Under the pieces are notes generated by a model. That model saw only the letters and a list, made by a program, of their open reading frames with translations. It searched no databases and had not been told where the DNA came from. Positions 1-64,000 of a DNA stretch of 64,000 bases are shown here, piece after piece (position 1 is the first letter of the stretch; each line of letters begins with the position of its first letter). The position numbers and the translations under genes are program-made. The stretch is from positions 1,746 to 65,745 of the forward strand of contig JBFLGC010000008.1 in NCBI GenBank assembly GCA_041859945.1, read 5' to 3'. The DNA comes from Tetragenococcus sp. (GTDB taxonomy: Bacteria > Bacillota > Bacilli > Lactobacillales > Enterococcaceae).

Positions 1-810
1 CGTATCAAGATCCTGATTCATTTCATTTGCTTGTTTATAGCGATCAGCGGGATCTTTGGCCGTGGCTTTCAGCACGACATTTTCCAAAGATTGTGGGACA
101 TTTGGGTCAAACATACGGATCTCTGGTATCTCATCTTGGAAATGTCTCAAGGCGATCGTCACCGCCGATTCCCCATCAAACGGGACACGACCAGTCAACA
201 TTTCAAATAAAATGATCCCCAAAGCGTAAATATCCGATTGATTCGTCGCCATCCCGCCGCGAGCTTGTTCAGGTGAAAGGTAATGGACGGAGCCTAGCAT
301 CGAATTAGTTTGCGTGATCGAAGTTTCTGACAAAGCAATCGCGATGCCAAAATCAGCGATTTTCACCACACCTTCTTCATTGATCAAGATATTTTGTGGT
401 TTCAAATCACGATGGATGATACGGTGTTGGTGAGCTAAAGCCACAGCCGACAATACCTGCTGCATGATATTGACGACTTCAGGATAATCCATCGGGTAAT
501 GGGTCTGGATATAACGTTTTAGATCCATGCCTTTGACATATTCCATGACCAGATACTGCATACCGGCTTCTTCACCGACATCATAGACCGAAACGATATT
601 GGGATGGACCAATTCGGTTGCGGCCAGTGCTTCGCGTTGAAAACGACGGATCGCTGCTTGGTCGTTTTGAAAGTCATAACGTAACACTTTGACTGCCACT
701 TCACGATCTAGGATCAAATCCTGGGCCAAGAAAACATTGGCCATGCCCCCGCTGCCGATACTATCTAAAATCAAATAACGGTCATTTACTTTTTTGCCGA
801 TTTCAATCAT
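1..810 (-). CDS. prkC: Ser/Thr protein kinase (PrkC/StkP family), N-terminal kinase domain only. The gene continues beyond the window start.
   Basis: Minus-strand translation from the ATG at 810 gives [38 protein letters not shown], the Hanks kinase motifs. The start overlaps the stop of the upstream PP2C gene (ATGATTGA), the typical stp-stkP coupling. It is absent from the ORF track because there is no in-window stop. Confidence 0.85.
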
Positions 811-1546
811 GGTCGACACCTCCAAAGCTGATCAAAAAGACCGTGATATTGTCTAGTCCTCCGTAAGCATTGGCTTTATCGATCAAGCGACGACAAGCTT
901 CCTCTAAACCTAGCGAACTATTGATGATATGTTTGATTTCTTCTTCAGAAACCATATTGGTCAAACCATCCGAGCAGATAAGTAACCGGTCATACGTCTG
1001 AAATTTATGTGTCGCTACATCGACATCAAGAGCGCCAGGCATACCAACAGAGCGTGTCACGATATTTTTCTGTGGATGAACCGCCGCCATTTCTTTGGTC
1101 AGTTCTCCCGATTTGACGAGCTCATTAACTAGTGAATGGTCTTCTGTCAATTGGATCAACTCACCATCGCGTAATAAATACAGGCGACTATCGCCGACAT
1201 GAGCTGTCGTAAATTGATCGTCAAAAAGGGCGACCGCCTCAACGGTAGTGCCCATGCCTTTGAGCTCTTCGTGTGCTTGCCCTTGTTCATAGATCGCGGT
1301 ATTTTCAGCTTGCACTTGCTGGATCAGCCATTGGACGGCTTTTTCACTTTCAACGATCTGCGTTTCTTCCCAGCTTTGGCCAAGTTCGGTGACTACTTCT
1401 TGACTAGCCACATCGCCAGCTTGGTGTCCGCCCATCCCGTCTGCTAAAAGAGCCAAGACATAGCCAGCTTGATTTTTAAAAGCTTGGACATAATCTTGAT
1501 TGGTCTTCCTACGTTTGCCGATATCACTAAGAAAACTGAGTTCCAT
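803..1546 (-). CDS. prpC: PP2C-family Ser/Thr protein phosphatase (Stp/PrpC)
   Basis: Track ORF 803..1603. An internal start at [18 protein letters not shown] matches the usual PP2C N-terminus. Metal-binding D/G motifs ([12 protein letters not shown]) are present. It is paired with the downstream kinase. Confidence 0.85.
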
Positions 1547-1559
1547 GTTCTCCACCTCA

Positions 1560-2903
1560 CTACTTTTTACGTAAGCAACTGATAAAAAATCCGTCCGTCC
1601 CATACTGATGTGGGTAAATGGTCAATAAATCATCGACCACACTTTCTGAAACGACATCAACACCTGCGATTGCTATTTTTTCAAATTCGGCGTGATCGGC
1701 TAAAAATTGCGCCACCACGTCTTGATTTTCTTCTGGGGAAAAAGTACATGTGCTATAAACCATAATACCAGAAGATTTCAAAGTTGGCGCTACTTTTTCT
1801 AAAATTTCTAACTGGATCTGTGGCAATTTCTTTAAATCAGCTGCTTTTTTCGTATATTTGATGTCTGGTTTACGTCGCATCAGCCCCAAACCTGAACAAG
1901 GCGCATCTACTAATATCCGATCAAAGCTTTCTGGCGCAAAATTTTCGGAGACTTTACGGGCATCCAAGACCTGGGATGCAACCACTTGATCCACGTATAA
2001 GCGTTTGGCATTTTCGTTGATCAGAGCCACCTTATGTGCATGGATATCTAAAGCCGTCACTTTACCACCGGCAACTGGCTCTAAAAAAGTAGCGATATGA
2101 GTCGTCTTGCCACCTGGCGCCGCACAAGCATCTAGTACCTTATGATAGGGAGCTATTTGCAGGGCTGGCGCCACTAGCATTGAACTTTCATCTTGAACCG
2201 TTAACAAACCCTCACGAAATAAGCGAGAACCGGCAAAAAAGCCTTTTTCAGCAACGACGCCATAAGGAGAAATTTTACTTTCTTTTGCGTCTATTCCTTC
2301 TATTTGTAATTCTTCCAAAGCCTCTTGACGTGACAGAAAACGCGTGTCGATCCGGGCACTGGCCTGACTAGGCTCAAATAATGACAGGCCTAGTTGACGC
2401 GTTTGGGAGAAACCGATCTCCTTGACTAATTTCTCCGTCAACCATTGCGGCATACTGATTTCTGTCGCCAACCGTTCTAGCGGATCAGTGATTTCAGCCA
2501 AACTTGGCACGCCTTTGCGATCAATGTTGCGCAAGACGCCATTAACAAATTTACCGATGCCGACGTTGCCGCGAATTTTGGCGATTTCAACGGCCTCATT
2601 CACGATAGCATGGATCGGCACGCGATCCAGATAGCACATTTGATAAAGCGATAAAGTCAAAAGCTGCTTGACCCAAGGCGCAACTTTTTTAGCCTTCGCA
2701 ATAAAAGGGGACAAATAATAATCTAGTAACAATTGGCGACTCAACGTCCCATAAACTAGTTCTGTAAGTAAACGACTGTCTTTGTCATTAAGGCGGCCTT
2801 CTTTGATGCGTTCATTCAATAATAAGTTGGAATAGGCCCCGCCTTTTTGGATCTGCTCTAAGGCATCTAAAGCTAGGTAACGCACCGTTTGTTTAGTTCC
2901 CAT
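1560..2903 (-). CDS. rsmB: 16S rRNA m5C967 methyltransferase RsmB/Sun
   Basis: 447 aa. N-terminal NusB-like domain plus a SAM methyltransferase core (DACAAPGGKT, PCSGLG). Conserved position after fmt. Confidence 0.85.
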   Translation of the reverse strand: MGTKQTVRYLALDALEQIQKGGAYSNLLLNERIKEGRLNDKDSRLLTELVYGTLSRQLLLDYYLSPFIAKAKKVAPWVKQLLTLSLYQMCYLDRVPIHAIVNEAVEIAKIRGNVGIGKFVNGVLRNIDRKGVPSLAEITDPLERLATEISMPQWLTEKLVKEIGFSQTRQLGLSLFEPSQASARIDTRFLSRQEALEELQIEGIDAKESKISPYGVVAEKGFFAGSRLFREGLLTVQDESSMLVAPALQIAPYHKVLDACAAPGGKTTHIATFLEPVAGGKVTALDIHAHKVALINENAKRLYVDQVVASQVLDARKVSENFAPESFDRILVDAPCSGLGLMRRKPDIKYTKKAADLKKLPQIQLEILEKVAPTLKSSGIMVYSTCTFSPEENQDVVAQFLADHAEFEKIAIAGVDVVSESVVDDLLTIYPHQYGTDGFFISCLRKK

Positions 2904-3843
2904 GCGGACCTACTTTCTGACCTACGGCAACTTTTTGACCAGCACCATTTAAAAAAGCTTGAATGGTCTGTTTGCCTTTTCCAGCCGGTTGCAACTGATC
3001 GATGGCCAAAACCGTCCCTTTTCCACAAGCGATGTGTAGCTCCTTTTTGTCACGATAAATGATCGTACCGGGAGTCGCCTCGGTCTGGCTTTTTAAAGGT
3101 GTTACGGCCCAGATCTTCCAACGGGTACCTGCATAAAAAGTATGCGCGATCGGCCAAGGACGCATGCCGCGAATTTGCTGATCGATCGCTTGAGCTGTCT
3201 TTTGCCAATCGATGGCCTCCTCTTCTGGTCTGATATTAGGTGAAAATGTTGCTTGGTCCTCATCTTGAGGGATCGCTTTTTGGCCGGCGATGATTTCTGG
3301 CAAAGTAGCTAGTAACAAGTCTTTGCCTAAAGTACTCAACTTATCAAACAGCGAACCGACATCATCCGTTTGGTTGATGGCCAATTCTGCTTGCGCATAG
3401 ATCCCACCAGCGTCCATTTGCTTGACCATTTCCATGATCGTTACACCCGTCTTTTTTTCGCCATTAATGATCGCATAATGGACCGGAGCCCCGCCCCGAT
3501 ACTTGGGTAGCAACGAAGCGTGGACATTTAAAGCGGCGATTTTAGGCACTTGCAATAACTTTTCCGGCAAAAATCGGCCAAAAGCCGCTGTGATCAATAG
3601 ATCTGGTGCCAAAGTAATGATCTCTGCCATTTCCTGGGAATCTTTGATTTTTTCTGGTTGTAAAACAGGGATGCCTAAGCGGATCGCTGCTTCTTTGACA
3701 GGTGTTGCGGTCAGGATTTTTTTACGCCCCACTGGACGATCCGGTTGGGTCACGACGACTTGTACATCATAATTATGCTCGATTAGACCTTCTAAGATCG
3801 GTACTGAGAACTGTGGGGTCCCCATAAATACTACTTTTGTCAT
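2893..3843 (-). CDS. fmt: methionyl-tRNA formyltransferase
   Basis: 316 aa. Begins MTKVVFMGTPQFSVPIL and contains the formyltransferase motif HASLLPKYRGGAP. Confidence 0.9.
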   Translation of the reverse strand: MTKVVFMGTPQFSVPILEGLIEHNYDVQVVVTQPDRPVGRKKILTATPVKEAAIRLGIPVLQPEKIKDSQEMAEIITLAPDLLITAAFGRFLPEKLLQVPKIAALNVHASLLPKYRGGAPVHYAIINGEKKTGVTIMEMVKQMDAGGIYAQAELAINQTDDVGSLFDKLSTLGKDLLLATLPEIIAGQKAIPQDEDQATFSPNIRPEEEAIDWQKTAQAIDQQIRGMRPWPIAHTFYAGTRWKIWAVTPLKSQTEATPGTIIYRDKKELHIACGKGTVLAIDQLQPAGKGKQTIQAFLNGAGQKVAVGQKVGPHGN

Positions 3844-3857
3844 GAATTTTACTCCTT

Positions 3858-6269
3858 TTAAATAAAACTGAGTGGCTCATTATCGATCGACACATAAAGC
3901 GCATGTCGTTGGTCTGTCTGACTCTCTTGTAAAATAGCTTGTAAAAAAGCCGGCAAATTGGGTTCCTTTTTATATTTAATGATCACTTGATAATAGTAAC
4001 GATTTTTTACTTTCGCCACACTTCCGGGAACCGGTCCTAGTAAAATACTCTGCGCAGATAGAACTTGTTTCAATCGTTCGGCTATTTGAAACATCTTCTT
4101 GGCTGCGACTGTTTCTTCTGGATGGCTGGCACTGATCCGTAAGGTAAAGTAATAAGGTGGGTAACCAGTCTGATGCCGTAGATACATTTCTTGTTGGTAA
4201 AAAGTTTCATAATCTTGGGTTTGGGCTAAGACAATGGCATGATGATCTGGGTTGAAAGTTTGGATCACCACTTCGCCGGCTTTTTCAGCCCGCCCCGCAC
4301 GGCCGGAAACTTGGGTCAATAATTGAAAAGTCCGTTCACTCGAGCGAAAATCTGGCAAATTGAGGGCGGTGTCGGCATTCAAGACGCCGACTAAGGTGAT
4401 ATTAGGAAAATCTAGCCCTTTAGCAATCATTTGTGTCCCCAGTAAAATATCCGCTTTTTGCTCTCCAAAGGCTGTCAAGATCCGTTCATGAGCACCTTTT
4501 TTACGCGTCGTGTCGACATCCATCCGTAAGATCCGCGCTTTTGGAAACAGAGCTTGTAATTCTGCTTCTACTTTTTGCGTACCGGTCCCGTAATAGCGGA
4601 TCTTATTGCTCCCACAATCAGGACAGCGATTCGGGATCTGTTCTTCATGACCACAATAATGACACTTCATCGATTTAGTGTCCATATGTAATGTCAGCGA
4701 AATATCACAATTGGGACAATCCAGGACATAGCCGCAATCACGACACATCACAAAGGAAGAATAGCCCCGCCGATTCAGTAGTAAGACGATCTGTTCTTTT
4801 TTGGCCAGACGATCGGCGATTTTTTCTTGAAGACCCAGCGAAAAATTGCTGGTATTATGATTGCTATATTCTTCTTTCATATCAACGACTTCGACAGTTG
4901 GTAAAGATGCTTGTGAGTTGGCCCGATAAGGTAAACGTAACAAATGATACACCTTTTTTTGCGCCCGCGCTCGTGATTCCAAAGAAGGCGTGGCGCTGCC
5001 CAAAACCACGGGACAATGATGATAACGTCCGCGCCAAAGAGCCAAGTCACGAGCATGATAACGGGGCGTTTCGTCCTGTTTATAAGACGTTTCATGCTCT
5101 TCATCGATAATGATCACACCGATGTCTTCTATCGGGGCAAAGATCGCGGATCGAGCACCGACGACGACTTGGGCTTCTTTACGCTCGATCTTGCGCCACT
5201 CGTCATACTTTTCACCTTGGGACAGGCCACTATGTAAAACGGCGACCGCCGAACCGAAACGGCCTTTGAAGCGTTCGACCATCTGTGGCGTCAAAGAAAT
5301 TTCTGGTACTAAGATGATAGCTGTTTTCCCTTTTTCTAAAAGTGCAGCGATCGTTTGCAAATAAACTTCGGTCTTGCCACTACCAGTGATGCCTTCTAGT
5401 AAGAAAACATCAGAACGTTGCTCCTTTTCAGCCGCTAAGATTTCTGAAACAGCTTTTTCTTGATCAGGATTGAGCTCTAAAGAGGTCGTTTGGGCAAACT
5501 TTCGATGTTGATACGGATCACGATAGGTTTCAACTTCTTCAAATTCCAACCAGCCTTTTTGGGCACCAGTATTCAAAATAGCCGTTGAAATACCTTGCTT
5601 TTTGTAAAAAGTCACAGGTTCAAAATCATGGTTCGTCAAGATTTCGGCTAACTCACTTTGTTTACGCGCCGATTTTATCAATGCATTTTGAATAGCCGCT
5701 AAATCACTTGTAGCGATTAAACTACGCACATAGCGCGTCGTTTTTACTTTATTTTGATTTTTCACTAGATAGCGTACATCGACGATATTTTGTTTACGTA
5801 ATTTTTTCAGCTCATTCAAAAGGCCTTTTGCCTCGGCCTCTTCCCAGTCCAATTCATTAGCGGTCCCAAAATACTTGGCTTTCGCTTCGTGGGTCGGATC
5901 TAACAAAACGATCTTTTTTTGATACTTGGCTTTCATCACAGCCGGCAGCATCGTTTGTAGGCAAGTGACCTTGAAGGCGTAGGCGGTCTCTTTCATATAA
6001 TCTGCTAGTTCCAATAATTCTTCGTTCAAGACAGGAGCCAGATCCAGCACGCCAAGGATCGGTTTAAGTGTCTGCTTGGCTTTCAATTCATTTTGCTTTT
6101 TCAAGGCTACAACAAAGCCTTGAATATGCCGATTTCCTTCGCCAAATGGCACTTCCACCCGCATCCCGATTTCGACGACTTCTTGCAAACTTTCTGGGAT
6201 TTCATAAGTAAACGGCTGATCTGTCTGCATCGTATGTACATCCACGATCACCTCTGCAAATTTTTGCAT
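3858..6269 (-). CDS. priA: primosomal protein N' (PriA helicase)
   Basis: 803 aa. Walker A GITGSGKT, DEAH-like IIDEEH and a Cys-rich zinc-binding insert (CRDCGYVLDCPNCD..CHYCGH..CPDCG). Confidence 0.9.
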   Translation of the reverse strand: MQKFAEVIVDVHTMQTDQPFTYEIPESLQEVVEIGMRVEVPFGEGNRHIQGFVVALKKQNELKAKQTLKPILGVLDLAPVLNEELLELADYMKETAYAFKVTCLQTMLPAVMKAKYQKKIVLLDPTHEAKAKYFGTANELDWEEAEAKGLLNELKKLRKQNIVDVRYLVKNQNKVKTTRYVRSLIATSDLAAIQNALIKSARKQSELAEILTNHDFEPVTFYKKQGISTAILNTGAQKGWLEFEEVETYRDPYQHRKFAQTTSLELNPDQEKAVSEILAAEKEQRSDVFLLEGITGSGKTEVYLQTIAALLEKGKTAIILVPEISLTPQMVERFKGRFGSAVAVLHSGLSQGEKYDEWRKIERKEAQVVVGARSAIFAPIEDIGVIIIDEEHETSYKQDETPRYHARDLALWRGRYHHCPVVLGSATPSLESRARAQKKVYHLLRLPYRANSQASLPTVEVVDMKEEYSNHNTSNFSLGLQEKIADRLAKKEQIVLLLNRRGYSSFVMCRDCGYVLDCPNCDISLTLHMDTKSMKCHYCGHEEQIPNRCPDCGSNKIRYYGTGTQKVEAELQALFPKARILRMDVDTTRKKGAHERILTAFGEQKADILLGTQMIAKGLDFPNITLVGVLNADTALNLPDFRSSERTFQLLTQVSGRAGRAEKAGEVVIQTFNPDHHAIVLAQTQDYETFYQQEMYLRHQTGYPPYYFTLRISASHPEETVAAKKMFQIAERLKQVLSAQSILLGPVPGSVAKVKNRYYYQVIIKYKKEPNLPAFLQAILQESQTDQRHALYVSIDNEPLSFI

Positions 6270-6409
6270 GGTTTCTCCTTTCTTTGCCTGTTAATGACAA
6301 CTGATTTTACACTGGTTTTTTCATTCCTATTTTACTAAAGATACGACCTTTTGAAAACCGCTACAAGAAAAACGGCTCGATTATGAACGGAGACATCTGT
6401 TCTCACAAA

Positions 6410-6440
6410 AAGGAAAAAGTCTGGAAAACTTTCCAGACCT
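6410..6440 (-). terminator. rho-independent terminator downstream of rpoZ
   Basis: Hairpin GTCTGGAAA/TTTCCAGAC followed by a U-run on the minus strand. Confidence 0.6.
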
Positions 6441-6446
6441 CATTTC

Positions 6447-6752
6447 TTATGCTTTTTTGTCATCTTTGATCCGTTGCTCTAATTCTTTTTTCTCTTGTTC
6501 TTCTCTTTTGCGTTTTTCTTCTGCTTCTTTTGCTAAACGTGCCCGTTTCTCTTCTGGATGTGGATCGATCACAACGGTTTGCGCATCGATTTCCTCCAAG
6601 GCTTGACCGACACTTTTGACCGAATAAAAACGATTTAAAGTTGGTTGGGCGCCCGCTTCTAATTCATGCGCGCGTTTACTGGCTAAGATAACTAATGAAT
6701 ACTTTGAATCGACACTTTCTAACAGTGAATCGATGGATGGTTTTAACATCAT
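6447..6752 (-). CDS. rpoZ: DNA-directed RNA polymerase subunit omega
   Basis: 101 aa. Begins [26 protein letters not shown], the canonical RpoZ N-terminus. It sits between gmk and priA as in Bacillus. Confidence 0.85.
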
Positions 6753-6757
6753 AATCC

Positions 6758-7441
<684 letters not shown>

Positions 7442-7466
7442 TTACTTTTAAAAAGTCATCAAAACC

Positions 7467-7685
7467 CTACATTTCAGCTAATAATTCTTTCAATTTTTCA
7501 AATTCTTCATTTGCTAAAGTAATGCCTTTGCCCATTTTACTATGGTCCCCACTCCACATCCGTAGATCGAACTTTGGGGGGCGATTATTCCAACTGACTA
7601 AATTCAATTCTTTGACCCAACCCTTATCATTTTCAGACAACACACCGATCGTTTCTACGATTTCATATTCAAAATTTGATGCCAT
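7467..7685 (-). CDS. YdbC-like small protein (PC4-type ssDNA-binding fold)
   Basis: Start at MASNFEYEIV with an AAGGAGG ribosome-binding site. Small acidic protein with a WSGDHSK..GKGITL motif typical of the YdbC/PC4 family. Confidence 0.5.
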   Translation of the reverse strand: MASNFEYEIVETIGVLSENDKGWVKELNLVSWNNRPPKFDLRMWSGDHSKMGKGITLANEEFEKLKELLAEM

Positions 7686-7748
7686 CGTTTTTCCTCCTTT
7701 GTTGAATCCTCCTTTATGATACCAAATCTTCCAACAAAAGTTTCTCAT

Positions 7749-8486
7749 TTAGAAGGTATTTTTTTCGATACCAAATGCTTGTTGCATCTCATCGGTTGCT
7801 TCTTTGATCGGCGTGATTTGTTCTAACGTTCCTTGAACGACCCAACGTGTGATACCGGCTGCTTCGGCACAGGTGACTAAGGTCACTAATTTCTGATCTG
7901 CCACCTCATCGACTACTTCCACTTGGGTTGGCTGGATCTGCTTAGATACAGTCGTCTGATAGACATAAATATTTTCCAGATCAGTTACATAGATCGTATC
8001 CCCAGCCCGCATTTGATCGATTTTGGTAAACAGTAGCTCTGTTCCTTCTACACGATGACTGGCCAAAGCATAATTGCCCAGACCCATCTTTTGTTCTGAG
8101 GTAAAAGTCCCCGCCCCATAAAGCAAAGCCTCATTACTCAAGCCTTTAAAAATCGGCAAATTGACACCGATCGTTGGGATCGCCACACCGCCGATCACCG
8201 GCAGTTGTGCTTGACCAAATTGTGCTTGCAATACTTTTTCAAAGCTGACTGGTTCAACGGCATCAAAATCAAAAGTTGCTTCTTGCTGCTCGTTTTTCTG
8301 AATATCAGCACGCGTGATTTGATCCACCGTATAATTTTCGGAAAAGCGCCCCATCAAGAAATGCTTGATTTGATCATTAAAGACCAAGGCTAACCCTAAA
8401 AATAGTAAAAGGCCAATAAAAAAATTCAGCAAACGATTTTTTAATTTAGAAGATTTCTTCTTATTAGGTTTCATGCTATTCTCCAT
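7749..8486 (-). CDS. srtA: class A sortase
   Basis: N-terminal membrane anchor, His motif LASHR and the catalytic TLVTC motif. Confidence 0.8.
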   Translation of the reverse strand: MENSMKPNKKKSSKLKNRLLNFFIGLLLFLGLALVFNDQIKHFLMGRFSENYTVDQITRADIQKNEQQEATFDFDAVEPVSFEKVLQAQFGQAQLPVIGGVAIPTIGVNLPIFKGLSNEALLYGAGTFTSEQKMGLGNYALASHRVEGTELLFTKIDQMRAGDTIYVTDLENIYVYQTTVSKQIQPTQVEVVDEVADQKLVTLVTCAEAAGITRWVVQGTLEQITPIKEATDEMQQAFGIEKNTF

Positions 8487-8663
8487 TTATAGTTAGGCTC
8501 TTTTTATTTTACCATATTTTGCATCTAAAAGGCGAAATTTCCGTGATGTCAATTGCAAATTATTACCGTTTGTAATCTAATCTTAAAAGAATCGAAACAA
8601 GCTTTTTTTAAATTTTTATTGTAAACTATAGCTAAGGCATCTTGTAGAACGGGGGGTAGCAAA

Positions 8664-9449
8664 ATGGCCGATTGGATTTATGTACATATCGATACGATCA
8701 GTAATTCTGTTTTAACACAAGGAATTCCTGCTAGTGATTTTCATAATGAAATCATTCATCAGCCCAAAAACTTGATGTTGTTAAATCCCGAAAGTACTTA
8801 CGGAGAATTTGAAACCAATACAGCCTTGAAAATCATTCGTGGCAGTGAAGCCGTCGACAATTATTTACGAATGATCGATAAAAAACAAACTCGTTCTGAA
8901 AATAAATGGATCGATTTTGCTGATCCTATGATGCTCAAGGAGTTGACCCCTTTAGAGATTTCAGAACTGCTCTATTTCGGCCATATGAAGACCCATTTAC
9001 ATTCGCCTTTCTTTTATAAATTGCAAAATAACTTTGCTTATTTTGATTTAGAAGATGAAATAGCCCGTGTTTACTATCGTTATTTAGATGAGTTTTATCG
9101 CGTCTTGGCAGGGAAACTCACCCGTAATATGTTTGCTTTGATCAATAATAAGCGTTTTTTCCACCGCCCGATCTCAGTAGAAAAAGTTCCCATCGAGATC
9201 ATCAAAGATTTAAAAGAACATATGCGTGACGGTATCACTTTTTCCTTTTCGCAAGCTATCTTTGAAAATGACACCTACCTGATCCCAATTTTTTTAGTTG
9301 GCGATATCCTTTTTCGGATGACGACTCCGCCCTTTCGAAAGGAAACGATCGTGGGCTACCTATGTTACGATCGTGAAAAGAAAACTTGGGGACTTCAGCT
9401 AAATGATGACAGTATTGGCTTATCTCCTTTGACAAGCCCTTATCTTTAA
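8664..9449 (+). CDS. hypothetical protein, 261 aa, no recognisable domain
   Basis: Clean ORF followed by two hairpin terminators (9456..9490 and 9499..9523). Confidence 0.5.
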   Translation: MADWIYVHIDTISNSVLTQGIPASDFHNEIIHQPKNLMLLNPESTYGEFETNTALKIIRGSEAVDNYLRMIDKKQTRSENKWIDFADPMMLKELTPLEISELLYFGHMKTHLHSPFFYKLQNNFAYFDLEDEIARVYYRYLDEFYRVLAGKLTRNMFALINNKRFFHRPISVEKVPIEIIKDLKEHMRDGITFSFSQAIFENDTYLIPIFLVGDILFRMTTPPFRKETIVGYLCYDREKKTWGLQLNDDSIGLSPLTSPYL

Positions 9450-9455
9450 ATTTTT

Positions 9456-9523
9456 AACTTCCTGTTGATAGAGAACAGGAAGTTTTTTGTTTAATAAAGG
9501 AGCTAGAAATTTTTTCTAGCTCC
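9456..9523 (+). terminator. tandem rho-independent terminators after the hypothetical gene
   Basis: CTTCCTGTT..AACAGGAAG plus T6, then GGAGCTAGAAA..TTTCTAGCTCC. Confidence 0.65.
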
Positions 9524-9634
9524 TAGCTATATCATTCGTAAGTTTATAGTGACTATTTTTACTAACAGAATTTTCCCTGAAACAAATCCATCCAACTCGA
9601 TTTGAAACTTAGGTGGATTTGCCAAAAAAACAAT

Positions 9635-10201
9635 CTAGTTCACATCTTTTGGCAAATAAAGCTGCGGATAAATATCAGCGATGATCAATAAAGCCACGAT
9701 CGCCACAGCCCCAGTTGCAAGTCCGCTAGCCGCATTCATGACTAAGGAATACACCACAGGGCTCAACCCCCATTGGACATAATCGCCCCAAAAGACCCAG
9801 CCAGCCACAAAATGCCAAAAGTAACGGGCCGCAGCCCCTACTAATCCTGATAAGATCAGATACTTCTTTAGCCCTTTTTTATTGCCCTTTTTGACACATT
9901 CGCGAATCTTTGGTGCATAAACACCAGCAAAACCGACAAAAAAATAGGCCAATATATATTCGATCAGTACTTGTGGGATACTCAGATAATAAACATCACC
10001 TAACGGGAAATGCAACAATCCCCAGATAAGGCCTGCTAAAAGACCGGGTTTCACCCCTCTGCGTACCGCAAAAACGGTCAGTGCGATCTGTCCAAGCGAA
10101 ATCGAAAAACTCGACCCGATCTTTAAGGGAATAAACGATAATACCATGGCTAAGGCAGCAAGAACGGTTCCTTCTACCCAAACTCTTGTCTTAGAATGCA
10201 T
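9635..10201 (-). CDS. thiT: ECF transporter S component, ThiT family (thiamine or thiamine-precursor binding), copy 1
   Basis: 188 aa, 5-6 TM helices, begins MHSKTRVWVEGTVLAALAMVLSFIPL. Directly preceded by a TPP riboswitch. Confidence 0.75.
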   Translation of the reverse strand: MHSKTRVWVEGTVLAALAMVLSFIPLKIGSSFSISLGQIALTVFAVRRGVKPGLLAGLIWGLLHFPLGDVYYLSIPQVLIEYILAYFFVGFAGVYAPKIRECVKKGNKKGLKKYLILSGLVGAAARYFWHFVAGWVFWGDYVQWGLSPVVYSLVMNAASGLATGAVAIVALLIIADIYPQLYLPKDVN

Positions 10202-10204
10202 AAA

Positions 10205-10346
10205 AAACTCCTCCTTTAGATTTTTCCATTCACAAAGAAGAAGTCTTCGCTTCTACTCTTCACAATTCCTACGTTCGCATGATCGAAACAGGTACGAAGG
10301 GTTTAGAATCACTTCAATCTCAGCCATTGTAGGCTCCCCTTTGTGA
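10205..10346 (-). promoter_or_regulatory. TPP riboswitch (THI element), copy 1
   Basis: Minus-strand RNA reads cacaaaGGGGAGCC..GGCUGAGA..ACCCUUCGUACCUG..CGUAGGAAuugug. This matches the THI-box core (GGGGUGCC / CUGAGA / ACCCUU.GAACCUGAUC.GG..AUGCCAGCGUAGGGAA). Followed by the RBS AAAGGAGGAG. Confidence 0.85.
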
Positions 10347-10356
10347 ATTTTGATTT

Positions 10357-10929
10357 TTATTTATTTTTTGGTACAAACAAACTTGGTGCCACATTATAAA
10401 GCAAAACGAGGACAATGGCGATATAGATCGCATTGGCCAAGAAAGACGCTCCATTGGCTAAAAAGGAATAAAGATAAGGACTCATTTGTGGTGGCGCATA
10501 GGCTCCCCAGACAAATACTCCTGCCCAAAAATGCCAGAACCAACGGCTAAAAGCCGAAATGACCCCACCTAAAGCAATATAGCACATCGTTTTCGTTTTT
10601 TTAGCTTGAGCAATGCTAGCTTGGATCTTAGGCATCAAGATCCCACCCATACCACCAAAAGCAAAGGCAAAAGGATATTCAAAAATGATCTGTGGCACGC
10701 TGACAAAATTTTTCATGGCCGAGCCTAAGATAATATTGAGTAACCCCCAAATAAAACCTGAAAGCATCGCCGGGGCCCAACTTCTACGATAGCCATACAA
10801 AACCAGCGGCACCAGACCTAATGATAAATCGAAACTGGCATTGCCTGTTTGTAAGGGAATAAAAGATAAAGCCATCGCTAAAGCCGCGATGATCGTCCCT
10901 TCCACCCAAACAACCGTCTTTGAATGCAT
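10357..10929 (-). CDS. ECF transporter S component, ThiT family, copy 2 (paralog)
   Basis: 190 aa. Begins MHSKTVVWVEGTIIAALAMALSFIPL, clearly paralogous to copy 1 but diverged. Also preceded by its own TPP riboswitch. Confidence 0.7.
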   Translation of the reverse strand: MHSKTVVWVEGTIIAALAMALSFIPLQTGNASFDLSLGLVPLVLYGYRRSWAPAMLSGFIWGLLNIILGSAMKNFVSVPQIIFEYPFAFAFGGMGGILMPKIQASIAQAKKTKTMCYIALGGVISAFSRWFWHFWAGVFVWGAYAPPQMSPYLYSFLANGASFLANAIYIAIVLVLLYNVAPSLFVPKNK

Positions 10930-10934
10930 AAAAA

Positions 10935-11085
10935 AGCTCCTCCTTTTAGAATCTTGAAATTCACAAAGAAGAAGTGTTTGCTTCTATTCTTCACAATTCC
11001 TACGTTCGTATGACCGAAACAGGTACGAAGGGTTTAGAGTATCCTCAATCTCAGCCCAAATGGACTCCCCTTTGTGAATAGATCC
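10935..11085 (-). promoter_or_regulatory. TPP riboswitch (THI element), copy 2
   Basis: Minus-strand RNA reads cacaaaGGGGAGUCC..GGGCUGAGA..ACCCUUCGUACCUG..CGUAGGAAuugug, followed by the RBS AAAGGAGGAG. Confidence 0.85.
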
Positions 11086-11212
11086 TATTTAATTTTTACA
11101 CTCTTAGTATAGCATAGATTTTAAAGAATGAAAGCAATTTGTTTAAACTATATCCATTTGAAATATATTCAATTTGGGTATATACTAATCATAAGCAGAA
11201 CGGAGGAAACAC

Positions 11213-11512
11213 ATGGATAAGATCCCATTAAGTTATGCAAATTTTCTAATTCTTTGGGTATTGCAGACCCCTTCACACGGTTATGAAATCATGAAGAAAA
11301 TCTCAGTCAAAACAAAAAACAGGATCACTGTTGGTCCCGCCACCATGTATAGAAGCCTTGCGTACTTTTTAGACAACGGTTATATAAAATTAGTTTCTGA
11401 AATGGATAATAAGAAAAAGTACCAATTGACAGCGATTGGACAAAAACTTTTAGATGAACAGGTTGATTTTATACAATTACTGGTAGACATCACTAGAGAG
11501 AAAGGAAAGTAG
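11213..11512 (+). CDS. PadR-family transcriptional regulator
   Basis: 99 aa winged-HTH protein (HGYEI..GPATMYRSL..LDNGYI). Confidence 0.8.
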   Translation: MDKIPLSYANFLILWVLQTPSHGYEIMKKISVKTKNRITVGPATMYRSLAYFLDNGYIKLVSEMDNKKKYQLTAIGQKLLDEQVDFIQLLVDITREKGK

Positions 11513-11514
11513 TC

Positions 11515-12276
11515 ATGAAAAGATTCCGGTTGTTTTTTAAAGGCAGTAAGGGTGAAAAAGAGTTTTTACTCGAAAAAAAGCAAAAAGGATATATTTTAAA
11601 AAATATCAACTCTGGTCTGTACTCATTTGAAAAAGTACCACACTTAAGTAGTGCTTCGTTACAAATCGAATTTTGTACGAACGACATTTGTGATTCAGCT
11701 CCAATGATTCAAACCGTTCAAAAAAAATTGCTTTTTTCTAACTACTCTGTTTTATACAGTTATATAGAAAAAAACAAAATCGATCATTCTATTGTTCTGA
11801 CTGAGACCAATGATGTAGAATTTGCGTATTTAAAAAAGTTGAACGCACGCTTATTCTGGCTAAATTTGATAGAAACCATTCTCTTTCTTATCATTTGGAC
11901 TTATCTCGCCCTTTCTGATCATTCTATACATCTCACTGCCTTTTTCTCTATTACAATGTTTATTATTTGGTCGATCAATTTCATTTGGTCTAGAAAAATA
12001 AGCAAACGAAGTGATTCACTCGAAGAAAATGATTATGGAACATCAAATCTTATCGTAGTCATTGAAGGCTTACCCACTCAACCAACTTTGAAAACTTTAA
12101 ATTACTTAGGGATCTGGTCCTTTCGTACCCAAAACAAAAGTAGCTATTATTATCGTCTGACCACAAGTTATTCTCAAGCACAAATAATCAATGAACTTTC
12201 CAATTTCTTAGATATCAATGAAGAAGATATCCAAATCATTTCCGATACCGGATTATTCCCTATCGGTTGGTTTTAA
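11515..12276 (+). CDS. DUF2812-like membrane protein (the usual PadR partner)
   Basis: Translationally coupled to padR (3-nt gap). C-terminal TM helices. The PadR-DUF2812 pairing is a common arrangement. Confidence 0.5.
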   Translation: MKRFRLFFKGSKGEKEFLLEKKQKGYILKNINSGLYSFEKVPHLSSASLQIEFCTNDICDSAPMIQTVQKKLLFSNYSVLYSYIEKNKIDHSIVLTETNDVEFAYLKKLNARLFWLNLIETILFLIIWTYLALSDHSIHLTAFFSITMFIIWSINFIWSRKISKRSDSLEENDYGTSNLIVVIEGLPTQPTLKTLNYLGIWSFRTQNKSSYYYRLTTSYSQAQIINELSNFLDINEEDIQIISDTGLFPIGWF

Positions 12277-12445
12277 TATTTTGATAATAGAATGCAAAAT
12301 TTCAATCTATTTCATAATAAATTTTAGCTTATCCATGAAATATAAAGTAAAATAAAACCCGAACATTTTCACAAAAACATTTCAAAAATTACATCTTAAC
12401 ATTGACATTCTCAAAATTATCTGATAATTTTGAATCGATAAGAAA

Positions 12446-12706
12446 ACGCGATGAAAAAGAAAGTAAACAGCTTGCGAAAATCAAAAGAGACTTCCGATCG
12501 CTGAAAAGGAAGGATTTGTCAGTTGTTGAAAATGGCTTTTGAGCGGATTTTCCGAAAATGAGTAGGAAAATACGGATGCTCCGTTAACAAGCAGCAGTGA
12601 CCGATCCAATCGTTCACTGACAAAGGTAAGATCTGTGAAGATCTTATGATGTAAGGTGGTAACGCAGTCCATGCCCTTCAGCTTTTAGCTCAAGGGCATT
12701 TTTTTA
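12446..12706 (+). promoter_or_regulatory. T-box riboswitch leader, apparent AUG (Met) specifier
   Basis: Promoter with TTGACA near 12402. Stem I opens GCGAUGAAAAAGAAAGUAAAC, close to the Bacillus glyQS leader start GCGAUGAGAAGAAGAGUA. AGAGA and GCUGA distal motifs are present. Specifier loop reads ..GAAAAUGG|CUUUUGAGCGG, with AUG at about 12532-12534 followed by a purine, next to the 3' strand of the basal helix. Stem III is AAGAUCUGUGAAGAUCUU. T-box sequence AAGGUGGUAACGC. Terminator GCCCUUCAGCUUUUAGCUCAAGGGC plus U7. Confidence 0.65.
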
Positions 12707-12731
12707 TTTTATTGAGAGAAAGGAATCAGAA

Positions 12732-13580
12732 ATGAGTGGAAATTTAGTGGTACAAACCGATTTTGGCTTGCAAGACGGCGCCGTCAACGCCATGTACGGC
12801 GTGGCTTATCAAGTCGAGCAAAATTTAACGATCACGGATCTGACCCATGAGATCACGCCCTATGATATTCATGACGCCAGCTACCGCCTATTGCAAAGTG
12901 TGACTTATTGGCCTAAGGGGACCGTTTTCGTTTCGGTCGTCGATCCCGGTGTGGGCTCGACCAGACGTAGTGTCGTGGTCAGCCTTAAAAGTGGGCAATA
13001 TGTCATCACCCCGGACAATGGAACTTTGACCTATTTGAAATCTTATGTTGGTATCAAAGAAGTGCGTCAAATCGACGAGAACACCCAACGCTTAGCCGGT
13101 TCTGCTGAAAGTCATACTTTCCACGGTCGTGATGTCTACATGTATAACGGCGCTCGCTTGGCAAGTCAAAAAGTGCGTTTTGAAGCATTAGGATCAGTGG
13201 TCTCTGTCGACTCCATTGTCACTTTCCCGCTTTTGGAACCGAAACAAACAAATGCCGTTATGCAAGGAACGATCGATATTTTAGACATTCGCTTCGGATC
13301 ATTGTGGACAAATCTTCCTTTGTCATTCATCAAAAATTGGCACGTCGCTTATGGGGATCAGTTACAAGTGGAAATTTATTATCAAAACGTCTTACGTTAT
13401 CGTGAAAGTGTCACTTTTGGCCGCTCGTTTGCGCAGGTTGACCCACAAGAACCTGTGCTTTACATCAATTCTTTACTCAATATTGGTTTAGGTCTCAACC
13501 TTGGTTCCTTTGCCGAAACGTATAAAATCGGGACTGGGATCAATTGGAAAATAAGGATCAAAAAGGAGGATTTATCATGA
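12732..13580 (+). CDS. SAM hydroxide adenosyltransferase (DUF62, SalL/fluorinase-like fold)
   Basis: 282 aa. The N-terminus LVVQTDFGLQDGAVNAMYGV and ..VDPGVGS.. are family signatures. Confidence 0.75.
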   Translation: MSGNLVVQTDFGLQDGAVNAMYGVAYQVEQNLTITDLTHEITPYDIHDASYRLLQSVTYWPKGTVFVSVVDPGVGSTRRSVVVSLKSGQYVITPDNGTLTYLKSYVGIKEVRQIDENTQRLAGSAESHTFHGRDVYMYNGARLASQKVRFEALGSVVSVDSIVTFPLLEPKQTNAVMQGTIDILDIRFGSLWTNLPLSFIKNWHVAYGDQLQVEIYYQNVLRYRESVTFGRSFAQVDPQEPVLYINSLLNIGLGLNLGSFAETYKIGTGINWKIRIKKEDLS

Positions 13581-14131
13581 AAGAATCAAAATTTACCGTT
13601 AAAAGTATCGTTGCAGTAGGAATCGGTGCTGCTGTTTTCTTTATTCTCAAACGTTTCTTAGTCATTCCCACAGGTTTTCCCAATACTGACATCCAAACGG
13701 CTTATCCGTTTTTGGCCTTGTTGGGCGTCGTCTATGGTCCCGTCGTCGCAGGCCTAGCTGGTTTTATTGGTCACTGGTTGGGTGATCTGACTTCCTATGG
13801 CGCTTGGTGGTCGTGGATCATCGCTTCTGGTGTTTTAGGGGTGCTCTTTGGTTTGTTGTCCCGGCGTATCCCAATCGCAGAAGGTATTTTTGGTAAAAAA
13901 GAAATCACCATTTTTACAATCGGGGAAACAATTGCTAATTTAGTTGTTTGGGTGATCCTAGCTCCTATCGGTGATATTTTGATTTATAATGAGCCAGTAG
14001 CAAAAACTTTCACACAAGGCATTATTGCGGGATTGACCAATGCACTGGTAACTGGGATAATTGGAGTGATCCTCCTCAAATCCTACGCCCAAACTAAAAC
14101 AAAAAAGGGCAGCTTAAAGAAGGAATCTTAA
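13577..14131 (+). CDS. ECF transporter substrate-specific (S) component, specificity unknown
   Basis: Start at MKESKF with an AAAAGGAGGA ribosome-binding site. About 184 aa with 5-6 TM helices, sitting directly upstream of the ECF ATPase and T component. Confidence 0.65.
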   Translation: MKESKFTVKSIVAVGIGAAVFFILKRFLVIPTGFPNTDIQTAYPFLALLGVVYGPVVAGLAGFIGHWLGDLTSYGAWWSWIIASGVLGVLFGLLSRRIPIAEGIFGKKEITIFTIGETIANLVVWVILAPIGDILIYNEPVAKTFTQGIIAGLTNALVTGIIGVILLKSYAQTKTKKGSLKKES

Positions 14132-14150
14132 GTAAAGAAATGTGTGAACG

Positions 14151-15860
14151 ATGAAAAAACCTATCATTGAATTTAAAAACTTCTCTTTTCAATACGATGC
14201 TCAAGCTGAGGCTACTTTAAAAAACATCGATTTAACGATCTATGCAGGTGAAAAAGTCTTGATCATAGGGCCCAGTGGTTCCGGCAAAAGCACTTTGGGC
14301 AAATGTCTGAATGGGCTGATCCCGCAGAACGACAAGGGACAATTTACAGGAAGTCTCCAAATTGGCTCCGACACGTTTGGGAAAGCGTCGATTTACGATC
14401 TTTCCTTAGAAGTCGGCACCGTTTTGCAAGACACCGACAGTCAATTCGTGGGTCTGACAGTCGGCGAAGATATGGCCTTTTCTTTGGAAAATGAAGCTGT
14501 GTCCCAAGCTATCATGCGCCAAAAAGTGACGACCTGGGCTGACAAGATCGCTTTAAAAGAACATTTGACCAAAAAGCCCCAAGAATTGTCTGGGGGGCAA
14601 AAACAACGCGTCTCGATGGCTGGTGTTTTGATCGATGAAACGCCGATCCTCTTATTTGACGAGCCTTTAGCGAATCTTGATCCGCAAACGGGTTATGAAG
14701 CCATCGAGATCATCGACCAACTCTATCAAGAACAAAAATTTACCACAATCATTATCGAACATCGCTTAGAAGAAGTCCTCGCGGCACCTGTTGATCGGAT
14801 CCTTTTGATGAATGATGGGCAAATCGTTGCGGATAGCACACCGACTGCCTTATTAAAAAGTGATTTACTTGAAAAATATGGGATTCGCGAACCACTTTAT
14901 GTCGCAGCTTTGAAAAAAGTGGGCCTTTTACTTGACGATTTTACTGATTTGACGGACCTAAAAAAACTGGCTTCGCCTGAAATCAGTCAACATTTACAAG
15001 CTTTTCAAGAGCAACATGTACCCATCCCTGCATTGTCTGACGGCGAAATCTTATTGACTGCTGAAGATTTGACTTTTGCTTACAAAAAGGGCCAAGATAT
15101 TTTAAAAGGTCTCAACTTTTCGATCAAAAAAGGCGAAATGGTCAGTCTTGTGGGTCATAATGGGGCTGGCAAGTCGACATTATCCAATTTGATCACAGGC
15201 TTTCTCGCACCATCTTCGGGACGTTTACTTTGGAACAACCGTGATTTTAGCCACGATTCGATCAAAGAACGCGCTGAAAAAATCGGCTATGTGTTACAAA
15301 ACAGCAATCAAATGTTATCAAAAAATTTCTTGTTCGATGAAGTGGCTCTAGGCTTGATCAATCGCCAAGTACCAGAAGAGCAAATCAGAGAAAAAGTCAA
15401 TGAAACGCTGAAAATCTGTGGCCTGTATGAATTTCGCTCGTGGCCGCTTTCGGCTTTGAGTTATGGCCAGAAACGGCGCGTAGCGATTGCGGCGATCTTA
15501 GTTTTAGATCCAGAATTGATCATTTTAGATGAACCCACAGCTGGTCAAGATCATCGCCACTATAAAGCGATGATGGATTTCATTCAACAATTGAATCAAC
15601 ACGGCTTGACAATTTTGATGATCACGCATGATATGCACTTGATGTTAGAATACACGAAGCGCACGATCGTTTTAAAAGAAGGGCAGATCTTTGCCGAGGG
15701 CACCCCGGCTGAGATCCTTTCTTCGCCTGATATCGTACACTTGGCAAGCCTGCGCCAAACCAGTCTTTATACGTTAGCTAAAATAAACGGTCTGCCTGAT
15801 CCAATTGATTTTGTGGCTTCCTTTATTGATAGTGAAAGGGGCACTACTCATGGAAAGTAA
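14151..15860 (+). CDS. ECF transporter ATPase, fused EcfA-EcfA' (two ABC domains)
   Basis: 569 aa. Two Walker A motifs (GPSGSGKST and GHNGAGKST), two LSGGQ signatures (LSGGQKQR and LSYGQKRR), and a Walker B ILDEPT. Confidence 0.85.
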   Translation: MKKPIIEFKNFSFQYDAQAEATLKNIDLTIYAGEKVLIIGPSGSGKSTLGKCLNGLIPQNDKGQFTGSLQIGSDTFGKASIYDLSLEVGTVLQDTDSQFVGLTVGEDMAFSLENEAVSQAIMRQKVTTWADKIALKEHLTKKPQELSGGQKQRVSMAGVLIDETPILLFDEPLANLDPQTGYEAIEIIDQLYQEQKFTTIIIEHRLEEVLAAPVDRILLMNDGQIVADSTPTALLKSDLLEKYGIREPLYVAALKKVGLLLDDFTDLTDLKKLASPEISQHLQAFQEQHVPIPALSDGEILLTAEDLTFAYKKGQDILKGLNFSIKKGEMVSLVGHNGAGKSTLSNLITGFLAPSSGRLLWNNRDFSHDSIKERAEKIGYVLQNSNQMLSKNFLFDEVALGLINRQVPEEQIREKVNETLKICGLYEFRSWPLSALSYGQKRRVAIAAILVLDPELIILDEPTAGQDHRHYKAMMDFIQQLNQHGLTILMITHDMHLMLEYTKRTIVLKEGQIFAEGTPAEILSSPDIVHLASLRQTSLYTLAKINGLPDPIDFVASFIDSERGTTHGK

Positions 15861-16680
15861 TTTATTCGGCTATCTCGAACGCGACACCGTCATTCATCGG
15901 TTGAGCGGCGTCACAAAGTTGCTTTGTTTCATTTTACTCTCAGTGATCGGCATGATGACCTATGATACGCGTTTTTTATTAGGTATGGCACTTTTCTCAG
16001 GAATCATTTTTTATCTGGCGCAGATCCACTACCGCGATATTGCTTTCGTGATCAAATTCATCATCTTTTTCTCCATCTTAAATCTTGTGGCGGTCTATCT
16101 TTTTTCTCCTGAATATGGGGTGACGATCTACGGCACGCGCCACGTCATTTGGGACGGGATCGGGCGTTTTACCTTGACCCAAGAACAGGTGTTTTATGAA
16201 TTTAATTTGTTCCTCAAGTATTTTGTCACGATCCCACCTGGCTTGATCTTTTTGTTTACGACCAATCCAAGTGAACTTGCTTCAAGCTTGAACCGCATCG
16301 GGATCTCTTATAAGATTTCCTATGCCGTCGCCTTAGCCTTGCGCTACATTCCCGATATTCAAGAAGATTTTCGGACCATCTCCAAAGCCCAACAAGCCCG
16401 TGGCGTCGAATTATCAAAAAAAGCTCCGTTAAAAAAACGCGTCACAGGTAACATCGCCATTGCTATCCCGCTGATTTTTTCGAGTTTAGAACGGATCGAT
16501 AGCATCTCATCAGCGATGGAATTACGGCGCTTTGGTAAAAAGAAAAAAAGGACCTGGCTCATGGCTAGACCTATGAAAAAACAAGATTTCTTGGCCCTAG
16601 CTCTGGTTATTATTTTTGTTGGCATCGGTCTGTCTTTGTTTTCCATAAATGAGGGACGCTTTTACAATCCTTTCATCTAA
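15850..16680 (+). CDS. ecfT: ECF transporter transmembrane (T) component, EcfT/CbiQ family
   Basis: Start at MESNLFGY, overlapping the ATPase stop by 11 nt. Polytopic membrane protein with the conserved ARG motif region (..AQQARGVE..), CbiQ-like. Confidence 0.8.
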   Translation: MESNLFGYLERDTVIHRLSGVTKLLCFILLSVIGMMTYDTRFLLGMALFSGIIFYLAQIHYRDIAFVIKFIIFFSILNLVAVYLFSPEYGVTIYGTRHVIWDGIGRFTLTQEQVFYEFNLFLKYFVTIPPGLIFLFTTNPSELASSLNRIGISYKISYAVALALRYIPDIQEDFRTISKAQQARGVELSKKAPLKKRVTGNIAIAIPLIFSSLERIDSISSAMELRRFGKKKKRTWLMARPMKKQDFLALALVIIFVGIGLSLFSINEGRFYNPFI

Positions 16681-16685
16681 CAGTG

Positions 16686-16795
16686 TTACAATTCACGGCC
16701 GAATCAGTCGCTACACTACGAGATTGGCTGACAGTAGCAGACACAAACGTGTAAGTGTAGCTCTAGATTGGTCGTGAATTGTAGCTTAACAGTCT
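16686..16795. repeat. imperfect palindromic element of about 110 nt (nested inverted repeats)
   Basis: Outer arms ACAATTCACGGCCGAATC / GATTGGTCGTGAATTGT. Inner arms GCTACACTAC / GTAAGTGTAGC. Internal direct repeat AGATTGG x2. Confidence 0.4.
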
Positions 16796-16811
16796 CGTCT
16801 CTTTTATAAGT

Positions 16812-16852
16812 CGAAAAAAGCCTCAAGGGAAATTTCTCCTTGAGGCTTCATT
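16812..16852. terminator. bidirectional rho-independent terminator (serves ecfT and prs)
   Basis: GCCTCAAGG gaaatttctc CCTTGAGGC with T/A runs on both sides. Confidence 0.7.
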
Positions 16853-16855
16853 TTA

Positions 16856-17836
16856 CTATTTATTCAGATTAAGTTGCGTTTCGAATAACGGACTAACTGG
16901 TTTATTTTCGTGGATCCGTTTGATAGCTTCGGCAATCAGTTCACTGACACTGATTTCATCGATCTTGTCGATTTTACGATCTTCAGGTAGATAGATCGAA
17001 TCAGTCACAACTAGACGTTCGATAGCTGAGTCTTGGATCCGTTGTAAAGCCGGGCCGGACAAAACGGGGTGCGTACAGGAGGCATAGACTTTTTTAGCGC
17101 CCGCTTCTTTCAAAGCGTTGGCCGCTAATGTGATCGTACCAGCTGTATCGATCATATCATCGATGATCACGCAAATTTTGCCATCGACATTGCCGATAAT
17201 ATTCATGACTTCAGCAACGTTGGCTTTAGGTCGGCGTTTATCAATGATCGCAATCGGTGCTTTCAAAAATTCCGCTAATTTACGCGCGCGCGTTACCCCA
17301 CCATGATCTGGTGAAACTACGACCACGTCATCACCTTTTATGCCGTGTTCGATAAAGTAATTTGCGATAAGCGGCGCGCCCATCAAGTGATCGACAGGAA
17401 TATCAAAGAAGCCTTGGATCTGAGAAGCATGCAGGTCTAAGGCAATCACCCGGTCAGCCCCAGCTTTTTCGATCATATTAGCCACTAATTTAGCAGTGAT
17501 CGGTTCGCGCGGACGTGCTTTCCGATCTTGACGTGCATAACCATAATAAGGCATCACCACATTGATCGTCTTTGCACTGGCCCGTCGCAAGGCATCGATC
17601 ATGATCAACACTTCCATCAAATTATCATTGACGGGACTACTCGTTGATTGAATGATATAGACATGATCGCCACGGATACTTTCCTCGATATTGACTTGGA
17701 TCTCGCCATCGCTAAATTGTTTCACAGTACATTTTCCTAACTCTACCCCTACAGCCGCTGCGATTTTTTCTGCTAATGGTCGATTGGAATTTAGCGCAAA
17801 AATCTTTAATTTTGGATCAAAATAATGATTCGCCAT
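16856..17836 (-). CDS. prs: ribose-phosphate pyrophosphokinase (PRPP synthetase)
   Basis: Start at MANHYF, which has a GGAGG ribosome-binding site; the track ORF starts 4 codons earlier at GTG. PRPP-binding loop DDMIDTAGT. Confidence 0.9.
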
Positions 17837-17964
17837 GAGAACCTCCACTTTCTTTACATTGTCGAATTTTTCTTTCTACTGTTATTATACGGTTTATTAC
17901 TTGTTAAAACAAGAGTCAAAAGCCGTAGAATCACGGTTTCAGTGTGAAAAATGGTTTTTTTCAA

Positions 17965-19041
17965 TTAGGCAAATGACGACTCTTTTAACAAGATCCTTTG
18001 CTTGGCGACATCGGCTTCGACCGTTACGCCGAAAGGTAAGACACATCTAGGATACGCATGACCAAAGTTGACATTAAAGACAAGTGAGATAGGAAAGTCA
18101 GCCAGTTCTTCACAAATGATTTGCTTATACTCCTCATACCAAGCCTCGTCTTGGGGCTTGCCAAAAAGGACGCCCTTTACTTTTTCAAAAACGCCAGTTG
18201 CTTTCATGGTTTGTAACATTTTTCGATAAAGATCAGGGGCTGGCTTTTCTTCACAGGTTTCCAAGAACAGAATGTGATCCTGTAAGGCTTCGACTGGTGG
18301 AAAGATACGGTATTTTTCACAGACTATTTTTTCTTCTGCGTAACGTGTTCCAGTCAAAATATCGTAAAAGCTATCGAAACAACCGCCAAAAAGTGGACCC
18401 GAAAAAACAGGCGCGCCCTGTAACAATTCGTAACCTCTTTGTTCTTTATGAGCCGCACGATCAATTCCCACAGAAGCTTTGGAAAATTCCGTCCTTTCTT
18501 CATACCAATACGCGCTTGGTGTGATTTCCCTTAATTCCGGTCGATCGTCGATAAAATTTTCGAACCATTTTTTCGTATAAGGTAACATTTCATCAGAAAT
18601 ATCGGCCAAGTCAGTCACAAAAGTGGGTCCATAGTAAGTAGTCAAACCTAATTTATAAAACAGCCAATGATTGAGCGATGTATCCGAAAACCCTGTAAAA
18701 ACCTTGGGATGATCATGGACTGCTTGAATAAAGGACTCATCTTCAAGTAAATATGGCAGCAAGCGGTAGGTATCATCGCCACCGATCGCACAAATCACAC
18801 CCTTGATCTCAGGATCTAAAAAAGCAGCTTTTAAATCGGCCGCACGTTTTTCGGGATGATCGTGGACATAGACTAGTCCCTTTAAAGCATGGGGCATGAA
18901 GATCGGTTCTAACCCAAAATCGTGCAGACGTTTAGTCCCTATCTCCAAGTTATGGGCATTGCTGGTTTCGCCTAGCATGCCACTAGAAAGACTAACGATC
19001 GCTACTTTATCGCCTTTTTTCAAACGTTTTGGTTTTTGCAT
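17965..19041 (-). CDS. LD-carboxypeptidase (peptidase S66, LdcA/MccF-like)
   Basis: 358 aa. LKKGDKVAIVSLSSG at the N-terminus and ..GFSDTS.. are characteristic of the S66 family. Confidence 0.7.
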   Translation of the reverse strand: MQKPKRLKKGDKVAIVSLSSGMLGETSNAHNLEIGTKRLHDFGLEPIFMPHALKGLVYVHDHPEKRAADLKAAFLDPEIKGVICAIGGDDTYRLLPYLLEDESFIQAVHDHPKVFTGFSDTSLNHWLFYKLGLTTYYGPTFVTDLADISDEMLPYTKKWFENFIDDRPELREITPSAYWYEERTEFSKASVGIDRAAHKEQRGYELLQGAPVFSGPLFGGCFDSFYDILTGTRYAEEKIVCEKYRIFPPVEALQDHILFLETCEEKPAPDLYRKMLQTMKATGVFEKVKGVLFGKPQDEAWYEEYKQIICEELADFPISLVFNVNFGHAYPRCVLPFGVTVEADVAKQRILLKESSFA

Positions 19042-19058
19042 CTAACGCTCACTCCTTT

Positions 19059-19871
19059 TTAAGAATAAAAAATCGTTTGGACCCATTGTGCAAATAAATC
19101 AGGCCAAGCGGCTACATCGGCCCGTAAATTAGGACTGTCGGGACGATCTGATTCAATGCTCGCCAAACTCAAACCATGACCGCCTTTAGGGAAAATGTGT
19201 AAACCAAAAGAAATTTCTGCTTGACGCAAACCTTGTGCAAATAGCAGACTATTTTCTACCGGGACCACATCATCTTCGACCGTATGCCATAAAAAGGTCG
19301 GAGGCGTTTTTTTACTGATCTTCTTTTCTAATGAGTAGTCATCTTTGTGAGTCAAATCGCCGCCCAATAGACATTCAAAAGAGCCTACATGGGCAAATGG
19401 CCCACTAGAAATGACTGGATAAGCCAACATCAAAGCATTCGGTTGCCAATCGCTATTGGTCCCGCCTAATTCTGCTTGTAGAAAAGACTCTTGCCAGGAA
19501 ACACCTAAATTTGCTGCTAAATGCCCACCTGCTGAAAAGCCAGCGACAATGATTTTTTCAGGATCTACGCCCCAAGCTTCATGGTTGTCACGCACCAACT
19601 TGACCGCACTCGCTAGCTCCAATAAAGCTTGCGGATAGACAGCTGGTTTGACACTATAATCGACAACAAAAGCTTGGAAACCATAGCTGAGCATTTTCAT
19701 CGCAATTGGTTCGGCTTCTCTTTCAGACACAAACTCATAGCCACCACCAGGACAAATAACGATAGCCGGACGTTTTTTCTCATACTGGATCTCATTTACT
19801 TGATCGATAACATAGGTAGTCAATGTGGCTTGACCATTTTTTAGAGCTAATGAAATTTTTTCTTGGATCAT
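19059..19871 (-). CDS. alpha/beta-hydrolase esterase (acetyl-esterase/lipase type)
   Basis: 270 aa. G-x-S-x-G nucleophile elbow GFSAGGHLA and an oxyanion HGGG-like motif CPGGGY. Confidence 0.65.
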   Translation of the reverse strand: MIQEKISLALKNGQATLTTYVIDQVNEIQYEKKRPAIVICPGGGYEFVSEREAEPIAMKMLSYGFQAFVVDYSVKPAVYPQALLELASAVKLVRDNHEAWGVDPEKIIVAGFSAGGHLAANLGVSWQESFLQAELGGTNSDWQPNALMLAYPVISSGPFAHVGSFECLLGGDLTHKDDYSLEKKISKKTPPTFLWHTVEDDVVPVENSLLFAQGLRQAEISFGLHIFPKGGHGLSLASIESDRPDSPNLRADVAAWPDLFAQWVQTIFYS

Positions 19872-19959
19872 TTCTTCACCTCATCTATTTTTTCCTCTTC
19901 ATTGTACTACAAACTAACTTACAGAAGGAAGAGAAAATAGATTTTTGTGCCTTTTTTAA

Positions 19960-19998
19960 AGCACCCTAAAAACCTCTTGAAACTTAATTCAAGAGGTT
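19960..19998 (-). terminator. terminator downstream of glmU
   Basis: CCTCTTGAA acttaa TTCAAGAGG followed by a U-run on the minus strand. Confidence 0.6.
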
Positions 19999-20003
19999 AA
20001 AAG

Positions 20004-21377
20004 TTATTGTTGATAGGGCACATGGTCAGCGTAATCGGCCTTATTGACTTGTCTAGCACGAGCAATCGCCAGTGTGTTTTGCGGCACATCATCGGTAATC
20101 GTCGAGCCAGCGGCGGTACAACTATTCGGTGCAATCGTTAACGGTCCGATCAAATTCGTTCCTGAACCAATAAAGCTGTGGTCACCGACTGTCGTGTGAT
20201 GTTTATTTTTGCCATCGTAATTCACAAAAACTGTACCACAGCCGACATTGATGTCTTTGCCGAGGGTGGCATCACCGACATAGGTCAAATGTCCCACTTT
20301 GGTATGTGGGCCGATCTCTGCTTTTTTCACTTCGACAAAATTACCGATATGCGCTTTTTCCCCGATATCGGCTTGTGGTCGTAAATGAGCAAAAGGACCG
20401 ACATCGGCTCCCTTGCGAACGATACTTTCTTCGATCACCGAAGCTTTGACGGTGACATTATCTTCGATCGTACTATCGACGATTTGCGATTGAGCCGTGA
20501 TGACACAATTCTCTCCGATCACAGTGTCTCCTTTCAAGTAAACGCCGGGCTCAATGACCGTCTCGGCACCGATTTTAACATCAGCGTCGATATAAGTTGC
20601 CGCCGGATCGATAAAAGTGACCCCATTATACATGTGCCTCCGATTGATTCGGTCCCGCATGATTTTATTGGCTTGAGCCAAAGCTACTCTGTCATTGACA
20701 CCAAGTGATTCATTAAAATCAGGTGTTTGATAAGCCGCAATATTCAAGCCTGCTTCTTTCAAAATACTGATGATATCGGTCAAATAATATTCGCCTTGCG
20801 CATTATTGGTCGTTACTTTGTTCAATGCCTCAAACAACACTTCATTATCAAAACAATAAGTTCCCGTGTTGATTTCTTGGACACGAGTTTCTTCGATCGA
20901 GGCGTCTTTTTGTTCAACGATACGGTCCACGATTCCAACATGATCACGTAAAATACGTCCGTAACCAGTAGGATCTTCGGCATGTGCAGTCAAGATCGTC
21001 GCTGCGGCCTTTTTACCTTGGTGGTAATCAAACAAGTTATCTAAGGTTTGACTAGTAAGTAGTGGTGTATCGCCACTGATGACCAAAGTCGTGCCCTTTT
21101 TCCCTTTTAAAAATTTGGCAGCTTGTAAAACCGCATGACCAGTCCCTAATTGTTCGGCTTGTAGCGCATAGTCACAACGGTCATCCAATTGTTCTTTTAC
21201 CTTATCAGCGCCGTGACCGACGATTGTCACGATTTTATTTGGTTTGATTTCTTCGACGCGTTCAATAATGTGCTCGACCATTGGCTTGCCACAGACAGGA
21301 TGAAGGACCTTATAAAGGCTTGATTTCATACGAGTACCCTTGCCAGCTGCCAAAATAATAGCATATCGTTCGCTCAT
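20004..21377 (-). CDS. glmU: bifunctional GlcNAc-1-P uridyltransferase / GlcN-1-P acetyltransferase
   Basis: Start at [19 protein letters not shown] with a GGAG ribosome-binding site. N-terminal nucleotidyltransferase domain plus a C-terminal left-handed beta-helix of hexapeptide repeats. Confidence 0.9.
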
Positions 21378-21478
21378 GTATCTCAACTCCATTTTCTTTT
21401 ACGGTTTAATTGCTTTTTAAGTGTAGCCCAATGTCAAGAAAATTTCAACCACATGAGCAAATTTTAACTATACCAATT

Positions 21479-21877
21479 TCAACGATAAAATTCCGCAATT
21501 TCTTTTTTAGCAGCTTCTAATGAGTCTGAAGCATGGACTAAATTCTGTGTTTTATTTAGACCAAAGTCGCCGCGTAAGGTCCCCATTTCTGCTTCTAATG
21601 GATCAGTAGCGCCCACTAATTGGCGTACCTTTTTAATGGCATCTTCCCCTTCCAAAACAATGATCACGACCGGTCCAGACATCATATATGCCACCAATTC
21701 AGTAAAGAAAGGCTTGGCTTTCAAATGCTCATAATGTTCATCTAGCAATTCTTTTGATAGCGTTGTCAGTTTCATCTGTACGATTTTTAAATCCTTATCT
21801 TCAAAGCGTTGAATGATCCGCCCCACTAACTGCCGTTTGACGCCATCTGGTTTGATAATAACTAAAGTTGCTTCCAT
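21479..21877 (-). CDS. ndk: nucleoside diphosphate kinase
   Basis: 132 aa. Begins MEATLVIIKPDGV, contains ..NLVHASDS.. with the active-site His. Confidence 0.85.
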   Translation of the reverse strand: MEATLVIIKPDGVKRQLVGRIIQRFEDKDLKIVQMKLTTLSKELLDEHYEHLKAKPFFTELVAYMMSGPVVIIVLEGEDAIKKVRQLVGATDPLEAEMGTLRGDFGLNKTQNLVHASDSLEAAKKEIAEFYR

Positions 21878-22207
21878 AAGTTACCGCTTCCTTTCCTCTA
21901 TACTTCACTTCTTAGTTTAACCTAAATATTCAGAAAAAGATATCCCCAACTTATCAAAAAGAAGGATCGGCTAAAGACCGGATTTATTAGTCTAACGCCC
22001 ATCTTTTGTACCAATAGTCGCTTGATCGTCATACATTCCTGCTTATGGATTCTTGGCGCCTTTCATGCCGTCATAGGCACTCCCTTTTCGATTTCGGGTG
22101 TCTTTCTTTTCATCCCACCTTGAACTTATTTCTAGAGTCCTTCTCACCAATAAAATTGACCTGTACTCTCCTGCTCAACACCAACACGCTATACTTCCTT
22201 AATAGTC

Positions 22208-22244
22208 AGAAAAAACGAGGCTGAAAAAATCAGCCTCGCAAGTT
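22208..22244 (-). terminator. terminator downstream of purR
   Basis: GAGGCTGA ttttttc AGCCTC followed by U6 on the minus strand. Confidence 0.6.
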
Positions 22245-23063
22245 TTAATCATCAAAATAAGTTCCCGGTACCACGGAGATCGTTTTGGTTTGTGTATTGA
22301 CATCTTCCACATAAAGCAATGAATCATAGTCAGTCACGATGCGTTTGCCTTTGAAATTCGCTTCTGCAAAAACCGTGACACCAACTAATTCTGCTTCAAA
22401 TTCATGGATCAGGCTTTGCATGCCGTTGACTGTCCCGCCGCCTTTCATGAAATCATCCACGACTAAGACACGTGAGCCCCGCTTTAAGCTACGTTTGGAC
22501 AATTCCATTTTTTCAATACGTTCTGAAGAGCCCGACACATAATTGACGCTGACAGTAGAGCCTTCTGTGATTTTAGAATCACGCCGGACGATCACGAAAG
22601 GAACATTTAAATAATAGGAAACAGCTTGAGCGATCGGAACGCCTTTGGTAGCTACCGTCATGACAGCATCAATTTTCTTTTCGACATATTTAGAAGCAAT
22701 GATCCTGCCGACCTGACGCAACAACTGCGGTTCGCCTAAAAGATCTGATAGATACACATAGCCTCCAGGTAACAGACGATCTTGTTCAGATAAACGTTGC
22801 GCCAAATTTTCGATATAAGCATGGGCTTCTTCTCTGCCAATGACCGGGATAAAGATCACTCCCCCAGCCGCTCCTGGCAAGGTCTCTAAGATGCCTGTCC
22901 CTCTTTCTTTAAAGGTCTTTTTGACGATCCCTAGGTCTTCACTGATAGAAGATTTAGCAGATTCATAGCGTTTCGCAAAAAATGTCAACGAAATCAATTC
23001 ATGGGGATGTTCTAACAGATAATGGGTCATATCGACCAATCGCTCGCTTCGACGGACTTTCAA
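22245..23063 (-). CDS. purR: purine operon repressor PurR (N-terminal PurR DNA-binding domain plus PRT domain)
   Basis: Start reassigned to a TTG. The protein then begins MKVRRSERLVDMTHYLLEHPHELISLTFFAKRYESAKSSISEDL, colinear with B. subtilis PurR (MKFRRSGRLVDL..). A GGAG ribosome-binding site lies 8 nt upstream of the TTG. The track ORF carries a 49-aa upstream extension with no homology. Confidence 0.85.
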   Translation of the reverse strand: MKVRRSERLVDMTHYLLEHPHELISLTFFAKRYESAKSSISEDLGIVKKTFKERGTGILETLPGAAGGVIFIPVIGREEAHAYIENLAQRLSEQDRLLPGGYVYLSDLLGEPQLLRQVGRIIASKYVEKKIDAVMTVATKGVPIAQAVSYYLNVPFVIVRRDSKITEGSTVSVNYVSGSSERIEKMELSKRSLKRGSRVLVVDDFMKGGGTVNGMQSLIHEFEAELVGVTVFAEANFKGKRIVTDYDSLLYVEDVNTQTKTISVVPGTYFDD

Positions 23064-23217
23064 ACGTGTCCACTCCTTTTCTGAAATTTTCTTTTTTTCT
23101 ATTATAAAGCTTTTCAAGAACTTTTTCGAGCATTTTCTTCCTTTTTTTGAAAATTGTTCGTCATTTATTAAAAAATGCAAAAAATAAGGTGAGAAATTTT
23201 CGTTTCTCACCCATTAT

Positions 23218-24051
23218 TTAAAGGTTGACCTGTCTTTTTCGTCGAAAGCGGATAAGCAGATACTTGATGATATTGACTACTAAAAAAAGAAAGATGAAAA
23301 CCAAAGTGATCGTTGCTCCCGGTGGTGTGTCCAGATAGAAGGAACTGGTCAACCCACTCAACATGCCGATCAGACCAAGGCCAACACTGATCAAAATGAC
23401 CGCATTGAAGCTTTTGCCTAGGCGCATACCGATCGCAGCCGGCAAAACCATGATCGCGGAAATCAGCAAGGCTCCTGCGATCGGGATCATGATCGCGATC
23501 GCGACACCGGTCAAAATGTTGAAGGCCATCGACATTTTTTGTGTCGGTAACCCATCAACAAAAGCGGTATCTTCATCAAAAGTCAGGACATACATTGGCT
23601 TTTTAAACAAGAAAAACAAAAGCGTGATCAAAGCAAAGAGAAGGCCTAAGAAAATGACTTGATTTTGTGTGATGGTAACGATCGAGCCAAATAAATAAGA
23701 TTGGATACTGACCGCCGAATTGCCACCACTACGGTTCATCAAAACCAAAGCCAAGGCAAGGCCACCTGCCATCAGGATCGCAATCGAGATCTCGGAATAC
23801 CCGCGATACATGGTCCGCAAATACTCCAGTAAAATTGCCCCTAAGACAACCACGATCAAGGTCGTAAAGGTTGGATTCAAATTCAAATAAAAACCTAAAG
23901 CGACCCCTGCTAAGGAAACATGCGACAAAGTATCTGCCATCAAAGATTGTCGTCGCAAGACCAAAAATACGCCTAGCATCGGCGCGATCCCAGCTATAAA
24001 TATGGCTGCAAGTAGAGCTCTTCTCATGAATCCATATGAAAACAACGCCAT
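23218..24051 (-). CDS. metal (Zn/Mn) ABC transporter permease, ABC-3 family (ZnuB/AdcB-like)
   Basis: 277 aa polytopic membrane protein with a perfect AGGAGG ribosome-binding site. Overlaps the upstream ATPase gene. Confidence 0.75.
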
Positions 24052-24704
24052 TGTGAATCCTCCTTTCGAATCAAGCGGATTTGACGATCCACATATTCCT
24101 TGATATCTTCGTGATCGTGGGTGATCATGAGCACTGCTTTATCGTGTTTATGAGCACTATGGCGCAACAAACGATAAAAATTGGTCCGTGATTCCAGATC
24201 CATACCGGTCGTTGGTTCATCTAAAATAAACAGATCCGGATCCGTCGCAAAAACCCGCGCTAAGCTGATCCGCTGCTTTTGACCACCAGATAACTCACCA
24301 ATTTTCTTTTCACGCATGTCCCACATATTGACAGCTTCTAAAGCCTTTTTGACATGCTCATGGTCCGTTTCTGTCAATTTTTTGAACCAACGATCGCGCG
24401 GATAACGTCCTGAACTGACCAATTCATAGACCGTACTAGGGAAACCAACGTTAAAAGAGGCTATTTGTTGAGGAATATAGCCCACACTGATCTTTTCACC
24501 CAAGGCATTGGTTTTAGCTATCGTGACTTGCCCTTTCGCTGGTTTTAATAAGCCTAAGGTCGCTCGGATCAAAGTGGATTTAGCCGCGCCGTTTTCACCG
24601 GTCAAGATTACGAACTCCCCATTTTCCACATGGTAACTGACATCTTCTAAGACTGGTTCGTCATCATAATAAAAAGTTAGTTTTTTTACATCGATATATC
24701 GCAA
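24024..24704 (-). CDS. metal ABC transporter ATP-binding protein (ZnuC/AdcC-like)
   Basis: TTG start with a GGAGG ribosome-binding site, giving [15 protein letters not shown]. Walker [10 protein letters not shown], signature LSGGQ, Walker B ILDEPT. Confidence 0.8.
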
Positions 24705-24717
24705 GGAAAAACCTCCT

Positions 24718-24748
24718 CTGCCTTTCTTGATAAATCGGAACACATCCG
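24718..24748 (-). promoter_or_regulatory. candidate Zur-type operator (inverted repeat AAATCGGA-n5-TCCGATTT) in the promoter of the metal ABC operon
   Basis: Minus strand reads ..gctttAAATCGGAtgtgtTCCGATTTatcaag.., resembling the Firmicute Zur box AAATCGTAATnATTACGATTT. Confidence 0.35.
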
Positions 24749-24804
24749 ATTTAAAGCAATACATAATTTACCAAAAATAAGTCCGTCCGTCAAGAAGAAA
24801 TGAT

Positions 24805-24851
24805 CGGCAAAAAAATTACCTAGGGACTACTGATGTGATCCCTAGGTAATT
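24805..24851 (-). terminator. terminator downstream of ispE
   Basis: Perfect 13-bp inverted repeat AATTACCTAGGGA..TCCCTAGGTAATT with an adjacent U-run on the minus strand. Confidence 0.65.
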
Positions 24852-24859
24852 ATGCTTGG

Positions 24860-25711
24860 TCAGCCTAGCGTCCGTACCATGTATACTTCATCGCAAAAAC
24901 CTTTCAAACCATTGACGATCCGCTGGGCGCGTGATTGTTTTTGACACAAAGCAAAAACGGTCGGACCACTGCCACTCATTAAGGCAGCATCAGCGCCATA
25001 TTTGATCATACGATCTTTGATTTGCTGTACGATCGGGTGTTTAGGAATGGTCACATCTTCCAAACTATTGCCCATATAGCGAATCATTTGTTGGTAATCT
25101 TGGGCTAAAATGGCTTGCGCCAATTGTTGCATATTTGGATGTGAGATACCTTCCAAATCGACTTGTTGAAAAATTTTACGGGTCGAGACACTCATCCGTG
25201 GTTTGACCAAAACGACCCAACACTGGGGCATGGGACGTAATGGTTGCACTTTTTCGCCTTTTCCGGCAATAAAAGCTGTCGTTCCATAAAGACAATAGGG
25301 TACATCTGTCCCTACTTCCATACCGATATCGATCAAGTCCGTCATCGGAAGATCTAACTGCCACATGCGATTCATCCCGCGCAAAGCGGCGGCACAATCG
25401 GTACTACCCCCACCAAGACCTGCTGCCACGGGGATATTTTTAGTGACGGAGATCTTGATGCCTTCCCTGATTTGATAGCGTTCTTTGACGATCGCGGCTG
25501 CTTGATAGACATTGTTACGCCTATCGACCGGTAAAAAGGCTTTATTTGACTGCACGATGATTTTGTTTTCAGCGATAGGCTCCAAAACAACGCGATCGGC
25601 CAAGTCCACACTTGACATCACCATTTCCAATTCATGATAGCCATCCTCGCGCTTGGCTAAGACATCCAAGCCAAGATTGATCTTAGCTGGCGCCTTTTCG
25701 ATTATTTCCAT
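24860..25711 (-). CDS. ispE: 4-diphosphocytidyl-2-C-methyl-D-erythritol kinase
   Basis: Start at MEIIEKAPAKINLGLDV with an AGGTGG ribosome-binding site; the track ORF starts at a GTG 4 codons earlier. GHMP-kinase motif PVAAGLGGGS. Confidence 0.85.
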   Translation of the reverse strand: MEIIEKAPAKINLGLDVLAKREDGYHELEMVMSSVDLADRVVLEPIAENKIIVQSNKAFLPVDRRNNVYQAAAIVKERYQIREGIKISVTKNIPVAAGLGGGSTDCAAALRGMNRMWQLDLPMTDLIDIGMEVGTDVPYCLYGTTAFIAGKGEKVQPLRPMPQCWVVLVKPRMSVSTRKIFQQVDLEGISHPNMQQLAQAILAQDYQQMIRYMGNSLEDVTIPKHPIVQQIKDRMIKYGADAALMSGSGPTVFALCQKQSRAQRIVNGLKGFCDEVYMVRTLG

Positions 25712-25884
25712 ATTTGTTTCCACCTACTTCGTTGAAGAGTGAGGCGCTCTTTTTTCTTATCTTTCATTTTAGCAAATTTTTAAGCTGTTGACACTTAAAA
25801 AATTCTAATGTTTATTTGCTAATCACTGCTTTTGGCCCGAATCATGTTAAACTGACTTAAAAAAAGAGAATAGTAGGCGAAAAC

Positions 25885-26493
25885 ATGACTAACGAAGAAC
25901 TACAAAAGCGCTATTTTGCTTTTGCTTTTACTGATGATTTGACCCAAAACGTCCAAACTACTTGTCAGGCTTATCGGCAAACAAATCCTGAGCTTTGGTC
26001 ACATTCCCAAGCAGTTGCAAAAGAAGCCGTTCATCTAGCACAAATCTTTGACATTGATGAACAAGCTGCTTATAGCGGTGGACTCCTTCACGATATTGGT
26101 GGGATCGTCCCTAATACAGAGCGTATCTCTTTAGCAGAAGACTTAGGGATTCCTTTGCTTCCCGAAGAACGAGCTGTACCGATGTTGATACACGCTAAAT
26201 TTTCGGCCTATTTTGCCGAGCATATCTATCATGTCGATGACCCAGGGATCCTAACAGCCATTACCTATCACACTACCTTGCATGCTTCTGCCACTGATTT
26301 AGAAAAAATCGTCTGTTTAGCTGACAAAATCAAATGGGATGCCCAAGGGACGCCTCCTTATCTTGAAGAATTACAGATTGCTCTCACTCGTTCTTTAGAT
26401 GCCGGCGCGGCATTTTTCATTGATCATCTTAGAAACGATGACCTGTTGATCGTCCATCCTTGGTTGCAAGAAGCCTATAACTTTTATAGTTAA
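25885..26493 (+). CDS. HD-domain phosphohydrolase
   Basis: 202 aa with the H..HD motif (LLHDIGG). Confidence 0.7.
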   Translation: MTNEELQKRYFAFAFTDDLTQNVQTTCQAYRQTNPELWSHSQAVAKEAVHLAQIFDIDEQAAYSGGLLHDIGGIVPNTERISLAEDLGIPLLPEERAVPMLIHAKFSAYFAEHIYHVDDPGILTAITYHTTLHASATDLEKIVCLADKIKWDAQGTPPYLEELQIALTRSLDAGAAFFIDHLRNDDLLIVHPWLQEAYNFYS

Positions 26494-26498
26494 ATTTG

Positions 26499-26531
26499 AT
26501 TTAGAAAAATGATGGCTATTCATTTTTCTAA
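26499..26531. terminator. bidirectional terminator between the HD gene and the PTS gene
   Basis: TTTAGAAAAATGA tggcta TTCATTTTTCTAAA. Confidence 0.6.
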
Positions 26532-26689
26532 ATCAATTGGCCATTGTCTGTCAGCTTAGCGACTTGCTTTTTATCCACAAAAAACAGATCCTATTTAGTC
26601 TAATACTAAATGGCACCGATAATTCTGGTTTATGGCAAAAAAATAGGGACTGCAAGCACTATTGTTACTATCCCTATTATTTTTTGCTG

Positions 26690-28675
26690 TTATCCTTTTA
26701 ATTTGACTTCGCCGATAGAATCTTGTGCTGAGACCTCGCCTGTTTTAGCGATTGTCAATTTTTCGACCTTTTCGGCATTGGTGAAGACAGTTAGGACATC
26801 CGTCTTCTTGCCAGCTTTGACGACAGCATCGAGATCCATCTCTGCTAACAAAGTAGTCGCGGTGACCTCTTCGCCTTCTTCCACATGGATCGTAAAGGGA
26901 GCGCCTTTTAATTCGACCGTATCTAAGCCCATGTGCACCAAAACTTCGGCACCACCTGGAGTCAAGATCCCCACGGCATGTTTGGTTTCAAAAATACTGG
27001 AGATTTTTCCGACTACTGGCGCATAGATCTTACTATCAGTTGGTTGTACAGCAAGCCCGTCACCCATCATTTTTTGTGAAAAGACTGGATCCGAAACGTC
27101 TTCGATCGCGATCAATTTCCCATTGACAGGTGCAAAAACTTCTTCTGTCACGCTGACTTTAGTGGTTGATTCGGTCGTTTGAGTGGCATCTTCAGTTGCT
27201 GTTGTCCCACTTACGACAAAGCCTTCCGGAGTTACCAGTTCGGGTTCGACCCGATCGTCTTTATTGAAAATATTGTACTTACGAAAGACCATAGTCAAAA
27301 TGAATGGGATTACGGCTGCGATGATCATGGCGATCAAGAAGCCTAACCAGCCAGCACCGATTTCTCCGTTGATCGATAAGATTCCCGGAAGACCACCGAC
27401 ACCGATACTATTGGCCCGCACGCCCAAAATATTATTGACCATACCAGCAAAGGCCGAACCGATCATAGCAGCGACAAAGGGATAGATATATTTAAGATTG
27501 ATCCCAAACATGGCCGGTTCAGTAACACCTAAGTAACACGAAATCGTAGCCGGGATCGACACTTGTTCTTCTTTTTCATTGCCACGGTGCAAGAAGATGA
27601 TGGCCAGTACTGCAGAACCTTGGGCAATGTTTGACAAAGCGATCATTGGCCATAAATCGGTCGTTTTATAACTTGCAATAAGTTGTAAGTCGATGGCGTT
27701 GGTCATATGATGGAGCCCGGTGATAACCAGTGGCGCGTAAAGTCCCCCAAATAGGAAACTAAACAACCAACTGATAGATGAAGACAAACCAGCATTCACG
27801 ACTTTAGCGATCAAATCACCTAACCACCAACCAACAGGACCTAAGACAACGTGAGCCGCAATGATTGTTGGCAACAAAGAAAGCAACGGTACAAAAATCA
27901 TTGAGACGGCTTCAGGAATGTGTTTCCTAAAGAATATCTCTAAATAAGCGAGTAAGAAGCCAGCCAGCATCGCCGGAATGACTTGGGCTTGGTAACCGAT
28001 CTTATCGATTTGGAAATAGCCAAAATCCCAAACTGGAATGTCAGCCGCTGCTGTCGAGGCCACATCATACGCATTTAAGAGTTGGGGCGATACCAAAGTG
28101 ATCCCCAAGACGATCCCCAACATTTGCGTCGTGCCCATTTTCCGAGTGATGCTCCAAGTGATCCCAATTGGTAAAAATTGGAAAATAGCTTCACCAGGCA
28201 GCCACAGAAAATCATTGACCCCATTCCAAAAAACTGATTTTTCGATAATTGTCGAGCCGCCAAAATCGATCCCGCCTAGAATATTCCGAAAACCTAGGAT
28301 CAACCCACCAACGATGATAGCTGGAATGATCGGTGTGAAAATCTCCGCCAACACGCCAATGACTCGTTGTAGCCAGGGTTGTTTCTTATTGGCTGCTTTT
28401 TTAGTTTCTTCTTTTGAAACCCCTTCGATTCCCGAAATCGCCGAAAATTCATTGTAAAAAGTCGCCACATCATTACCGATGATCACTTGAAACTGACCAG
28501 CGTTGGTAAACATGCCTTTGACGCTGTCGATATTGTCGATGGCGTCTTTATCCGCTTTCGATTCATCATTCAGCACGAAGCGCATCCGTGTCGCACAATG
28601 AGTAACGGCTGCAATATTTTCTTTACCACCAACATCTTTTAACAACTGCTCAGCATCTTGTTGGTACTTTCCCAT
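26690..28675 (-). CDS. PTS trehalose-specific EIIBCA (glucose-family EIIB-EIIC-EIIA fusion)
   Basis: 661 aa. EIIB active-site Cys in VTHCATRMRF, polytopic EIIC, and a C-terminal glucose-type EIIA (..VLVHMGLDTV..). Trehalose specificity is inferred from the trePP-pgmB-treR neighbourhood. Confidence 0.75.
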   Translation of the reverse strand: MGKYQQDAEQLLKDVGGKENIAAVTHCATRMRFVLNDESKADKDAIDNIDSVKGMFTNAGQFQVIIGNDVATFYNEFSAISGIEGVSKEETKKAANKKQPWLQRVIGVLAEIFTPIIPAIIVGGLILGFRNILGGIDFGGSTIIEKSVFWNGVNDFLWLPGEAIFQFLPIGITWSITRKMGTTQMLGIVLGITLVSPQLLNAYDVASTAAADIPVWDFGYFQIDKIGYQAQVIPAMLAGFLLAYLEIFFRKHIPEAVSMIFVPLLSLLPTIIAAHVVLGPVGWWLGDLIAKVVNAGLSSSISWLFSFLFGGLYAPLVITGLHHMTNAIDLQLIASYKTTDLWPMIALSNIAQGSAVLAIIFLHRGNEKEEQVSIPATISCYLGVTEPAMFGINLKYIYPFVAAMIGSAFAGMVNNILGVRANSIGVGGLPGILSINGEIGAGWLGFLIAMIIAAVIPFILTMVFRKYNIFNKDDRVEPELVTPEGFVVSGTTATEDATQTTESTTKVSVTEEVFAPVNGKLIAIEDVSDPVFSQKMMGDGLAVQPTDSKIYAPVVGKISSIFETKHAVGILTPGGAEVLVHMGLDTVELKGAPFTIHVEEGEEVTATTLLAEMDLDAVVKAGKKTDVLTVFTNAEKVEKLTIAKTGEVSAQDSIGEVKLKG

Positions 28676-28875
28676 AATGATTCCTCCTTAAAATTGTATA
28701 TACATGTACGATTACAAAAATATAATAACGTGTATGGATACAAATTGCAAGCGTTTCACACTATTTTTCAAAAAATTTTTTTTTGAAGGTTGCTCTTTCA
28801 CTGAAAAAAAGTCGAAAACAGGCTTTTTTTCTGAGGAATGTGTATTATTTTTCAATAAAAAAACAGCATTCCCAC

Positions 28876-28893
28876 TTGTAAAAGCTTTCATTT
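28876..28893. promoter_or_regulatory. candidate cre (CcpA) site in the divergent tre promoter region
   Basis: TGTAAAAGCTTTCA compared with the consensus TGWAARCGYTWNCW, one mismatch. Confidence 0.4.
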
Positions 28894-28952
28894 TCCGTTA
28901 TAATTTAATTGCCTGTATAGACAAGACAGCCATGAAAGGAGCTAAATTTCAC

Positions 28953-31574
28953 ATGACAACGATGCATTTGACCATTCAAAAAAATTGGACAGCTTTTTGG
29001 GAAGACCAAACGAGTTGCACTTACACGGGACCTTTACTTGATCGTTTAAAACATTTGATAAATGATTTAAGAGCTCATGATACCACAGCTGGAACGATCG
29101 CTCAGGAAGTTGTTTTCGAAAAAGAGGATACGACAATAGAATTGGCCCAATATTTGACAGAAACCTTAAACCGGCCTTTTGTGATAGGTAGCCCTGAAGA
29201 TTTAGCCGAAAAAACAGCTCAATTGCCTTGGGAAGTTACCTACCATGGCTATCATCCCGGTAAAGATGAATATTCGGTCGAGTCCTTACTCACAGTTGGC
29301 AATGGTTTTTTAGGTTTACGCGGAACGACGCCTGAAATGGAGATCGCCGATGCCAACTATCCAGCTCTTTATTTAGCGAGCCTTTATGACCGGGCGCCTT
29401 CACAAGTTTCCGATCGAACGATTTATAATGAAGATTTTGTCAATGCACCGAATCTACAAAAAATCTATTTAGTGGTCGATGACGAAAAAATCGACATTGC
29501 TTCTAATGAACCCACACAAATGAAACGACGCCTCGATCTCAAAACTGGGCTATTTGAAGCTTGGACATTATTTACATCAAAAAGCGGTAAAGAGATCGCC
29601 GTACATGCGCAAAAAATCGCGAATATGGTGGATACTCACCAATACAATGTCCGTTATGAATTTACACCATTGAATTTTTCAGGGGCGATCACCGTCGTCT
29701 CCGAGGCTGATGGGGCGGTCTATAATTACAATGTTGCCCGCTATCGTAGCCTCGAACAGAACCATTTGAAAGTCTTACAAACAACAGTCGATGGCCCCTT
29801 AGCTACTTTAACTGCCGAAACGATCCATTCTAAGATTCGTGTCGTACAAAAGGCCCAATTATTTAGTGACACACTTGATCTAAACACTTTAGTTACCAGT
29901 AAGGATGAGCAAAAAGTCTGGCAAAAGCTGACAGTGGCAGCTATCAAAGGGCACCCCTATGGTTTGGAAAAAAGTGTTTTTGTGCAACAAGCACGACTAG
30001 GAGAACCATTACCCGAAAATACGCCTATCTTCCAAACTTTTACGGAAAGTTACACTGATTCAAAAGAGGCTTGGGTAGAACTTTGGGAACAAGCCGCTAT
30101 CAAGGTCTCAGGAGATGTGATGTCGCAAAAATTATTGAACTTGCATACCTATCACCTCTTGTGTTCAGCTTCTCCTAACGGCAACAAGGATCTGGATGCT
30201 AGTATCACGGCGCGTGGCTTGCATGGTGAAGCCTATCGAGGACATATTTTCTGGGATGAATTATTCATCCTACCATTTTACATCTTGCATTTTCCCAAAA
30301 CGGCGCGCCAGTTGCTGCTGTATCGTTACCGCCGTTTACAGACCGCTAAAGAAGATGCGCAAAAAGCCGGCTATGAAGGGGCAATGTATCCTTGGCAATC
30401 CGGCCTTGACGGCTCTGAGCAATCGCAAGAATTACATTTGAACCCTATCAATGGTCAATGGAAAGAAGACAACAGTCGCTTGCAACGGCATGTCTCGTTG
30501 GCGATTGCTTATAACATTTGGCAGTATTGGCACAACACTCAAGATGCCGACTTTATGGAAAATTATGGTTTAGAAATGTTACTGGAGATCGCTCATTTCT
30601 GGCAAAGTACCGCCACATTTAACGAAGCGACCCAGCGTTATGATATCGATCGTGTCATGGGCCCTGATGAATTTCACGAAGCTTATCCAGGAGCCAAAAA
30701 TGGAGGGCTAAAAAACAATGCCTACACGAACATGATGGTCGTTTGGCTGTTTGAAGAAATTGCCGATTTGAGGGAACAATTTGCGCCTGAGACCTTTGCT
30801 GCTATTCAAGAAAAAACCGAAGTCACCGACGATTTGCTTGAATCCATGGAGACCATCAAACATCAATTAGCCTTAGAAATCAATGAGGATGGGATCATTG
30901 CCCAGTTTGCCGGTTATTTTGACTTAAAAGACTTAGATTGGGAGCATTACCGTAAAGAATATGGCAACATCTACCGGATGGATCGTATTTTAAATGCCGA
31001 AGGAAAGTCAGCAGATGCTTACAAGGTTTCTAAACAAGCGGATAGTTTGATGATCTTCTACAATTTTGCCAAAGAGCAAGTCGATACGATTTTAGAAGAC
31101 TTAGACTATTCTTTGCCAGAAGACTACGTGACCGGCAATTTGCATTATTATCTAAAAAGAACTTCTCACGGATCGACTTTGTCGCGAGTCGTGCATGCGC
31201 AATTGGCCGCCATGGTCGCAGATTTTGATTTGGCTTGGAAACTGTACCAAGAAGCCCTATATTCCGATTATCAAGATATCCAAGGAGGCACGACCGCTGA
31301 AGGGATCCACGCCGGTGTGATGGCAGCGACTTTGTACATTCCGCTAACGACCTTTGCTGGCCTTGATATCCGCCAACCGACGCTTCGTTTTGCGCCGAAT
31401 CTACCGGCAGCTTGGGATTCTATCCAATTTAAATTTAAAAATCGTGGCGTCGACTTTGATGTTTGTGTCGAAAAACAACGCTTGACTTTGACTGCTGATC
31501 AAGAAGTAGCTGTCACTGTCAATAATAAAGCCATTTTGCTAAAAGCAAACGAAACAAAAACGATCAACTATTAA
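28953..31574 (+). CDS. trePP: GH65 glycoside phosphorylase, probably trehalose-6-phosphate phosphorylase
   Basis: Start at MTTMHL, with an AAAGGAG RBS about 11 nt upstream; the track ORF has an 83-aa low-complexity upstream extension that is not credible. About 873 aa with the GH65 N-terminal, central (alpha/alpha)6 and C-terminal domains. Lies between a trehalose-PTS gene and pgmB, as in Lactococcus. Confidence 0.7.
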   Translation: MTTMHLTIQKNWTAFWEDQTSCTYTGPLLDRLKHLINDLRAHDTTAGTIAQEVVFEKEDTTIELAQYLTETLNRPFVIGSPEDLAEKTAQLPWEVTYHGYHPGKDEYSVESLLTVGNGFLGLRGTTPEMEIADANYPALYLASLYDRAPSQVSDRTIYNEDFVNAPNLQKIYLVVDDEKIDIASNEPTQMKRRLDLKTGLFEAWTLFTSKSGKEIAVHAQKIANMVDTHQYNVRYEFTPLNFSGAITVVSEADGAVYNYNVARYRSLEQNHLKVLQTTVDGPLATLTAETIHSKIRVVQKAQLFSDTLDLNTLVTSKDEQKVWQKLTVAAIKGHPYGLEKSVFVQQARLGEPLPENTPIFQTFTESYTDSKEAWVELWEQAAIKVSGDVMSQKLLNLHTYHLLCSASPNGNKDLDASITARGLHGEAYRGHIFWDELFILPFYILHFPKTARQLLLYRYRRLQTAKEDAQKAGYEGAMYPWQSGLDGSEQSQELHLNPINGQWKEDNSRLQRHVSLAIAYNIWQYWHNTQDADFMENYGLEMLLEIAHFWQSTATFNEATQRYDIDRVMGPDEFHEAYPGAKNGGLKNNAYTNMMVVWLFEEIADLREQFAPETFAAIQEKTEVTDDLLESMETIKHQLALEINEDGIIAQFAGYFDLKDLDWEHYRKEYGNIYRMDRILNAEGKSADAYKVSKQADSLMIFYNFAKEQVDTILEDLDYSLPEDYVTGNLHYYLKRTSHGSTLSRVVHAQLAAMVADFDLAWKLYQEALYSDYQDIQGGTTAEGIHAGVMAATLYIPLTTFAGLDIRQPTLRFAPNLPAAWDSIQFKFKNRGVDFDVCVEKQRLTLTADQEVAVTVNNKAILLKANETKTINY

Positions 31575-31589
31575 TGGAGGAATAAAGAA

Positions 31590-32411
31590 ATGAAAAAAGG
31601 ATTTGTCTTTGATTTGGATGGCGTGATCACCGATACCGCCAAATTCCATTATATTGCTTGGAAAGATCTCGCTGATTCGATCGGGATCACCATCGACCTT
31701 AAATTTAATGAACGCCTGAAAGGCATCAGCCGCATGGATTCTCTGGAGCGTATCTTGGTTTACGGTGGTAAAGATGCGGCCTATACACCTGCCGAAAAAG
31801 AAGCACTTGCGACGCAAAAAAATACTCATTATGTCGAACTGCTCCAAGCCTTGACGCCAGCCGACCTTTTGCCGGGTGTCAAAGAATTTTTGGCGGAAGC
31901 TAAAGCGTGTCAGGTGCCTTGTGTGATCGCTTCAGCCTCAAAAAATGCCCCTTTTATTTTGCAGGTTTCTGAAAGCGCGATCCGTGAAATCGTCGGCCGA
32001 CGTCCTGCACAGGACGTGTTCCGTGATAATCGTGCCGCCATTGCTGAATCGGTACGTGATATCGTTCAGGCAACATTGAACGGCTATGGCGCGGGTATCC
32101 AGATCACAGCACTTTCCATCGAAGATGCAGCGCCGCCGCGTGAAGTGACCGATGCCTTTGATGCCATCGTCGATCCAGCCAGTTTGCACAAAGGCAAACC
32201 CGATCCGGAGATTTTTATCAAAGCTGCCCAAGCAATCGGTTTAAAACCCGAAGAAGCAGTCGGTTTTGAAGATGCTCAGGCTGGAATCGATGGTATCAAA
32301 GCATGTGACATGTATGCCGTTGGGGTCATGTCAAACGAAGAACTCCATGGTGCTGATGTTGTTGTGAAAAAACTGACTGACCTGTCAGTGGCTGATTTAT
32401 TAGAAAAATAG
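31590..32411 (+). CDS. pgmB: beta-phosphoglucomutase carrying an in-frame 64-aa HflK/SPFH-like insertion
   Basis: HAD motif I FDLDGVITDT, motif II ASAS, and KGKPDPEIF. Colinear with L. lactis beta-PGM except that residues 126-189 (VSESAIREIVGRR..GAGIQITALSIEDAAPPREVTDA) replace the 8-aa segment ERMNLTGY. Total length is 273 aa against about 221 for a normal beta-PGM. Confidence 0.75.
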   Translation: MKKGFVFDLDGVITDTAKFHYIAWKDLADSIGITIDLKFNERLKGISRMDSLERILVYGGKDAAYTPAEKEALATQKNTHYVELLQALTPADLLPGVKEFLAEAKACQVPCVIASASKNAPFILQVSESAIREIVGRRPAQDVFRDNRAAIAESVRDIVQATLNGYGAGIQITALSIEDAAPPREVTDAFDAIVDPASLHKGKPDPEIFIKAAQAIGLKPEEAVGFEDAQAGIDGIKACDMYAVGVMSNEELHGADVVVKKLTDLSVADLLEK

Positions 32412-32460
32412 CACTGCTTTCTAACTGCTTATTGTTATACTAATTGTAGGAGGAAAGGAA

Positions 32461-33177
32461 ATGAATAAATTTAGGGAGATCTTCTTAGATCTGGAACAAA
32501 AAATAGTGGCCGGGGATTATCCGGCCCACAGTCTACTTCCAAGTGAAAATCAGCTGATCAAAATATACGCCGTATCAAGAGAAACCGTGCGTAAAGCTTT
32601 AAATATGCTTCAGGATGCCGGCTACATTCAAAAAAAGCAAGGTAAAGGTTCGATCGTTCTAGATTTGAATCGCTTTGATTTTCCGATCTCGGGATTGACC
32701 AGTTTCCGCGAATTACAAGAGACACAACAGATTCCTAGCCAAACCAAGGTAGTCGAGATCCATAAGATCGCTGTTTCCCCAAAATTACATGAAATCACCG
32801 ACTGGCCGGTCGCTTCTGAAAGCTGGAAATTGATCCGCCAACGTTCGATCGATGGAGAAGTCGTCATTTTAGATAAAGATTACCTAGATGCCACGATCAT
32901 TCCAGAGCTTCCCAAAGAAGAGGCCGAGCATTCGATCTACGATTATTTTGAAAAACAATTAGGACTAGACATCTCTTACGCGCAAAAAGAAATCACCGTC
33001 GAACCAGTCACCAAAGAGATGCGTGATCTCATGAATCTACGTCCCGAAGACCAACATGTCGTCATCGTCAGGAGTTTGGTCTATCTTGAAGACACGCGTT
33101 GCTTCGAATATACCGAATCGATCCACCGCCTTGATAAATTTCGTTTTGTTGATTTTGCCAGAAGACGGAAAATGTAA
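32461..33177 (+). CDS. treR: GntR/HutC-family trehalose operon repressor
   Basis: 238 aa. N-terminal GntR HTH (LPSENQLIKIYAVSRETVRKAL) plus a UTRA effector domain. Confidence 0.75.
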   Translation: MNKFREIFLDLEQKIVAGDYPAHSLLPSENQLIKIYAVSRETVRKALNMLQDAGYIQKKQGKGSIVLDLNRFDFPISGLTSFRELQETQQIPSQTKVVEIHKIAVSPKLHEITDWPVASESWKLIRQRSIDGEVVILDKDYLDATIIPELPKEEAEHSIYDYFEKQLGLDISYAQKEITVEPVTKEMRDLMNLRPEDQHVVIVRSLVYLEDTRCFEYTESIHRLDKFRFVDFARRRKM

Positions 33178-33192
33178 AACGCTCGGACAAAC

Positions 33193-33230
33193 AGGCCGCT
33201 CCCATCTTGGGACGGCCTATTTGCGTTTTT
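33193..33230 (+). terminator. terminator after treR
   Basis: AGGCCG ctcccatcttggga CGGCCT followed by a T-run. Confidence 0.6.
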
Positions 33231-33235
33231 TCATA

Positions 33236-34390
33236 CTAATTGCTTTTAATATCATTGATTTCTTTCGTTTGACTTAGACGTTCGTAATAGAAAGGTTTAT
33301 GACTGATCCAATCAATTCCCATCGCAATGAGCAAGCCAAAAAGTAGCAGTACAAAAGCAAAAAAGAGACCTAAATAAACCGTCGTAAGGATGCTAAAGAG
33401 CTCATCCGTGTTATTTTCATTAAACAAGCGATTAAAGTAACTAGCCCCAATACTTAAAATAGACGTCAAGCTGTAAAGCCAAGTATAACGGCTAAAAAAA
33501 TCTTTAAACTGCCCTTTTTGCCCGTCGTTTCGAACAACTTTGATTCTAACTATTTTCTTACCAACTGTTCTTCCTTCAAAAAACGTTGGCAACACGATAA
33601 AATATAATAAGACTTGCAAGATTCGACTGAAGACTAGGTAAACAAGGTTTTGTATCAACGATTTGGACAAAAAAATCTCGATACTATTCGTTACAAAATT
33701 TATCAAAACCCAATCGATCAAAAAAGCCACGAAACGTCGTGTCAGGGTAATATTTTGACCTTTTTCATAAGCTAGAACATCGATTTTCTCACGGGCCGGG
33801 AAAATTTTCTCAACGACCGGAGCAAAACCGTAACCGATCACAGCACCCAAAGTATTATTGATCAAATCATCGACATCAGCTAAACGATAAGGTCGGGGGT
33901 AGATAAAATACAGGCCCGTGAATTGAGTAAACTCAAAGAAGAAAGACAGACAGAAACCCAAGAGCATCGTTTTTTTGAACGAAAAGTTGAAATAATAACG
34001 TAAATAGACACCAAAAGGAATTGTCAGAAGGATGTTAAATAAGGGCTCGAGCACTACACCTTGTTTTAAAGCTGGTAAATAGGTGCGAGGATCTTTAAAG
34101 TCCAAAACAGTCTCGGTCAAGAATCGGCTGACATTGGCGAAGGGACGCAATTGAATCTTCATTGTCGTCATCTGGGCCACCTCGGCGCGCGGTGGTAAGG
34201 GTAAAATAACTAAAAAAAAGGCACAAAGCAGATAGAAGATAAAGCTATATAAAATAAAGCCTTTGATCAAAGGAAACGCTCCATATTTGCGATACTCTTT
34301 GATTAGTAGTGGAAGCGCCAGTAAAAAAGCTAGTATCGGGAAAGTCAACAACGCTACTTTGATAGGAAAAGCATATATTGCCATACTCAA
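33236..34390 (-). CDS. membrane protein, VanZ-like domain fused to an RDD-family domain
   Basis: 384 aa. N-terminal VanZ-like multi-TM region, C-terminal RDD motif (RRFVAFLIDWVL). Confidence 0.6.
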   Translation of the reverse strand: MSMAIYAFPIKVALLTFPILAFLLALPLLIKEYRKYGAFPLIKGFILYSFIFYLLCAFFLVILPLPPRAEVAQMTTMKIQLRPFANVSRFLTETVLDFKDPRTYLPALKQGVVLEPLFNILLTIPFGVYLRYYFNFSFKKTMLLGFCLSFFFEFTQFTGLYFIYPRPYRLADVDDLINNTLGAVIGYGFAPVVEKIFPAREKIDVLAYEKGQNITLTRRFVAFLIDWVLINFVTNSIEIFLSKSLIQNLVYLVFSRILQVLLYFIVLPTFFEGRTVGKKIVRIKVVRNDGQKGQFKDFFSRYTWLYSLTSILSIGASYFNRLFNENNTDELFSILTTVYLGLFFAFVLLLFGLLIAMGIDWISHKPFYYERLSQTKEINDIKSN

Positions 34391-34400
34391 CCTCCTAAAT

Positions 34401-34817
34401 TCATTTAGATTGATTATACAAGTATTTCACTAAACATGCGATTGAAATGTTTCCGGTCAGTACAAGCAGAATCGTCAAAACATTGACCAAACTATGATTG
34501 ATCACACCAAAGGCTAGACTCAAAAGAAACAAAGTAGGTAAAGCGTATATAAGAATGTGTCTCTTTCTCAATCCAACCTTTGTTGTTTGACCGGCTTGTG
34601 CAGAAAGCTCTACTTTTTCTTGCTCATCACGGATCAGATAGTCGATCGTTACGTCAAAAAGATTAGCAATAGCAATCATCTTGGAAGTTTCTGGTACAGC
34701 CCTTCCGGTTTCCCACTTTGAAATAGCTTGGCGAGAGACCCCCACCTTCTCACTCAACTCCGCTTGGCTCAACCCAGCTTTTTTCCTCAATAAAAACAAT
34801 TTTTCTTCAAACTGCAC
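34401..34817 (-). CDS. XRE-family HTH regulator with a C-terminal membrane anchor
   Basis: HTH LSQAELSEKVGVSRQAISKWE and a C-terminal TM segment. Ten nt upstream of the VanZ-RDD gene, so probably an operon. Confidence 0.65.
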   Translation of the reverse strand: MQFEEKLFLLRKKAGLSQAELSEKVGVSRQAISKWETGRAVPETSKMIAIANLFDVTIDYLIRDEQEKVELSAQAGQTTKVGLRKRHILIYALPTLFLLSLAFGVINHSLVNVLTILLVLTGNISIACLVKYLYNQSK

Positions 34818-35344
34818 AAAAATCCCTCCTCATCTTTGCCCTATTTTACCAATTTTAGCTGCAAAAGAAAATCACCTTTATCTTGCAATCAGACAACCTA
34901 CAGTTGCACATGGCAATTAAGTCACCCACCATTCTTTCAGTTTTTTCTCAAGTTTTAGTGTGAATTTTTTAAAGGAAATTTTGTACTGAAGATCAAAGAC
35001 AAGTGGTACAAGAAGAAATGAGATGACCGGGCGAATGAACACTTACTAGGAGCCAACAACGGTTCTCGTTTTTTGATTTCGAGAGTCTTTATGGATACTA
35101 AAACGCAAATTCGATAGCCAATTCTGGATTCGTTGTCAAAGATACTTGCTTGTTAATTGTGGTACCTTTCGTTCAATAAAACTAATACGTCAGGATCTAA
35201 ACCACACTTTAAAATATATTTCCTTAATAGTTAAGAAAAAACCGTTCTTTTCCAGATCTTTTTTGCATTATGAGTCAAACGTCACTCTTATAGACAAGGC
35301 TAGTCCGATTTTCTTAACTACATCCCCAAACATTTCCTTTATTC

Positions 35345-35390
35345 ACATGCAAAAACCCGCTCTGGCTTTCCAGAACGGGTTTTAAATTTC
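35345..35390 (-). terminator. terminator downstream of rny
   Basis: AAACCCGTTCTGG aaag CCAGAGCGGGTTT followed by a U-run. Confidence 0.65.
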
Positions 35391-36947
35391 TTATTTTGCG
35401 TAGTCGACGGCGCGGGTTTCGCGGATCACGACGACTTTGATATTACCAGGATAATCCAAATCTTTTTCAATACGTTTGCGTATATCACGAACAAGTCGGA
35501 CCGCATCCAAATCAGAAATTTCTTCTGGTTTGACCATGACACGGATCTCACGGCCTGCTTGGACCGCAAAACTATTTGAAACACCCTCAAAATCATTGGC
35601 AATATTTTCGAGGTTTTCTAAACGACGAATATAATTTTCTAACGATTCGCTCCGAGCCCCAGGTCGCGCTGCAGATAAAGCATCGGCTGCGGCTACTAAT
35701 ACTGAAATCACTGAAGTAGCTTCGATATCGCCATGATGTGAGGCGATAGCATTGATCACAACGCGATTTTCTTTGTATTTAGCGGCAAGTTCAGCTCCGA
35801 TTTGGACGTGTGAGCCTTCGATCTCGTGATCCAAAGCTTTGCCGATATCATGCAGTAAGCCGGCACGTTTGGCTAGTTGAACATCTTCACCAAGTTCAGC
35901 AGCCATGACACCGGTCAGTTTGGCCACTTCGATCGAGTGATTCAAAACATTTTGGCCGTAACTGGTACGGAAATGCAAGCGGCCCAAAATCTTAATCAAA
36001 TCAGGATGTAAAGTATGTGCGCCCACTTCAAAAGCGGCTTGTTCTCCATATTCACGGATGCGTTCATCCATTTCCTTGCGTGATTTTTCGACCATTTCTT
36101 CGATACGGGCTGGATGAATCCGACCATCTTGGATCAGTTTTTCCAAAGTCATGCGGGCGATTTCGCGACGGATCGGATCAAAGCCTGACAACACGACTGC
36201 TTCTGGCGTATCATCAATAATCAAATCGATCCCTGTCAAAGTTTCCAGAGTGCGGATATTTCGGCCTTCACGACCGATGATCCGCCCTTTCATTTCATCA
36301 TTTGGCAGAGTCACGACAGAAACCGTGGTCTCTGATACTTGGTCAGCTGCACAGCGTTGGATCGCCATAGTTAAGATATTCTTGGCTTTGCGATCGGCTT
36401 CTTCTTTTGCTTTTTGTTCTGATTCTTTTACCATTAAGGTCAATTCATGATTCAACTCTTCTTCAGTCGATTTCATGATAATATCTTTGGCATCGTCTTT
36501 TGTTAAAGCGGCGACACGTTCTAATTCAGATTGTTGCTCTTCAATAAGTTTTTCGACTTCTTTTTCTCGCTCGTCAATTAATTGCTGTTTATCACTGACT
36601 TTATTTTCTTTTTTTGTCAATGAACGTTCACGTTTCTCCAAAGAATCATCTTTGCGATCAAGTAATTGTTCTCTTTGTAGTAAGCGATTTTCTTGCGATT
36701 TTAATTCAAGTCTATCTTCTTTCAACTCACTTTCAATTTCTGACCGATATTTCTGATTTTCTTCCTTAGCTTCAACTAACGCTTCTTTTTTCAGATTTTC
36801 TGCTTCTTTTTTCGCATTTGACAAGATACTTTCAGCACTACTATTGGCGCCGTCTATTTCTTTTTCATGACGATTCTTGGCAACAATAAACCCAATAAAA
36901 AGTCCCACAATTAAACCGATGATAGCGAGGAGAATTTTAGGTCCCAT
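35391..36947 (-). CDS. rny: ribonuclease Y
   Basis: 518 aa. N-terminal TM helix, coiled coil, KH domain ([11 protein letters not shown]) and HD domain (LLHDIGK). Confidence 0.9.
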
Positions 36948-37501
36948 GGTAAATCACCTCCTACTATCTTTTTATTCAAATCTGTAGTTTTTTTGATAAG
37001 CCTACTTACTCTAAAATTATCAATATGCCTACTCCATATGTGTGTTAGGTACACATATTTATTCTAATGTTTGTAAGAGTTGGTGTCAACTGGGAAAGTT
37101 AGTTTCTCTCCTTACTTTTGAAAATCAAGACAGTTTTTTTTACGCTTTTTTAAGGTCGAATAACATCTTAATTTAAGCTTATTAATGACTGATATGAAGA
37201 ACAAAAGAGGCGACCTATTAAACTTTTTGATGCCTATTGACAATTTGTCTTATTTTCTGATACCTACCTTATAAAAAATTCTTTACCTTAAAAAAATGAG
37301 ACTATTTTTCGCTATTGCCATTTTCCCTTGCTATATCAACGATTTTTATTTTTCAAAGTAAATGTAAGCTTTTTCTTTAATAGTTATTTTATTCCTTTTA
37401 CTTGCTTAAACAGCTATTTATTTATTTTTTAAAACCATTTTTATGAAAGCGATTTTGTTTTATTTTTAATAATATGATAAATTACTTTTCGAGGTGATAA
37501 A

Positions 37502-38518
37502 ATGTTTGCAAAATTACTAGAAAAAAATGACAAAATCATGTACCAACTATTTTATGAATTAAAAGCAGCGAACACGCAAAATATCGCAACGCTTGCGATT
37601 AAGACAGGCATCGAAAGCCAGAGTCTGCGACGCTTGATCAGCCTGTGGTCAAATCATAAAGAGTATCTAACCACAGGTGTTTCTTTTGTTTGTCAAAAAG
37701 ACTTGATCACTGTTTTCGTTACTGGAAACACGGAAGAGACCTTTTATAGTACTCTTTTGCGTCGAAGCAAAACCTTTCAGTTGCTGCTTTCAGTCATACG
37801 TGATCCTTATGCTCGTTTCAATAAATTAGCAAGCATTATTGGCGTTTCAGAAGTGACTTTGCGCAGACGTAAAAAAATTTTAAATGACTTTTTGACCGAC
37901 TACCAAGTGACCCTATCTTTTGAATGCGATCCTGTCTTAAAAGGAGAAGAAACGCAGATACGTTGGCTTTTCCTATTGGTTTCACTAGCCTACGATCCAC
38001 CTTTTGTTTACCAAGGATCCACTATTTTCTCACGTTATGAAGAAGTTCAGCAATTTCGCATTCGCCAAGGATTTACGTTGCATGACTCTAATGCTTTTGC
38101 AACAAATACTTGCTACCAACTGCCTTTCCAACTAGATGACCATTCCTTACTATACATTTGGAGACAATTGACCGGCTGCATTCCCTTGGAGGTAAGTAGT
38201 GAAGTCAGTGACGCGATCACTTTTGCTTTGAATAAGGCTTTTGACCAACCTAATTGGTTATTAGATTACTACAAGCAAAAAATCATTCATTGGTACTGTT
38301 TGGCCACTTTTTTTCATGGATCGATCCTTCCTGAATTTCCCAATCAAGCCAAACTCAGTAAACCGGTCCAAGCTTTCCATGACGGTCTACTAAATCAGTT
38401 AAAAGACTATGCAACAATTTCAAAGCAACATCCTGAATTACTGACAATTTTTATGTATTTACTCGATCGAGCCCATTTTAATGCGAATATTTCTCAAATT
38501 TCTGAAGATGATGACTAA
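37502..38518 (+). CDS. putative Mga-like HTH transcriptional regulator (short form, no PTS-regulation domain)
   Basis: The N-terminus MYQLFYELKAANTQNIATLAIKTGIESQSLRRLISLW resembles an HTH_Mga domain. 338 aa, preceded by about 550 bp of very AT-rich DNA. Confidence 0.4.
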   Translation: MFAKLLEKNDKIMYQLFYELKAANTQNIATLAIKTGIESQSLRRLISLWSNHKEYLTTGVSFVCQKDLITVFVTGNTEETFYSTLLRRSKTFQLLLSVIRDPYARFNKLASIIGVSEVTLRRRKKILNDFLTDYQVTLSFECDPVLKGEETQIRWLFLLVSLAYDPPFVYQGSTIFSRYEEVQQFRIRQGFTLHDSNAFATNTCYQLPFQLDDHSLLYIWRQLTGCIPLEVSSEVSDAITFALNKAFDQPNWLLDYYKQKIIHWYCLATFFHGSILPEFPNQAKLSKPVQAFHDGLLNQLKDYATISKQHPELLTIFMYLLDRAHFNANISQISEDDD

Positions 38519-38606
38519 AGGATCATTGCTCTTAAAAATGACGAAAAGATGGAACTTTTCTAAAAGTCCCATCTTCTTGCCTCTGTCTATTATATCCAGT
38601 TATTTT

Positions 38607-39914
38607 TTATACTAGATAGTCATTCAAGCAGTTCTTGATGTATTCCAAATGACTAGATTCGACATTAGCATCATCGTGTTTAAGTGCATAAGCGGTCAAA
38701 GACTCGAGGTCTTCTTCGTTTGCGATGATCTTTTTGCCGATGCCGGTTTTAAAGCTGGCATAACGTTTTTCTTTGATATCATCAAAGAAATGATCTTCTT
38801 TTAATTTTGCCGCAGCTTTGAGACCGCGAGCATAGGTATCCATGCCGGCGATATGCGCTAATAATAGATCTTCCATTTCAAAAGAAGAACGACGGACTTT
38901 GGCGTCGAAATTGATCCCACCTGGTGCGATGCCGCCATTCTCTAAGACTTCATACATAGCAAGGGTCGTATCAAAAATGTTAGTCGGGAATTCATCCGTA
39001 TCCCAACCTAACAAGACGTCCCCTTGGTTAGCATCCATCGAACCTAAAGCATCGTATTGTCGTGCCACATTTAATTCATGTTCAAAGGTATGACCGGCTA
39101 AAGTCGCATGGTTGGCTTCCAAGTTCAATTTGAAGTCACCTGTTAATCCGTATTTTTGGATAAATGCCATGGCTGTAGCGGCATCAAAGTCATATTGATG
39201 TTTCGATGGTTCTTTAGGTTTAGGCTCCAATAAGAATTGTGGTTTATGACCGATCTTTTCACCATAAGCAATCGCCATTTTAAACATGCGTGCAATATTG
39301 TCTTGTTCAAAGCCCATATCGGTATTGAGTAAAGATTCATAACCTTCACGCCCGCCCCAGAAGACATAATTTTGCCCGCCCAATTTTTTCGAAAGATCTA
39401 AGCCTTTTTTGATTTGGGCGGCAGCATAAGCATAAACATCCGCCTCGTTGGTCGAAGCTGCACCATTGGTATAACGGGGATGAGTAAACATATTGGCCGT
39501 ATTCCACAATAGTTTGATACCGGTTTGGTCCATCTTTTCTTTGATCAAATCGGTGATTTCATCCAAGTTGTCGTAAAACTCTTGTAGTGAATCGCCTTGC
39601 GGGGCTATATCGACATCATGGAAACAGAAATATTCAGCGCCTAATTTTTCACAGATTTCAAAAAAAGCATCGACCCGGTTTTTGGCCGTTTCCATTTCTG
39701 TTTCGCCAAACCAGCTACGCCGATTGATCGGTGCCCCAAAAGGATCGGAGCCGTCTTGGGTCATAGTATGCCAGTAAGCCACGGCAAAACGCAGGTGATC
39801 TTTCATCTTTTTGCCCAGCACTTCTTCTTCGGCATTATAATGACGAAAAGCCAGTGGATTTTTTGTGTCAGGACCTTCATACTTGATTTTGTCTACATTT
39901 GGAAAATAACTCAT
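38607..39914 (-). CDS. xylA: xylose isomerase
   Basis: 435 aa. Begins MSYFPNVDKIKYEGPDTKNPLAFRHYN and contains ..FHDVD... Confidence 0.9.
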   Translation of the reverse strand: MSYFPNVDKIKYEGPDTKNPLAFRHYNAEEEVLGKKMKDHLRFAVAYWHTMTQDGSDPFGAPINRRSWFGETEMETAKNRVDAFFEICEKLGAEYFCFHDVDIAPQGDSLQEFYDNLDEITDLIKEKMDQTGIKLLWNTANMFTHPRYTNGAASTNEADVYAYAAAQIKKGLDLSKKLGGQNYVFWGGREGYESLLNTDMGFEQDNIARMFKMAIAYGEKIGHKPQFLLEPKPKEPSKHQYDFDAATAMAFIQKYGLTGDFKLNLEANHATLAGHTFEHELNVARQYDALGSMDANQGDVLLGWDTDEFPTNIFDTTLAMYEVLENGGIAPGGINFDAKVRRSSFEMEDLLLAHIAGMDTYARGLKAAAKLKEDHFFDDIKEKRYASFKTGIGKKIIANEEDLESLTAYALKHDDANVESSHLEYIKNCLNDYLV

Positions 39915-39929
39915 AGTGATTCCTCCTAA

Positions 39930-41438
39930 TTATTGTTCAGACAAGGTTTGTAACTCATGGCAGAGTGCAGCTGTCTGTGGATAAACTTTTTTATATAAGG
40001 CGTATACTTTTTCGTAACGAGCCACCTTTTCAGGATCAGGCTGGATCTTTTTGGCATAATGGACAAAGCGATCAACACAGCTTGCAAAATCCGCACATAA
40101 ACCACTGCCCACTGCTGCTAACATCGCCGCGCCTAGACCTGGTCCTTGTTCGGTTTCAAGCACGAGCATCTCGGCATCGAAAATATCTGCCTGCATTTGT
40201 AACCAATCGGGGTTTTTAGCGCCACCCCCGACGGATATGATTTGCTTGAAATTTCGTCCGGCTACTGTTTTCATGATTTCTTGTGAATCTTTCAAAGAAA
40301 AAGTGATGCCTTCTAGAACGGCACGGGCAAAGTGAGTCAGACGATGATGGGTACCGATACCAATAAAACTTCCCCGGATCTGACTATCTTTATAAGGAAT
40401 GCGTTCACCCACGATATAAGGAGAAAAGAGCAGACCATCTGATCCAGGTGCGATCTTGCCAATATCCGCTAATAAGTCAGTGAAATTTTGCTCTGGCGCA
40501 AACGTATCACGGAACCAGCTCAAAGAATTTCCGGCTGCTAAGGTCACGCCCATGGAATAGACTTCTTTAGTAACCGTATGGCAAAAAACATGGAGCTCGC
40601 CGTGATAATCGACCGAACGTTTTGGTTCATAGGATAAGAAAACGCCACTGGTGCCAAAAGAAGCCATTGCGGCCCCTTCTTTGATGATCCCGGCTCCTAA
40701 AGCCGCACAAGCATTGTCGGCTCCTCCGGCAAAAATTTTTACTAGATGGTCAAAGCCAAATTTTTCTTGTAAAGCAAGCCTCAATGTCCCGATTTCAGCC
40801 GCCGAGTCATACAATTCAGGCAGGATCGCTTTCGAAATGACAAATTCCTGCAAAATCGCTTCTGACCAAGTATTGTTCGTCATGTCCAAAAGTAAGGTCC
40901 CGGCCGCATCAGAGTAATCGGTCGCAAAATTTCCCGTCAGCCAATGATTCACATAATCTTTAGGCAACATCAGATGCTTTACTTTGGCCCAATTTTCAGG
41001 TTCCTGTTCTTGGACCCATAAAATTTTGGGTAAAGTAAAACCTTCTTGGGCAATATTTTTCGTGATGGCCAAAAGCGGCTCTCCAAAGCGGGCCATGATT
41101 TCTTGACACTGCTGGGTCGTGCGCACATCGTTCCATAGAATCGCTGGGCGGATCACCTGCTCGTCTTCATCCAAAATGACCAAGCTGTGCATTTGTCCTG
41201 ACGTACTAATGCCAACAAGTTCTTGTTTCATCTCCGGATGATCACGAATCAATCGGGTCATTACTTTCTCCGCTGAGGCCAGCCAATCATCAGGATCCTG
41301 TTCGGAAAAACCCGGTTTAGGTGTTGCTAGTGGGTGCTCTGCGACTGCTTCTCCAACCAAATTTCCCATCTCATCAAATAACAAGCCTTTTAATGAACTC
41401 GTACCCAGATCTAATCCTAGTACATAAGCCAATTTCAC
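39930..41438 (-). CDS. xylB: xylulokinase (FGGY family)
   Basis: 502 aa. Begins MKLAYVLGLDLGTSSLKGLLFD, contains FGTSGV and GGGAKN. Confidence 0.85.
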   Translation of the reverse strand: MKLAYVLGLDLGTSSLKGLLFDEMGNLVGEAVAEHPLATPKPGFSEQDPDDWLASAEKVMTRLIRDHPEMKQELVGISTSGQMHSLVILDEDEQVIRPAILWNDVRTTQQCQEIMARFGEPLLAITKNIAQEGFTLPKILWVQEQEPENWAKVKHLMLPKDYVNHWLTGNFATDYSDAAGTLLLDMTNNTWSEAILQEFVISKAILPELYDSAAEIGTLRLALQEKFGFDHLVKIFAGGADNACAALGAGIIKEGAAMASFGTSGVFLSYEPKRSVDYHGELHVFCHTVTKEVYSMGVTLAAGNSLSWFRDTFAPEQNFTDLLADIGKIAPGSDGLLFSPYIVGERIPYKDSQIRGSFIGIGTHHRLTHFARAVLEGITFSLKDSQEIMKTVAGRNFKQIISVGGGAKNPDWLQMQADIFDAEMLVLETEQGPGLGAAMLAAVGSGLCADFASCVDRFVHYAKKIQPDPEKVARYEKVYALYKKVYPQTAALCHELQTLSEQ

Positions 41439-41445
41439 ACCTCCT

Positions 41446-41482
41446 AAGTTAATTAGTTATACAAACCAACTAAAATGATTAT
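41446..41482. promoter_or_regulatory. candidate XylR operator (TTAGTT-n9-AACTAA) in the xylAB/xylR divergent region
   Basis: Inverted repeat aaTTAGTTatacaaaccAACTAAaa, resembling Bacillus xyl operators. Confidence 0.35.
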
Positions 41483-41616
41483 AAATCAGAAAAAAGCACT
41501 TGTCAAACGATTTCACAAAAAAATACTATCTTCCTATTTTTTTTGTGAAAGACGTGAAAATAAAGCTCTTGCCAAGATTGCTTTTTCAAAGTAAACTTAA
41601 AAAAAGGAGAATCAGC

Positions 41617-42777
41617 ATGATCATAAACAAACTCGGGATCCGTGAACAAAATGAAGCGGCTGTTTTGCAAGCAATCATTAATCAAAAAAATATCAGTCGG
41701 GTCCAAATTTCGCACATGACCCATTTAAATAAAGCTTCCGTTTCACAAATCATCAAAAAATTGCTCGACGACCAACTCGTTTTTGAAGTCGGTAGTGGAG
41801 CTTCGACAACAAGTGGTGGCAGAAGACCAATAAAACTGGCTTTTAATGGGATGTGTGGCTTAGCGGTAGCCTTTGATGTCGGCTACAATTATATCAAAAG
41901 TAAACTGGCCTATATCGATGGCACGCCAATAAATAACATTTCCAAACAAAACTTAATCTTGACCAAGGAGAATATCTTTCCTTTCTTACAAGAAACGATG
42001 AATGAACTATTGGTCGACCTGCCCCAGACTCCCTTTGGTTTGACCGGCATCGCTATTGCTATTCATGGTATCGTCGAAAACAATCAGATGACTTTCACAC
42101 CTTATTATGATTTAGCTGGCTTAGACTTGGTGACCCCACTTACGTCAACCTACCAGGTCCCAGTCTTTTTAGAAAACGAAGCGAACTTGACTGCACTGGG
42201 GGAATATTGCTTTATTTCTGATCAAGAAAATCTGATTAGTGTCAGTATCCATAGCGGGATCGGTGCTGGTATCATCACCAATGGCCAACTTCAAACAGGT
42301 CCACATGGCGCCTCGGGCGAAATCGGTCACTCAATCCTTTTTCCAAATGGTACGCCTTGCCCTTGTGGCAACCACGGTTGTCTGGAGCAATATGCTTCTA
42401 ATAAAGTCTTATTTGATCGTTATGCCAAAGAAAAGAGCTTAAGCTTGGTCAATTCTGATGTTTTTGCCGAAAAAGTTGCTGAAAAAGAGCCCCTTGCTTT
42501 AAAGTTGGCCGATGAGAACTGCCATTATTTAGCTATTGGGATCAATAATTTGATCACCTTGTTCGATCCAGAGACCATTTACATGAATAGTTCGGTTTAT
42601 CGTAAGGTTCCGGACTTAGTGATCCAAATGGAACAACTGCTAAATAGTCGCTTTACCAAAGAGGTCCACATAAAAAATAGTCTTCTTGGCGAAAACGCGA
42701 CGCTCTATGGCGGGATCGCCCGCATCGCCAGCCAATTTTTACACATCGAAAAATTGAAATTTCCCGCCGAAGATTAG
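41617..42777 (+). CDS. xylR: ROK-family xylose repressor
   Basis: Start at MIINKLGIREQNEAAVLQAI with an AAAGGAG ribosome-binding site. N-terminal wHTH plus a ROK sugar-kinase fold with a CPCGNHGC zinc motif. Confidence 0.75.
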   Translation: MIINKLGIREQNEAAVLQAIINQKNISRVQISHMTHLNKASVSQIIKKLLDDQLVFEVGSGASTTSGGRRPIKLAFNGMCGLAVAFDVGYNYIKSKLAYIDGTPINNISKQNLILTKENIFPFLQETMNELLVDLPQTPFGLTGIAIAIHGIVENNQMTFTPYYDLAGLDLVTPLTSTYQVPVFLENEANLTALGEYCFISDQENLISVSIHSGIGAGIITNGQLQTGPHGASGEIGHSILFPNGTPCPCGNHGCLEQYASNKVLFDRYAKEKSLSLVNSDVFAEKVAEKEPLALKLADENCHYLAIGINNLITLFDPETIYMNSSVYRKVPDLVIQMEQLLNSRFTKEVHIKNSLLGENATLYGGIARIASQFLHIEKLKFPAED

Positions 42778-42814
42778 GCAATGCCCCATGACTCGTTTCA
42801 TGGGGCATTGCTTT

Positions 42815-43603
42815 TTAAAGATGATTATACAAAAAAGCGGAAAGCAGATAAAGAATAGCAATATGCGCCGGATAGAAAATGTAGAAAAAGTATTTCATAC
42901 CGCGGCCTTTTTGCCCATTATATAAAGCAATCGGTAGGATCGCAAAAATCATCAATCCTTGCGTTGACCCTAGCAAGCCATAAAGTGCGGCCACTATAGC
43001 GATCACTAGACATTGTAATTTACGATTATCTTTGAACAGATACAGTAGTGGGATCAGCAACACCATGACATTATTTTCGGCGGCCAAAATAGCAGGCAGG
43101 ACCATCAGCATGAACGATTTGACAATTTGAGGACTGTTTGGGTTTTGCAGGACCCCCATCAGCAAAACGCTAAAAAGGAAGGGTAAACTGAACCATAGCA
43201 GGCCGAGCAGAATATGCTTCGTACGCTTTCCCGTTTTGGCTGCCTTAAATTGATCGATGCCTGTCATAAACATGGTCCCGATAAATAGATCCCGAAAGAT
43301 ATTGTTGATCAAAACCACTTGATCAAAGCCCACGACCCGTTCCAAAAGCTGCATGAATGCGGCCATTAATACCATACTTATATAGAGACGGAGCATATAT
43401 TTTTTCTTATCATGGGTATGACTAAAACCGACCACACTCGTGAAAAAAAACAAAGTGGCAACAGGCCGTCCGAACCAATCGAGCCAAGTAGGCGCACCGA
43501 ATGGGACGAACATTTGGTGGACATGATCCACTACCATCAGAGTGATCCCGAGTATTTTGATTTGGAAAGTGGATAGGCCTTTTTTAATAACGGTTGTTTG
43601 CAT
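42815..43603 (-). CDS. TraX-family membrane protein
   Basis: Start at MQTTVIKK with an AAAGGAG ribosome-binding site. The N-terminal region FQIKILGITLMVVDHVHQMF matches the TraX family signature. Confidence 0.65.
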   Translation of the reverse strand: MQTTVIKKGLSTFQIKILGITLMVVDHVHQMFVPFGAPTWLDWFGRPVATLFFFTSVVGFSHTHDKKKYMLRLYISMVLMAAFMQLLERVVGFDQVVLINNIFRDLFIGTMFMTGIDQFKAAKTGKRTKHILLGLLWFSLPFLFSVLLMGVLQNPNSPQIVKSFMLMVLPAILAAENNVMVLLIPLLYLFKDNRKLQCLVIAIVAALYGLLGSTQGLMIFAILPIALYNGQKGRGMKYFFYIFYPAHIAILYLLSAFLYNHL

Positions 43604-43740
43604 TTTAATAGCTCCTTTCAATTTTCATTTTACATTATAGTATTGAAAGCTTTCAAATTTCTTACACATTTCTTACAAAAGGCTTACATTGACAAATTGG
43701 TTTTTTTAAGTAAAAATAAAAGCAATGAAAGAAGGGATCT

Positions 43741-44109
43741 ATGTTGAACGCACTGGAAAATGTCCGGCGTTTCCGTAATGAACGCCACTGGCTCCATCCT
43801 CACAAAGAAAAAGATCTGGCGCTATCGATCAGTTTAGAAGCCGCCGAATTATTAGAATTATTTCAATGGAAAACGTCAGAAGAAGCCATTGCGCAAAAGA
43901 AAAAAGAACTGGCCGAAGAATTAGCCGACGTTTTCATTTATGCCTATATGTTGGCTGACAATCTAGATTTGGATGTTGATGAGATCGTTGAAAAAAAATT
44001 ACAGAAAAATACCGAACGCTACCCAGCGCAAGTGTTGCGTGAGCATCCAGAGTCCTATGCGGCATTACGGGCTAGCAGTCGCGCTAAACTCAAACATGAT
44101 CAAAGTTGA
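43741..44109 (+). CDS. MazG-like nucleotide pyrophosphohydrolase (small single-domain)
   Basis: 122 aa with EAAELLE..ELADVFIYAYMLA, the MazG all-alpha NTP-PPase core. Confidence 0.6.
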   Translation: MLNALENVRRFRNERHWLHPHKEKDLALSISLEAAELLELFQWKTSEEAIAQKKKELAEELADVFIYAYMLADNLDLDVDEIVEKKLQKNTERYPAQVLREHPESYAALRASSRAKLKHDQS

Positions 44110-44176
44110 GCGTTGCATTTCCGCACTTTTCCGTTTAAACTAGAGATGAGTAAGCGGCTACAAGGAAGTGAGCAAC

Positions 44177-44692
44177 ATGGATCCAGTCACCATCCGCGGC
44201 AAGACGATCGACAAGCATCTAAAAGCCATCGCCTTGTCGCGCCAAGAAGTCCTTTCCTATCAGCCCCTAGAAAACAGCGTTTTGATTTCTTATGGTGGCT
44301 CCTACAAGGGGCAAATCGCGCGACGAGTCCCTGAAAAAGTAAAGCTGCGCTACCGCGATGTATTGGAACTTGCGGTCGATGATGTCATCAGTGATAAACG
44401 AGATAGTAAGCACTTGTCGCTTTTTTCTAGTTTTGATGTCCATGCCTTCGATGAAAAGGATTGTCAAAAAACGCGGCAGTTTATCGAAAAATATGCCGAT
44501 GCCTATTTTGTCGTCCATTGCGATGCCGGTATCAGTCGTAGTTCAGCTACTGCCTATTATATCGCCGAAAAATACGCACCAGAAGATTTCAAGTCTTTAC
44601 AAAAACTGGGTATCTATTTCCCCAATCCTCGTATCTACGGCTTTTTAAAAGATGATCATTTCGATCCGAAAGTTTATCGTCGCTATGACTAA
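44177..44692 (+). CDS. dual-specificity / Tyr-phosphatase-like protein (CX5R motif)
   Basis: VHCDAGISRS is a Cys-x5-Arg P-loop. Start at MDPVTIRG. Confidence 0.5.
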   Translation: MDPVTIRGKTIDKHLKAIALSRQEVLSYQPLENSVLISYGGSYKGQIARRVPEKVKLRYRDVLELAVDDVISDKRDSKHLSLFSSFDVHAFDEKDCQKTRQFIEKYADAYFVVHCDAGISRSSATAYYIAEKYAPEDFKSLQKLGIYFPNPRIYGFLKDDHFDPKVYRRYD

Positions 44693-44734
44693 ATTTCACT
44701 GCTTGATGTTTCTTTCTAAAAATTTGATACAGAA

Positions 44735-44770
44735 CAAAAAAGCGAGCCATCAGCTGCTCGCTTTTTTGTT
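44735..44770. terminator. bidirectional terminator
   Basis: AAAAAAGCGAGC catcagct GCTCGCTTTTTTG. Confidence 0.65.
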
Positions 44771-44860
44771 CATTTCAGACTCTATGGCACCTTATTTCCC
44801 GTACTTACGTGCATTCGATAGATGTTAAATTGAAAACATAGTTGACAAACACGACGATTT

Positions 44861-45847
44861 TTAATGTGCCGATTTTTTCAATAATTGGAAAATAAAGTAC
44901 GGTGCCCCGACCAGAGCCACGATGATTCCCGCTGCCATCTCTCCATTTGGCAAAACGATCCGACCTAAGACATCGCTATATAACAAAATCAAGGCACCGA
45001 TCGTAGCTGACAGTACAATCGTTTGATTATTTTTACGTTGCAACAATTGTTTGGCGATATGAGGGGCGATCAAGCCGATGAAACTGATCGAACCTGCGAC
45101 CGCGACACTGATAGCCGCCAAAATAATGGCCGCACATAAAAAGAAGAGTTGCTTGCGCTTTAGCGGCACCCCCAAGCCGATCGCTTCTTCATCGCCTAAT
45201 TCAATGACTTCTAAACTTTTTCCTTGCGCTAAAATAAGTGGCAATAAAACCATGAGTCCCGGCATGATCATAACCACATGTTTCCAAGTCGTGCCCCAAA
45301 TCGTTCCTGAAAGCCAAGCCGTGACAAAACGATAACTGTCTCTAGAAATCTTGATCGTCCCGATCAAGGTCAAAGAGGAGATTCCCGCATTGACTGCCAC
45401 CCCGGCTAATAGTAAGCGGTTCGGATCAAATCGCCTTTTTTGTTTACCACAAAAATAAACGAAGTAGGCTGCCAAAAAACTACCTACACACGCAATCAGC
45501 GGTAAGAAAGCATTTGTTTTCTGCGCAGAAAAAAAGCCCAAATAAAGCAAGACCAACAATCCAGCGCCCGAATTGATGCCTAAGATCCCGGGGTCGGCTA
45601 AATCATTATGGGTGATCGTTTGAAAAAGATAACCTGAAACGGCCAAGCCTGCGCCAGCAAAGAGCGAAATGAACATTCGTGGCATCCTAAAATCATAAAT
45701 GATCAATTTTTGTGCCTTTGTCCCTTTTCCTAACAACGCTTGAAATAGTTCACTAAATGTCAACATATTCTTCCCGACCATCAAACTGGCACAAAGTCCA
45801 AAGACTAATAGCAGCAGTAAGAAGCTCCACGTACTTTTTTTCCTCAT
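44861..45847 (-). CDS. iron-siderophore ABC transporter permease (FecCD family)
   Basis: 328 aa polytopic permease, FecCD-like. Confidence 0.8.
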   Translation of the reverse strand: MRKKSTWSFLLLLLVFGLCASLMVGKNMLTFSELFQALLGKGTKAQKLIIYDFRMPRMFISLFAGAGLAVSGYLFQTITHNDLADPGILGINSGAGLLVLLYLGFFSAQKTNAFLPLIACVGSFLAAYFVYFCGKQKRRFDPNRLLLAGVAVNAGISSLTLIGTIKISRDSYRFVTAWLSGTIWGTTWKHVVMIMPGLMVLLPLILAQGKSLEVIELGDEEAIGLGVPLKRKQLFFLCAAIILAAISVAVAGSISFIGLIAPHIAKQLLQRKNNQTIVLSATIGALILLYSDVLGRIVLPNGEMAAGIIVALVGAPYFIFQLLKKSAH

Positions 45848-46824
45848 ACGTCTCCCCTCCTGACCTGAACCAATAAGAGTGGCACACCAATAAGCGTCAC
45901 CAGAACTCCGACAGGCGTTTCCAAAGGTGGTGCGATCAAACGCGAACCGACGTCAGCTAGCACAAAAAATAAAGCTCCGAAAACGGCCGCTGCCGGAATA
46001 ACTTGCTTATAGTCATGGCCTACAAAGAAACGTACGATATGCGGAATGATTAAGCCTAAAAAACTGATCGTACCTACCAGTGAGACTGCCGTTCCGGCCA
46101 ATAATAACACACAGATCATGGCTTTTTCTCGGATTCTTTGCGGATTTTTTCCTAGCGATATAGCTGTTTCATCGCCCATACTAAGTAAGGTGATTTCTTG
46201 ACTAATTACACAAGCACCTCCGATCGCCAGTAGTATCAGTGGAAGTGCAATCTTGATTTGAGGGGCTGTCACATTGCCGGTCCCGCCCACTAACCAAAAC
46301 GTGATATCTTGATTCATGTCAAAGAGTAAATTCAGGCTTTGACTGACTGCCGTAAAAAAGGAACTGATCGCCGTACCCAATAGTACCATGCGGATCGAAG
46401 AACGAGCAAAAGTGATCCGACTTGAAGCAAAATAAACGATCGAGAGCGCCACTGCCGCCCCGATAAAGGAAGCTGTGATCGTGATCACAGGTTTAGGTGT
46501 CGGCATAAAAGCAAAAGTTATTGCCAGGCCCAGGCCAGCACCAGCATTTATACCCAGTAACCCAGAATCGGCTAGAGGATTATTGGTCACTCCTTGCATC
46601 AAGGCGCCTGAAACAGCAAAAGCCGCCCCTACCGCCGCTGAAGCTAACGTGCGCGGCATTCGTAATTGTTGGATCAATAATTGGATCGGATCATTTTTGT
46701 CAAAAGCCGAAAGTGTCTGCCAAACCTCTTGCCAACTACTCGTGACCGCGCCATATTTCAAAGAAGCTGCCAGTGCCAAAATTAAAAAGAGCGTACTCAA
46801 TCCAAAAAATATATGTTTTTTCAT
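45844..46824 (-). CDS. iron-siderophore ABC transporter permease (FecCD family), second subunit
   Basis: 326 aa. Overlaps the downstream permease gene by 4 nt. Confidence 0.8.
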   Translation of the reverse strand: MKKHIFFGLSTLFLILALAASLKYGAVTSSWQEVWQTLSAFDKNDPIQLLIQQLRMPRTLASAAVGAAFAVSGALMQGVTNNPLADSGLLGINAGAGLGLAITFAFMPTPKPVITITASFIGAAVALSIVYFASSRITFARSSIRMVLLGTAISSFFTAVSQSLNLLFDMNQDITFWLVGGTGNVTAPQIKIALPLILLAIGGACVISQEITLLSMGDETAISLGKNPQRIREKAMICVLLLAGTAVSLVGTISFLGLIIPHIVRFFVGHDYKQVIPAAAVFGALFFVLADVGSRLIAPPLETPVGVLVTLIGVPLLLVQVRRGDV

Positions 46825-47615
46825 CAGGAAGACTCCCTTGCCAAATCATAAGACACGATCATGGGTTTCTGATTTTTTGGGGAGAGGATGATTTGTGGAT
46901 AAATATCGAAAAGGGTCCGTAAATTTTCGACTGTAAACACTTCTGTCGGACTGCCTTCCAAAATCAACTGACCTTGTTTCATAGCCAAAATGTGATCTGA
47001 AAAGCGAGCTGCATGATTCAAATCATGGATCGTCATCAAGATCGTCTTGCCTTGTCGGTTGATGTTTTCTAATAAGTAAAGGATCTCTAATTGATGGGCC
47101 GGATCCAAAAAGGAAATCGGTTCATCTAAAATCAGGATATCCGTATCTTGTGCTAAGGCCATCGCGATCCAGACCCGCTGTTGTTGTCCGCCTGACAAAG
47201 TGTTCAAGGGGCGATCTTTGAATTCGCTCAAGCCCGTCGATTCGATGGCCCATTGGATTTTTTCATGGTCTTCTTTTTGCAGGCCCGAGAAGCCAGTTTG
47301 ATAAGGAAAACGCCCGTAAGATATGATTTCAGCTACTTTTAACCCCGCAACTTGACTGGTTTTTTGTGACAATAAGGCCAATTTTTGTGCCACTTTTTTC
47401 GTATCTAAGCTATCGATTGCTTCATCGTCGATACATACCGTCCCCTTGATTGGCTCTAAAATCCGTGCCAAAGTTTTTAATAAAGTCGTTTTGCCACTTC
47501 CGTTAGGCCCGATCAGACTAGTGATTTTTCCTTCTGGAATAGCGATCGTCACGTCATTGAACACGATTTTCTTCTCATAGCCACACGATAGCTCTGCCGT
47601 TGTTAATCTTGCCAT
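46824..47615 (-). CDS. iron-siderophore ABC transporter ATP-binding protein (FhuC/FecE-like)
   Basis: Start at MARLTTAELSCGYE. Walker A GPNGSGKTT, LSGGQ, Walker B ILDEP. A Fur box sits immediately upstream, which supports the shorter start. Confidence 0.8.
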   Translation of the reverse strand: MARLTTAELSCGYEKKIVFNDVTIAIPEGKITSLIGPNGSGKTTLLKTLARILEPIKGTVCIDDEAIDSLDTKKVAQKLALLSQKTSQVAGLKVAEIISYGRFPYQTGFSGLQKEDHEKIQWAIESTGLSEFKDRPLNTLSGGQQQRVWIAMALAQDTDILILDEPISFLDPAHQLEILYLLENINRQGKTILMTIHDLNHAARFSDHILAMKQGQLILEGSPTEVFTVENLRTLFDIYPQIILSPKNQKPMIVSYDLARESS

Positions 47616-47632
47616 TCTCTTTTCCCTCTCCA

Positions 47633-47655
47633 TTTGATAATCATTCTCAATTATC
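47633..47655. promoter_or_regulatory. Fur box in front of the ABC ATPase/permease operon
   Basis: TTGATAATCATTCTCAATTATC compared with the consensus GATAATGATAATCATTATC. Confidence 0.55.
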
Positions 47656-47878
47656 GCTTTCTTTTGTGATTTCGTCAACAGCTTTTGCGAAATTTGCCAG
47701 TTATTTTTGCTTTCAGCTCAAGTGGGCTATTTTTAACTTTCCTATTTTGAGGCGATCCATCTTTTTACGATTTCCGATGGCAGACAACACTTCCTTATTC
47801 TTTTGATCATTTTTCTGATTACATCCATTTCTCTAGCCAAATTTTTTTAAATCAGGGTTGACATTTGCTTGTCCTTTC

Positions 47879-47908
47879 ACGATAATATTAATTGAGAACA
47901 ATTATCAA
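47879..47908. promoter_or_regulatory. Fur box overlapping the -10 of the substrate-binding-protein promoter
   Basis: TTGACA, 17 nt, then GATAATATTAATTGAGAACAATTATCAATT. Confidence 0.55.
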
Positions 47909-47925
47909 TTAAAAAGGAGAAATTT

Positions 47926-48879
47926 ATGTCTAAGAAATTTTTTACAACTATGCTTAGTTGCTGCTCGATATTCCTGCTCTCCGCTTGTGGCCAATCAGAC
48001 ACGAGGGATTCAAGCGAACAAGTTTCCACAACTTCTACTACGGTCGCAACAGAAAAGACACTGACTGACTCGCAAGGTCATGAGGTTACGATCCCAGCCG
48101 AACCAAAACGGATCATTGGCTCTTACTTGGAAGATTATCTCGTTGCTTTAGATGAGATCCCTGTGGCCCAATGGACAGTCGGCAAAAATTCTAGTCAAGG
48201 TTATTTGCAAGACGAATTAGCCGATGTGCCTTTGATCAACTACGATTTACCTTATGAAGATGTGCTGAGTTATGAACCGGATTTGATTTTGATCGAGTCA
48301 GATGCGGCAGTCGAAGGGGATAAATACGACGAATATGCTAAAATCGCACCGACTTATGTCGTTAAAAACGGCACTGATGTCTCTTGGCAAGAACGCTTAG
48401 AAGACGTTGCGTCTGTTTTTGGCAAAGAAGATAAAGCCAAAGAAATCGAAGCTGATTATGAAAAATTAGTCACTGAGACTAAAGAAAGTGAACAAGATAA
48501 AATCGCTGGCAAGTCGGCCGCAGTCATCTGGGTCACCAATAATTCGGCCTTCATGGTAGCAGGCAATCGTTCGAGTGGGAAATTGATCTATGATGAATTA
48601 GGCTTTGAAATGCCCGAATTGACGCAACAAATTTCTGAAGAGGCGACTTCCGACTTTTCTGCTGTTTCTTTAGAAAGCCTTTCGCAATTAAATGCCGACT
48701 ATTTGATTTTGGTCAATAGTGACGAAGGTGCGGCGATGTTTAGCGACCCATTATGGGAAAATATCCCGGCAGTGAAAAATGATCAGGTCTTTGAATATGG
48801 ACCGGATAAGAGCTGGTTATATAGCGGACCTATTGCCTACACAAAAATGTTAGAAGATATCAAAGAAAGTTTACAATAG
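47926..48879 (+). CDS. iron-siderophore ABC substrate-binding lipoprotein (FhuD/FatB-like)
   Basis: Lipobox LLSAC. 317 aa periplasmic-binding-protein fold. Confidence 0.8.
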   Translation: MSKKFFTTMLSCCSIFLLSACGQSDTRDSSEQVSTTSTTVATEKTLTDSQGHEVTIPAEPKRIIGSYLEDYLVALDEIPVAQWTVGKNSSQGYLQDELADVPLINYDLPYEDVLSYEPDLILIESDAAVEGDKYDEYAKIAPTYVVKNGTDVSWQERLEDVASVFGKEDKAKEIEADYEKLVTETKESEQDKIAGKSAAVIWVTNNSAFMVAGNRSSGKLIYDELGFEMPELTQQISEEATSDFSAVSLESLSQLNADYLILVNSDEGAAMFSDPLWENIPAVKNDQVFEYGPDKSWLYSGPIAYTKMLEDIKESLQ

Positions 48880-48883
48880 CAAG

Positions 48884-48917
48884 AAAGCTGTCCCATTTCA
48901 CCTTGGGACAGCTTTTT
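48884..48917. terminator. bidirectional terminator
   Basis: AAAGCTGTCCCA tttcacctt TGGGACAGCTTTTT. Confidence 0.6.
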
Positions 48918-49629
48918 CGGACTCTAAAAACGCACTAGCCTCACGATGGATCTGCCGAAAATCGATGCCTTGTTGTTTGCCAGCAAAAATACAACCACAA
49001 TAACATTGTCGATAGACATCATAGTCTTTACACAGTTGGAGCGAACGTTGATAGCCACCTTGTTTCTTAAAATCGCTTGGCAAATAATTCACGTCATAGA
49101 TTTTTTGAATCTCAAAACCGATCTCATTGATCAATTGAGCATTTTTCTTAGGTGAAATAGTTAAGGAACTGCCGAAATAGTCATAGCCGCCAGCAAGAGC
49201 CGCTTCGGCCACCAGATCCAAGCGCATTTGAAAACAAGCACTGCAACGTAAGCCGCCTTCTGGTTCTTTGGTCAAACGCTTTTCTTGCATCAAACGCACA
49301 AATTCATTGGGTTTATAATCGGCTTCTATGAAAGCCACTTGTTTTTGAGTTTGCTCATTGAAATGATCGATAAACTGTCGCTGCACCAAGGCCCGCCGCC
49401 GATATTCACTTTCTGGATAAATATTGGAGTTGGCATAATAAACCGTCACATCCGCAAATTCTGTCAAAAATTCCAACGTGTAAGTACTACAGGGCGCACA
49501 ACAACTGTGGATCAAAATTTTGGGACGGAGGTCCTCTGCTTGCCATTTAGCGATCATTTTCCGTAAAACACTATCATAATTTATTTTTTGATTCGACATA
49601 TGAGCAATGATTTCATTACCATCTAACAT
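48898..49629 (-). CDS. queH: epoxyqueuosine reductase QueH (DUF208)
   Basis: Conserved HSCCAPCS and a C-terminal CYCGC cluster. The start is uncertain: track GTG at 49674, ATG at 49629 or ATG at 49599, none with a strong RBS. Confidence 0.65.
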   Translation of the reverse strand: MLDGNEIIAHMSNQKINYDSVLRKMIAKWQAEDLRPKILIHSCCAPCSTYTLEFLTEFADVTVYYANSNIYPESEYRRRALVQRQFIDHFNEQTQKQVAFIEADYKPNEFVRLMQEKRLTKEPEGGLRCSACFQMRLDLVAEAALAGGYDYFGSSLTISPKKNAQLINEIGFEIQKIYDVNYLPSDFKKQGGYQRSLQLCKDYDVYRQCYCGCIFAGKQQGIDFRQIHREASAFLESEKAVPR

Positions 49630-49825
49630 GCGATCACATCCAACTTTCTTTCCTTTTATTTTAAACGAGATCACACCTATTTACAATCGTAGTTTTATCT
49701 CTCGTACTCATGCATACTTCCGTCAGCACTACTTTGCTATTCTCGTACTCACGCAAACCTCTGTTAGTCTTATCTTGCTTAAAAAAAATAGCCAGCCAAG
49801 CCTTTTCGCTTAGCTGGTCGTATTT

Positions 49826-50728
49826 TTAAGCAAATGTCCCATTTTCCACATCAGCCAAGAAAGTCATCAAATGCTCGAAGTAAACTGGCGCATTATCGAC
49901 CATGTGATGATGGCCTCCATTTGGCGTTGTCACAAAACGCGCGTGGGGAATGGTTTCAGCCATGCGACGGCCTGCCGCTAGCGGCATCGATTCGTGTTCG
50001 CCAAATGTGATCAAAGTTGGGATTTGGATCCGATGCAAATCGTTGCGCCGATCCCAACCTGCTAATTTTCCGGTCACGACAAATTCGTTATCACCTTGGA
50101 AATAATTATAGACTTGCGTGCCCATTGTCGGGACTAAATGACTGATAGCCGGTGGTTGTTTACGATCGATGTAGTCACGATTCAAACGGTCGATCAACTC
50201 TTCATAACGTTCGTTAAAATCATTTTTAGCTTCACATTCTTTCAAGAAAGCTAATTCGTCGGCTGTAAATTCTTTTTCGCGAATGGCGTTGATACTGTCG
50301 ACATATTCATCAATATTATCCGTCATCGAGGAAATGATGATGCCCTTCAAATGGTCGGGATACTTCAAGGCATACTCTTGTACCAAAGCACCACCCCAAG
50401 ATTGACCGATCAAATAAAAGTCGTCTAAGCCTAGCTTTTGTCGCACTTCTTCCACTTCATCCACAAAATAGTTCATAGTCAAAAAGCGTGCCACATTTTC
50501 CGGATCCGAGAAATCAGGTTGATCTGAATACCACGAACCTAATTGGTCATACATCGAAACCTGTACATTCAATTCACTCAATTTTTGGGCAAAGTTTTCA
50601 TAATATTCGTGGTTACCACCAGGGCCACCATGTAGGCATAAAAGCTGAATGTCGCCACCGACATTGTCGGTGTGTGTCCAAAGATGATAGCCATTTTCTA
50701 AAGTGATGATCGTTGTTCCTTCACGCAT
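49826..50728 (-). CDS. pip: proline iminopeptidase (S33 alpha/beta hydrolase)
   Basis: 300 aa. Contains LHGGPGG and the GQSWGG nucleophile elbow. Confidence 0.75.
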   Translation of the reverse strand: MREGTTIITLENGYHLWTHTDNVGGDIQLLCLHGGPGGNHEYYENFAQKLSELNVQVSMYDQLGSWYSDQPDFSDPENVARFLTMNYFVDEVEEVRQKLGLDDFYLIGQSWGGALVQEYALKYPDHLKGIIISSMTDNIDEYVDSINAIREKEFTADELAFLKECEAKNDFNERYEELIDRLNRDYIDRKQPPAISHLVPTMGTQVYNYFQGDNEFVVTGKLAGWDRRNDLHRIQIPTLITFGEHESMPLAAGRRMAETIPHARFVTTPNGGHHHMVDNAPVYFEHLMTFLADVENGTFA

Positions 50729-50782
50729 GATTCCACCTAGTTTCCATAAATTTATTTACTCCTTCATCTTACCACTTCTCAC

Positions 50783-50977
50783 TTACTTTTCCCATTGACT
50801 GGGTGACCAAAGTTCGCCATCAAGCCGTCCTTGAATCTGATCTTTACGCTTGGCTTGCTCTTGCAATAACTCTTTTAACCCCAGATAAAAGGCGCGCTCT
50901 TTATAATCGTTACTAGCTTGAAATAAACGGTCCAACTCCATTTGGGCCCAAACTATTTTTTCATCCAATTTTTTCAC
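50783..50977 (-). CDS. small hypothetical protein (64 aa), co-transcribed with the oxidoreductase
   Basis: Lies 3 nt downstream of the oxidoreductase stop. No recognisable domain. Confidence 0.35.
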   Translation of the reverse strand: MKKLDEKIVWAQMELDRLFQASNDYKERAFYLGLKELLQEQAKRKDQIQGRLDGELWSPSQWEK

Positions 50978-50980
50978 CTC

Positions 50981-51664
50981 TCACAAGTCGCCATCCAGAT
51001 ACGCTTGGATCTCATCGATATCTTCGCGCGCTTCTGCGATCATGTCCCTGATTTGTTCCAATACAAAGCGGTCCTCTTGAGATACTTTTAGTTCTGGCAA
51101 TCTTTGCCGATACCACTTTTCTTTGGATTTCAAGGAGTCAAAATCAGCCATGGTCAGGTATTGTTGGTAAGCCGTCAGTAAACGCATTTTTTCGATTTCT
51201 TCCAGATAATGAAATTGAAAAATCAAGAACGGTTTTAAAAAGCGCATCTGAGTCTTTTTAGCCATCGCTTGAAAGGGCGTCGTCAGTGCACTGATGGTAA
51301 AACCCTCACGACCTGAAACTTGATATTCTTTTTCAGGCGCACCGATCACCAGAACCAAGCCCAATTCTTTGTTTTTGAGTTTGTCCCCACGCGCTCCGAA
51401 GGCAAAATGTTCTGTCAATACTTGATCTTGCCAAACTTTTAATAAAGCCGGTGCCGCGTACCAATAAAAAGGAAATTGCAAAACGATGCGCTCATGCTGG
51501 CGCAGGAGGTTTTGTTCAGCCTTGACATCGATCTTGCCATCTGGATAACAAGTCTCCAAATGATGAACCGTCACTTGATCTGTTGGCGGTAACGAATCTT
51601 TTAAATATTGCTGGCTAGCTGAGCTCAAAATATCAGGATGCGAAATAATAAGTAGTGTTTTCAT
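50981..51664 (-). CDS. flavodoxin-like NAD(P)H oxidoreductase (KefF/MdaB/YwrO family)
   Basis: Start at MKTLLIISHP with an AAGGAG ribosome-binding site. ..QFPFYWYAAPALLKVWQDQV.. matches the Flavodoxin_2 family signature. Confidence 0.65.
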   Translation of the reverse strand: MKTLLIISHPDILSSASQQYLKDSLPPTDQVTVHHLETCYPDGKIDVKAEQNLLRQHERIVLQFPFYWYAAPALLKVWQDQVLTEHFAFGARGDKLKNKELGLVLVIGAPEKEYQVSGREGFTISALTTPFQAMAKKTQMRFLKPFLIFQFHYLEEIEKMRLLTAYQQYLTMADFDSLKSKEKWYRQRLPELKVSQEDRFVLEQIRDMIAEAREDIDEIQAYLDGDL

Positions 51665-51724
51665 GACGAACTCCTTGTGATTTGCTACTCTCATCTTAAC
51701 GAACAGCGCCTTATTTGCAAAGAA

Positions 51725-51756
51725 AAACGGCTTAATCGAAACCAATCAAACCGTTT
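51725..51756. terminator. bidirectional terminator
   Basis: AAACGG cttaatcgaaaccaatcaa ACCGTTT followed by a T-run. Confidence 0.5.
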
Positions 51757-51785
51757 TTATAATATTTGAAAAAATAATTATTAAC

Positions 51786-52316
51786 TTAAACTATGTCTAA
51801 CCATAAATCTTTAAGTCGCTTTACATGACCGTCGACATCAAATGAGAGTAAACTCAGTCCAATATAATTTGAGCTAAGCGTATAGAAATTCTGTGCCAAA
51901 TAGTCTAGAGCTAAGTTATGAGCAACGCTTGAAAGATGATTAGTGACCGTTACATGTGGATAATAAGTAAAATTACTATTATCGGTCCAACTTTCTATCC
52001 TATTAAGATAATCCATTCGATAATTAAAAAATTCATTCGAAAAAGTTGGTTTTAAAAAAATAGCTTTGCCAACACCAAAACTATTATAAGCAGTTATTCT
52101 TAATGGTAAGATAGGAAATTCTTGATAAACTTTCTCAAAGTCTTCCTTAACTTTCTGTTCAAGGTCTTTCGTATCGAATGAATAAAAAGTAATATGTGGA
52201 AACTTGTCTTCTTCAAGATGATAGTTGGAAATTTCTTGTTTTTCTAAGGTTCTCCAAAAATCTTGTACCATTTCTTTGAGATGTTTTTCTGGCAACAAAA
52301 CTATTGCATAGCTCAT
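51786..52316 (-). CDS. 2H phosphoesterase superfamily protein (LigT/cyclic phosphodiesterase-like)
   Basis: Two H-x-T/S-x motifs (PHITFY and PHVTVT). Confidence 0.5.
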   Translation of the reverse strand: MSYAIVLLPEKHLKEMVQDFWRTLEKQEISNYHLEEDKFPHITFYSFDTKDLEQKVKEDFEKVYQEFPILPLRITAYNSFGVGKAIFLKPTFSNEFFNYRMDYLNRIESWTDNSNFTYYPHVTVTNHLSSVAHNLALDYLAQNFYTLSSNYIGLSLLSFDVDGHVKRLKDLWLDIV

Positions 52317-52375
52317 TATATTTTCTCACTTTCATGCAAATTAAATCCTGATTTAACTAAAAGTTCAAGCCTTTT

Positions 52376-53329
52376 TTATTCAACTTCACTCAAAATCGCA
52401 CGCACTTCATCGATCGACTTGGTTCCCATTAAACGCACCCGTAATTCACTGGCGCCAGGAAAGCCTTTGACATAGATTTTAAAGAAGCGATGCAAGCCCG
52501 CAATTGCGCGAGGCACCCTATCAGCATAGTGATCTTGCAGGTCCAATTGTAATTTTAGTAAATCTAATAACTCTTTGGTCGAGTGTTCTTGTGGCTCTTT
52601 TTCAAAAGCATAGGGATTTTTGAAGACACCCCGCGCGATCATGATCCCGTCGACCCCATATTCGTCGACCAAACGTAAACCTGCTGTTCTATCCGCAATA
52701 TCGCCATTTATCGTGAGCAAAGTTTGCGGGGCGATCTTATCGCGTAGCGCCATGATTTCAGGAATCACTTCATAGTGAGCCGGAACTTTACTCATTTCTT
52801 TACGTGTCCGTAAGTGCACCGTCAAATTGGCGATGTCTTGTGCTAATAAATGACTGATCCAGGGCACCATTTCGTCTTTTTTCGTGTAACCGATCCGCGT
52901 CTTGACACTGACCGGGATCCCACCTGCTTTAGCAGCGGCAATCAATTCAGTTGCTACTTCCGGTCGCTTGATCAAGCCACTACCTTTCCCATTGCCAGCC
53001 ACATTGGGAACCGGACAGCCCATATTGATATCAACGCCCGCAAAACCCATGTCGGCCATGCCGATACTCATTTGGCGGAAAAATTCCGGCTTGTCGCCCC
53101 AAATATGCGCCACAATTGGTTGTTCATCTTCGGTAAAATATAAGCGGCCAGAGACACTTTGTCGCCCGTCTGGATGACAATAACTATCCGAATTCGTAAA
53201 TTCGGTAAAGAAAACATCCGGTGCTCCGGCTGCTTGTATCACATGGCGAAAGACGACATCGGTTACGTCTTCCATCGGTGCCAGTATAAAAAAGGGCTTC
53301 GGTAAGTCTGCCCAAAAATTTTGGTTCAT
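52376..53329 (-). CDS. dus: tRNA-dihydrouridine synthase
   Basis: Start at [24 protein letters not shown] with a GGGAAGGAA ribosome-binding site. TIM-barrel flavoenzyme with the INMGCP motif. Confidence 0.85.
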
Positions 53330-53636
53330 TTGATTCCTTCCCTTCATTCCACAAAAGTTTCTGATTCATTATACTAGGAAACAAGCAAAGAAGCAAAAAC
53401 CGTGAATTTGGAGCCTGCAGTTTACGAGCTAAATTCGCTAAAATAAATCTATGGTTGTTGAAATTGGAAAGTAACAACCATAGAGGCTTTCCTCTTGTAA
53501 GCAAAATTAAAGTGATTCAAAATTCATTATTTTATCTCTCTATTCATCTAGCAAACAAGTGTTCTAAGTTGTATAATAAACTCACAAGAAGTTTTGAGGG
53601 CGGTGGCTGTCACTTTTCTCTAAGGAGATGATTTCT

Positions 53637-53672
53637 ATGAGACCATGGAAAAATCTTAAGAATGAAAAATAG
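53637..53672 (+). CDS. 11-aa micro-ORF (MRPWKNLKNEK) with a strong RBS, a possible leader peptide
   Basis: taAGGAGatgatttctATG, ending at TAG. Confidence 0.3.
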   Translation: MRPWKNLKNEK

Positions 53673-53675
53673 CAC

Positions 53676-53759
53676 GTGAGCGTATTTGAAGCTCTGTCAC
53701 TGATGATTGCCTTTGGTGCATTAGTGGCTACGATTTTGTCCAATAAAAAGGACAAATAA
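53676..53759 (+). CDS. 27-aa hydrophobic peptide (MSVFEALSLMIAFGALVATILSNKKDK), holin-like / type I toxin-like
   Basis: Starts at GTG 3 nt after the micro-ORF stop. Single predicted TM helix with a basic C-terminal tail. The promoter-like TTGTATAAT near 53570 and a terminator at 53840-53873 delimit a transcript of about 300 nt. Confidence 0.35.
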   Translation: MSVFEALSLMIAFGALVATILSNKKDK

Positions 53760-53838
53760 AAAAGCCGCCCCGTTTTTAACTTTGACCAGTTAACGGGACG
53801 CCTTTATGGTAAACGTTTCTTGTCACCGCCTTTAAAGC

Positions 53839-53873
53839 GGCTTGTCAGGGACCATGCTTGGCATGGTTCCTTT
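53839..53873 (+). terminator. rho-independent terminator of the small-peptide transcript
   Basis: GGGACCATGC ttg GCATGGTTCC followed by TTTT. Confidence 0.6.
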
Positions 53874-54025
53874 TGCTATCTTTAGTGTAACCGATTCTTT
53901 GAAAAGTTGCAAATTTTTCTAGTCACTTTTCTCGCAATCATCAATAAACGTGTAGCTACCACCGTCGTTTTTGAACGAAGATGAACACCGATGTTAATAG
54001 TGATACTCAAATCTACATATAAATT

Positions 54026-54178
54026 TTACTCACAAGAAAAATTTTCCTTATCATCTGCTTGTATGATCTGATTTTTTAAACCGTTGTCGGTCGTCACCTC
54101 ATGATTCATTTTGTCTGTACATCCGGACAAAGAGCTGGCACACAAGCTTAAACTCACCAAACAAATAAAACGTTTTAT
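54026..54178 (-). CDS. small lipoprotein-like ORF (50 aa) with a non-canonical ATA at the expected start position
   Basis: AGGAG, 9 nt, then ATA AAA CGT.., encoding (I/M)KRFICLVSLSLCASSLSGC TDK.., a textbook lipoprotein signal peptide with an LSGC lipobox. Same frame as the upstream gene after TAA..TAG. Confidence 0.3.
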   Translation of the reverse strand: MKRFICLVSLSLCASSLSGCTDKMNHEVTTDNGLKNQIIQADDKENFSCE

Positions 54179-54196
54179 GGAAAAATACTCCTATTT

Positions 54197-54556
54197 TTAG
54201 TTGAACAGACTTCCCGTTTCTTCATTTTCTGATACGATGACTGATTTGTCAGCGCCTAAGGATACAGTAATATTAACATCGGCTCCGCTCTCTGAGATCC
54301 CACTGACACTCACTTGTCTATCATCGATGATGACAGTAAAGCTTCCATCATATATCGGTGAACTTTGGAAGCCATTGAATTCAACGTGTTTGGCTTCAAT
54401 TTCTCGTGGTGATTCTGCCTTTCGAGCTGTCGAATCGATGACCTGTACATTTCCTGGCGCTGGAACATTACTATTGATTTTACTGGCAATCATGATACTG
54501 ACTCCCAGAAAAACGGCAGCAATCACAATGGCAATGGCTTCTTTGGTTGGTTTCAT
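54197..54556 (-). CDS. hypothetical membrane-anchored or exported protein (119 aa)
   Basis: The N-terminus MKPTKEAIAIVIAAVFLGVSIMIA is a signal anchor. Ser/Val-rich extracytoplasmic part. Confidence 0.5.
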   Translation of the reverse strand: MKPTKEAIAIVIAAVFLGVSIMIASKINSNVPAPGNVQVIDSTARKAESPREIEAKHVEFNGFQSSPIYDGSFTVIIDDRQVSVSGISESGADVNITVSLGADKSVIVSENEETGSLFN

Positions 54557-54706
54557 TTAGATTCTCTCCTTTTCATAACGAGTATTTCAATTTAATTATA
54601 CCGTTTTCAAATAAATAAAATCAACTATTTTTCAGGAGCAACAAATTGTTTCAGATAGATAGGATATGGTAAGATGAATGCAATTCATTCAGAAAAGGAG
54701 CCTATC

Positions 54707-55249
54707 ATGTCTAATCCACTCATTTATTTTGCCCAACATCCGATCTTTGAAACCAAACGTCTGATTCTAAGGCCTCTCCAACTGACCGATCTGGAGGACT
54801 ATTACGAATACGTGTCAGATGATGTGCTTTTAAATTATGATTTTCCAGCTTCAGAGACTAAAGAAGAGGCCTTAGAAGGTCTGGTCGTCTACAATCTCGC
54901 CCAACCTTTGGGAAGATATGCACTAGAGTTAAAAACAACAGGCAAAATGATTGGCCATTTCTCACTACGACTTGATGTGTTACACACAAATATAGAAATC
55001 GGTTATGTCGTCAATCGGCTTTTCCACAACCAAGGACTCGCTAGTGAAGCGCTGACTGCTTTGATAGACTTTATCGACACGATCCCCACCATAGAAAAAA
55101 GCTTGGCCACAGTCGACCATCAAAATGTAGCAAGCCATAAGCTTCTACTTAAAGCAGGTTTCGTTCAGGTGGCGACTGACGACCAAGCAGAGTCTTTGCG
55201 TGGCTTTTCCACGATCAATTTCTTATTTGAACGAAAGAAAAAGCTTTGA
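54707..55249 (+). CDS. GNAT-family N-acetyltransferase (RimJ/RimL-like)
   Basis: Start at MSNPLIYF with an AAAGGAG ribosome-binding site. LILRPLQLTD.. and the acetyl-CoA motif HNQGLASEALTAL. Confidence 0.75.
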   Translation: MSNPLIYFAQHPIFETKRLILRPLQLTDLEDYYEYVSDDVLLNYDFPASETKEEALEGLVVYNLAQPLGRYALELKTTGKMIGHFSLRLDVLHTNIEIGYVVNRLFHNQGLASEALTALIDFIDTIPTIEKSLATVDHQNVASHKLLLKAGFVQVATDDQAESLRGFSTINFLFERKKKL

Positions 55250-55260
55250 TCCGTAACAGA

Positions 55261-56448
55261 TCAGAGCTTTTTGTCCACTCTATGATACAAAATCACACCT
55301 ATGACCATCAACACAATAGCAACACTAATGGCCGCCATGCCAGCAAAAATACCAAAGTGTGCCGAAAGTAGACCGGTCACAAAGGGCATGGCGATCCCGC
55401 CCAGGCCCCCAATGATCAAAAGCCAGCCCAGTGCCAGTGGATATTTACTGATAGATGGACCTGCGATCGTTAGCGCACTCGGATAGATTCCGCCCATAAA
55501 GGCGCCCAAACCTAAGATAGCGGCAATAATGACCGGATAACTGGTTGTTGAAAGCAACAAGAGATAAAAGAAAGTCGTGCCGATCGTTAAAATCAAAAGG
55601 AGTTGGCTTCGTTTCAACCGGTCGCCATAAATTCCGCAGAGCAGACGCCCAACCAAAATCGCCAGCCATAATAAGGACGCGATCAACTGACTTTGACCAA
55701 TACTCAAAATATGGGCATCTAATAAATAGGTCACCAACCAACTACTGACAGCTGCTTCCACACACAAATAGAAAAACAAGATCATGACCGTGATCCAAAA
55801 ATAGCGATCTTTCAAAAAAAGATAACTCGCCCTTGAGTTATTTACTTCTGGCGTACTAAAATCGTCTTCTAGCGGTACTTTAGCTAATAGGACTTGGGAA
55901 CATGCGGCTAATAACAAAATGATCAAACAACTGATTTGCCAACCACTATCGCCAAAGACAATCGCTGCAGTCATCACCAAAACAGGAGCTAACAAAGCAC
56001 CAATCGCAAACAAGCCGTGTAATAAATTAAGGGCTGCCGGACTACTATCGGTCACATCATTAACAATTTGATTGTCAAAATTAGAAATACTACCACGGCT
56101 GATTCCGATCGCAAAAAAAGCGATCATTAACAGGGTCGGTTGTCCTGTAATGATGATTGTTACAAAACCTAGTAAAACAAAACTGCTCAAAAAAAGATTG
56201 GCTCGTTTTCTTCCTAGATAGATAGGTAAGATCCCAGCGATGAAGCTAGCGATCAAATTACCAGCTTGATGGACCGAAATGAGAAGGCCACTCAGCGTAT
56301 CACTTAACTGGTAGGCCGCACTCAAATAAGGGAGCAAGGAGCCAAAGACCATAGCATAAACGCCGCTGACAAAGAAAGTGAAGAAACTACTTTTGAGTAA
56401 AAATCGCTCCTGCTGATTTAAACCACTGTAAAATGACTGCTTTTCCAT
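55261..56448 (-). CDS. MFS transporter
   Basis: 395 aa with 12 predicted TM helices. GRKRANL-type motif between TM2 and TM3. Confidence 0.8.
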   Translation of the reverse strand: MEKQSFYSGLNQQERFLLKSSFFTFFVSGVYAMVFGSLLPYLSAAYQLSDTLSGLLISVHQAGNLIASFIAGILPIYLGRKRANLFLSSFVLLGFVTIIITGQPTLLMIAFFAIGISRGSISNFDNQIVNDVTDSSPAALNLLHGLFAIGALLAPVLVMTAAIVFGDSGWQISCLIILLLAACSQVLLAKVPLEDDFSTPEVNNSRASYLFLKDRYFWITVMILFFYLCVEAAVSSWLVTYLLDAHILSIGQSQLIASLLWLAILVGRLLCGIYGDRLKRSQLLLILTIGTTFFYLLLLSTTSYPVIIAAILGLGAFMGGIYPSALTIAGPSISKYPLALGWLLIIGGLGGIAMPFVTGLLSAHFGIFAGMAAISVAIVLMVIGVILYHRVDKKL

Positions 56449-56520
56449 TAAAAAATAAACCCCTTTACAATTGCAATACCTTCATCATACAGAGGAATGA
56501 TAAAAAACTCAAGCTGGTTT

Positions 56521-57459
56521 TTAGTTTTGCACCACCCGCCGAGCTCCGTCATAAGCCGCGCCGATCATACCAGCCCGATCAGACAACTCAGCCACGACAA
56601 TTTGACAAGCCTCGCGCGAAATTTGCAGACTATGTTGGGCAACTATTTCTCTGGCCGGGCCCAATAGTCGTTCACCAGCTTTACTCAATCCTCCACCGAT
56701 GATCAGCATTTCTGGATTGTATAGATTAATGATGTTCCCTAGACCAAAGCCTAAAATCTCACCGGTCTCTTGGAAAACTTTCTGAGCCAACACATCGCCT
56801 TTATCATACGCTTTAGAAATAAGTTGTGTCGTCAAATTTGTTGTCTGTGCCAATACGCTCTCTGGATGATCGGCCATTTTTTCTTGCGCTGTGATCAACA
56901 TGCCTGTCGCTGAAACATAACGACTCCAGCAACCTGAACTACCACAACGACACGGGCGCCCCTTGCGATACATGTTCATATGGCCGACTTCACCAGCACT
57001 ATCTGTTTTTCCATATAGCACGTGCCCATCCACGACAACCCCTGAACCCACTCCCGTGCCTAACGTGATCAATACTACATTTTGCTTATTTTGACCCGCG
57101 CCAAAATGCCACTCACCATACAAATTGACGCGCACGTCATTATCGATAAAGGTTGGTATTCCAAACTTTCCCTCAATCAACTGAACCACCGGAACATCCT
57201 CCCAATTCCAAAAATTAGGCGAAAACCTTGAAATACCTTGTTCTCTAGCAAGTAATCCTGGCACTCCGATCCCGATCGATTGAACTTTTTGATCGGCCTT
57301 TTCCAAAAGCTGAGCAATTAATTGATACATTTGCGCCATCACACGTGATGCACCTTCTTTAGCACAACTAGGCAACACGATCGTATCGATCCAATCAAAT
57401 TTTCCTGAAAACAAACTTCCCTTTAAATTCGTTCCTCCTAAATCAATGCCGATATACAT
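56521..57459 (-). CDS. glcK: ROK-family glucokinase
   Basis: Start at MYIGIDLGGTNLKG with a GGAGAGAAAG ribosome-binding site. Zinc motif CRCGSSGC. Confidence 0.75.
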   Translation of the reverse strand: MYIGIDLGGTNLKGSLFSGKFDWIDTIVLPSCAKEGASRVMAQMYQLIAQLLEKADQKVQSIGIGVPGLLAREQGISRFSPNFWNWEDVPVVQLIEGKFGIPTFIDNDVRVNLYGEWHFGAGQNKQNVVLITLGTGVGSGVVVDGHVLYGKTDSAGEVGHMNMYRKGRPCRCGSSGCWSRYVSATGMLITAQEKMADHPESVLAQTTNLTTQLISKAYDKGDVLAQKVFQETGEILGFGLGNIINLYNPEMLIIGGGLSKAGERLLGPAREIVAQHSLQISREACQIVVAELSDRAGMIGAAYDGARRVVQN

Positions 57460-57472
57460 CTTTCTCTCCAAT

Positions 57473-57973
57473 CTATAACGTATTTAAATATCCTTTTAAT
57501 CGGTCAACTTGTGACAGAATAGCCTGATCCGAGTTCATGAAGGCCTTGAAATCTTGAGCTTTTAGCCACCGAAAAGCACAGGTCTCACCAGCTTGCAATC
57601 GGATGTCTCGTTTTGCTTGGTCTGTTATGCACAAAAATTGAACATAGATCGTATTTTTGTCAACTGTCCGGAACAATTCGGTCATAGCTTGCGGTGCTGT
57701 GATCCCGGTCTCTTCTTGCAGCTCACGAGTTGCGGCCGCAATCGCTGATTCCCCTTGTAAGGCACTCCCACCAGCAGATGCCTCGAATTTCCCTGCTTCC
57801 ATCTTTTTCTTTAATGATCGTTGCATCAAAAGATAACTACCATCTGTATGTCGGACCAATACCTCAGCCACCAGATGATAGCAACCTTGCGGGATCGGCT
57901 GATCACGGACCAAATAGCCCGGCAATTTATCCCCAGACTGGTCATAGGCATCCCATTGTTCCATTTCTTTCAC
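57473..57973 (-). CDS. NUDIX hydrolase
   Basis: Nudix box GGSALQGESAIAAATRELQEETGI. Confidence 0.75.
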   Translation of the reverse strand: MKEMEQWDAYDQSGDKLPGYLVRDQPIPQGCYHLVAEVLVRHTDGSYLLMQRSLKKKMEAGKFEASAGGSALQGESAIAAATRELQEETGITAPQAMTELFRTVDKNTIYVQFLCITDQAKRDIRLQAGETCAFRWLKAQDFKAFMNSDQAILSQVDRLKGYLNTL

Positions 57974-58758
57974 CTCACCTGACTCTTACTTACAAAATAG
58001 TCCATGTTGTGTCTGTCAAAACCACTATATCTGTGTGTTTGGGTATCATAGACCAATAAGGGGATCCTGCCGCTTTTTTCGACGGTCCCGTCAATGAAAT
58101 AATGATTTTCTCCATCCCAATAGACTTTTCCCAAAAAATCGATATCATTCGCCACTTCCGCCGCAGAAATATGTCCGGAGATGATATCTTTATGAAACCG
58201 TCCCGTTTCAGCTGGATATTTCCAAAGAAATTCATGATCAGAAGTTGCTGTTGCCCACATCGTTTCATCCTCAAAAATCCCAGCATGCACAAAAATCTGT
58301 GTTGCTGTTTCATAATAAAGGGGTCGTTGCTGTGCTATCTTCTTGAACCACCAGATCAGCTCCTGATGCTTTTGTTGAATCGTTTCTGAAAAAAAACAGC
58401 TTATTTCTATTGGATTTGTCTCTAACTCGGTCAAAATTTGATCAAAATTTGTATCAGAAAAAAAGCTACGGATCGTTTTGATTTTTCGTTCCATATAATC
58501 TAATGAACTCCATGGGTTTTCCAGCCAGTCTAAAAACATCTGATCATGATTGCCGACCAAGACGATGATTTGATCTGGATAGGCTATCGCCAACTCCATG
58601 ACTTTATAAAGAACTTGGCAACTTTTCTCACCACGATCCACATAGTCTCCTAAAAAAAGAAGCTTGTTTTCTCGATCTGTTAAATCAACTAACTCAAGTG
58701 TGGTCATCATTTCTTCATAAAAGCCATGAATATCACTCAAGGCAACTATTTTTGACAT
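57970..58758 (-). CDS. metallophosphoesterase (calcineurin-like, PrpE/ApaH-type)
   Basis: ALSDIHG..GDYVDRG..GNHD motifs. Confidence 0.7.
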   Translation of the reverse strand: MSKIVALSDIHGFYEEMMTTLELVDLTDRENKLLFLGDYVDRGEKSCQVLYKVMELAIAYPDQIIVLVGNHDQMFLDWLENPWSSLDYMERKIKTIRSFFSDTNFDQILTELETNPIEISCFFSETIQQKHQELIWWFKKIAQQRPLYYETATQIFVHAGIFEDETMWATATSDHEFLWKYPAETGRFHKDIISGHISAAEVANDIDFLGKVYWDGENHYFIDGTVEKSGRIPLLVYDTQTHRYSGFDRHNMDYFVSKSQVR

Positions 58759-59287
58759 CCGTTCATCTCCTTATTTTATCCAGTATTTCACAGAGCATAT
58801 TCTAAGTCAACAAAGAAAAATCACTTTCTATTTAAGAAAGTGACGAAAATGGCTCCTCTATTACTAAAATCGGATCATAGGTTACTAAAGCTGAGGTGAT
58901 AAAACTAATATTACTTTGGTCGGTTTTGAACTTGATCGATTGTAAAAATCGAAAGGCTTCTTCAGAAATTTTTATTGGTCGCGTTTCTAAATGTCCAAAA
59001 TTACGGATATCTTCGGCGCAGTGGGCTCATGGAATGACATTCCGCCCTATCAAGCTCAAGAACGCGGATTAACTAAAGCGTATGAGCTCCTTTCAGATGG
59101 ATTGTTGAAACAGATCAACTTAGCGGTATTTTTTGTGGTAAATGAATGGTAAAGCCATTAAAAATAGTGTATTACCAACTGCTTTTTTGTTTTTCGGTTA
59201 AGGCCATATTTATTAATAAGTTTAAAAATGCCTTTTTATCTGAATTTACTTTAATGTAATAGATGAACATCATACCATAAGCCAAAA

Positions 59288-59830
59288 TTAAAAAAATACT
59301 GTTATCACATTACTGAGATTCTGAAAAAAATACTTGTAGCTAACTTCATTTAGACCTAATAAACCAATGCATGATATAGCCAAAGTTAGTGTAGGGGTTA
59401 TTGAACGTCCCTTATTTAAATGATATTGTAATTCCCAAATCGTCTGATCAAGACCATTTTCATTAAATTCAGCGTATGTTTCACGAATCTTTGTTAAAAA
59501 TTGTCTATTTGGGCTCTTGTAGTAACCTTCAGAGATAGAATAGATAAGCGTCTTAGGATACTCTTTTTCTTTCAAATTAAATCCGCAATCTTTATTTTTC
59601 AACCATTTGTTTACTCTCCTAGTTTCCGATACCATGTCCATCATCATAGGAATAAGTGTTACGATAGAAGTAGATATCGTAAAAAATATTGAAATAATCG
59701 ACTGTAAAACCACATGCCCCTTAGAAATAAAAAGCAAAATAGCATAGATACAAGAAAAAATAATTTGTGCCAAGAAAATTCTAGAATACCTGAGTGTCTC
59801 ATCTTTTGAGAAAAAAAATTTATTAAACAT
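59288..59830 (-). CDS. hypothetical membrane protein in an AT-rich islet
   Basis: 180 aa with N- and C-terminal TM segments. The surrounding sequence has GC content well below the window average. Confidence 0.45.
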   Translation of the reverse strand: MFNKFFFSKDETLRYSRIFLAQIIFSCIYAILLFISKGHVVLQSIISIFFTISTSIVTLIPMMMDMVSETRRVNKWLKNKDCGFNLKEKEYPKTLIYSISEGYYKSPNRQFLTKIRETYAEFNENGLDQTIWELQYHLNKGRSITPTLTLAISCIGLLGLNEVSYKYFFQNLSNVITVFF

Positions 59831-59882
59831 ATCGTTATTCCTTCATCTTTCCAAAATATAATACTACTACATTTCCATCCGC

Positions 59883-59917
59883 AAAAAAGGCATTCCCTGA
59901 TAACAAGGAATGCCTTT
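59883..59917 (-). terminator. terminator downstream of rpsI
   Basis: GGCATTCC ctgataaca AGGAATGCC followed by a U-run. Confidence 0.65.
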
Positions 59918-59927
59918 CGTTGATATA

Positions 59928-60320
59928 TTAACGTTTTGAAAATTGACTTGATTTACGGGCTTTTTTGCGGCCTGTTTTTTTACGTTCGACCATACGAGCA
60001 TCACGCGTAAGTAAACCAGCATGCTTCAAAGCAGAACGGAAGTCGGGGTCGACTTCTAACAAAGCGCGGGCGATACCATGACGAATCGCACCAGCTTGTC
60101 CTGCATAGCCTCCACCATTTACATTTACGAAAACATCATAGTTTCCTTTGGTTTCAGTTACTGCAAATGGTTGGTTGATGACTAAACGCAAGTCAGCATG
60201 TGGAATATATTCTTCAACATCTTTTTTATTAACAGTGATTTTACCAGTTCCTGGTACTAAACGTACGCGGGCAACTGCATTTTTACGACGGCCAGTGCCG
60301 ATATATTGAGCTTGTGCCAA
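59928..60320 (-). CDS. rpsI: 30S ribosomal protein S9
   Basis: 130 aa. Begins [22 protein letters not shown]-terminus ..[12 protein letters not shown]. Confidence 0.95.
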
Positions 60321-60335
60321 TGAAATTCCCTCCTA

Positions 60336-60779
60336 TTAGATTAAGTTAGTAATGTCCAATACTTCTGGTTGTTGTGCTGCGTGTGGATGACTATCGCCTT
60401 CATAAACATGCAATTTAAGCCCTTGAGCACGACCTAAAGTATTCTTAGGTAACATACCTTTGACAGAATTTTCGATCAAACGACGAGGGTTTTTGTCACG
60501 CAATTCACCAGCTGTGATCGAGCGCAAGCCACCTGGGTGTTGTGTATGATGGTAATACACTTTACCGTCTGCTTTATTCCCTGTTAATTTTACTTTTTCT
60601 GCATTGATAATAACGACAAAATCGCCTGTGTCCACATGTGGAGTGTAGGTTGGTTTATTTTTTCCACGTAAGATAGAAGCAGTAACCGTGCTAAGACGAC
60701 CTAAAGGCACATCCGTTGCGTCGATCACGTACCATTTACGTTCTACTTCGCCTTTTTTGGCCATATATGTTGTACGCAA
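60336..60779 (-). CDS. rplM: 50S ribosomal protein L13
   Basis: TTG start with GGAGG, 8 nt, then TTG, giving [21 protein letters not shown], colinear with the B. subtilis L13 N-terminus MRTT. The track ORF has a 31-aa spurious upstream extension. Confidence 0.9.
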
Positions 60780-61116
60780 GATTTTTTCCTCCAATTTCAA
60801 TATCGAATGTTTGACATACACTTGAGTTCCGGGGCTCTCGTGGGGCAAACAATACCATTTAATATAATACAAAGAATTTGGCGTAAAGTCAACGTTTTTC
60901 TACTGGATAGCACAAATTTTTCTATTGGCTAACCGAAACTTTGCAGAAAAATCTTATTCACTCGTAATAGCCTCTAGTTACTTTTTAGATTTTTCACTTC
61001 ATCATGTGTCTCTTTTTTCGATTCTTAGATTACTTCACCTCGCCATATGTCCTTTCTTTGCATGTCTTTATACAGTTCATATGAATCGGTGTTATTTGCC
61101 AACTTTTTTGCAGAAC

Positions 61117-61149
61117 AAAAAAGCCAAGACCGCTTAAAAGGCCTTGGCT
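61117..61149 (-). terminator. terminator downstream of dps
   Basis: AGCCAAGGCC ttttaagc GGTCTTGGCT followed by U6 on the minus strand. Confidence 0.6.
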
Positions 61150-61163
61150 CAAAAATTTTATGC

Positions 61164-61646
61164 TTAAATGCGTTCGTGCGCTGGAGCAATATTTGGTGCT
61201 TTGTCGATTTTGGCAGAAAGCATCCAGATTTTCTTTTCGAGGTCTGTTTTGAAACCAATGAAAATATCTTGGGTGCAATCGTCGCCTTCTTCACCAGAAA
61301 CTTCAATCCCTTTTTGATAAAGGTCGGCTAAATAACGGTAGCCTGAAATCAAAATTTCGACACGTTCGGGAATAGGACGATCCCAAGTACCGATTTCGTC
61401 TTCGATCTTGGTATGGTCAGCAAATTCTCGCAAAGTCGAATAAGGAGAACCATCCAAAGTAATCAAGCGTTCTGAAATCACATCGAGTTGGTCATTGATC
61501 TCATCCATATAATCATCCATTAAAGGATGCAACGTCAAAAATTCAGGTCCTCTCATGTACCAATGCGTTTGGTGGATGACTACAGAAAATTGGCTCAGGT
61601 CAGCTACTAATTGGTTCAATACTTCTTTTGTTTGTTCGAATTTCAT
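61164..61646 (-). CDS. dps: Dps/Dpr DNA-protecting ferritin-like protein
   Basis: 160 aa. HQTHWYMRG and ..DDYMDEI.. ferroxidase-site residues. Confidence 0.85.
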   Translation of the reverse strand: MKFEQTKEVLNQLVADLSQFSVVIHQTHWYMRGPEFLTLHPLMDDYMDEINDQLDVISERLITLDGSPYSTLREFADHTKIEDEIGTWDRPIPERVEILISGYRYLADLYQKGIEVSGEEGDDCTQDIFIGFKTDLEKKIWMLSAKIDKAPNIAPAHERI

Positions 61647-61828
61647 TTCTGAATTCCTCCTTCATTTCTTATACTCTTAGCTTAGCTCATAAATTAGAAA
61701 AAGTACACTATTCTTGTCCATTTGAGAAAATTTCTCAAATGTTCTCAATTAAGTTAAAAGTTTTTTGAAGACAATGCCGTTTTTTGGCGTACTTTATAAG
61801 GAGACCCCTAGGAAAGGAGGAAAAATCA

Positions 61829-62515
61829 ATGTGTCTCATTTATTTTGTGGTCGGTAGTATCTTGGGCTCTTTCTTTTGTTTATGCGGGGAACGGATCCCA
61901 CTCCACGAACCTTTTTTAGTTTCGCGCTCGCATTGTCGCCATTGCGGAGAAAAGTTGGCCTTTTGGGAAATGATCCCGATTTTTTCAGCTTTGTTACTAG
62001 GCTTTCATTGTCACCATTGTCATCAACGTTTCTCAAGTTTGTCCTGCATAGTCGAATTTACTTATGGTTTGATCTTCAGCTTTTGTTTAAGCCAAGCCGA
62101 AATCAGTAGGTGTATCCTAAGTTTACTTTGGCTAACGATGGCCGTGCTCTTGACTGTGACCGATTTATTGTACATGACGGTCGAGCCCAGGTTATTTTAC
62201 CTCGCGGCGTTTTTCCTATGGATCGCCAATAGTTACTTTCAACGCCCGTTTTATTGGGAAAGTTTGCTGATCATAGTTGGCATCGTCCTGTTATTTTTAG
62301 GGAAAATGCGAGCAAAAATGGGTGGTGGCGACCTATTGTTATTATTGGCTTGGGCTCCTTGGCTGTCACCTTATGAACTGGCTTGTTTTTTACTCTTGGC
62401 AAGTGTCCTTGCTTTACTTACTTTTGCCCTGAGCTATTTGCTAAAGAAACCCTTAAAACAATTACCATTTGTTCCTTTTTTGAGTCTTTCCCTATTTTTT
62501 GTGAAATTTTTTTAA
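61829..62515 (+). CDS. comC: type IV prepilin leader peptidase (ComC/PilD family)
   Basis: Start at MCLIYFV with an AAAGGAGG ribosome-binding site. N-terminal Cys tetrad (CRHCGEKL..CHHCHQ) and a GGGD catalytic motif. Confidence 0.75.
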   Translation: MCLIYFVVGSILGSFFCLCGERIPLHEPFLVSRSHCRHCGEKLAFWEMIPIFSALLLGFHCHHCHQRFSSLSCIVEFTYGLIFSFCLSQAEISRCILSLLWLTMAVLLTVTDLLYMTVEPRLFYLAAFFLWIANSYFQRPFYWESLLIIVGIVLLFLGKMRAKMGGGDLLLLLAWAPWLSPYELACFLLLASVLALLTFALSYLLKKPLKQLPFVPFLSLSLFFVKFF

Positions 62516-62614
62516 AAAAGTTGGAACTTGTCAAAAGCTAACGTCCTTTTTTTGCGTACTTTATTTATAAGAGGAGAAGCAAAATCTTTTCTTAAAAAAA
62601 TATGGAGGTGCTAC

Positions 62615-63577
62615 ATGAGAAAAATGAAGCATGAATTACAAGTACTAGAAACACTCAGTCACCGGATGGAACTAGATCAGAAAGGAGTGGAACGCTATCA
62701 GTTTTTGAAATGGGAAGATTATACCAAAAAGGATTTTGATGCGAAGTGCTCACTGGCTTTAGGTGAAAATGTGTCCCAGGTAAACGACCTTAGAATCGCT
62801 TATGACGACATAAAAGAGCCTAAAGTAGCTCTCGAAAAATATATTTTGATTGGCCATCATGGTTATCTGATCGAGATGCGCAATGGTTGTAACGAATATG
62901 AGGAGACGTCTGGCAAATGGCAGGGCGACCCCACTTTTATTTCTAAGATGGATTTTAAAAAGATGCAAAATACCCGTCTCACCTTGCAAAAAATTTATCG
63001 GGAAGCTATGATCAAGATCGACATCGAGCTCGTGATCGTGATCCTTGCCGAGCAAGAAATCACTATGGCTGAAGACCTCCCTGGTACTGTCGTGCGTTAT
63101 GCAGCAATCGATAGTTGGTTGGCTGCTTTGAAAAAAGAGCAAGTCACGGTCCTCCCGATCACACAACCGACCACCTACGCCATGGATTGGGCACGTGAGT
63201 TAAATCTTTATGCGAGTCAACCACAATTATCCGGCATTGGCTTGAAGCTATCTGACAAACACTTGTTAAAGACTGGTATCTGTTGTGATGAGTGTCATCA
63301 TATTGATATGTCAGAGGTTTCAGTCGGTGCGGAAACGGCTTTTATCTGCAATCATTGTGGGGCAATGGAACCGATCGAGATTGCATATTGTCGGACCATT
63401 TGCGAGTGGGGTACGATCTTTAATGATTACGACCTATTGCCTGAAGAATTAGAAGAATTTTTTGGGAAAAATCTACGGCGTGATTATTTGGATTCTGTTT
63501 TAAAGCGCCATTTTACACCAATCGAGCCCTGGGAATATTTACAGGATCCAAGCTTTGAAGGGAAGATCAACTTGTAA
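62615..63577 (+). CDS. NERD-like (nuclease-related domain) protein with a C-terminal topoisomerase-type zinc ribbon
   Basis: Start at MRKMKHEL with a GGAGG ribosome-binding site. ..YILIGHHGYLIEMRNG.. fits the NERD core. C-terminus CCDECHH..CNHCG is a 4-Cys ribbon. Confidence 0.45.
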   Translation: MRKMKHELQVLETLSHRMELDQKGVERYQFLKWEDYTKKDFDAKCSLALGENVSQVNDLRIAYDDIKEPKVALEKYILIGHHGYLIEMRNGCNEYEETSGKWQGDPTFISKMDFKKMQNTRLTLQKIYREAMIKIDIELVIVILAEQEITMAEDLPGTVVRYAAIDSWLAALKKEQVTVLPITQPTTYAMDWARELNLYASQPQLSGIGLKLSDKHLLKTGICCDECHHIDMSEVSVGAETAFICNHCGAMEPIEIAYCRTICEWGTIFNDYDLLPEELEEFFGKNLRRDYLDSVLKRHFTPIEPWEYLQDPSFEGKINL

Positions 63578-64000
63578 CGATGCCAAAGATGGCTCAAATC
63601 GATCACTCGCTGAAGCTGCTACAGAAGAAGGCCGAAAAATAATTCAAACTCTTTAAAACTTGTATTCCAGCGTACAAACAATGCAGCGATTCAATTATGA
63701 TTTTAGCTCCTACTATTTTTAGTGGGAGCTATTTGTATTCCAAGTTGACACCCTTACCTTCATTACTACATCCAACAAAATTGACAACATATGCGATATA
63801 TCCCTTTGAAAATTTCCAAATGATAGGAAAGTTGTTTCCGAAATTTCATAATAAATTTGTGAATATCAGAGCTCAAATTCGGTATCCGCAAAAAAATAAT
63901 TAGATACTAAACTGGAGTCCTGATATCCGCAAAAACAAACACGAGCAAAAAGAAGCCTAACTTGTGGTATTGCTACTCTCTATGATATACGTAAAGATAA

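Follow-up and report, generated by a model that had tools for sequence, protein, structure and literature searches.

The window, a 64,000-nt stretch of a Tetragenococcus sp. contig, contains on its forward strand a four-gene operon preceded by a long RNA leader (Table 1). The first gene encodes a DUF62 protein, and the other three encode the S component, the fused A-A' ATPase and the T component of an ECF module. The genes overlap or are closely spaced. The DUF62 and S component genes share 4 nt (ATGA, stop and start), and the first 11 nt of the T component gene lie within the A-A' gene. Gene calls made independently on Logan contigs with the operon genes gave identical coordinates, including the same T component start. 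Beyond the T gene comes a convergent prs gene, with the closing hairpin between the two.

Table 1. Coordinates of the operon and its leader within the window
Feature	Position	Strand	Details
Putative promoter	12402-12430	+	17-nt spacer
-35 element	12402-12407	+	TTGACA
Extended -10 element	12422-12423, 12425-12430	+	TG, TAATTT; read from sequence
T-box leader, full length	12442-12681	+	RF00230 match (Rfam, cmscan)
Stem I	12448-12544	+	cmscan alignment
AG bulge, in Stem I	12486-12490	+	AGAGA
Stem I distal loop	12500-12507	+	GCUGAAAA
Specifier loop, 3' side	12528-12535	+	GAAAAUGG
Specifier codon	12532-12534	+	AUG (Met)
Stem III hairpin	12627-12646	+	
T-box sequence	12653-12665	+	AAGGUGGUAACGC; cmscan alignment
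Bulge in T-box sequence	12657-12660	+	UGGU; predicted partner, tRNA 3' end ACCA (discriminator A73)
Intrinsic terminator	12671-12699, U-run to 12705	+	hairpin and U7
RBS of DUF62 gene	12720-12724	+	AAGGA
DUF62, SAM hydroxide adenosyltransferase (SAM hydrolase, adenosine-forming)	12732-13580	+	282 aa
ECF S component	13577-14131	+	184 aa; UPF0397/PF07155 (MtsA/MtsT type)
Fused A-A' ATPase	14151-15860	+	569 aa; two ABC_tran domains, DUF3744 linker
ECF T component (CbiQ family)	15850-16680	+	276 aa; PF02361, 105.1 bits
Terminator-like hairpin closing operon	16818-16848	+	12 pairs; consensus scan

The Pfam and NCBIfam matches agreed with the initial annotation, which had placed a DUF62 gene and a dedicated S, fused A-A' and T module behind a Met T-box. 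The DUF62 protein matched PF01887 (163.7 bits) and PF20257 (65.7 bits), both above cut-off, and fell far below the cut-offs of the NCBIfam equivalog models (129 against 350). The S component matched PF07155 with 160.4 bits, and its AF2 model (pLDDT 92.4) had the six-helix S-component fold. The ATPase carried two PF00005 domains and PF12558, and exceeded the cut-offs of TIGR04520 (420.3 bits against 315) and TIGR04521 (370.1 bits against 330). The operon is almost certainly of the 'methionine-regulated ECF transporter' (MtsABC/MtsTUV) type, together with its frequent partner DUF62.

The T-box leader and its specifier codon

The leader matched the whole RF00230 model (positions 1-219) with 101.9 bits (gathering 93; E 2.4e-21), and AUG occupied the specifier position. 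It comprises Stem I, Stem II, IIA/B, a linker hairpin, Stem III and the antiterminator, and all the T-box elements listed by the initial annotation were recovered. In the cmscan alignment, the base of Stem I forms a GA/K-turn (GCGAUGA...UGAGC). The terminator hairpin, also claimed earlier, had a folding energy of -16.1 kcal/mol (z = -5.4), and none of 200 shuffled sequences was equally stable. Its 5' arm GCCCUU is common to the antiterminator, whose AAGG...CCUU helix reached only -3.4 kcal/mol when folded alone. The TTGACA hexamer previously noticed upstream belongs to a putative promoter whose arrangement, TTGACA-N14-TG-N-TA(A/T)TTT, was kept in all ten Enterococcus-type leaders aligned (the window and nine Enterococcus loci). 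A simple consensus scan of the window did not list this promoter because its -10 element is of the extended type.

In the window sequence taken alone, all three frames of GAAAAUGG can be read, and with AAU (Asn) or UGG (Trp) as its codon the leader might in principle recognize another tRNA instead of tRNA-Met. However, the position rule of codon, purine and helix picks AUG, which is followed by G12535 and then by the helix strand CUUU (12536-12539). This strand lies directly 3' of the loop sequence and pairs with AAAG (12456-12459). AUG was also kept in 23 of 23 orthologous leaders, the window included, which came from Enterococcus, Desemzia, Atopococcus, Carnobacterium and nine Bacillaceae genera or groups. 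The flanking bases varied, so that AAU appeared as CAU, GAU or AAU, and UGG as UGA; the leaders L001 and L004 have CAU and UGA in place of the overlapping frames. The Met assignment of the initial annotation is thus fixed, because only the AUG frame is invariant. In addition, other AUG T-boxes in the same loci sit before metA (HTS) and Cys/Met-PLP genes, that is, before methionine biosynthesis genes. A non-Met specifier is therefore very improbable.

The conservation pattern of the leader was consistent with this assignment. In alignment A2, columns A91, T92 and G93 and the AAGGTGG of the T-box sequence were invariant, and the terminator stem covaried. Compensatory changes were observed at 34 of the 44 consensus pairs in a 20-leader alignment. 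The covarying pairs included the basal helix adjoining the codon (columns 15-18/100-103) and the upper helix of Stem I. The bulge read UGGC or UGGA instead of UGGU in three orthologous leaders. The leader can be assigned with near certainty to a canonical transcription-attenuating T-box with Met specificity.

The expected switch follows the established T-box mechanism. With ample methionine, charged tRNA-Met would be unable to stabilize the weak antiterminator, and the terminator would end transcription at about 12705. Under methionine shortage, the CAU anticodon of uncharged tRNA-Met would pair with the AUG codon and its ACCA end with the UGGU bulge, so that the antiterminator would be held and the operon transcribed. 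Induction of the operon by Met starvation is very probable.

Distribution of the operon and its possible substrate

We compared 80 species representatives of the locus, and 79 loci were scanned with Rfam. The S-AA'-T genes were syntenic in 79 of the 80 representatives. DUF62 lay immediately upstream in 40, across several families and often overlapping or near-adjacent, and was the sole recurrent extra gene of these operons. The coupling of DUF62, ECF module and T-box described in the initial annotation is present, and the SEED name 'methionine-regulated ECF transporter MtsA/B/C' is already applied to the transporter family (PMC9423846). The layout is not rare and is common in Firmicutes. DUF62 is also annotated next to the transporter genes in Staphylococcus aureus (PMC13210130), and the Staphylococcus DUF62-ECF operon (L017) had no T-box.

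The regulators at the operon start pointed to methionine. A T-box was found at 22 loci and a SAM-I riboswitch at eight, and no FMN riboswitch was detected in the window or in the 79 scanned loci, a pattern that favours a methionine link for the whole family. No recognizable RNA element was seen in 50 of the 80 loci, 19 of which have DUF62. DUF62 was present at 21 T-box loci and absent from one, and was absent from all eight SAM riboswitch loci (Fisher p 1.5e-6, for loci that share kinship and represent about four T-box versus three S-box clades). Both arrangements occur in Anaerococcus. The Bacillaceae loci carried a Met T-box before the operon; methionine genes in this family are normally under S-boxes (PMC3771891). 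Whatever the regulator, the putative ligand-site residues N36, T37, H66, D70, W77 and W80 of the S component were invariant in all 80 species, as were D133, Y137, E139, Q147 and Y170, implying one substrate. Judged from these residues, the acidic and aromatic set suits a cationic ligand.

From the gene content and the comparative pattern, the dedicated ECF module would import an exogenous methionine-yielding compound. Our preferred candidate is S-adenosylmethionine (its inactive (R)-sulfonium epimer included), which the cytoplasmic DUF62 protein would hydrolyse to L-methionine and adenosine. The sensor split fits SAM import, with tRNA-Met sensed where DUF62 is present and SAM where it is absent, as if the sensor tracked the expected end product. 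The original Mts prediction paper reportedly gives the substrate only as a 'methionine precursor', and our own assignment of SAM to the ECF module is tentative, somewhat short of an even chance. The whole reading, a Met T-box operon importing a methionine-yielding compound, with SAM favoured, that is cleaved by DUF62, appears slightly on the probable side. The methionine salvage suggested by the initial annotation thus stays an interpretation, but one favoured by the comparative data, namely DUF62 as sole recurrent partner, the SAM riboswitch as alternative regulator and the AUG T-boxes on metA.

Characterized DUF62 enzymes are reportedly slow. They are also described as stereoselective (R)-SAM hydrolases (bioRxiv 10.1101/2025.08.29.672840; NCBIfam NF058624), which changes the likely physiology, and in archaea these repair enzymes, selective for (R)-SAM, are not linked to a transporter (bioRxiv 10.1101/2025.08.29.672840). 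Given this selectivity and low speed, DUF62 could be a co-regulated repair or recycling enzyme unrelated to the transporter. The operon would then combine two separate methionine-sparing functions. The ECF module would import another source, such as methionine, S-methylmethionine, homocysteine, SAH or MTA, and DUF62 would act only on endogenous SAM and, in times of methionine scarcity, would reclaim methionine from (R)-SAM formed by spontaneous epimerization. Since DUF62 is missing from half of the S-AA'-T operons, the transporter functions in its absence, and an S-box or Met T-box marks membership of the methionine regulon generally, not one substrate (PMC3771891). However, mere co-regulation is at odds with the repeated joining of DUF62, as the only recurrent partner, to the transporter operon in several families, and does not predict its absence from the SAM-riboswitch operons. 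We consider it rather unlikely.

Import of riboflavin, after the NCBI name of the S component, is most improbable. The protein scored 228.8 bits against NF010182, which is labelled an equivalog (cut-off 99), and Pfam calls PF07155 'ECF-ribofla_trS'. However, PF07155/COG4720 also contains the B6 transporters PdxU and PdxU2/HmpT (PMC9997740), so the substrate cannot be read off the family name. The lack of an FMN riboswitch at any scanned locus, against 30 with a Met T-box or SAM riboswitch, makes the name doubtful. A sequence search of the PDB found no relative of the S component and matched no solved RibU, and the model was no nearer to RibU (TM 0.58-0.62) than to FolT and ThiT (0.70-0.72).

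Equally implausible is a SalL/FlA-type halogenase making 5'-halo-5'-deoxyadenosine in a natural-product pathway. The family is shared with SalL and the fluorinase (PDB 2q6i, 1rqp), but the fluorinase model TIGR04507 gave 84.6 bits, far under its cut-off of 400, and the top PDB matches were hydrolase-type DUF62 proteins. PDB relatives include 2zbu, 2wr8 (PH0463) and the (R)-SAM hydrolase 22uy. D71, R78 and H131 were invariant among 14 operon-linked homologues, an Asp-Arg-His set that Deng et al. in 2009 reportedly found characteristic of hydrolases. No biosynthetic genes lie near the operon.

Relation to known systems

The closest system is MtsABC of SEED, which corresponds to MtsTUV of Rodionov et al. 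(2009, J Bacteriol 191:42) and to the TCDB family 'methionine precursor'. It shares with the window operon the S-component family (UPF0397/PF07155/PRK13661), a dedicated module of fused A-A' ATPase and T component, and Met T-box or S-box control, with no structural difference between the two. The closest named S components were 80-83% identical to that of the window, an unsampled Enterococcaceae-like member.

The leader resembles the Met T-box of Staphylococcus aureus metICFE-mdh, which responds to methionine supply and combines an AUG specifier with a UGGN bulge and a terminator/antiterminator switch (PMC3771891). All three of these elements are common to both leaders. That T-box prefers initiator tRNA-fMet, and binding persisted when its AUG was mutated (PMC3771891). 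It governs biosynthesis genes, whereas the window T-box precedes an importer and a hydrolase.

The DUF62 protein shares the two-domain SAM_HAT fold and the D/R/H residues with Pyrococcus PH0463, Salinispora StDUF62 and the SAMH of Sulfolobus and Haloferax, and its expected reaction is SAM + H2O to adenosine + L-methionine. Those enzymes occur alone or as part of unrelated operons, and their role is seen as (R)-SAM repair. In contrast, the window DUF62 gene is translationally coupled to an importer and placed under predicted amino-acid-starvation control.

The literature searched contained no ECF-type SAM importer. The known bacterial SAM transporters, Chlamydia CTL843 and Rickettsia RP076 (PMC3104491), would have their substrate in common with the window module if it does import SAM, but they are unrelated DMT-type carriers of obligate intracellular bacteria, not ECF/ABC systems. 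A similar logic is seen in queK-qrtT-queL of Clostridioides difficile, where a PreQ1 riboswitch leader, sensing the end product, controls an ECF S component along with hydrolytic enzymes for turning an imported precursor into the required metabolite (PMC11477304). The likeness is an analogy only: that operon relies on a small-molecule riboswitch and on another S-component family, and its ECF module is shared, not dedicated.

T-box leader and the four genes behind it

An Rfam search (cmscan) matched the T-box family RF00230 at 12442-12681 (+), with 101.9 bits (gathering score 93, E 2.4e-21). The match ran over the full model (positions 1-219), in line with the T-box leader proposed in the initial annotation, and it was the sole T-box that the Rfam scan found within the 64-kb window. 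Stem I, the AGAGA bulge, Stem III, the T-box sequence and the terminator could all be placed from the cmscan alignment and the sequence, as had been described. The arms of the linker hairpin, CAGU...(U)ACUG, were also found in Enterococcus and Bacillaceae leaders of the leader alignment A2.

Features of the leader and of the operon
Feature	Position	Strand	Remarks
Likely promoter	-35 TTGACA 12402-12407; TG 12422-23; TAATTT 12425-30	+	17-nt spacer; sequence and conservation
Stem I	12448-12544	+	GA/K-turn base GCGAUGA ... UGAGC; cmscan alignment
AG bulge AGAGA	12486-12490	+	cmscan alignment
Distal loop GCUGAAAA	12500-12507	+	cmscan alignment
Specifier-loop 3' side GAAAAUGG	12528-12535	+	cmscan alignment
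CUUU	12536-12539	+	pairs with AAAG 12456-12459
Stem II		+	AGUA turn present; cmscan alignment
Stem IIA/B		+	CGGAUGCUCCG; cmscan alignment
Linker hairpin CAGUGACCGAUCCAAUCGUUCACUG	12595-12619 (approx.)	+	between Stem IIA/B and Stem III; insertion in Rfam
Stem III	12627-12646	+	cmscan alignment
T-box sequence AAGGUGGUAACGC	12653-12665	+	antiterminator with UGGN bulge; cmscan alignment
Terminator hairpin	12671-12699, U-run to 12705	+	folding
DUF62 / SAM hydroxide adenosyltransferase	12732-13580	+	282 aa
ECF S component	13577-14131	+	184 aa; PF07155 160.4 bits; NCBIfam NF010182 228.8 bits
Fused A-A' ATPase	14151-15860	+	569 aa; two ABC_tran domains and DUF3744
T component	15850-16680	+	276 aa; PF02361 105.1 bits
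12-pair hairpin closing the operon	16818-16848	+	consensus scan; before convergent prs gene

The terminator hairpin folded with -16.1 kcal/mol (z = -5.4), and none of 200 shuffled sequences was as stable. The antiterminator segment alone reached only -3.4 kcal/mol. The GCCCUU arm is common to both, which makes the two structures mutually exclusive. A strong terminator set against a weak antiterminator is the asymmetry expected of a T-box that needs tRNA to hold the antiterminator. Uncharged tRNA-Met would pair with AUG and UGGU, stabilizing the weak antiterminator and preventing the strong terminator; charged tRNA-Met would be unable to stabilize the antiterminator, leading to termination. Given how T-boxes are known to work and how this leader is built, tRNA-Met-dependent read-through is predicted, and the operon would be expressed under methionine limitation. 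The minimum free energy fold of the whole leader joined its 5' end to the terminator region and offered no useful model of the switch.

A consensus scan for promoters and terminators missed the leader terminator because of a C-C mismatch in the stem, so folding was used instead. The scan also failed to report the TTGACA promoter, whose -10 element is of the extended type. Nonetheless, the TTGACA element named in the initial annotation is present, and the arrangement TTGACA-N14-TG-N-TA(A/T)TTT was kept in all 10 Enterococcus-type leaders aligned (the window and nine Enterococcus loci). Because of this conservation we accept it as the likely promoter of the operon.

All four genes had Pfam matches, which bears out the proposal of a DUF62 enzyme accompanied by a dedicated ECF importer. 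The DUF62 protein scored well above the gathering values of PF01887 (163.7 bits against 26.3) and PF20257 (65.7 against 25.5), and the ATPase matched both TIGR04520 (420.3 bits, cut-off 315) and TIGR04521 (370.1, cut-off 330) in a single protein. The DUF62 stop and the S start are interlocked (ATGA), and 11 nt are shared by the ATPase and T genes, indicating that the four genes form one translationally coupled unit. With its S, A, A' and T components contiguous or overlapping in one operon, the transporter has the layout of a dedicated (group I) ECF module. Gene calls obtained independently on three Logan contigs carrying these genes gave identical coordinates, and the best named relatives of the S component were those of Enterococcus species (80-83% identity).

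Directly upstream of the T-box promoter lie genes for a regulator of the PadR family (11213-11512, +) and for a membrane-like protein of 253 aa (11515-12276, +), the latter matching DUF2812 weakly. Both stay beside the operon on the Logan contigs as well. Neither showed a link to the operon.

Specifier codon and methionine specificity

AUG (12532-12534) occupies the specifier position; the purine G12535 comes next, and after it the basal helix continues with its 3' strand. Within the window sequence alone, GAAAAUGG is readable in three frames. In alignment A2, which holds the window and 19 orthologous leaders, the A, T and G of this codon are invariant columns, while the bases around them vary (GAAAAUGGC, GAACAUGAC, GAAGGAUGGC, GGAAGAUGGU). 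Three further leaders, read separately, also carried ATG, so that the codon occurs in 23 of 23 leaders including the window, and the next base was always G or A. The overlapping frames were not conserved, AAU changing to CAU or GAU and UGG to UGA. The comparison therefore decides the specifier frame: a non-Met specifier in the AAU or UGG frame was rejected, and the AUG (Met) assignment of the initial annotation stands, by its invariance as well as by the codon-purine-helix position.

The structure itself covaried. RNAalifold predicted 44 pairs on the 20 leaders of A2, 34 of them with compensatory double changes, and the basal helix framing the codon showed A-U/G-C swaps at columns 15/103 and 17/101. 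The covariation check proposed at the outset thus found most pairs compensated and AUG preserved. The discriminator base of tRNA-Met is A73, which fits the UGGU bulge seen in the window, as in 20 of the 23 leaders. The bulge reads UGGC in L023 and L024 and UGGA in L047; these three orthologous loci keep AUG despite the change, which may be tolerated as a mismatch or may reflect a different tRNA-Met in those genomes. No tRNA genes were found within the 64-kb window for comparison with the bulge.

The loci themselves offer an internal control: their other AUG-type T-boxes stand before canonical genes of methionine metabolism, namely that of a Cys/Met PLP enzyme in Atopococcus, and those of a Cys/Met PLP enzyme and homoserine O-acyltransferase (HTS, metA) in Tetragenococcus. 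The S. aureus Met T-box, the only one tested biochemically, prefers initiator tRNA-fMet (PMC3771891).

A second T-box was located near the operon in four loci (L001 1046-1314, L002 526-797, L004 1038-1309 and L022 8613-8882), and the gene behind it in L001 encodes an oligopeptide-binding protein (SBP_bac_5). It reads GAAGAUGA(A/G)CUC, with AUG and then two purines before the helix. Under the usual rule of one purine after the codon, the specifier would be UGA; the element is probably a Met T-box in which one additional (A-G) pair closes the helix.

Orthologous operons and the transporter family

With an alignment of 19 S components (A1) as query, 80 loci were retrieved from the GTDB genomes, each from a different species, and Rfam scans covered 79 of them. 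Of the 80 loci, 79 kept the syntenic order S, fused A-A', T. Directly upstream of S, 40 had a DUF62 gene; these were spread over Enterococcaceae, Carnobacteriaceae, Staphylococcus, Bacillaceae, Anaerococcus, Clostridium and Oscillospiraceae-type MAGs. Clustering of the ORFs inside the 80 operons and immediately on either side of them gave no other family present in more than two loci, making DUF62 the single recurrent partner.

Among the 79 scanned loci, 21 had a gathering-level T-box immediately in front of the operon: nine Enterococcus species, Desemzia, Atopococcus, Carnobacterium, Bacillus pumilus-group species, Priestia, Compostibacillus, Paucisalibacillus, Psychrobacillus, Heyndrickxia and Cytobacillus. 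With an nhmmer profile, one weaker T-box was also recovered from Exiguobacterium, giving 22 Met T-box loci in all. In 8 loci (Clostridia and Anaerococcus) a SAM-I riboswitch took the place of the T-box directly before S. The nhmmer profiles from the T-box and SAM matches added only L038, L078, L079, L048 and L054. Fifty of the 80 loci had no recognizable RNA element, relaxed thresholds being used in seven; in these seven, which lacked a gathering-level match, the Rfam E-value mode revealed no hidden element upstream of the operon.

The initial annotation had considered the coupling of DUF62, ECF module and T-box uncharacterized. The layout itself is widespread (40 of the 80 loci with DUF62, 22 with a Met T-box) and visible in existing annotation; in S. 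aureus, for example, KQ76_RS13825 and KQ76_RS13830 adjoin in the DUF62-ECF arrangement (PMC13210130). Our literature search, of incomplete coverage, found nothing on point for MtsT/MtsTUV, UPF0397 or DUF62 with a transporter. In S. suis, MtsA adjoins a gene labelled 'RNA polymerase subunit delta' (SSUSC84_0347; PMC9423846), and the DUF62-homologous PDB chain 7ccg bears the same label. On DUF62 proteins this name looks like a propagated misannotation.

In some DUF62 operons without an RNA leader, several copies of ACGAAT / TTCGATAAT-like boxes stand shortly before a TTGACA -35 element. Such boxes were seen upstream of DUF62 in L013 (3400-3630), L014, L015, L010, L026, L027, L053 and L037, which belong to relatives of the Enterococcus faecalis clade, Vagococcus, Pilibacter and a Clostridium. 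They may be bound by a protein regulator acting in place of the T-box.

The S component is of the UPF0397/PRK13661 type, as its NF010182 score indicates, and occurs with a fused A-A' and a T protein; the transporter belongs to the Mts family of methionine-regulated ECF systems. In SEED, the substrate-specific component is named MtsA, the duplicated ATPase MtsB and the transmembrane component MtsC, names that have been used for Streptococcus suis (PMC9423846). The phrase 'methionine-regulated ECF transporter' also appears in two further genome papers. We take the SEED family MtsABC to be the MtsTUV of Rodionov et al. 2009, for which a 'methionine precursor' was reportedly the guessed substrate.

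NF010182 (type 'equivalog') and PF07155 label the S component, in the window as in L001-L080, a riboflavin transporter. A riboflavin importer (RibU) was rejected: no FMN riboswitch occurred in the window or in the 79 Rfam-scanned loci, and 30 loci have a Met T-box or a SAM riboswitch. No solved structure matched the S component by sequence, RibU included, for which the PDB gave no match at E <= 1. The AF2 model (pLDDT 92.4) adopted the generic six-helix S-component fold, and its Foldseek TM score was lower with RibU (0.58-0.62) than with FolT or ThiT (0.70-0.72). PF07155/COG4720 also includes the B6 transporters PdxU and PdxU2/HmpT (PMC9997740). The riboflavin product name is probably wrong for this Mts S-component subfamily.

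Two other observations concern the rest of the window. The region 9635-11081 (-) holds two ThiT (Thia_YuaJ) paralogues in tandem (9635-10201 and 10357-10929), each with its own TPP riboswitch (10249-10350, 65.5 bits; 10980-11081, 67.0 bits; -). Since both are solitary S components, the genome must encode a shared ECF module elsewhere, apart from the Mts module. A match to the Listeria sRNA family rli28 (RF01492) at 53562-53746 (+) reached 61.6 bits against a gathering score of 45 (E 3.9e-05), with several non-canonical pairs in the alignment and in a genome otherwise Enterococcaceae-like. It may represent a distant relative or a borderline match.

The DUF62 enzyme and the candidate substrate

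By its sequence, the window protein is a member of the DUF62 family. Its best PDB matches were of the hydrolase type (2zbu, PH0463 (2wr8/1wu8), MJ1651 and an (R)-S-adenosyl-L-methionine hydrolase chain), and the chlorinase SalL and the fluorinases ranked after them. D71, R78 and H131 were invariant in 14 of 14 operon-linked DUF62 homologues, and the motifs containing them, VVDPGVGxxR and TFHGRD, aligned with the PDB homologues (VVDxGVGxxR and FHGRD in 2zbu). Deng et al. 2009 reportedly described D68/R75/H127 of PH0463 as the Asp-Arg-His residues of the hydrolase subgroup; D71/R78/H131 are presumably the counterpart of this set, proposed to activate water. A halogenase was rejected, as the protein scored 84.6 bits with the fluorinase model (cut-off 400) and hydrolase-type structures matched best. 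The scores also stayed below the equivalog cut-offs for (R)-SAM hydrolase (NF058624, 129.4 against 350 bits; NF053629, 109.2 against 470). Given these low values, neither halogenase function nor stereoselectivity is transferable by score alone. Every membership feature with a clear outcome was found, apart from the NCBIfam equivalog cut-offs and the riboflavin label. DUF62 enzymes have recently been reported to act selectively on the inactive (R)-sulfonium SAM epimer and to provide a salvage or repair route giving methionine and adenosine (bioRxiv 10.1101/2025.08.29.672840; PMC12120602).

The co-translation of a dedicated, high-affinity importer with an enzyme whose known activity is to release methionine from an adenosyl sulfonium suggests that the imported compound is the substrate of the enzyme. 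We tentatively put forward SAM as the cargo of the Mts module, a reading to which we give a limited probability. In operons without DUF62, imported SAM would be used directly as cofactor, with the SAM riboswitch as sensor. In operons with DUF62, the co-translated hydrolase would convert it to methionine and adenosine, and the tRNA-Met T-box would be the sensor. The imported SAM may be mainly the (R)-epimer, which is otherwise useless and would accumulate outside cells. An (R)-selective hydrolase could yield methionine from this epimer without draining the active SAM of the cell, and DUF62 would then serve as a catabolic salvage enzyme, beyond housekeeping repair.

Leader type and presence of DUF62 in the 80 loci
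Leader	DUF62 present	DUF62 absent
Met T-box	21	1 (Enterococcus lactis)
SAM-I riboswitch	0	8
No RNA element found	19	31

The sensor and the enzyme were associated in the T-box and SAM-I rows (Fisher p = 1.5e-6), an association that stands for roughly four T-box clades against three S-box clades and not for 30 independent cases. Anaerococcus displayed both states, with DUF62 and no riboswitch in L020 and L076, and a riboswitch without DUF62 in L031 and L035. Imported SAM would switch off a SAM riboswitch before being converted, so a methionine-making operon needs a methionine sensor; an operon merely supplying SAM can use a SAM sensor. In Bacillaceae, methionine genes are reported to be under S-boxes and Met T-boxes to be few (PMC3771891). 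A Met T-box nevertheless preceded the operon in the eleven sampled Bacillaceae-type species, ten at gathering level plus the sub-threshold Exiguobacterium. Both this use and the sensor split are sensible if the sensor must read the end product.

Eleven residues (N36, T37, H66, D70, W77, W80, D133, Y137, E139, Q147 and Y170) were identical in all 80 S components, independent of regulator type and DUF62 status. They fall in loop 1 and at the TM3-TM4 and TM5-TM6 junctions, as placed by secondary-structure element of the AF2 model only, and likely mark the ligand site. The same residues throughout imply that the substrate is probably the same everywhere, and the acidic and aromatic set suits a cationic ligand. 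Taken together, the sensor/enzyme split, the Bacillaceae T-boxes and the invariant site point to SAM. Alternatively, DUF62 might be a co-regulated recycler of endogenous (R)-SAM, the transporter carrying another compound such as methionine, S-methylmethionine, SAH or MTA; we give this about the same limited probability as SAM import. The remaining probability lies with other substrates that DUF62 might process.

At the level of annotation the result is routine, the leader, the transporter and the enzyme each belonging to known families, and it places a previously unsampled Enterococcaceae-like genome in a known regulon. Its value lies in a testable sensor/enzyme pattern and a candidate substrate for the Mts transporter: the tight DUF62 coupling and the sensor split lead to a concrete candidate, SAM and its epimer. 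If SAM import is true, DUF62 enzymes would gain a nutritional role, and gut and food Firmicutes would be shown to scavenge SAM. No ECF-type SAM importer was found in the literature searched, of which coverage was incomplete. Mts could be the first such importer, and the first SAM importer in free-living Firmicutes, with its sensor matched to the end product, a proposal to which we likewise give a limited probability. The known bacterial SAM carriers, those of Chlamydia and Rickettsia, are proteins unrelated to the Mts ECF module.

What the first reader, a model, noticed from the sequence alone, without database searches (positions are those of the whole stretch)
31965..32156. High-GC HflK/SPFH-like segment inserted in frame into beta-phosphoglucomutase (pgmB)
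PgmB is colinear with L. lactis beta-PGM: FDLDGVITDT, ASASKN, KGKPDP and the C-terminal core are all present. The exception is 64 residues, VSESAIREIVGRRPAQDVFRDNRAAIAESVRDIVQATLNGYGAGIQITALSIEDAAPPREVTDA, which replace the 8-aa ERMNLTGY segment. This stretch strongly resembles the SPFH domain of proteobacterial HflK (E. coli HflK: ..SAESAIREVVGKYTMDRILTEGR..PYDMGITLLDVNFQAARPPEEVKAAFDDAI..). The 192-nt segment is about 55-57 percent GC with cgt/ccg/gcg-rich codons, whereas the flanking DNA is about 40 percent GC. The downstream junction falls in a shared FDAI microhomology (HflK AAFDDAIA versus PGM YFDAIAD). This pattern fits illegitimate recombination with foreign, probably gammaproteobacterial, DNA. 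Alternatively it could be an assembly or construct chimera. The reading frame is preserved and catalytic residues are intact, so the enzyme may still fold with a surface insertion in the core domain.
Basis: seen in the sequence. Interest (0 to 1): 0.6.

Follow-up and report, generated by a model that had tools for sequence, protein, structure and literature searches.

The report
Foreign hflK patch inside pgmB
A 180-base piece of a soil/gut alphaproteobacterium's hflK gene sits in frame inside the beta-phosphoglucomutase gene of an Enterococcus-like bacterium, but only in this one public assembly; the same clone sequenced elsewhere has the normal gene, so it is most likely a sequencing or assembly chimera, or at most a very recent accident.

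Summary
pgmB (31590-32411, 273 aa) is a normal beta-phosphoglucomutase interrupted by an HflK/SPFH fragment. Compared with insert-free conspecific loci, exactly 180 nt (31962-32141) replace 9 native nt (AAAAAATTA, coding for KKL), in frame. The donor is not gammaproteobacterial. The patch is 179/180 identical to hflK of Pseudochrobactrum asaccharolyticum-type Brucellaceae (Alphaproteobacteria). The right junction lies in a 22-nt stretch where native pgmB and donor hflK agree at 21 positions in the same frame (EV[T/A]DAFD). This is the only such match between the window and the donor locus. The left junction has no shared bases. The chimera occurs in one unannotated NCBI contig only. Five independent samples carry the native junction. 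One of them, SRR28826807, is identical to the window over 12,598 nt, and its contig starts 17 nt from the left junction. No other donor-like patch exists in the 64 kb, and AlphaFold gives the insert pLDDT below 50. I favour a non-heritable library or assembly chimera (about 0.6) over a very recent in vivo capture of foreign DNA (about 0.33). A simple k-mer graph mis-join is excluded, so only the reads can decide. It is not an evolved domain fusion.

The parts
31590..32411 (+). pgmB (beta-phosphoglucomutase) ORF, 273 aa, carrying the insert. The native conspecific allele is 651 nt (216 aa).
31962..32141 (+). Foreign 180-nt patch, an internal piece of Pseudochrobactrum asaccharolyticum-type hflK (HflK residues about Q199-R258, part of the SPFH domain). 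It replaces the native AAAAAATTA.
   Evidence: 179/180 to L090, L094, L095; 178/180 to L009; 177/180 to L008
31961..31962 (+). Left junction with 0 nt of microhomology (native ...ATTTTG|AAAAAA; donor ...GGTTCGT|CAGGTT).
32142..32163 (+). Right-junction homology block GAAGTG[A/G]CCGATGCCTTTGATG. It is 21/22 identical between native pgmB and donor hflK, in the same frame. The crossover lies within GAAGTG (32142-32147), because 32148 carries the native A.
31945..31961 (+). The 17 nt between the start of Logan contig SRR28826807_414 (same clone, native allele) and the left junction. This is a probable read-coverage seam.
28734..31574 (+). Upstream GH65 phosphorylase gene (946 aa) in the same sugar operon. 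Unaffected context.
32461..33177 (+). Downstream GntR/UTRA regulator. Its exact protein was used to retrieve the insert-free loci L001-L005.

Best explanation
The patch is a non-heritable chimera. It is a piece of Pseudochrobactrum hflK DNA from the same sample or library that was joined to Enterococcaceae pgmB DNA outside the cell and then reached the consensus of one low-coverage assembly. Shown: the donor identity, the exact borders, the homology at the right junction, the absence of the insert from the same clone elsewhere, and a contig end at the site in an independent assembly. Inferred: an incompletely extended pgmB strand primed on hflK at the 21/22 homology during amplification, giving an hflK-to-pgmB chimeric fragment. 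At this AT-rich, homopolymer-rich spot the native reads leave a seam, with only about 17 nt of overlap. The short native tip was therefore lost, the longer chimeric tip was kept, and the left contig end was joined to it (or one fragment carried both junctions). The preserved reading frame is then a one-in-three coincidence, because the right junction is automatically in frame. The resulting 273-aa protein is not a product of this organism.
For: (1) The chimera exists once among about 15 billion proteins, on one unannotated NCBI contig, and neither junction occurs in JGI metagenome contigs. (2) Five independent samples have the native junction (L001, L002/L101, L003, L004, L099). (3) SRR28826807 contigs are identical to the window over 9,136 + 3,462 nt with 0 mismatches, whereas other strains differ by about 1%, and they carry the native KKL allele. 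(4) That contig begins 17 nt from the left junction. The chance of this is about 0.4-1% at the observed contig sizes, so it points to a coverage seam exactly there. (5) The patch is 179/180 identical to an extant species, shows no amelioration, and is not linked to any mobile element. (6) The left junction is blunt (0 nt), as expected for a fragment or contig end and unlike known in vivo illegitimate joints. (7) The patch plus the homology block spans about 200 nt, which is on the scale of a read or fragment. (8) Brucellaceae hflK turns up as stray contamination in other Firmicute assemblies (P0121/L006 in Jeotgalicoccus, P0124 labelled Bacillus subtilis). (9) Inter-genome chimeras are the commonest misassembly class in metagenome benchmarks (PMC9661791). 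(10) AlphaFold gives the insert pLDDT 28-48.
Against: The longest exact strings shared at the junctions are 6 and 15 nt, so no de Bruijn assembler could create the join in silico. A physical chimeric molecule or a mismatch-tolerant gap-closing step is needed. A fragment with two junctions whose pgmB break points lie only 9 nt apart is itself a very rare in vitro product. That geometry is more natural for repair of a chromosome inside a cell. There are no Ns at the site. I could not show that Pseudochrobactrum is present in the source sample, nor that the NCBI assembly and SRR28826807 share reads. The 12.6 kb of identity only bounds the divergence; it does not exclude a very recent real mutation.
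Confidence: 0.6

Rival explanations
1. This is a genuine, very recent in vivo event. A break or replication gap in pgmB at the A/T tract was repaired by capturing a fragment of Pseudochrobactrum DNA. The fragment's right end annealed at the 21/22-nt homology, the G/T mismatch was corrected to the recipient base, and the left end was joined without homology, with loss of 9 nt. This would resemble microhomology-anchored illegitimate recombination (SPDIR or HFIR-like) or alternative end joining.
For: Both pgmB break points lie 9 nt apart, as expected when the two ends of one chromosome are rejoined. The right junction sits at the single best homology between the two sequences (0.0025 expected). 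The join cannot be produced in silico from k-mers. The frame is preserved and the catalytic residues are intact. The contig is otherwise clean, with 0 mismatches to Logan contigs and no other foreign patch. About 67 such 21/22 sites are expected between two whole genomes, so anchor sites do exist.
Against: The same clone lacks the insert, and it is seen nowhere else. The patch is 180 nt, above the 3 to about 100 bp reported for SPDIR. SPDIR also needs microhomology at both ends and occurs at below 1e-12 in wild-type A. baylyi. HFIR uses much longer anchors and 3-10 bp microhomology at the illegitimate joint. From general knowledge, not tested here: Enterococcaceae are not known to be naturally transformable. 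The donor piece is an internal fragment of a housekeeping gene with no mobile element. The insert is predicted to be disordered.
Confidence: 0.33
2. This is an established, evolved domain insertion: a beta-PGM lineage that carries an SPFH-like subdomain with a function.
For: The frame is preserved, and the insertion point is a surface helix-to-strand connection distal to the active site.
Against: All 119 other listed relatives are 216-219 aa, and the conspecific alleles have KKL at this position. The insert is 99.4% identical in DNA to an extant alphaproteobacterial gene and has foreign codon usage. It covers only positions 92-158 of 261 of the HflK model, which is not a folding unit. Its pLDDT is below 50.
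Confidence: 0.01
3. This is a purely computational mis-join of two genomes in a de Bruijn graph through a shared k-mer.
For: The right junction lies in a near-identical 22-mer. Inter-genome translocations are common in MEGAHIT-type assemblies.
Against: The exact shared strings are only 6 and 15 nt at the right junction and 0 nt at the left. All 18 donor sequences examined have G where pgmB has A, and no A-variant donor was found in JGI metagenomes.
Confidence: 0.03

Closest known systems
Inter-genome chimeric contigs and chimeric library fragments in (meta)genome assemblies
   Same: Sequence from two unrelated genomes sits in one contig. The junction lies at a short chance homology. The site has low coverage. 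The feature is private to one assembly.
   Different: The usual chimeras switch genome once and stay switched. Here a patch of only 180 nt is flanked on both sides by the same gene with a 9-nt loss, and the shared strings are too short for a k-mer graph join.
[quoted passage not shown] 2016, as described in bioRxiv 10.1101/2023.11.22.568220)
   Same: A heterologous DNA segment replaces a few recipient bases, anchored at an extended microhomology with a mismatch (21/22). Foreign DNA from any source can serve as the template.
   Different: Reported patches are 3 to about 100 bp, whereas this one is 180. SPDIR has microhomologies at both crossovers, whereas the left joint here has none. It was demonstrated in naturally competent Acinetobacter baylyi, mostly in recJ/exoX/recA mutants.
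[quoted passage not shown] 2002; cited in PMC6382021)
   Same: There is one homologous anchor on one side and an illegitimate joint on the other, and foreign DNA is integrated.
   Different: From my own recollection of the primary HFIR papers, not checked here: the anchors are at least about 150 bp, not 22 nt. The illegitimate joints use 3-10 bp of microhomology. The process requires natural transformation.
Beta-phosphoglucomutase (TIGR01990; L. lactis PgmB, PDB 1lvh)
   Same: The flanking 216 residues are a complete, colinear beta-PGM with all catalytic motifs, located in a GH65 phosphorylase-pgmB-GntR regulator operon.
   Different: It carries 57 extra residues in the connection after the motif II helix, which none of the other 119 listed relatives has.

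Membership tests
Beta-phosphoglucomutase (TIGR01990 bPGM) | Whole-protein score above the curated cutoff | tested here: met
   246 bits against a cutoff of 189.4, but in two stretches (3-125 and about 186-269); PDB beta-PGMs at E 2e-57
Beta-phosphoglucomutase (TIGR01990 bPGM) | HAD catalytic motifs (DxD nucleophile, Ser/Thr motif II, Lys motif III, ED motif IV) | tested here: met
   D8, D10, S115, K118, N119, K203, E227 and D228 are invariant columns of alignment A4
Beta-phosphoglucomutase (TIGR01990 bPGM) | Contiguous core domain of about 216-221 aa, as in all relatives | tested here: not met
   273 aa; the other 119 listed relatives are 216-219 aa; the insert has pLDDT below 50
Beta-phosphoglucomutase (TIGR01990 bPGM) | Enzymatic activity (beta-G1P to G6P) | not testable with these tools
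   Needs an enzyme assay
HflK / SPFH (TIGR01933, PF01145) | Full-length HflK: N-terminal membrane anchor, complete SPFH domain and coiled coil, scoring above the 159.4-bit cutoff | tested here: not met
   56 bits, covering only profile positions 92-158 of 261. It is a fragment of the donor's 380-aa HflK.
HflK / SPFH (TIGR01933, PF01145) | Sequence derived from an hflK gene | tested here: met
   179/180 nt identical to hflK of P. asaccharolyticum-type genomes
SPDIR microindel | Microhomology (simple or extended) at both crossover sites | tested here: not met
   Right: 21/22 extended microhomology. Left: 0 nt.
SPDIR microindel | Patch size of 3 to about 100 bp | tested here: not met
   180 nt inserted and 9 nt removed; size range
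HFIR | A long homologous anchor on one side, plus a 3-10 bp microhomology joint on the other | tested here: not met
   The anchor is only 22 nt and the other joint has 0 nt; criteria and from general knowledge of the primary papers
De Bruijn graph inter-genome misassembly | An exact shared string of at least k-1 (20 nt or more) at each switch point | tested here: not met
   Exact shared strings are 6 and 15 nt on the right and 0 nt on the left
Library or assembly chimera in general | Junctions supported only by single or duplicate fragments, while native-allele reads are present in the same data | not testable with these tools
Indirect support: the native allele in the same clone and a contig end 17 nt from the junction.

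The most novel reading that the evidence does not exclude
This is a real, nucleotide-resolved, cross-phylum micro-transfer. An Enterococcaceae cell captured 180 nt of an alphaproteobacterial housekeeping gene into a chromosomal gene, using a single 21/22-nt chance homology on one side and a homology-free joint on the other. That would be an SPDIR or alternative-end-joining-like event caught in nature with both parents known, in a lineage not known to be transformable.
Probability: 0.3. Interest if true: 0.6.

Novelty: not a real feature. Interest (0 to 1): 0.25.

Why it matters
If it is an artefact, it is a useful warning. A public contig that looks clean elsewhere (0 mismatches over 12.6 kb to an independent assembly) can still hold a read-sized foreign patch. 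That patch yields a plausible-looking 'domain fusion' protein, which is already present in protein databases as a singleton with HAD and Band_7 domains. If it is real, it would be a rare natural example of microhomology-anchored capture of a short foreign DNA fragment across phyla. It would come with exact donor, recipient and pre-insertion alleles, and would bear on how far free environmental DNA contributes microindels to bacterial genomes. In either case it says nothing new about beta-PGM or HflK function.

Tried and rejected
- **Gammaproteobacterial or E. coli origin:** no blastn match in 5,426 E. coli genomes, and the donor was found in Brucellaceae instead.
- **Exact look-up of the chimeric protein's contig:** not indexed.
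- **Exact look-ups of the upstream GH65 and PTS proteins**, to obtain the left-hand contig of SRR28826807: not on record.
- **Protein search with the 80-aa junction peptide:** it returned only two fragments, and the named-genome scan was needed to find the donor.
- **JGI metagenome scans** for the left chimeric junction and for the right junction or an A-variant donor: 0 hits.
- **Search for other foreign patches:** a GC scan found four mild peaks (5111-5290, 23331-23510, 52891-53070, 55331-55510), but none is donor-like in codon usage.
- **Presence of the donor in SRR28826807:** it is not among the 10 of 24 contigs shown for the exact HflK protein, which is inconclusive.
- **First listing of cluster members:** I used wrong minus-strand coordinates and repeated it correctly.
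- **Evolved fusion and paralogue gene conversion:** both rejected because of the 99.4% DNA identity to Pseudochrobactrum.

Full report
**1. Observation**

The + strand ORF 31590-32411 encodes 273 aa. It scores as beta-phosphoglucomutase (TIGR01990, 246 bits against a cutoff of 189.4). It aligns to solved beta-PGMs (3nas, 4gib, 1lvh) in two blocks, residues 3-125 and 186-269.

The residues in between match HflK (TIGR01933, E 4e-15, profile positions 92-158 of 261) and Pfam Band_7/SPFH (E 7e-11).

GC is 0.561 in the insert, 0.456 in the rest of pgmB and 0.416 in the window.

**2. Exact anatomy**

The exact protein of the downstream GntR-type regulator retrieved five public contigs of the same species. 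Their pgmB is 216 aa.

A DNA alignment shows about 99% identity on both sides. The single difference is that the native AAAAAATTA (coding for KKL) is replaced by 180 nt at window 31962-32141, a net gain of 57 codons in frame. The residues EVTDAFDAIV after the patch are native pgmB.

**3. Donor**

A scan of one genome per species found the peptide at 99% identity in Pseudochrobactrum asaccharolyticum DSM 25619 and a 'Rhizobiales bacterium' isolate. Identity falls off through other Pseudochrobactrum, Falsochrobactrum and Brucella/Ochrobactrum.

At the DNA level the patch is 177-178/180 identical to those two genomes. It is 179/180 identical to three further contigs that encode the same HflK protein (L090, L094, L095). 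The differences are at synonymous third positions.

The donor is thus an alphaproteobacterium of the Brucellaceae, not a gammaproteobacterium. E. coli genomes give no match. The patch corresponds to an internal piece (about Q199-R258) of a 380-aa HflK.

**4. Junctions**

- **Right junction.** Native pgmB reads GAAGTGACCGATGCCTTTGATG and donor hflK reads GAAGTGGCCGATGCCTTTGATG. They agree at 21 of 22 positions, in the same reading frame (EVTDAFD against EVADAFD). The window has the native A at 32148, so the switch lies within GAAGTG (32142-32147).
- **Uniqueness of that homology.** It is the only match of at least 21/22 between the insert-masked window and the 5.2-kb donor locus. The expected number is 0.0025, so the junction was guided by homology. 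About 67 such sites are expected between two whole genomes, so the existence of an anchor somewhere is not surprising.
- **Left junction.** There is no shared base: native ...ATTTTG|AAAAAA and donor ...GGTTCGT|CAGGTT.
- **Consequence.** The longest exact shared strings are 6 and 15 nt. All 18 donor sequences examined carry G at the mismatch, and no A variant was found in JGI metagenomes. A pure de Bruijn graph mis-join is therefore excluded. A physical chimeric molecule, or a mismatch-tolerant gap-closing step, is required.

**5. Distribution**

- The chimeric protein is a singleton (P0001). It has one member, on one unannotated NCBI contig of 67,409 bp.
- The other 119 listed relatives are 216-219 aa.
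- The native junction is present in five independent samples: L001, L002/L101, L003, L004 and L099.
- Two Logan contigs of run SRR28826807 are identical to the window over 9,136 and 3,462 nt with no mismatch, while other strains differ by about 1%. This run carries the native KKL allele.
- Its contig starts at window position 31945, 17 nt before the left junction. At the contig sizes of that run, the chance of an end so close is roughly 0.4-1%. This suggests a read-coverage seam at this A/T- and homopolymer-rich spot (CAAAAAATGCCCCTTTTATTTTGAAAAAATTAG).
- Neither the left chimeric junction nor the right one occurs in JGI metagenome contigs.

**6. Rest of the window**

A sliding 60-codon log-likelihood (Pseudochrobactrum against host codon usage) puts the insert alone at the top (LLR +10.4, z 4.1). 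The next independent region has z 2.5. The window contains no N.

The host is an unnamed member of the Enterococcaceae. Its RNase Y clusters at 90% or more with Candidatus Tetragenococcus pullicola.

**7. Structure**

AlphaFold2 with 30 homologues models the HAD core with block-mean pLDDT mostly 83-95. Residues 128-194 fall below 50, with block means of 28-48. The insert has no alignment depth, so this is weak evidence. Still, nothing supports an autonomously folded subdomain, and the piece covers only about a quarter of the HflK model.

**8. Interpretation**

These points are settled:
- The patch is Pseudochrobactrum hflK DNA.
- It is private to one assembly.
- It is either extremely recent or not biological.
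- It is not an evolved fusion.

Two explanations remain.

*(a) A non-heritable chimera.* Evidence in favour:
- The chimera is unique to one assembly.
- The same clone has the native allele.
- An independent assembly has a contig end at the site.
- The left joint is blunt, like a fragment or contig end.
- The patch is about the size of a read.
- Brucellaceae hflK appears as stray contamination in other Firmicute assemblies.
- Inter-genome chimeras are the commonest misassembly class in metagenome benchmarks (PMC9661791).

A plausible route has three steps. First, a PCR template switch at the 21/22 homology gives an hflK-to-pgmB fragment. Second, the short native tip is lost at a coverage seam and the longer chimeric tip is kept. 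Third, the chimeric tip is joined to the left contig end.

*(b) A genuine in vivo capture of foreign DNA at a break or replication gap.* This is favoured by the 9-nt spacing of the two pgmB break points and by the fact that the join cannot be made in silico.

It fits the known mechanisms poorly:
- SPDIR gives patches of 3 to about 100 bp, has microhomology at both ends, and occurs at below 1e-12 in wild-type A. baylyi (bioRxiv 10.1101/2023.11.22.568220).
- HFIR uses 3-10 bp joints (PMC6382021) and, from general knowledge, long anchors.
- Enterococcaceae are not known to be transformable (general knowledge).

I put (a) at about 0.6 and (b) at about 0.33. Only the reads or a PCR on the source material can decide.

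**9. Verdict**

Most likely this is not a real feature of the organism, and interest is low to moderate.

Noticed in passing
window 26690-33177: The operon context is PTS EIIBCA (- strand), a GH65 phosphorylase of 946 aa, pgmB and a GntR/UTRA regulator. This is a trehalose/maltose-type phosphorylase pathway. The GH65 ORF can be extended 10 codons upstream of the called start.
   Followed up: partly
window 10249-10350 and 10980-11081 (- strand): Two TPP riboswitches about 630 nt apart, each upstream of a roughly 190-aa ORF (9635-10201 and 10357-10929).
   Followed up: no
window 12442-12681 (+): A T-box leader (101.9 bits) upstream of the ORF at 12732-13580.
   Followed up: no
window 53562-53746 (+): A full-length match to Listeria sRNA rli28 (RF01492; 61.6 bits against a gathering score of 45) in an Enterococcaceae genome.
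   Followed up: no
L006 (GCA_023089665.1, JAJHTZ010000834.1, 243 bp) and P0124: Brucellaceae hflK sequences are filed under Firmicute names. One is a 243-bp contig in a Jeotgalicoccus huakuii assembly. The other is an HflK about 100% identical (as listed) to the Pseudochrobactrum protein but labelled Bacillus subtilis. Both are likely contamination of those assemblies.
   Followed up: partly
window 35088-35133 against L001 8675-8712: A small intergenic indel or overlap separates two alignment blocks between the window and the conspecific strain of SRR19849518. Beyond it, divergence rises from about 1.2% to about 2.2%.
   Followed up: no
window 32000: The insert has A at a third-codon position where all donor sequences seen have C or T. 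It is either a private donor allele or a read error, and it could serve as a marker for the true donor population in the source reads.
   Followed up: partly
window 5111-5290, 23331-23510, 52891-53070, 55331-55510: Four other 180-nt stretches have GC of at least 0.54. None is donor-like in codon usage. Their content was not examined.
   Followed up: partly
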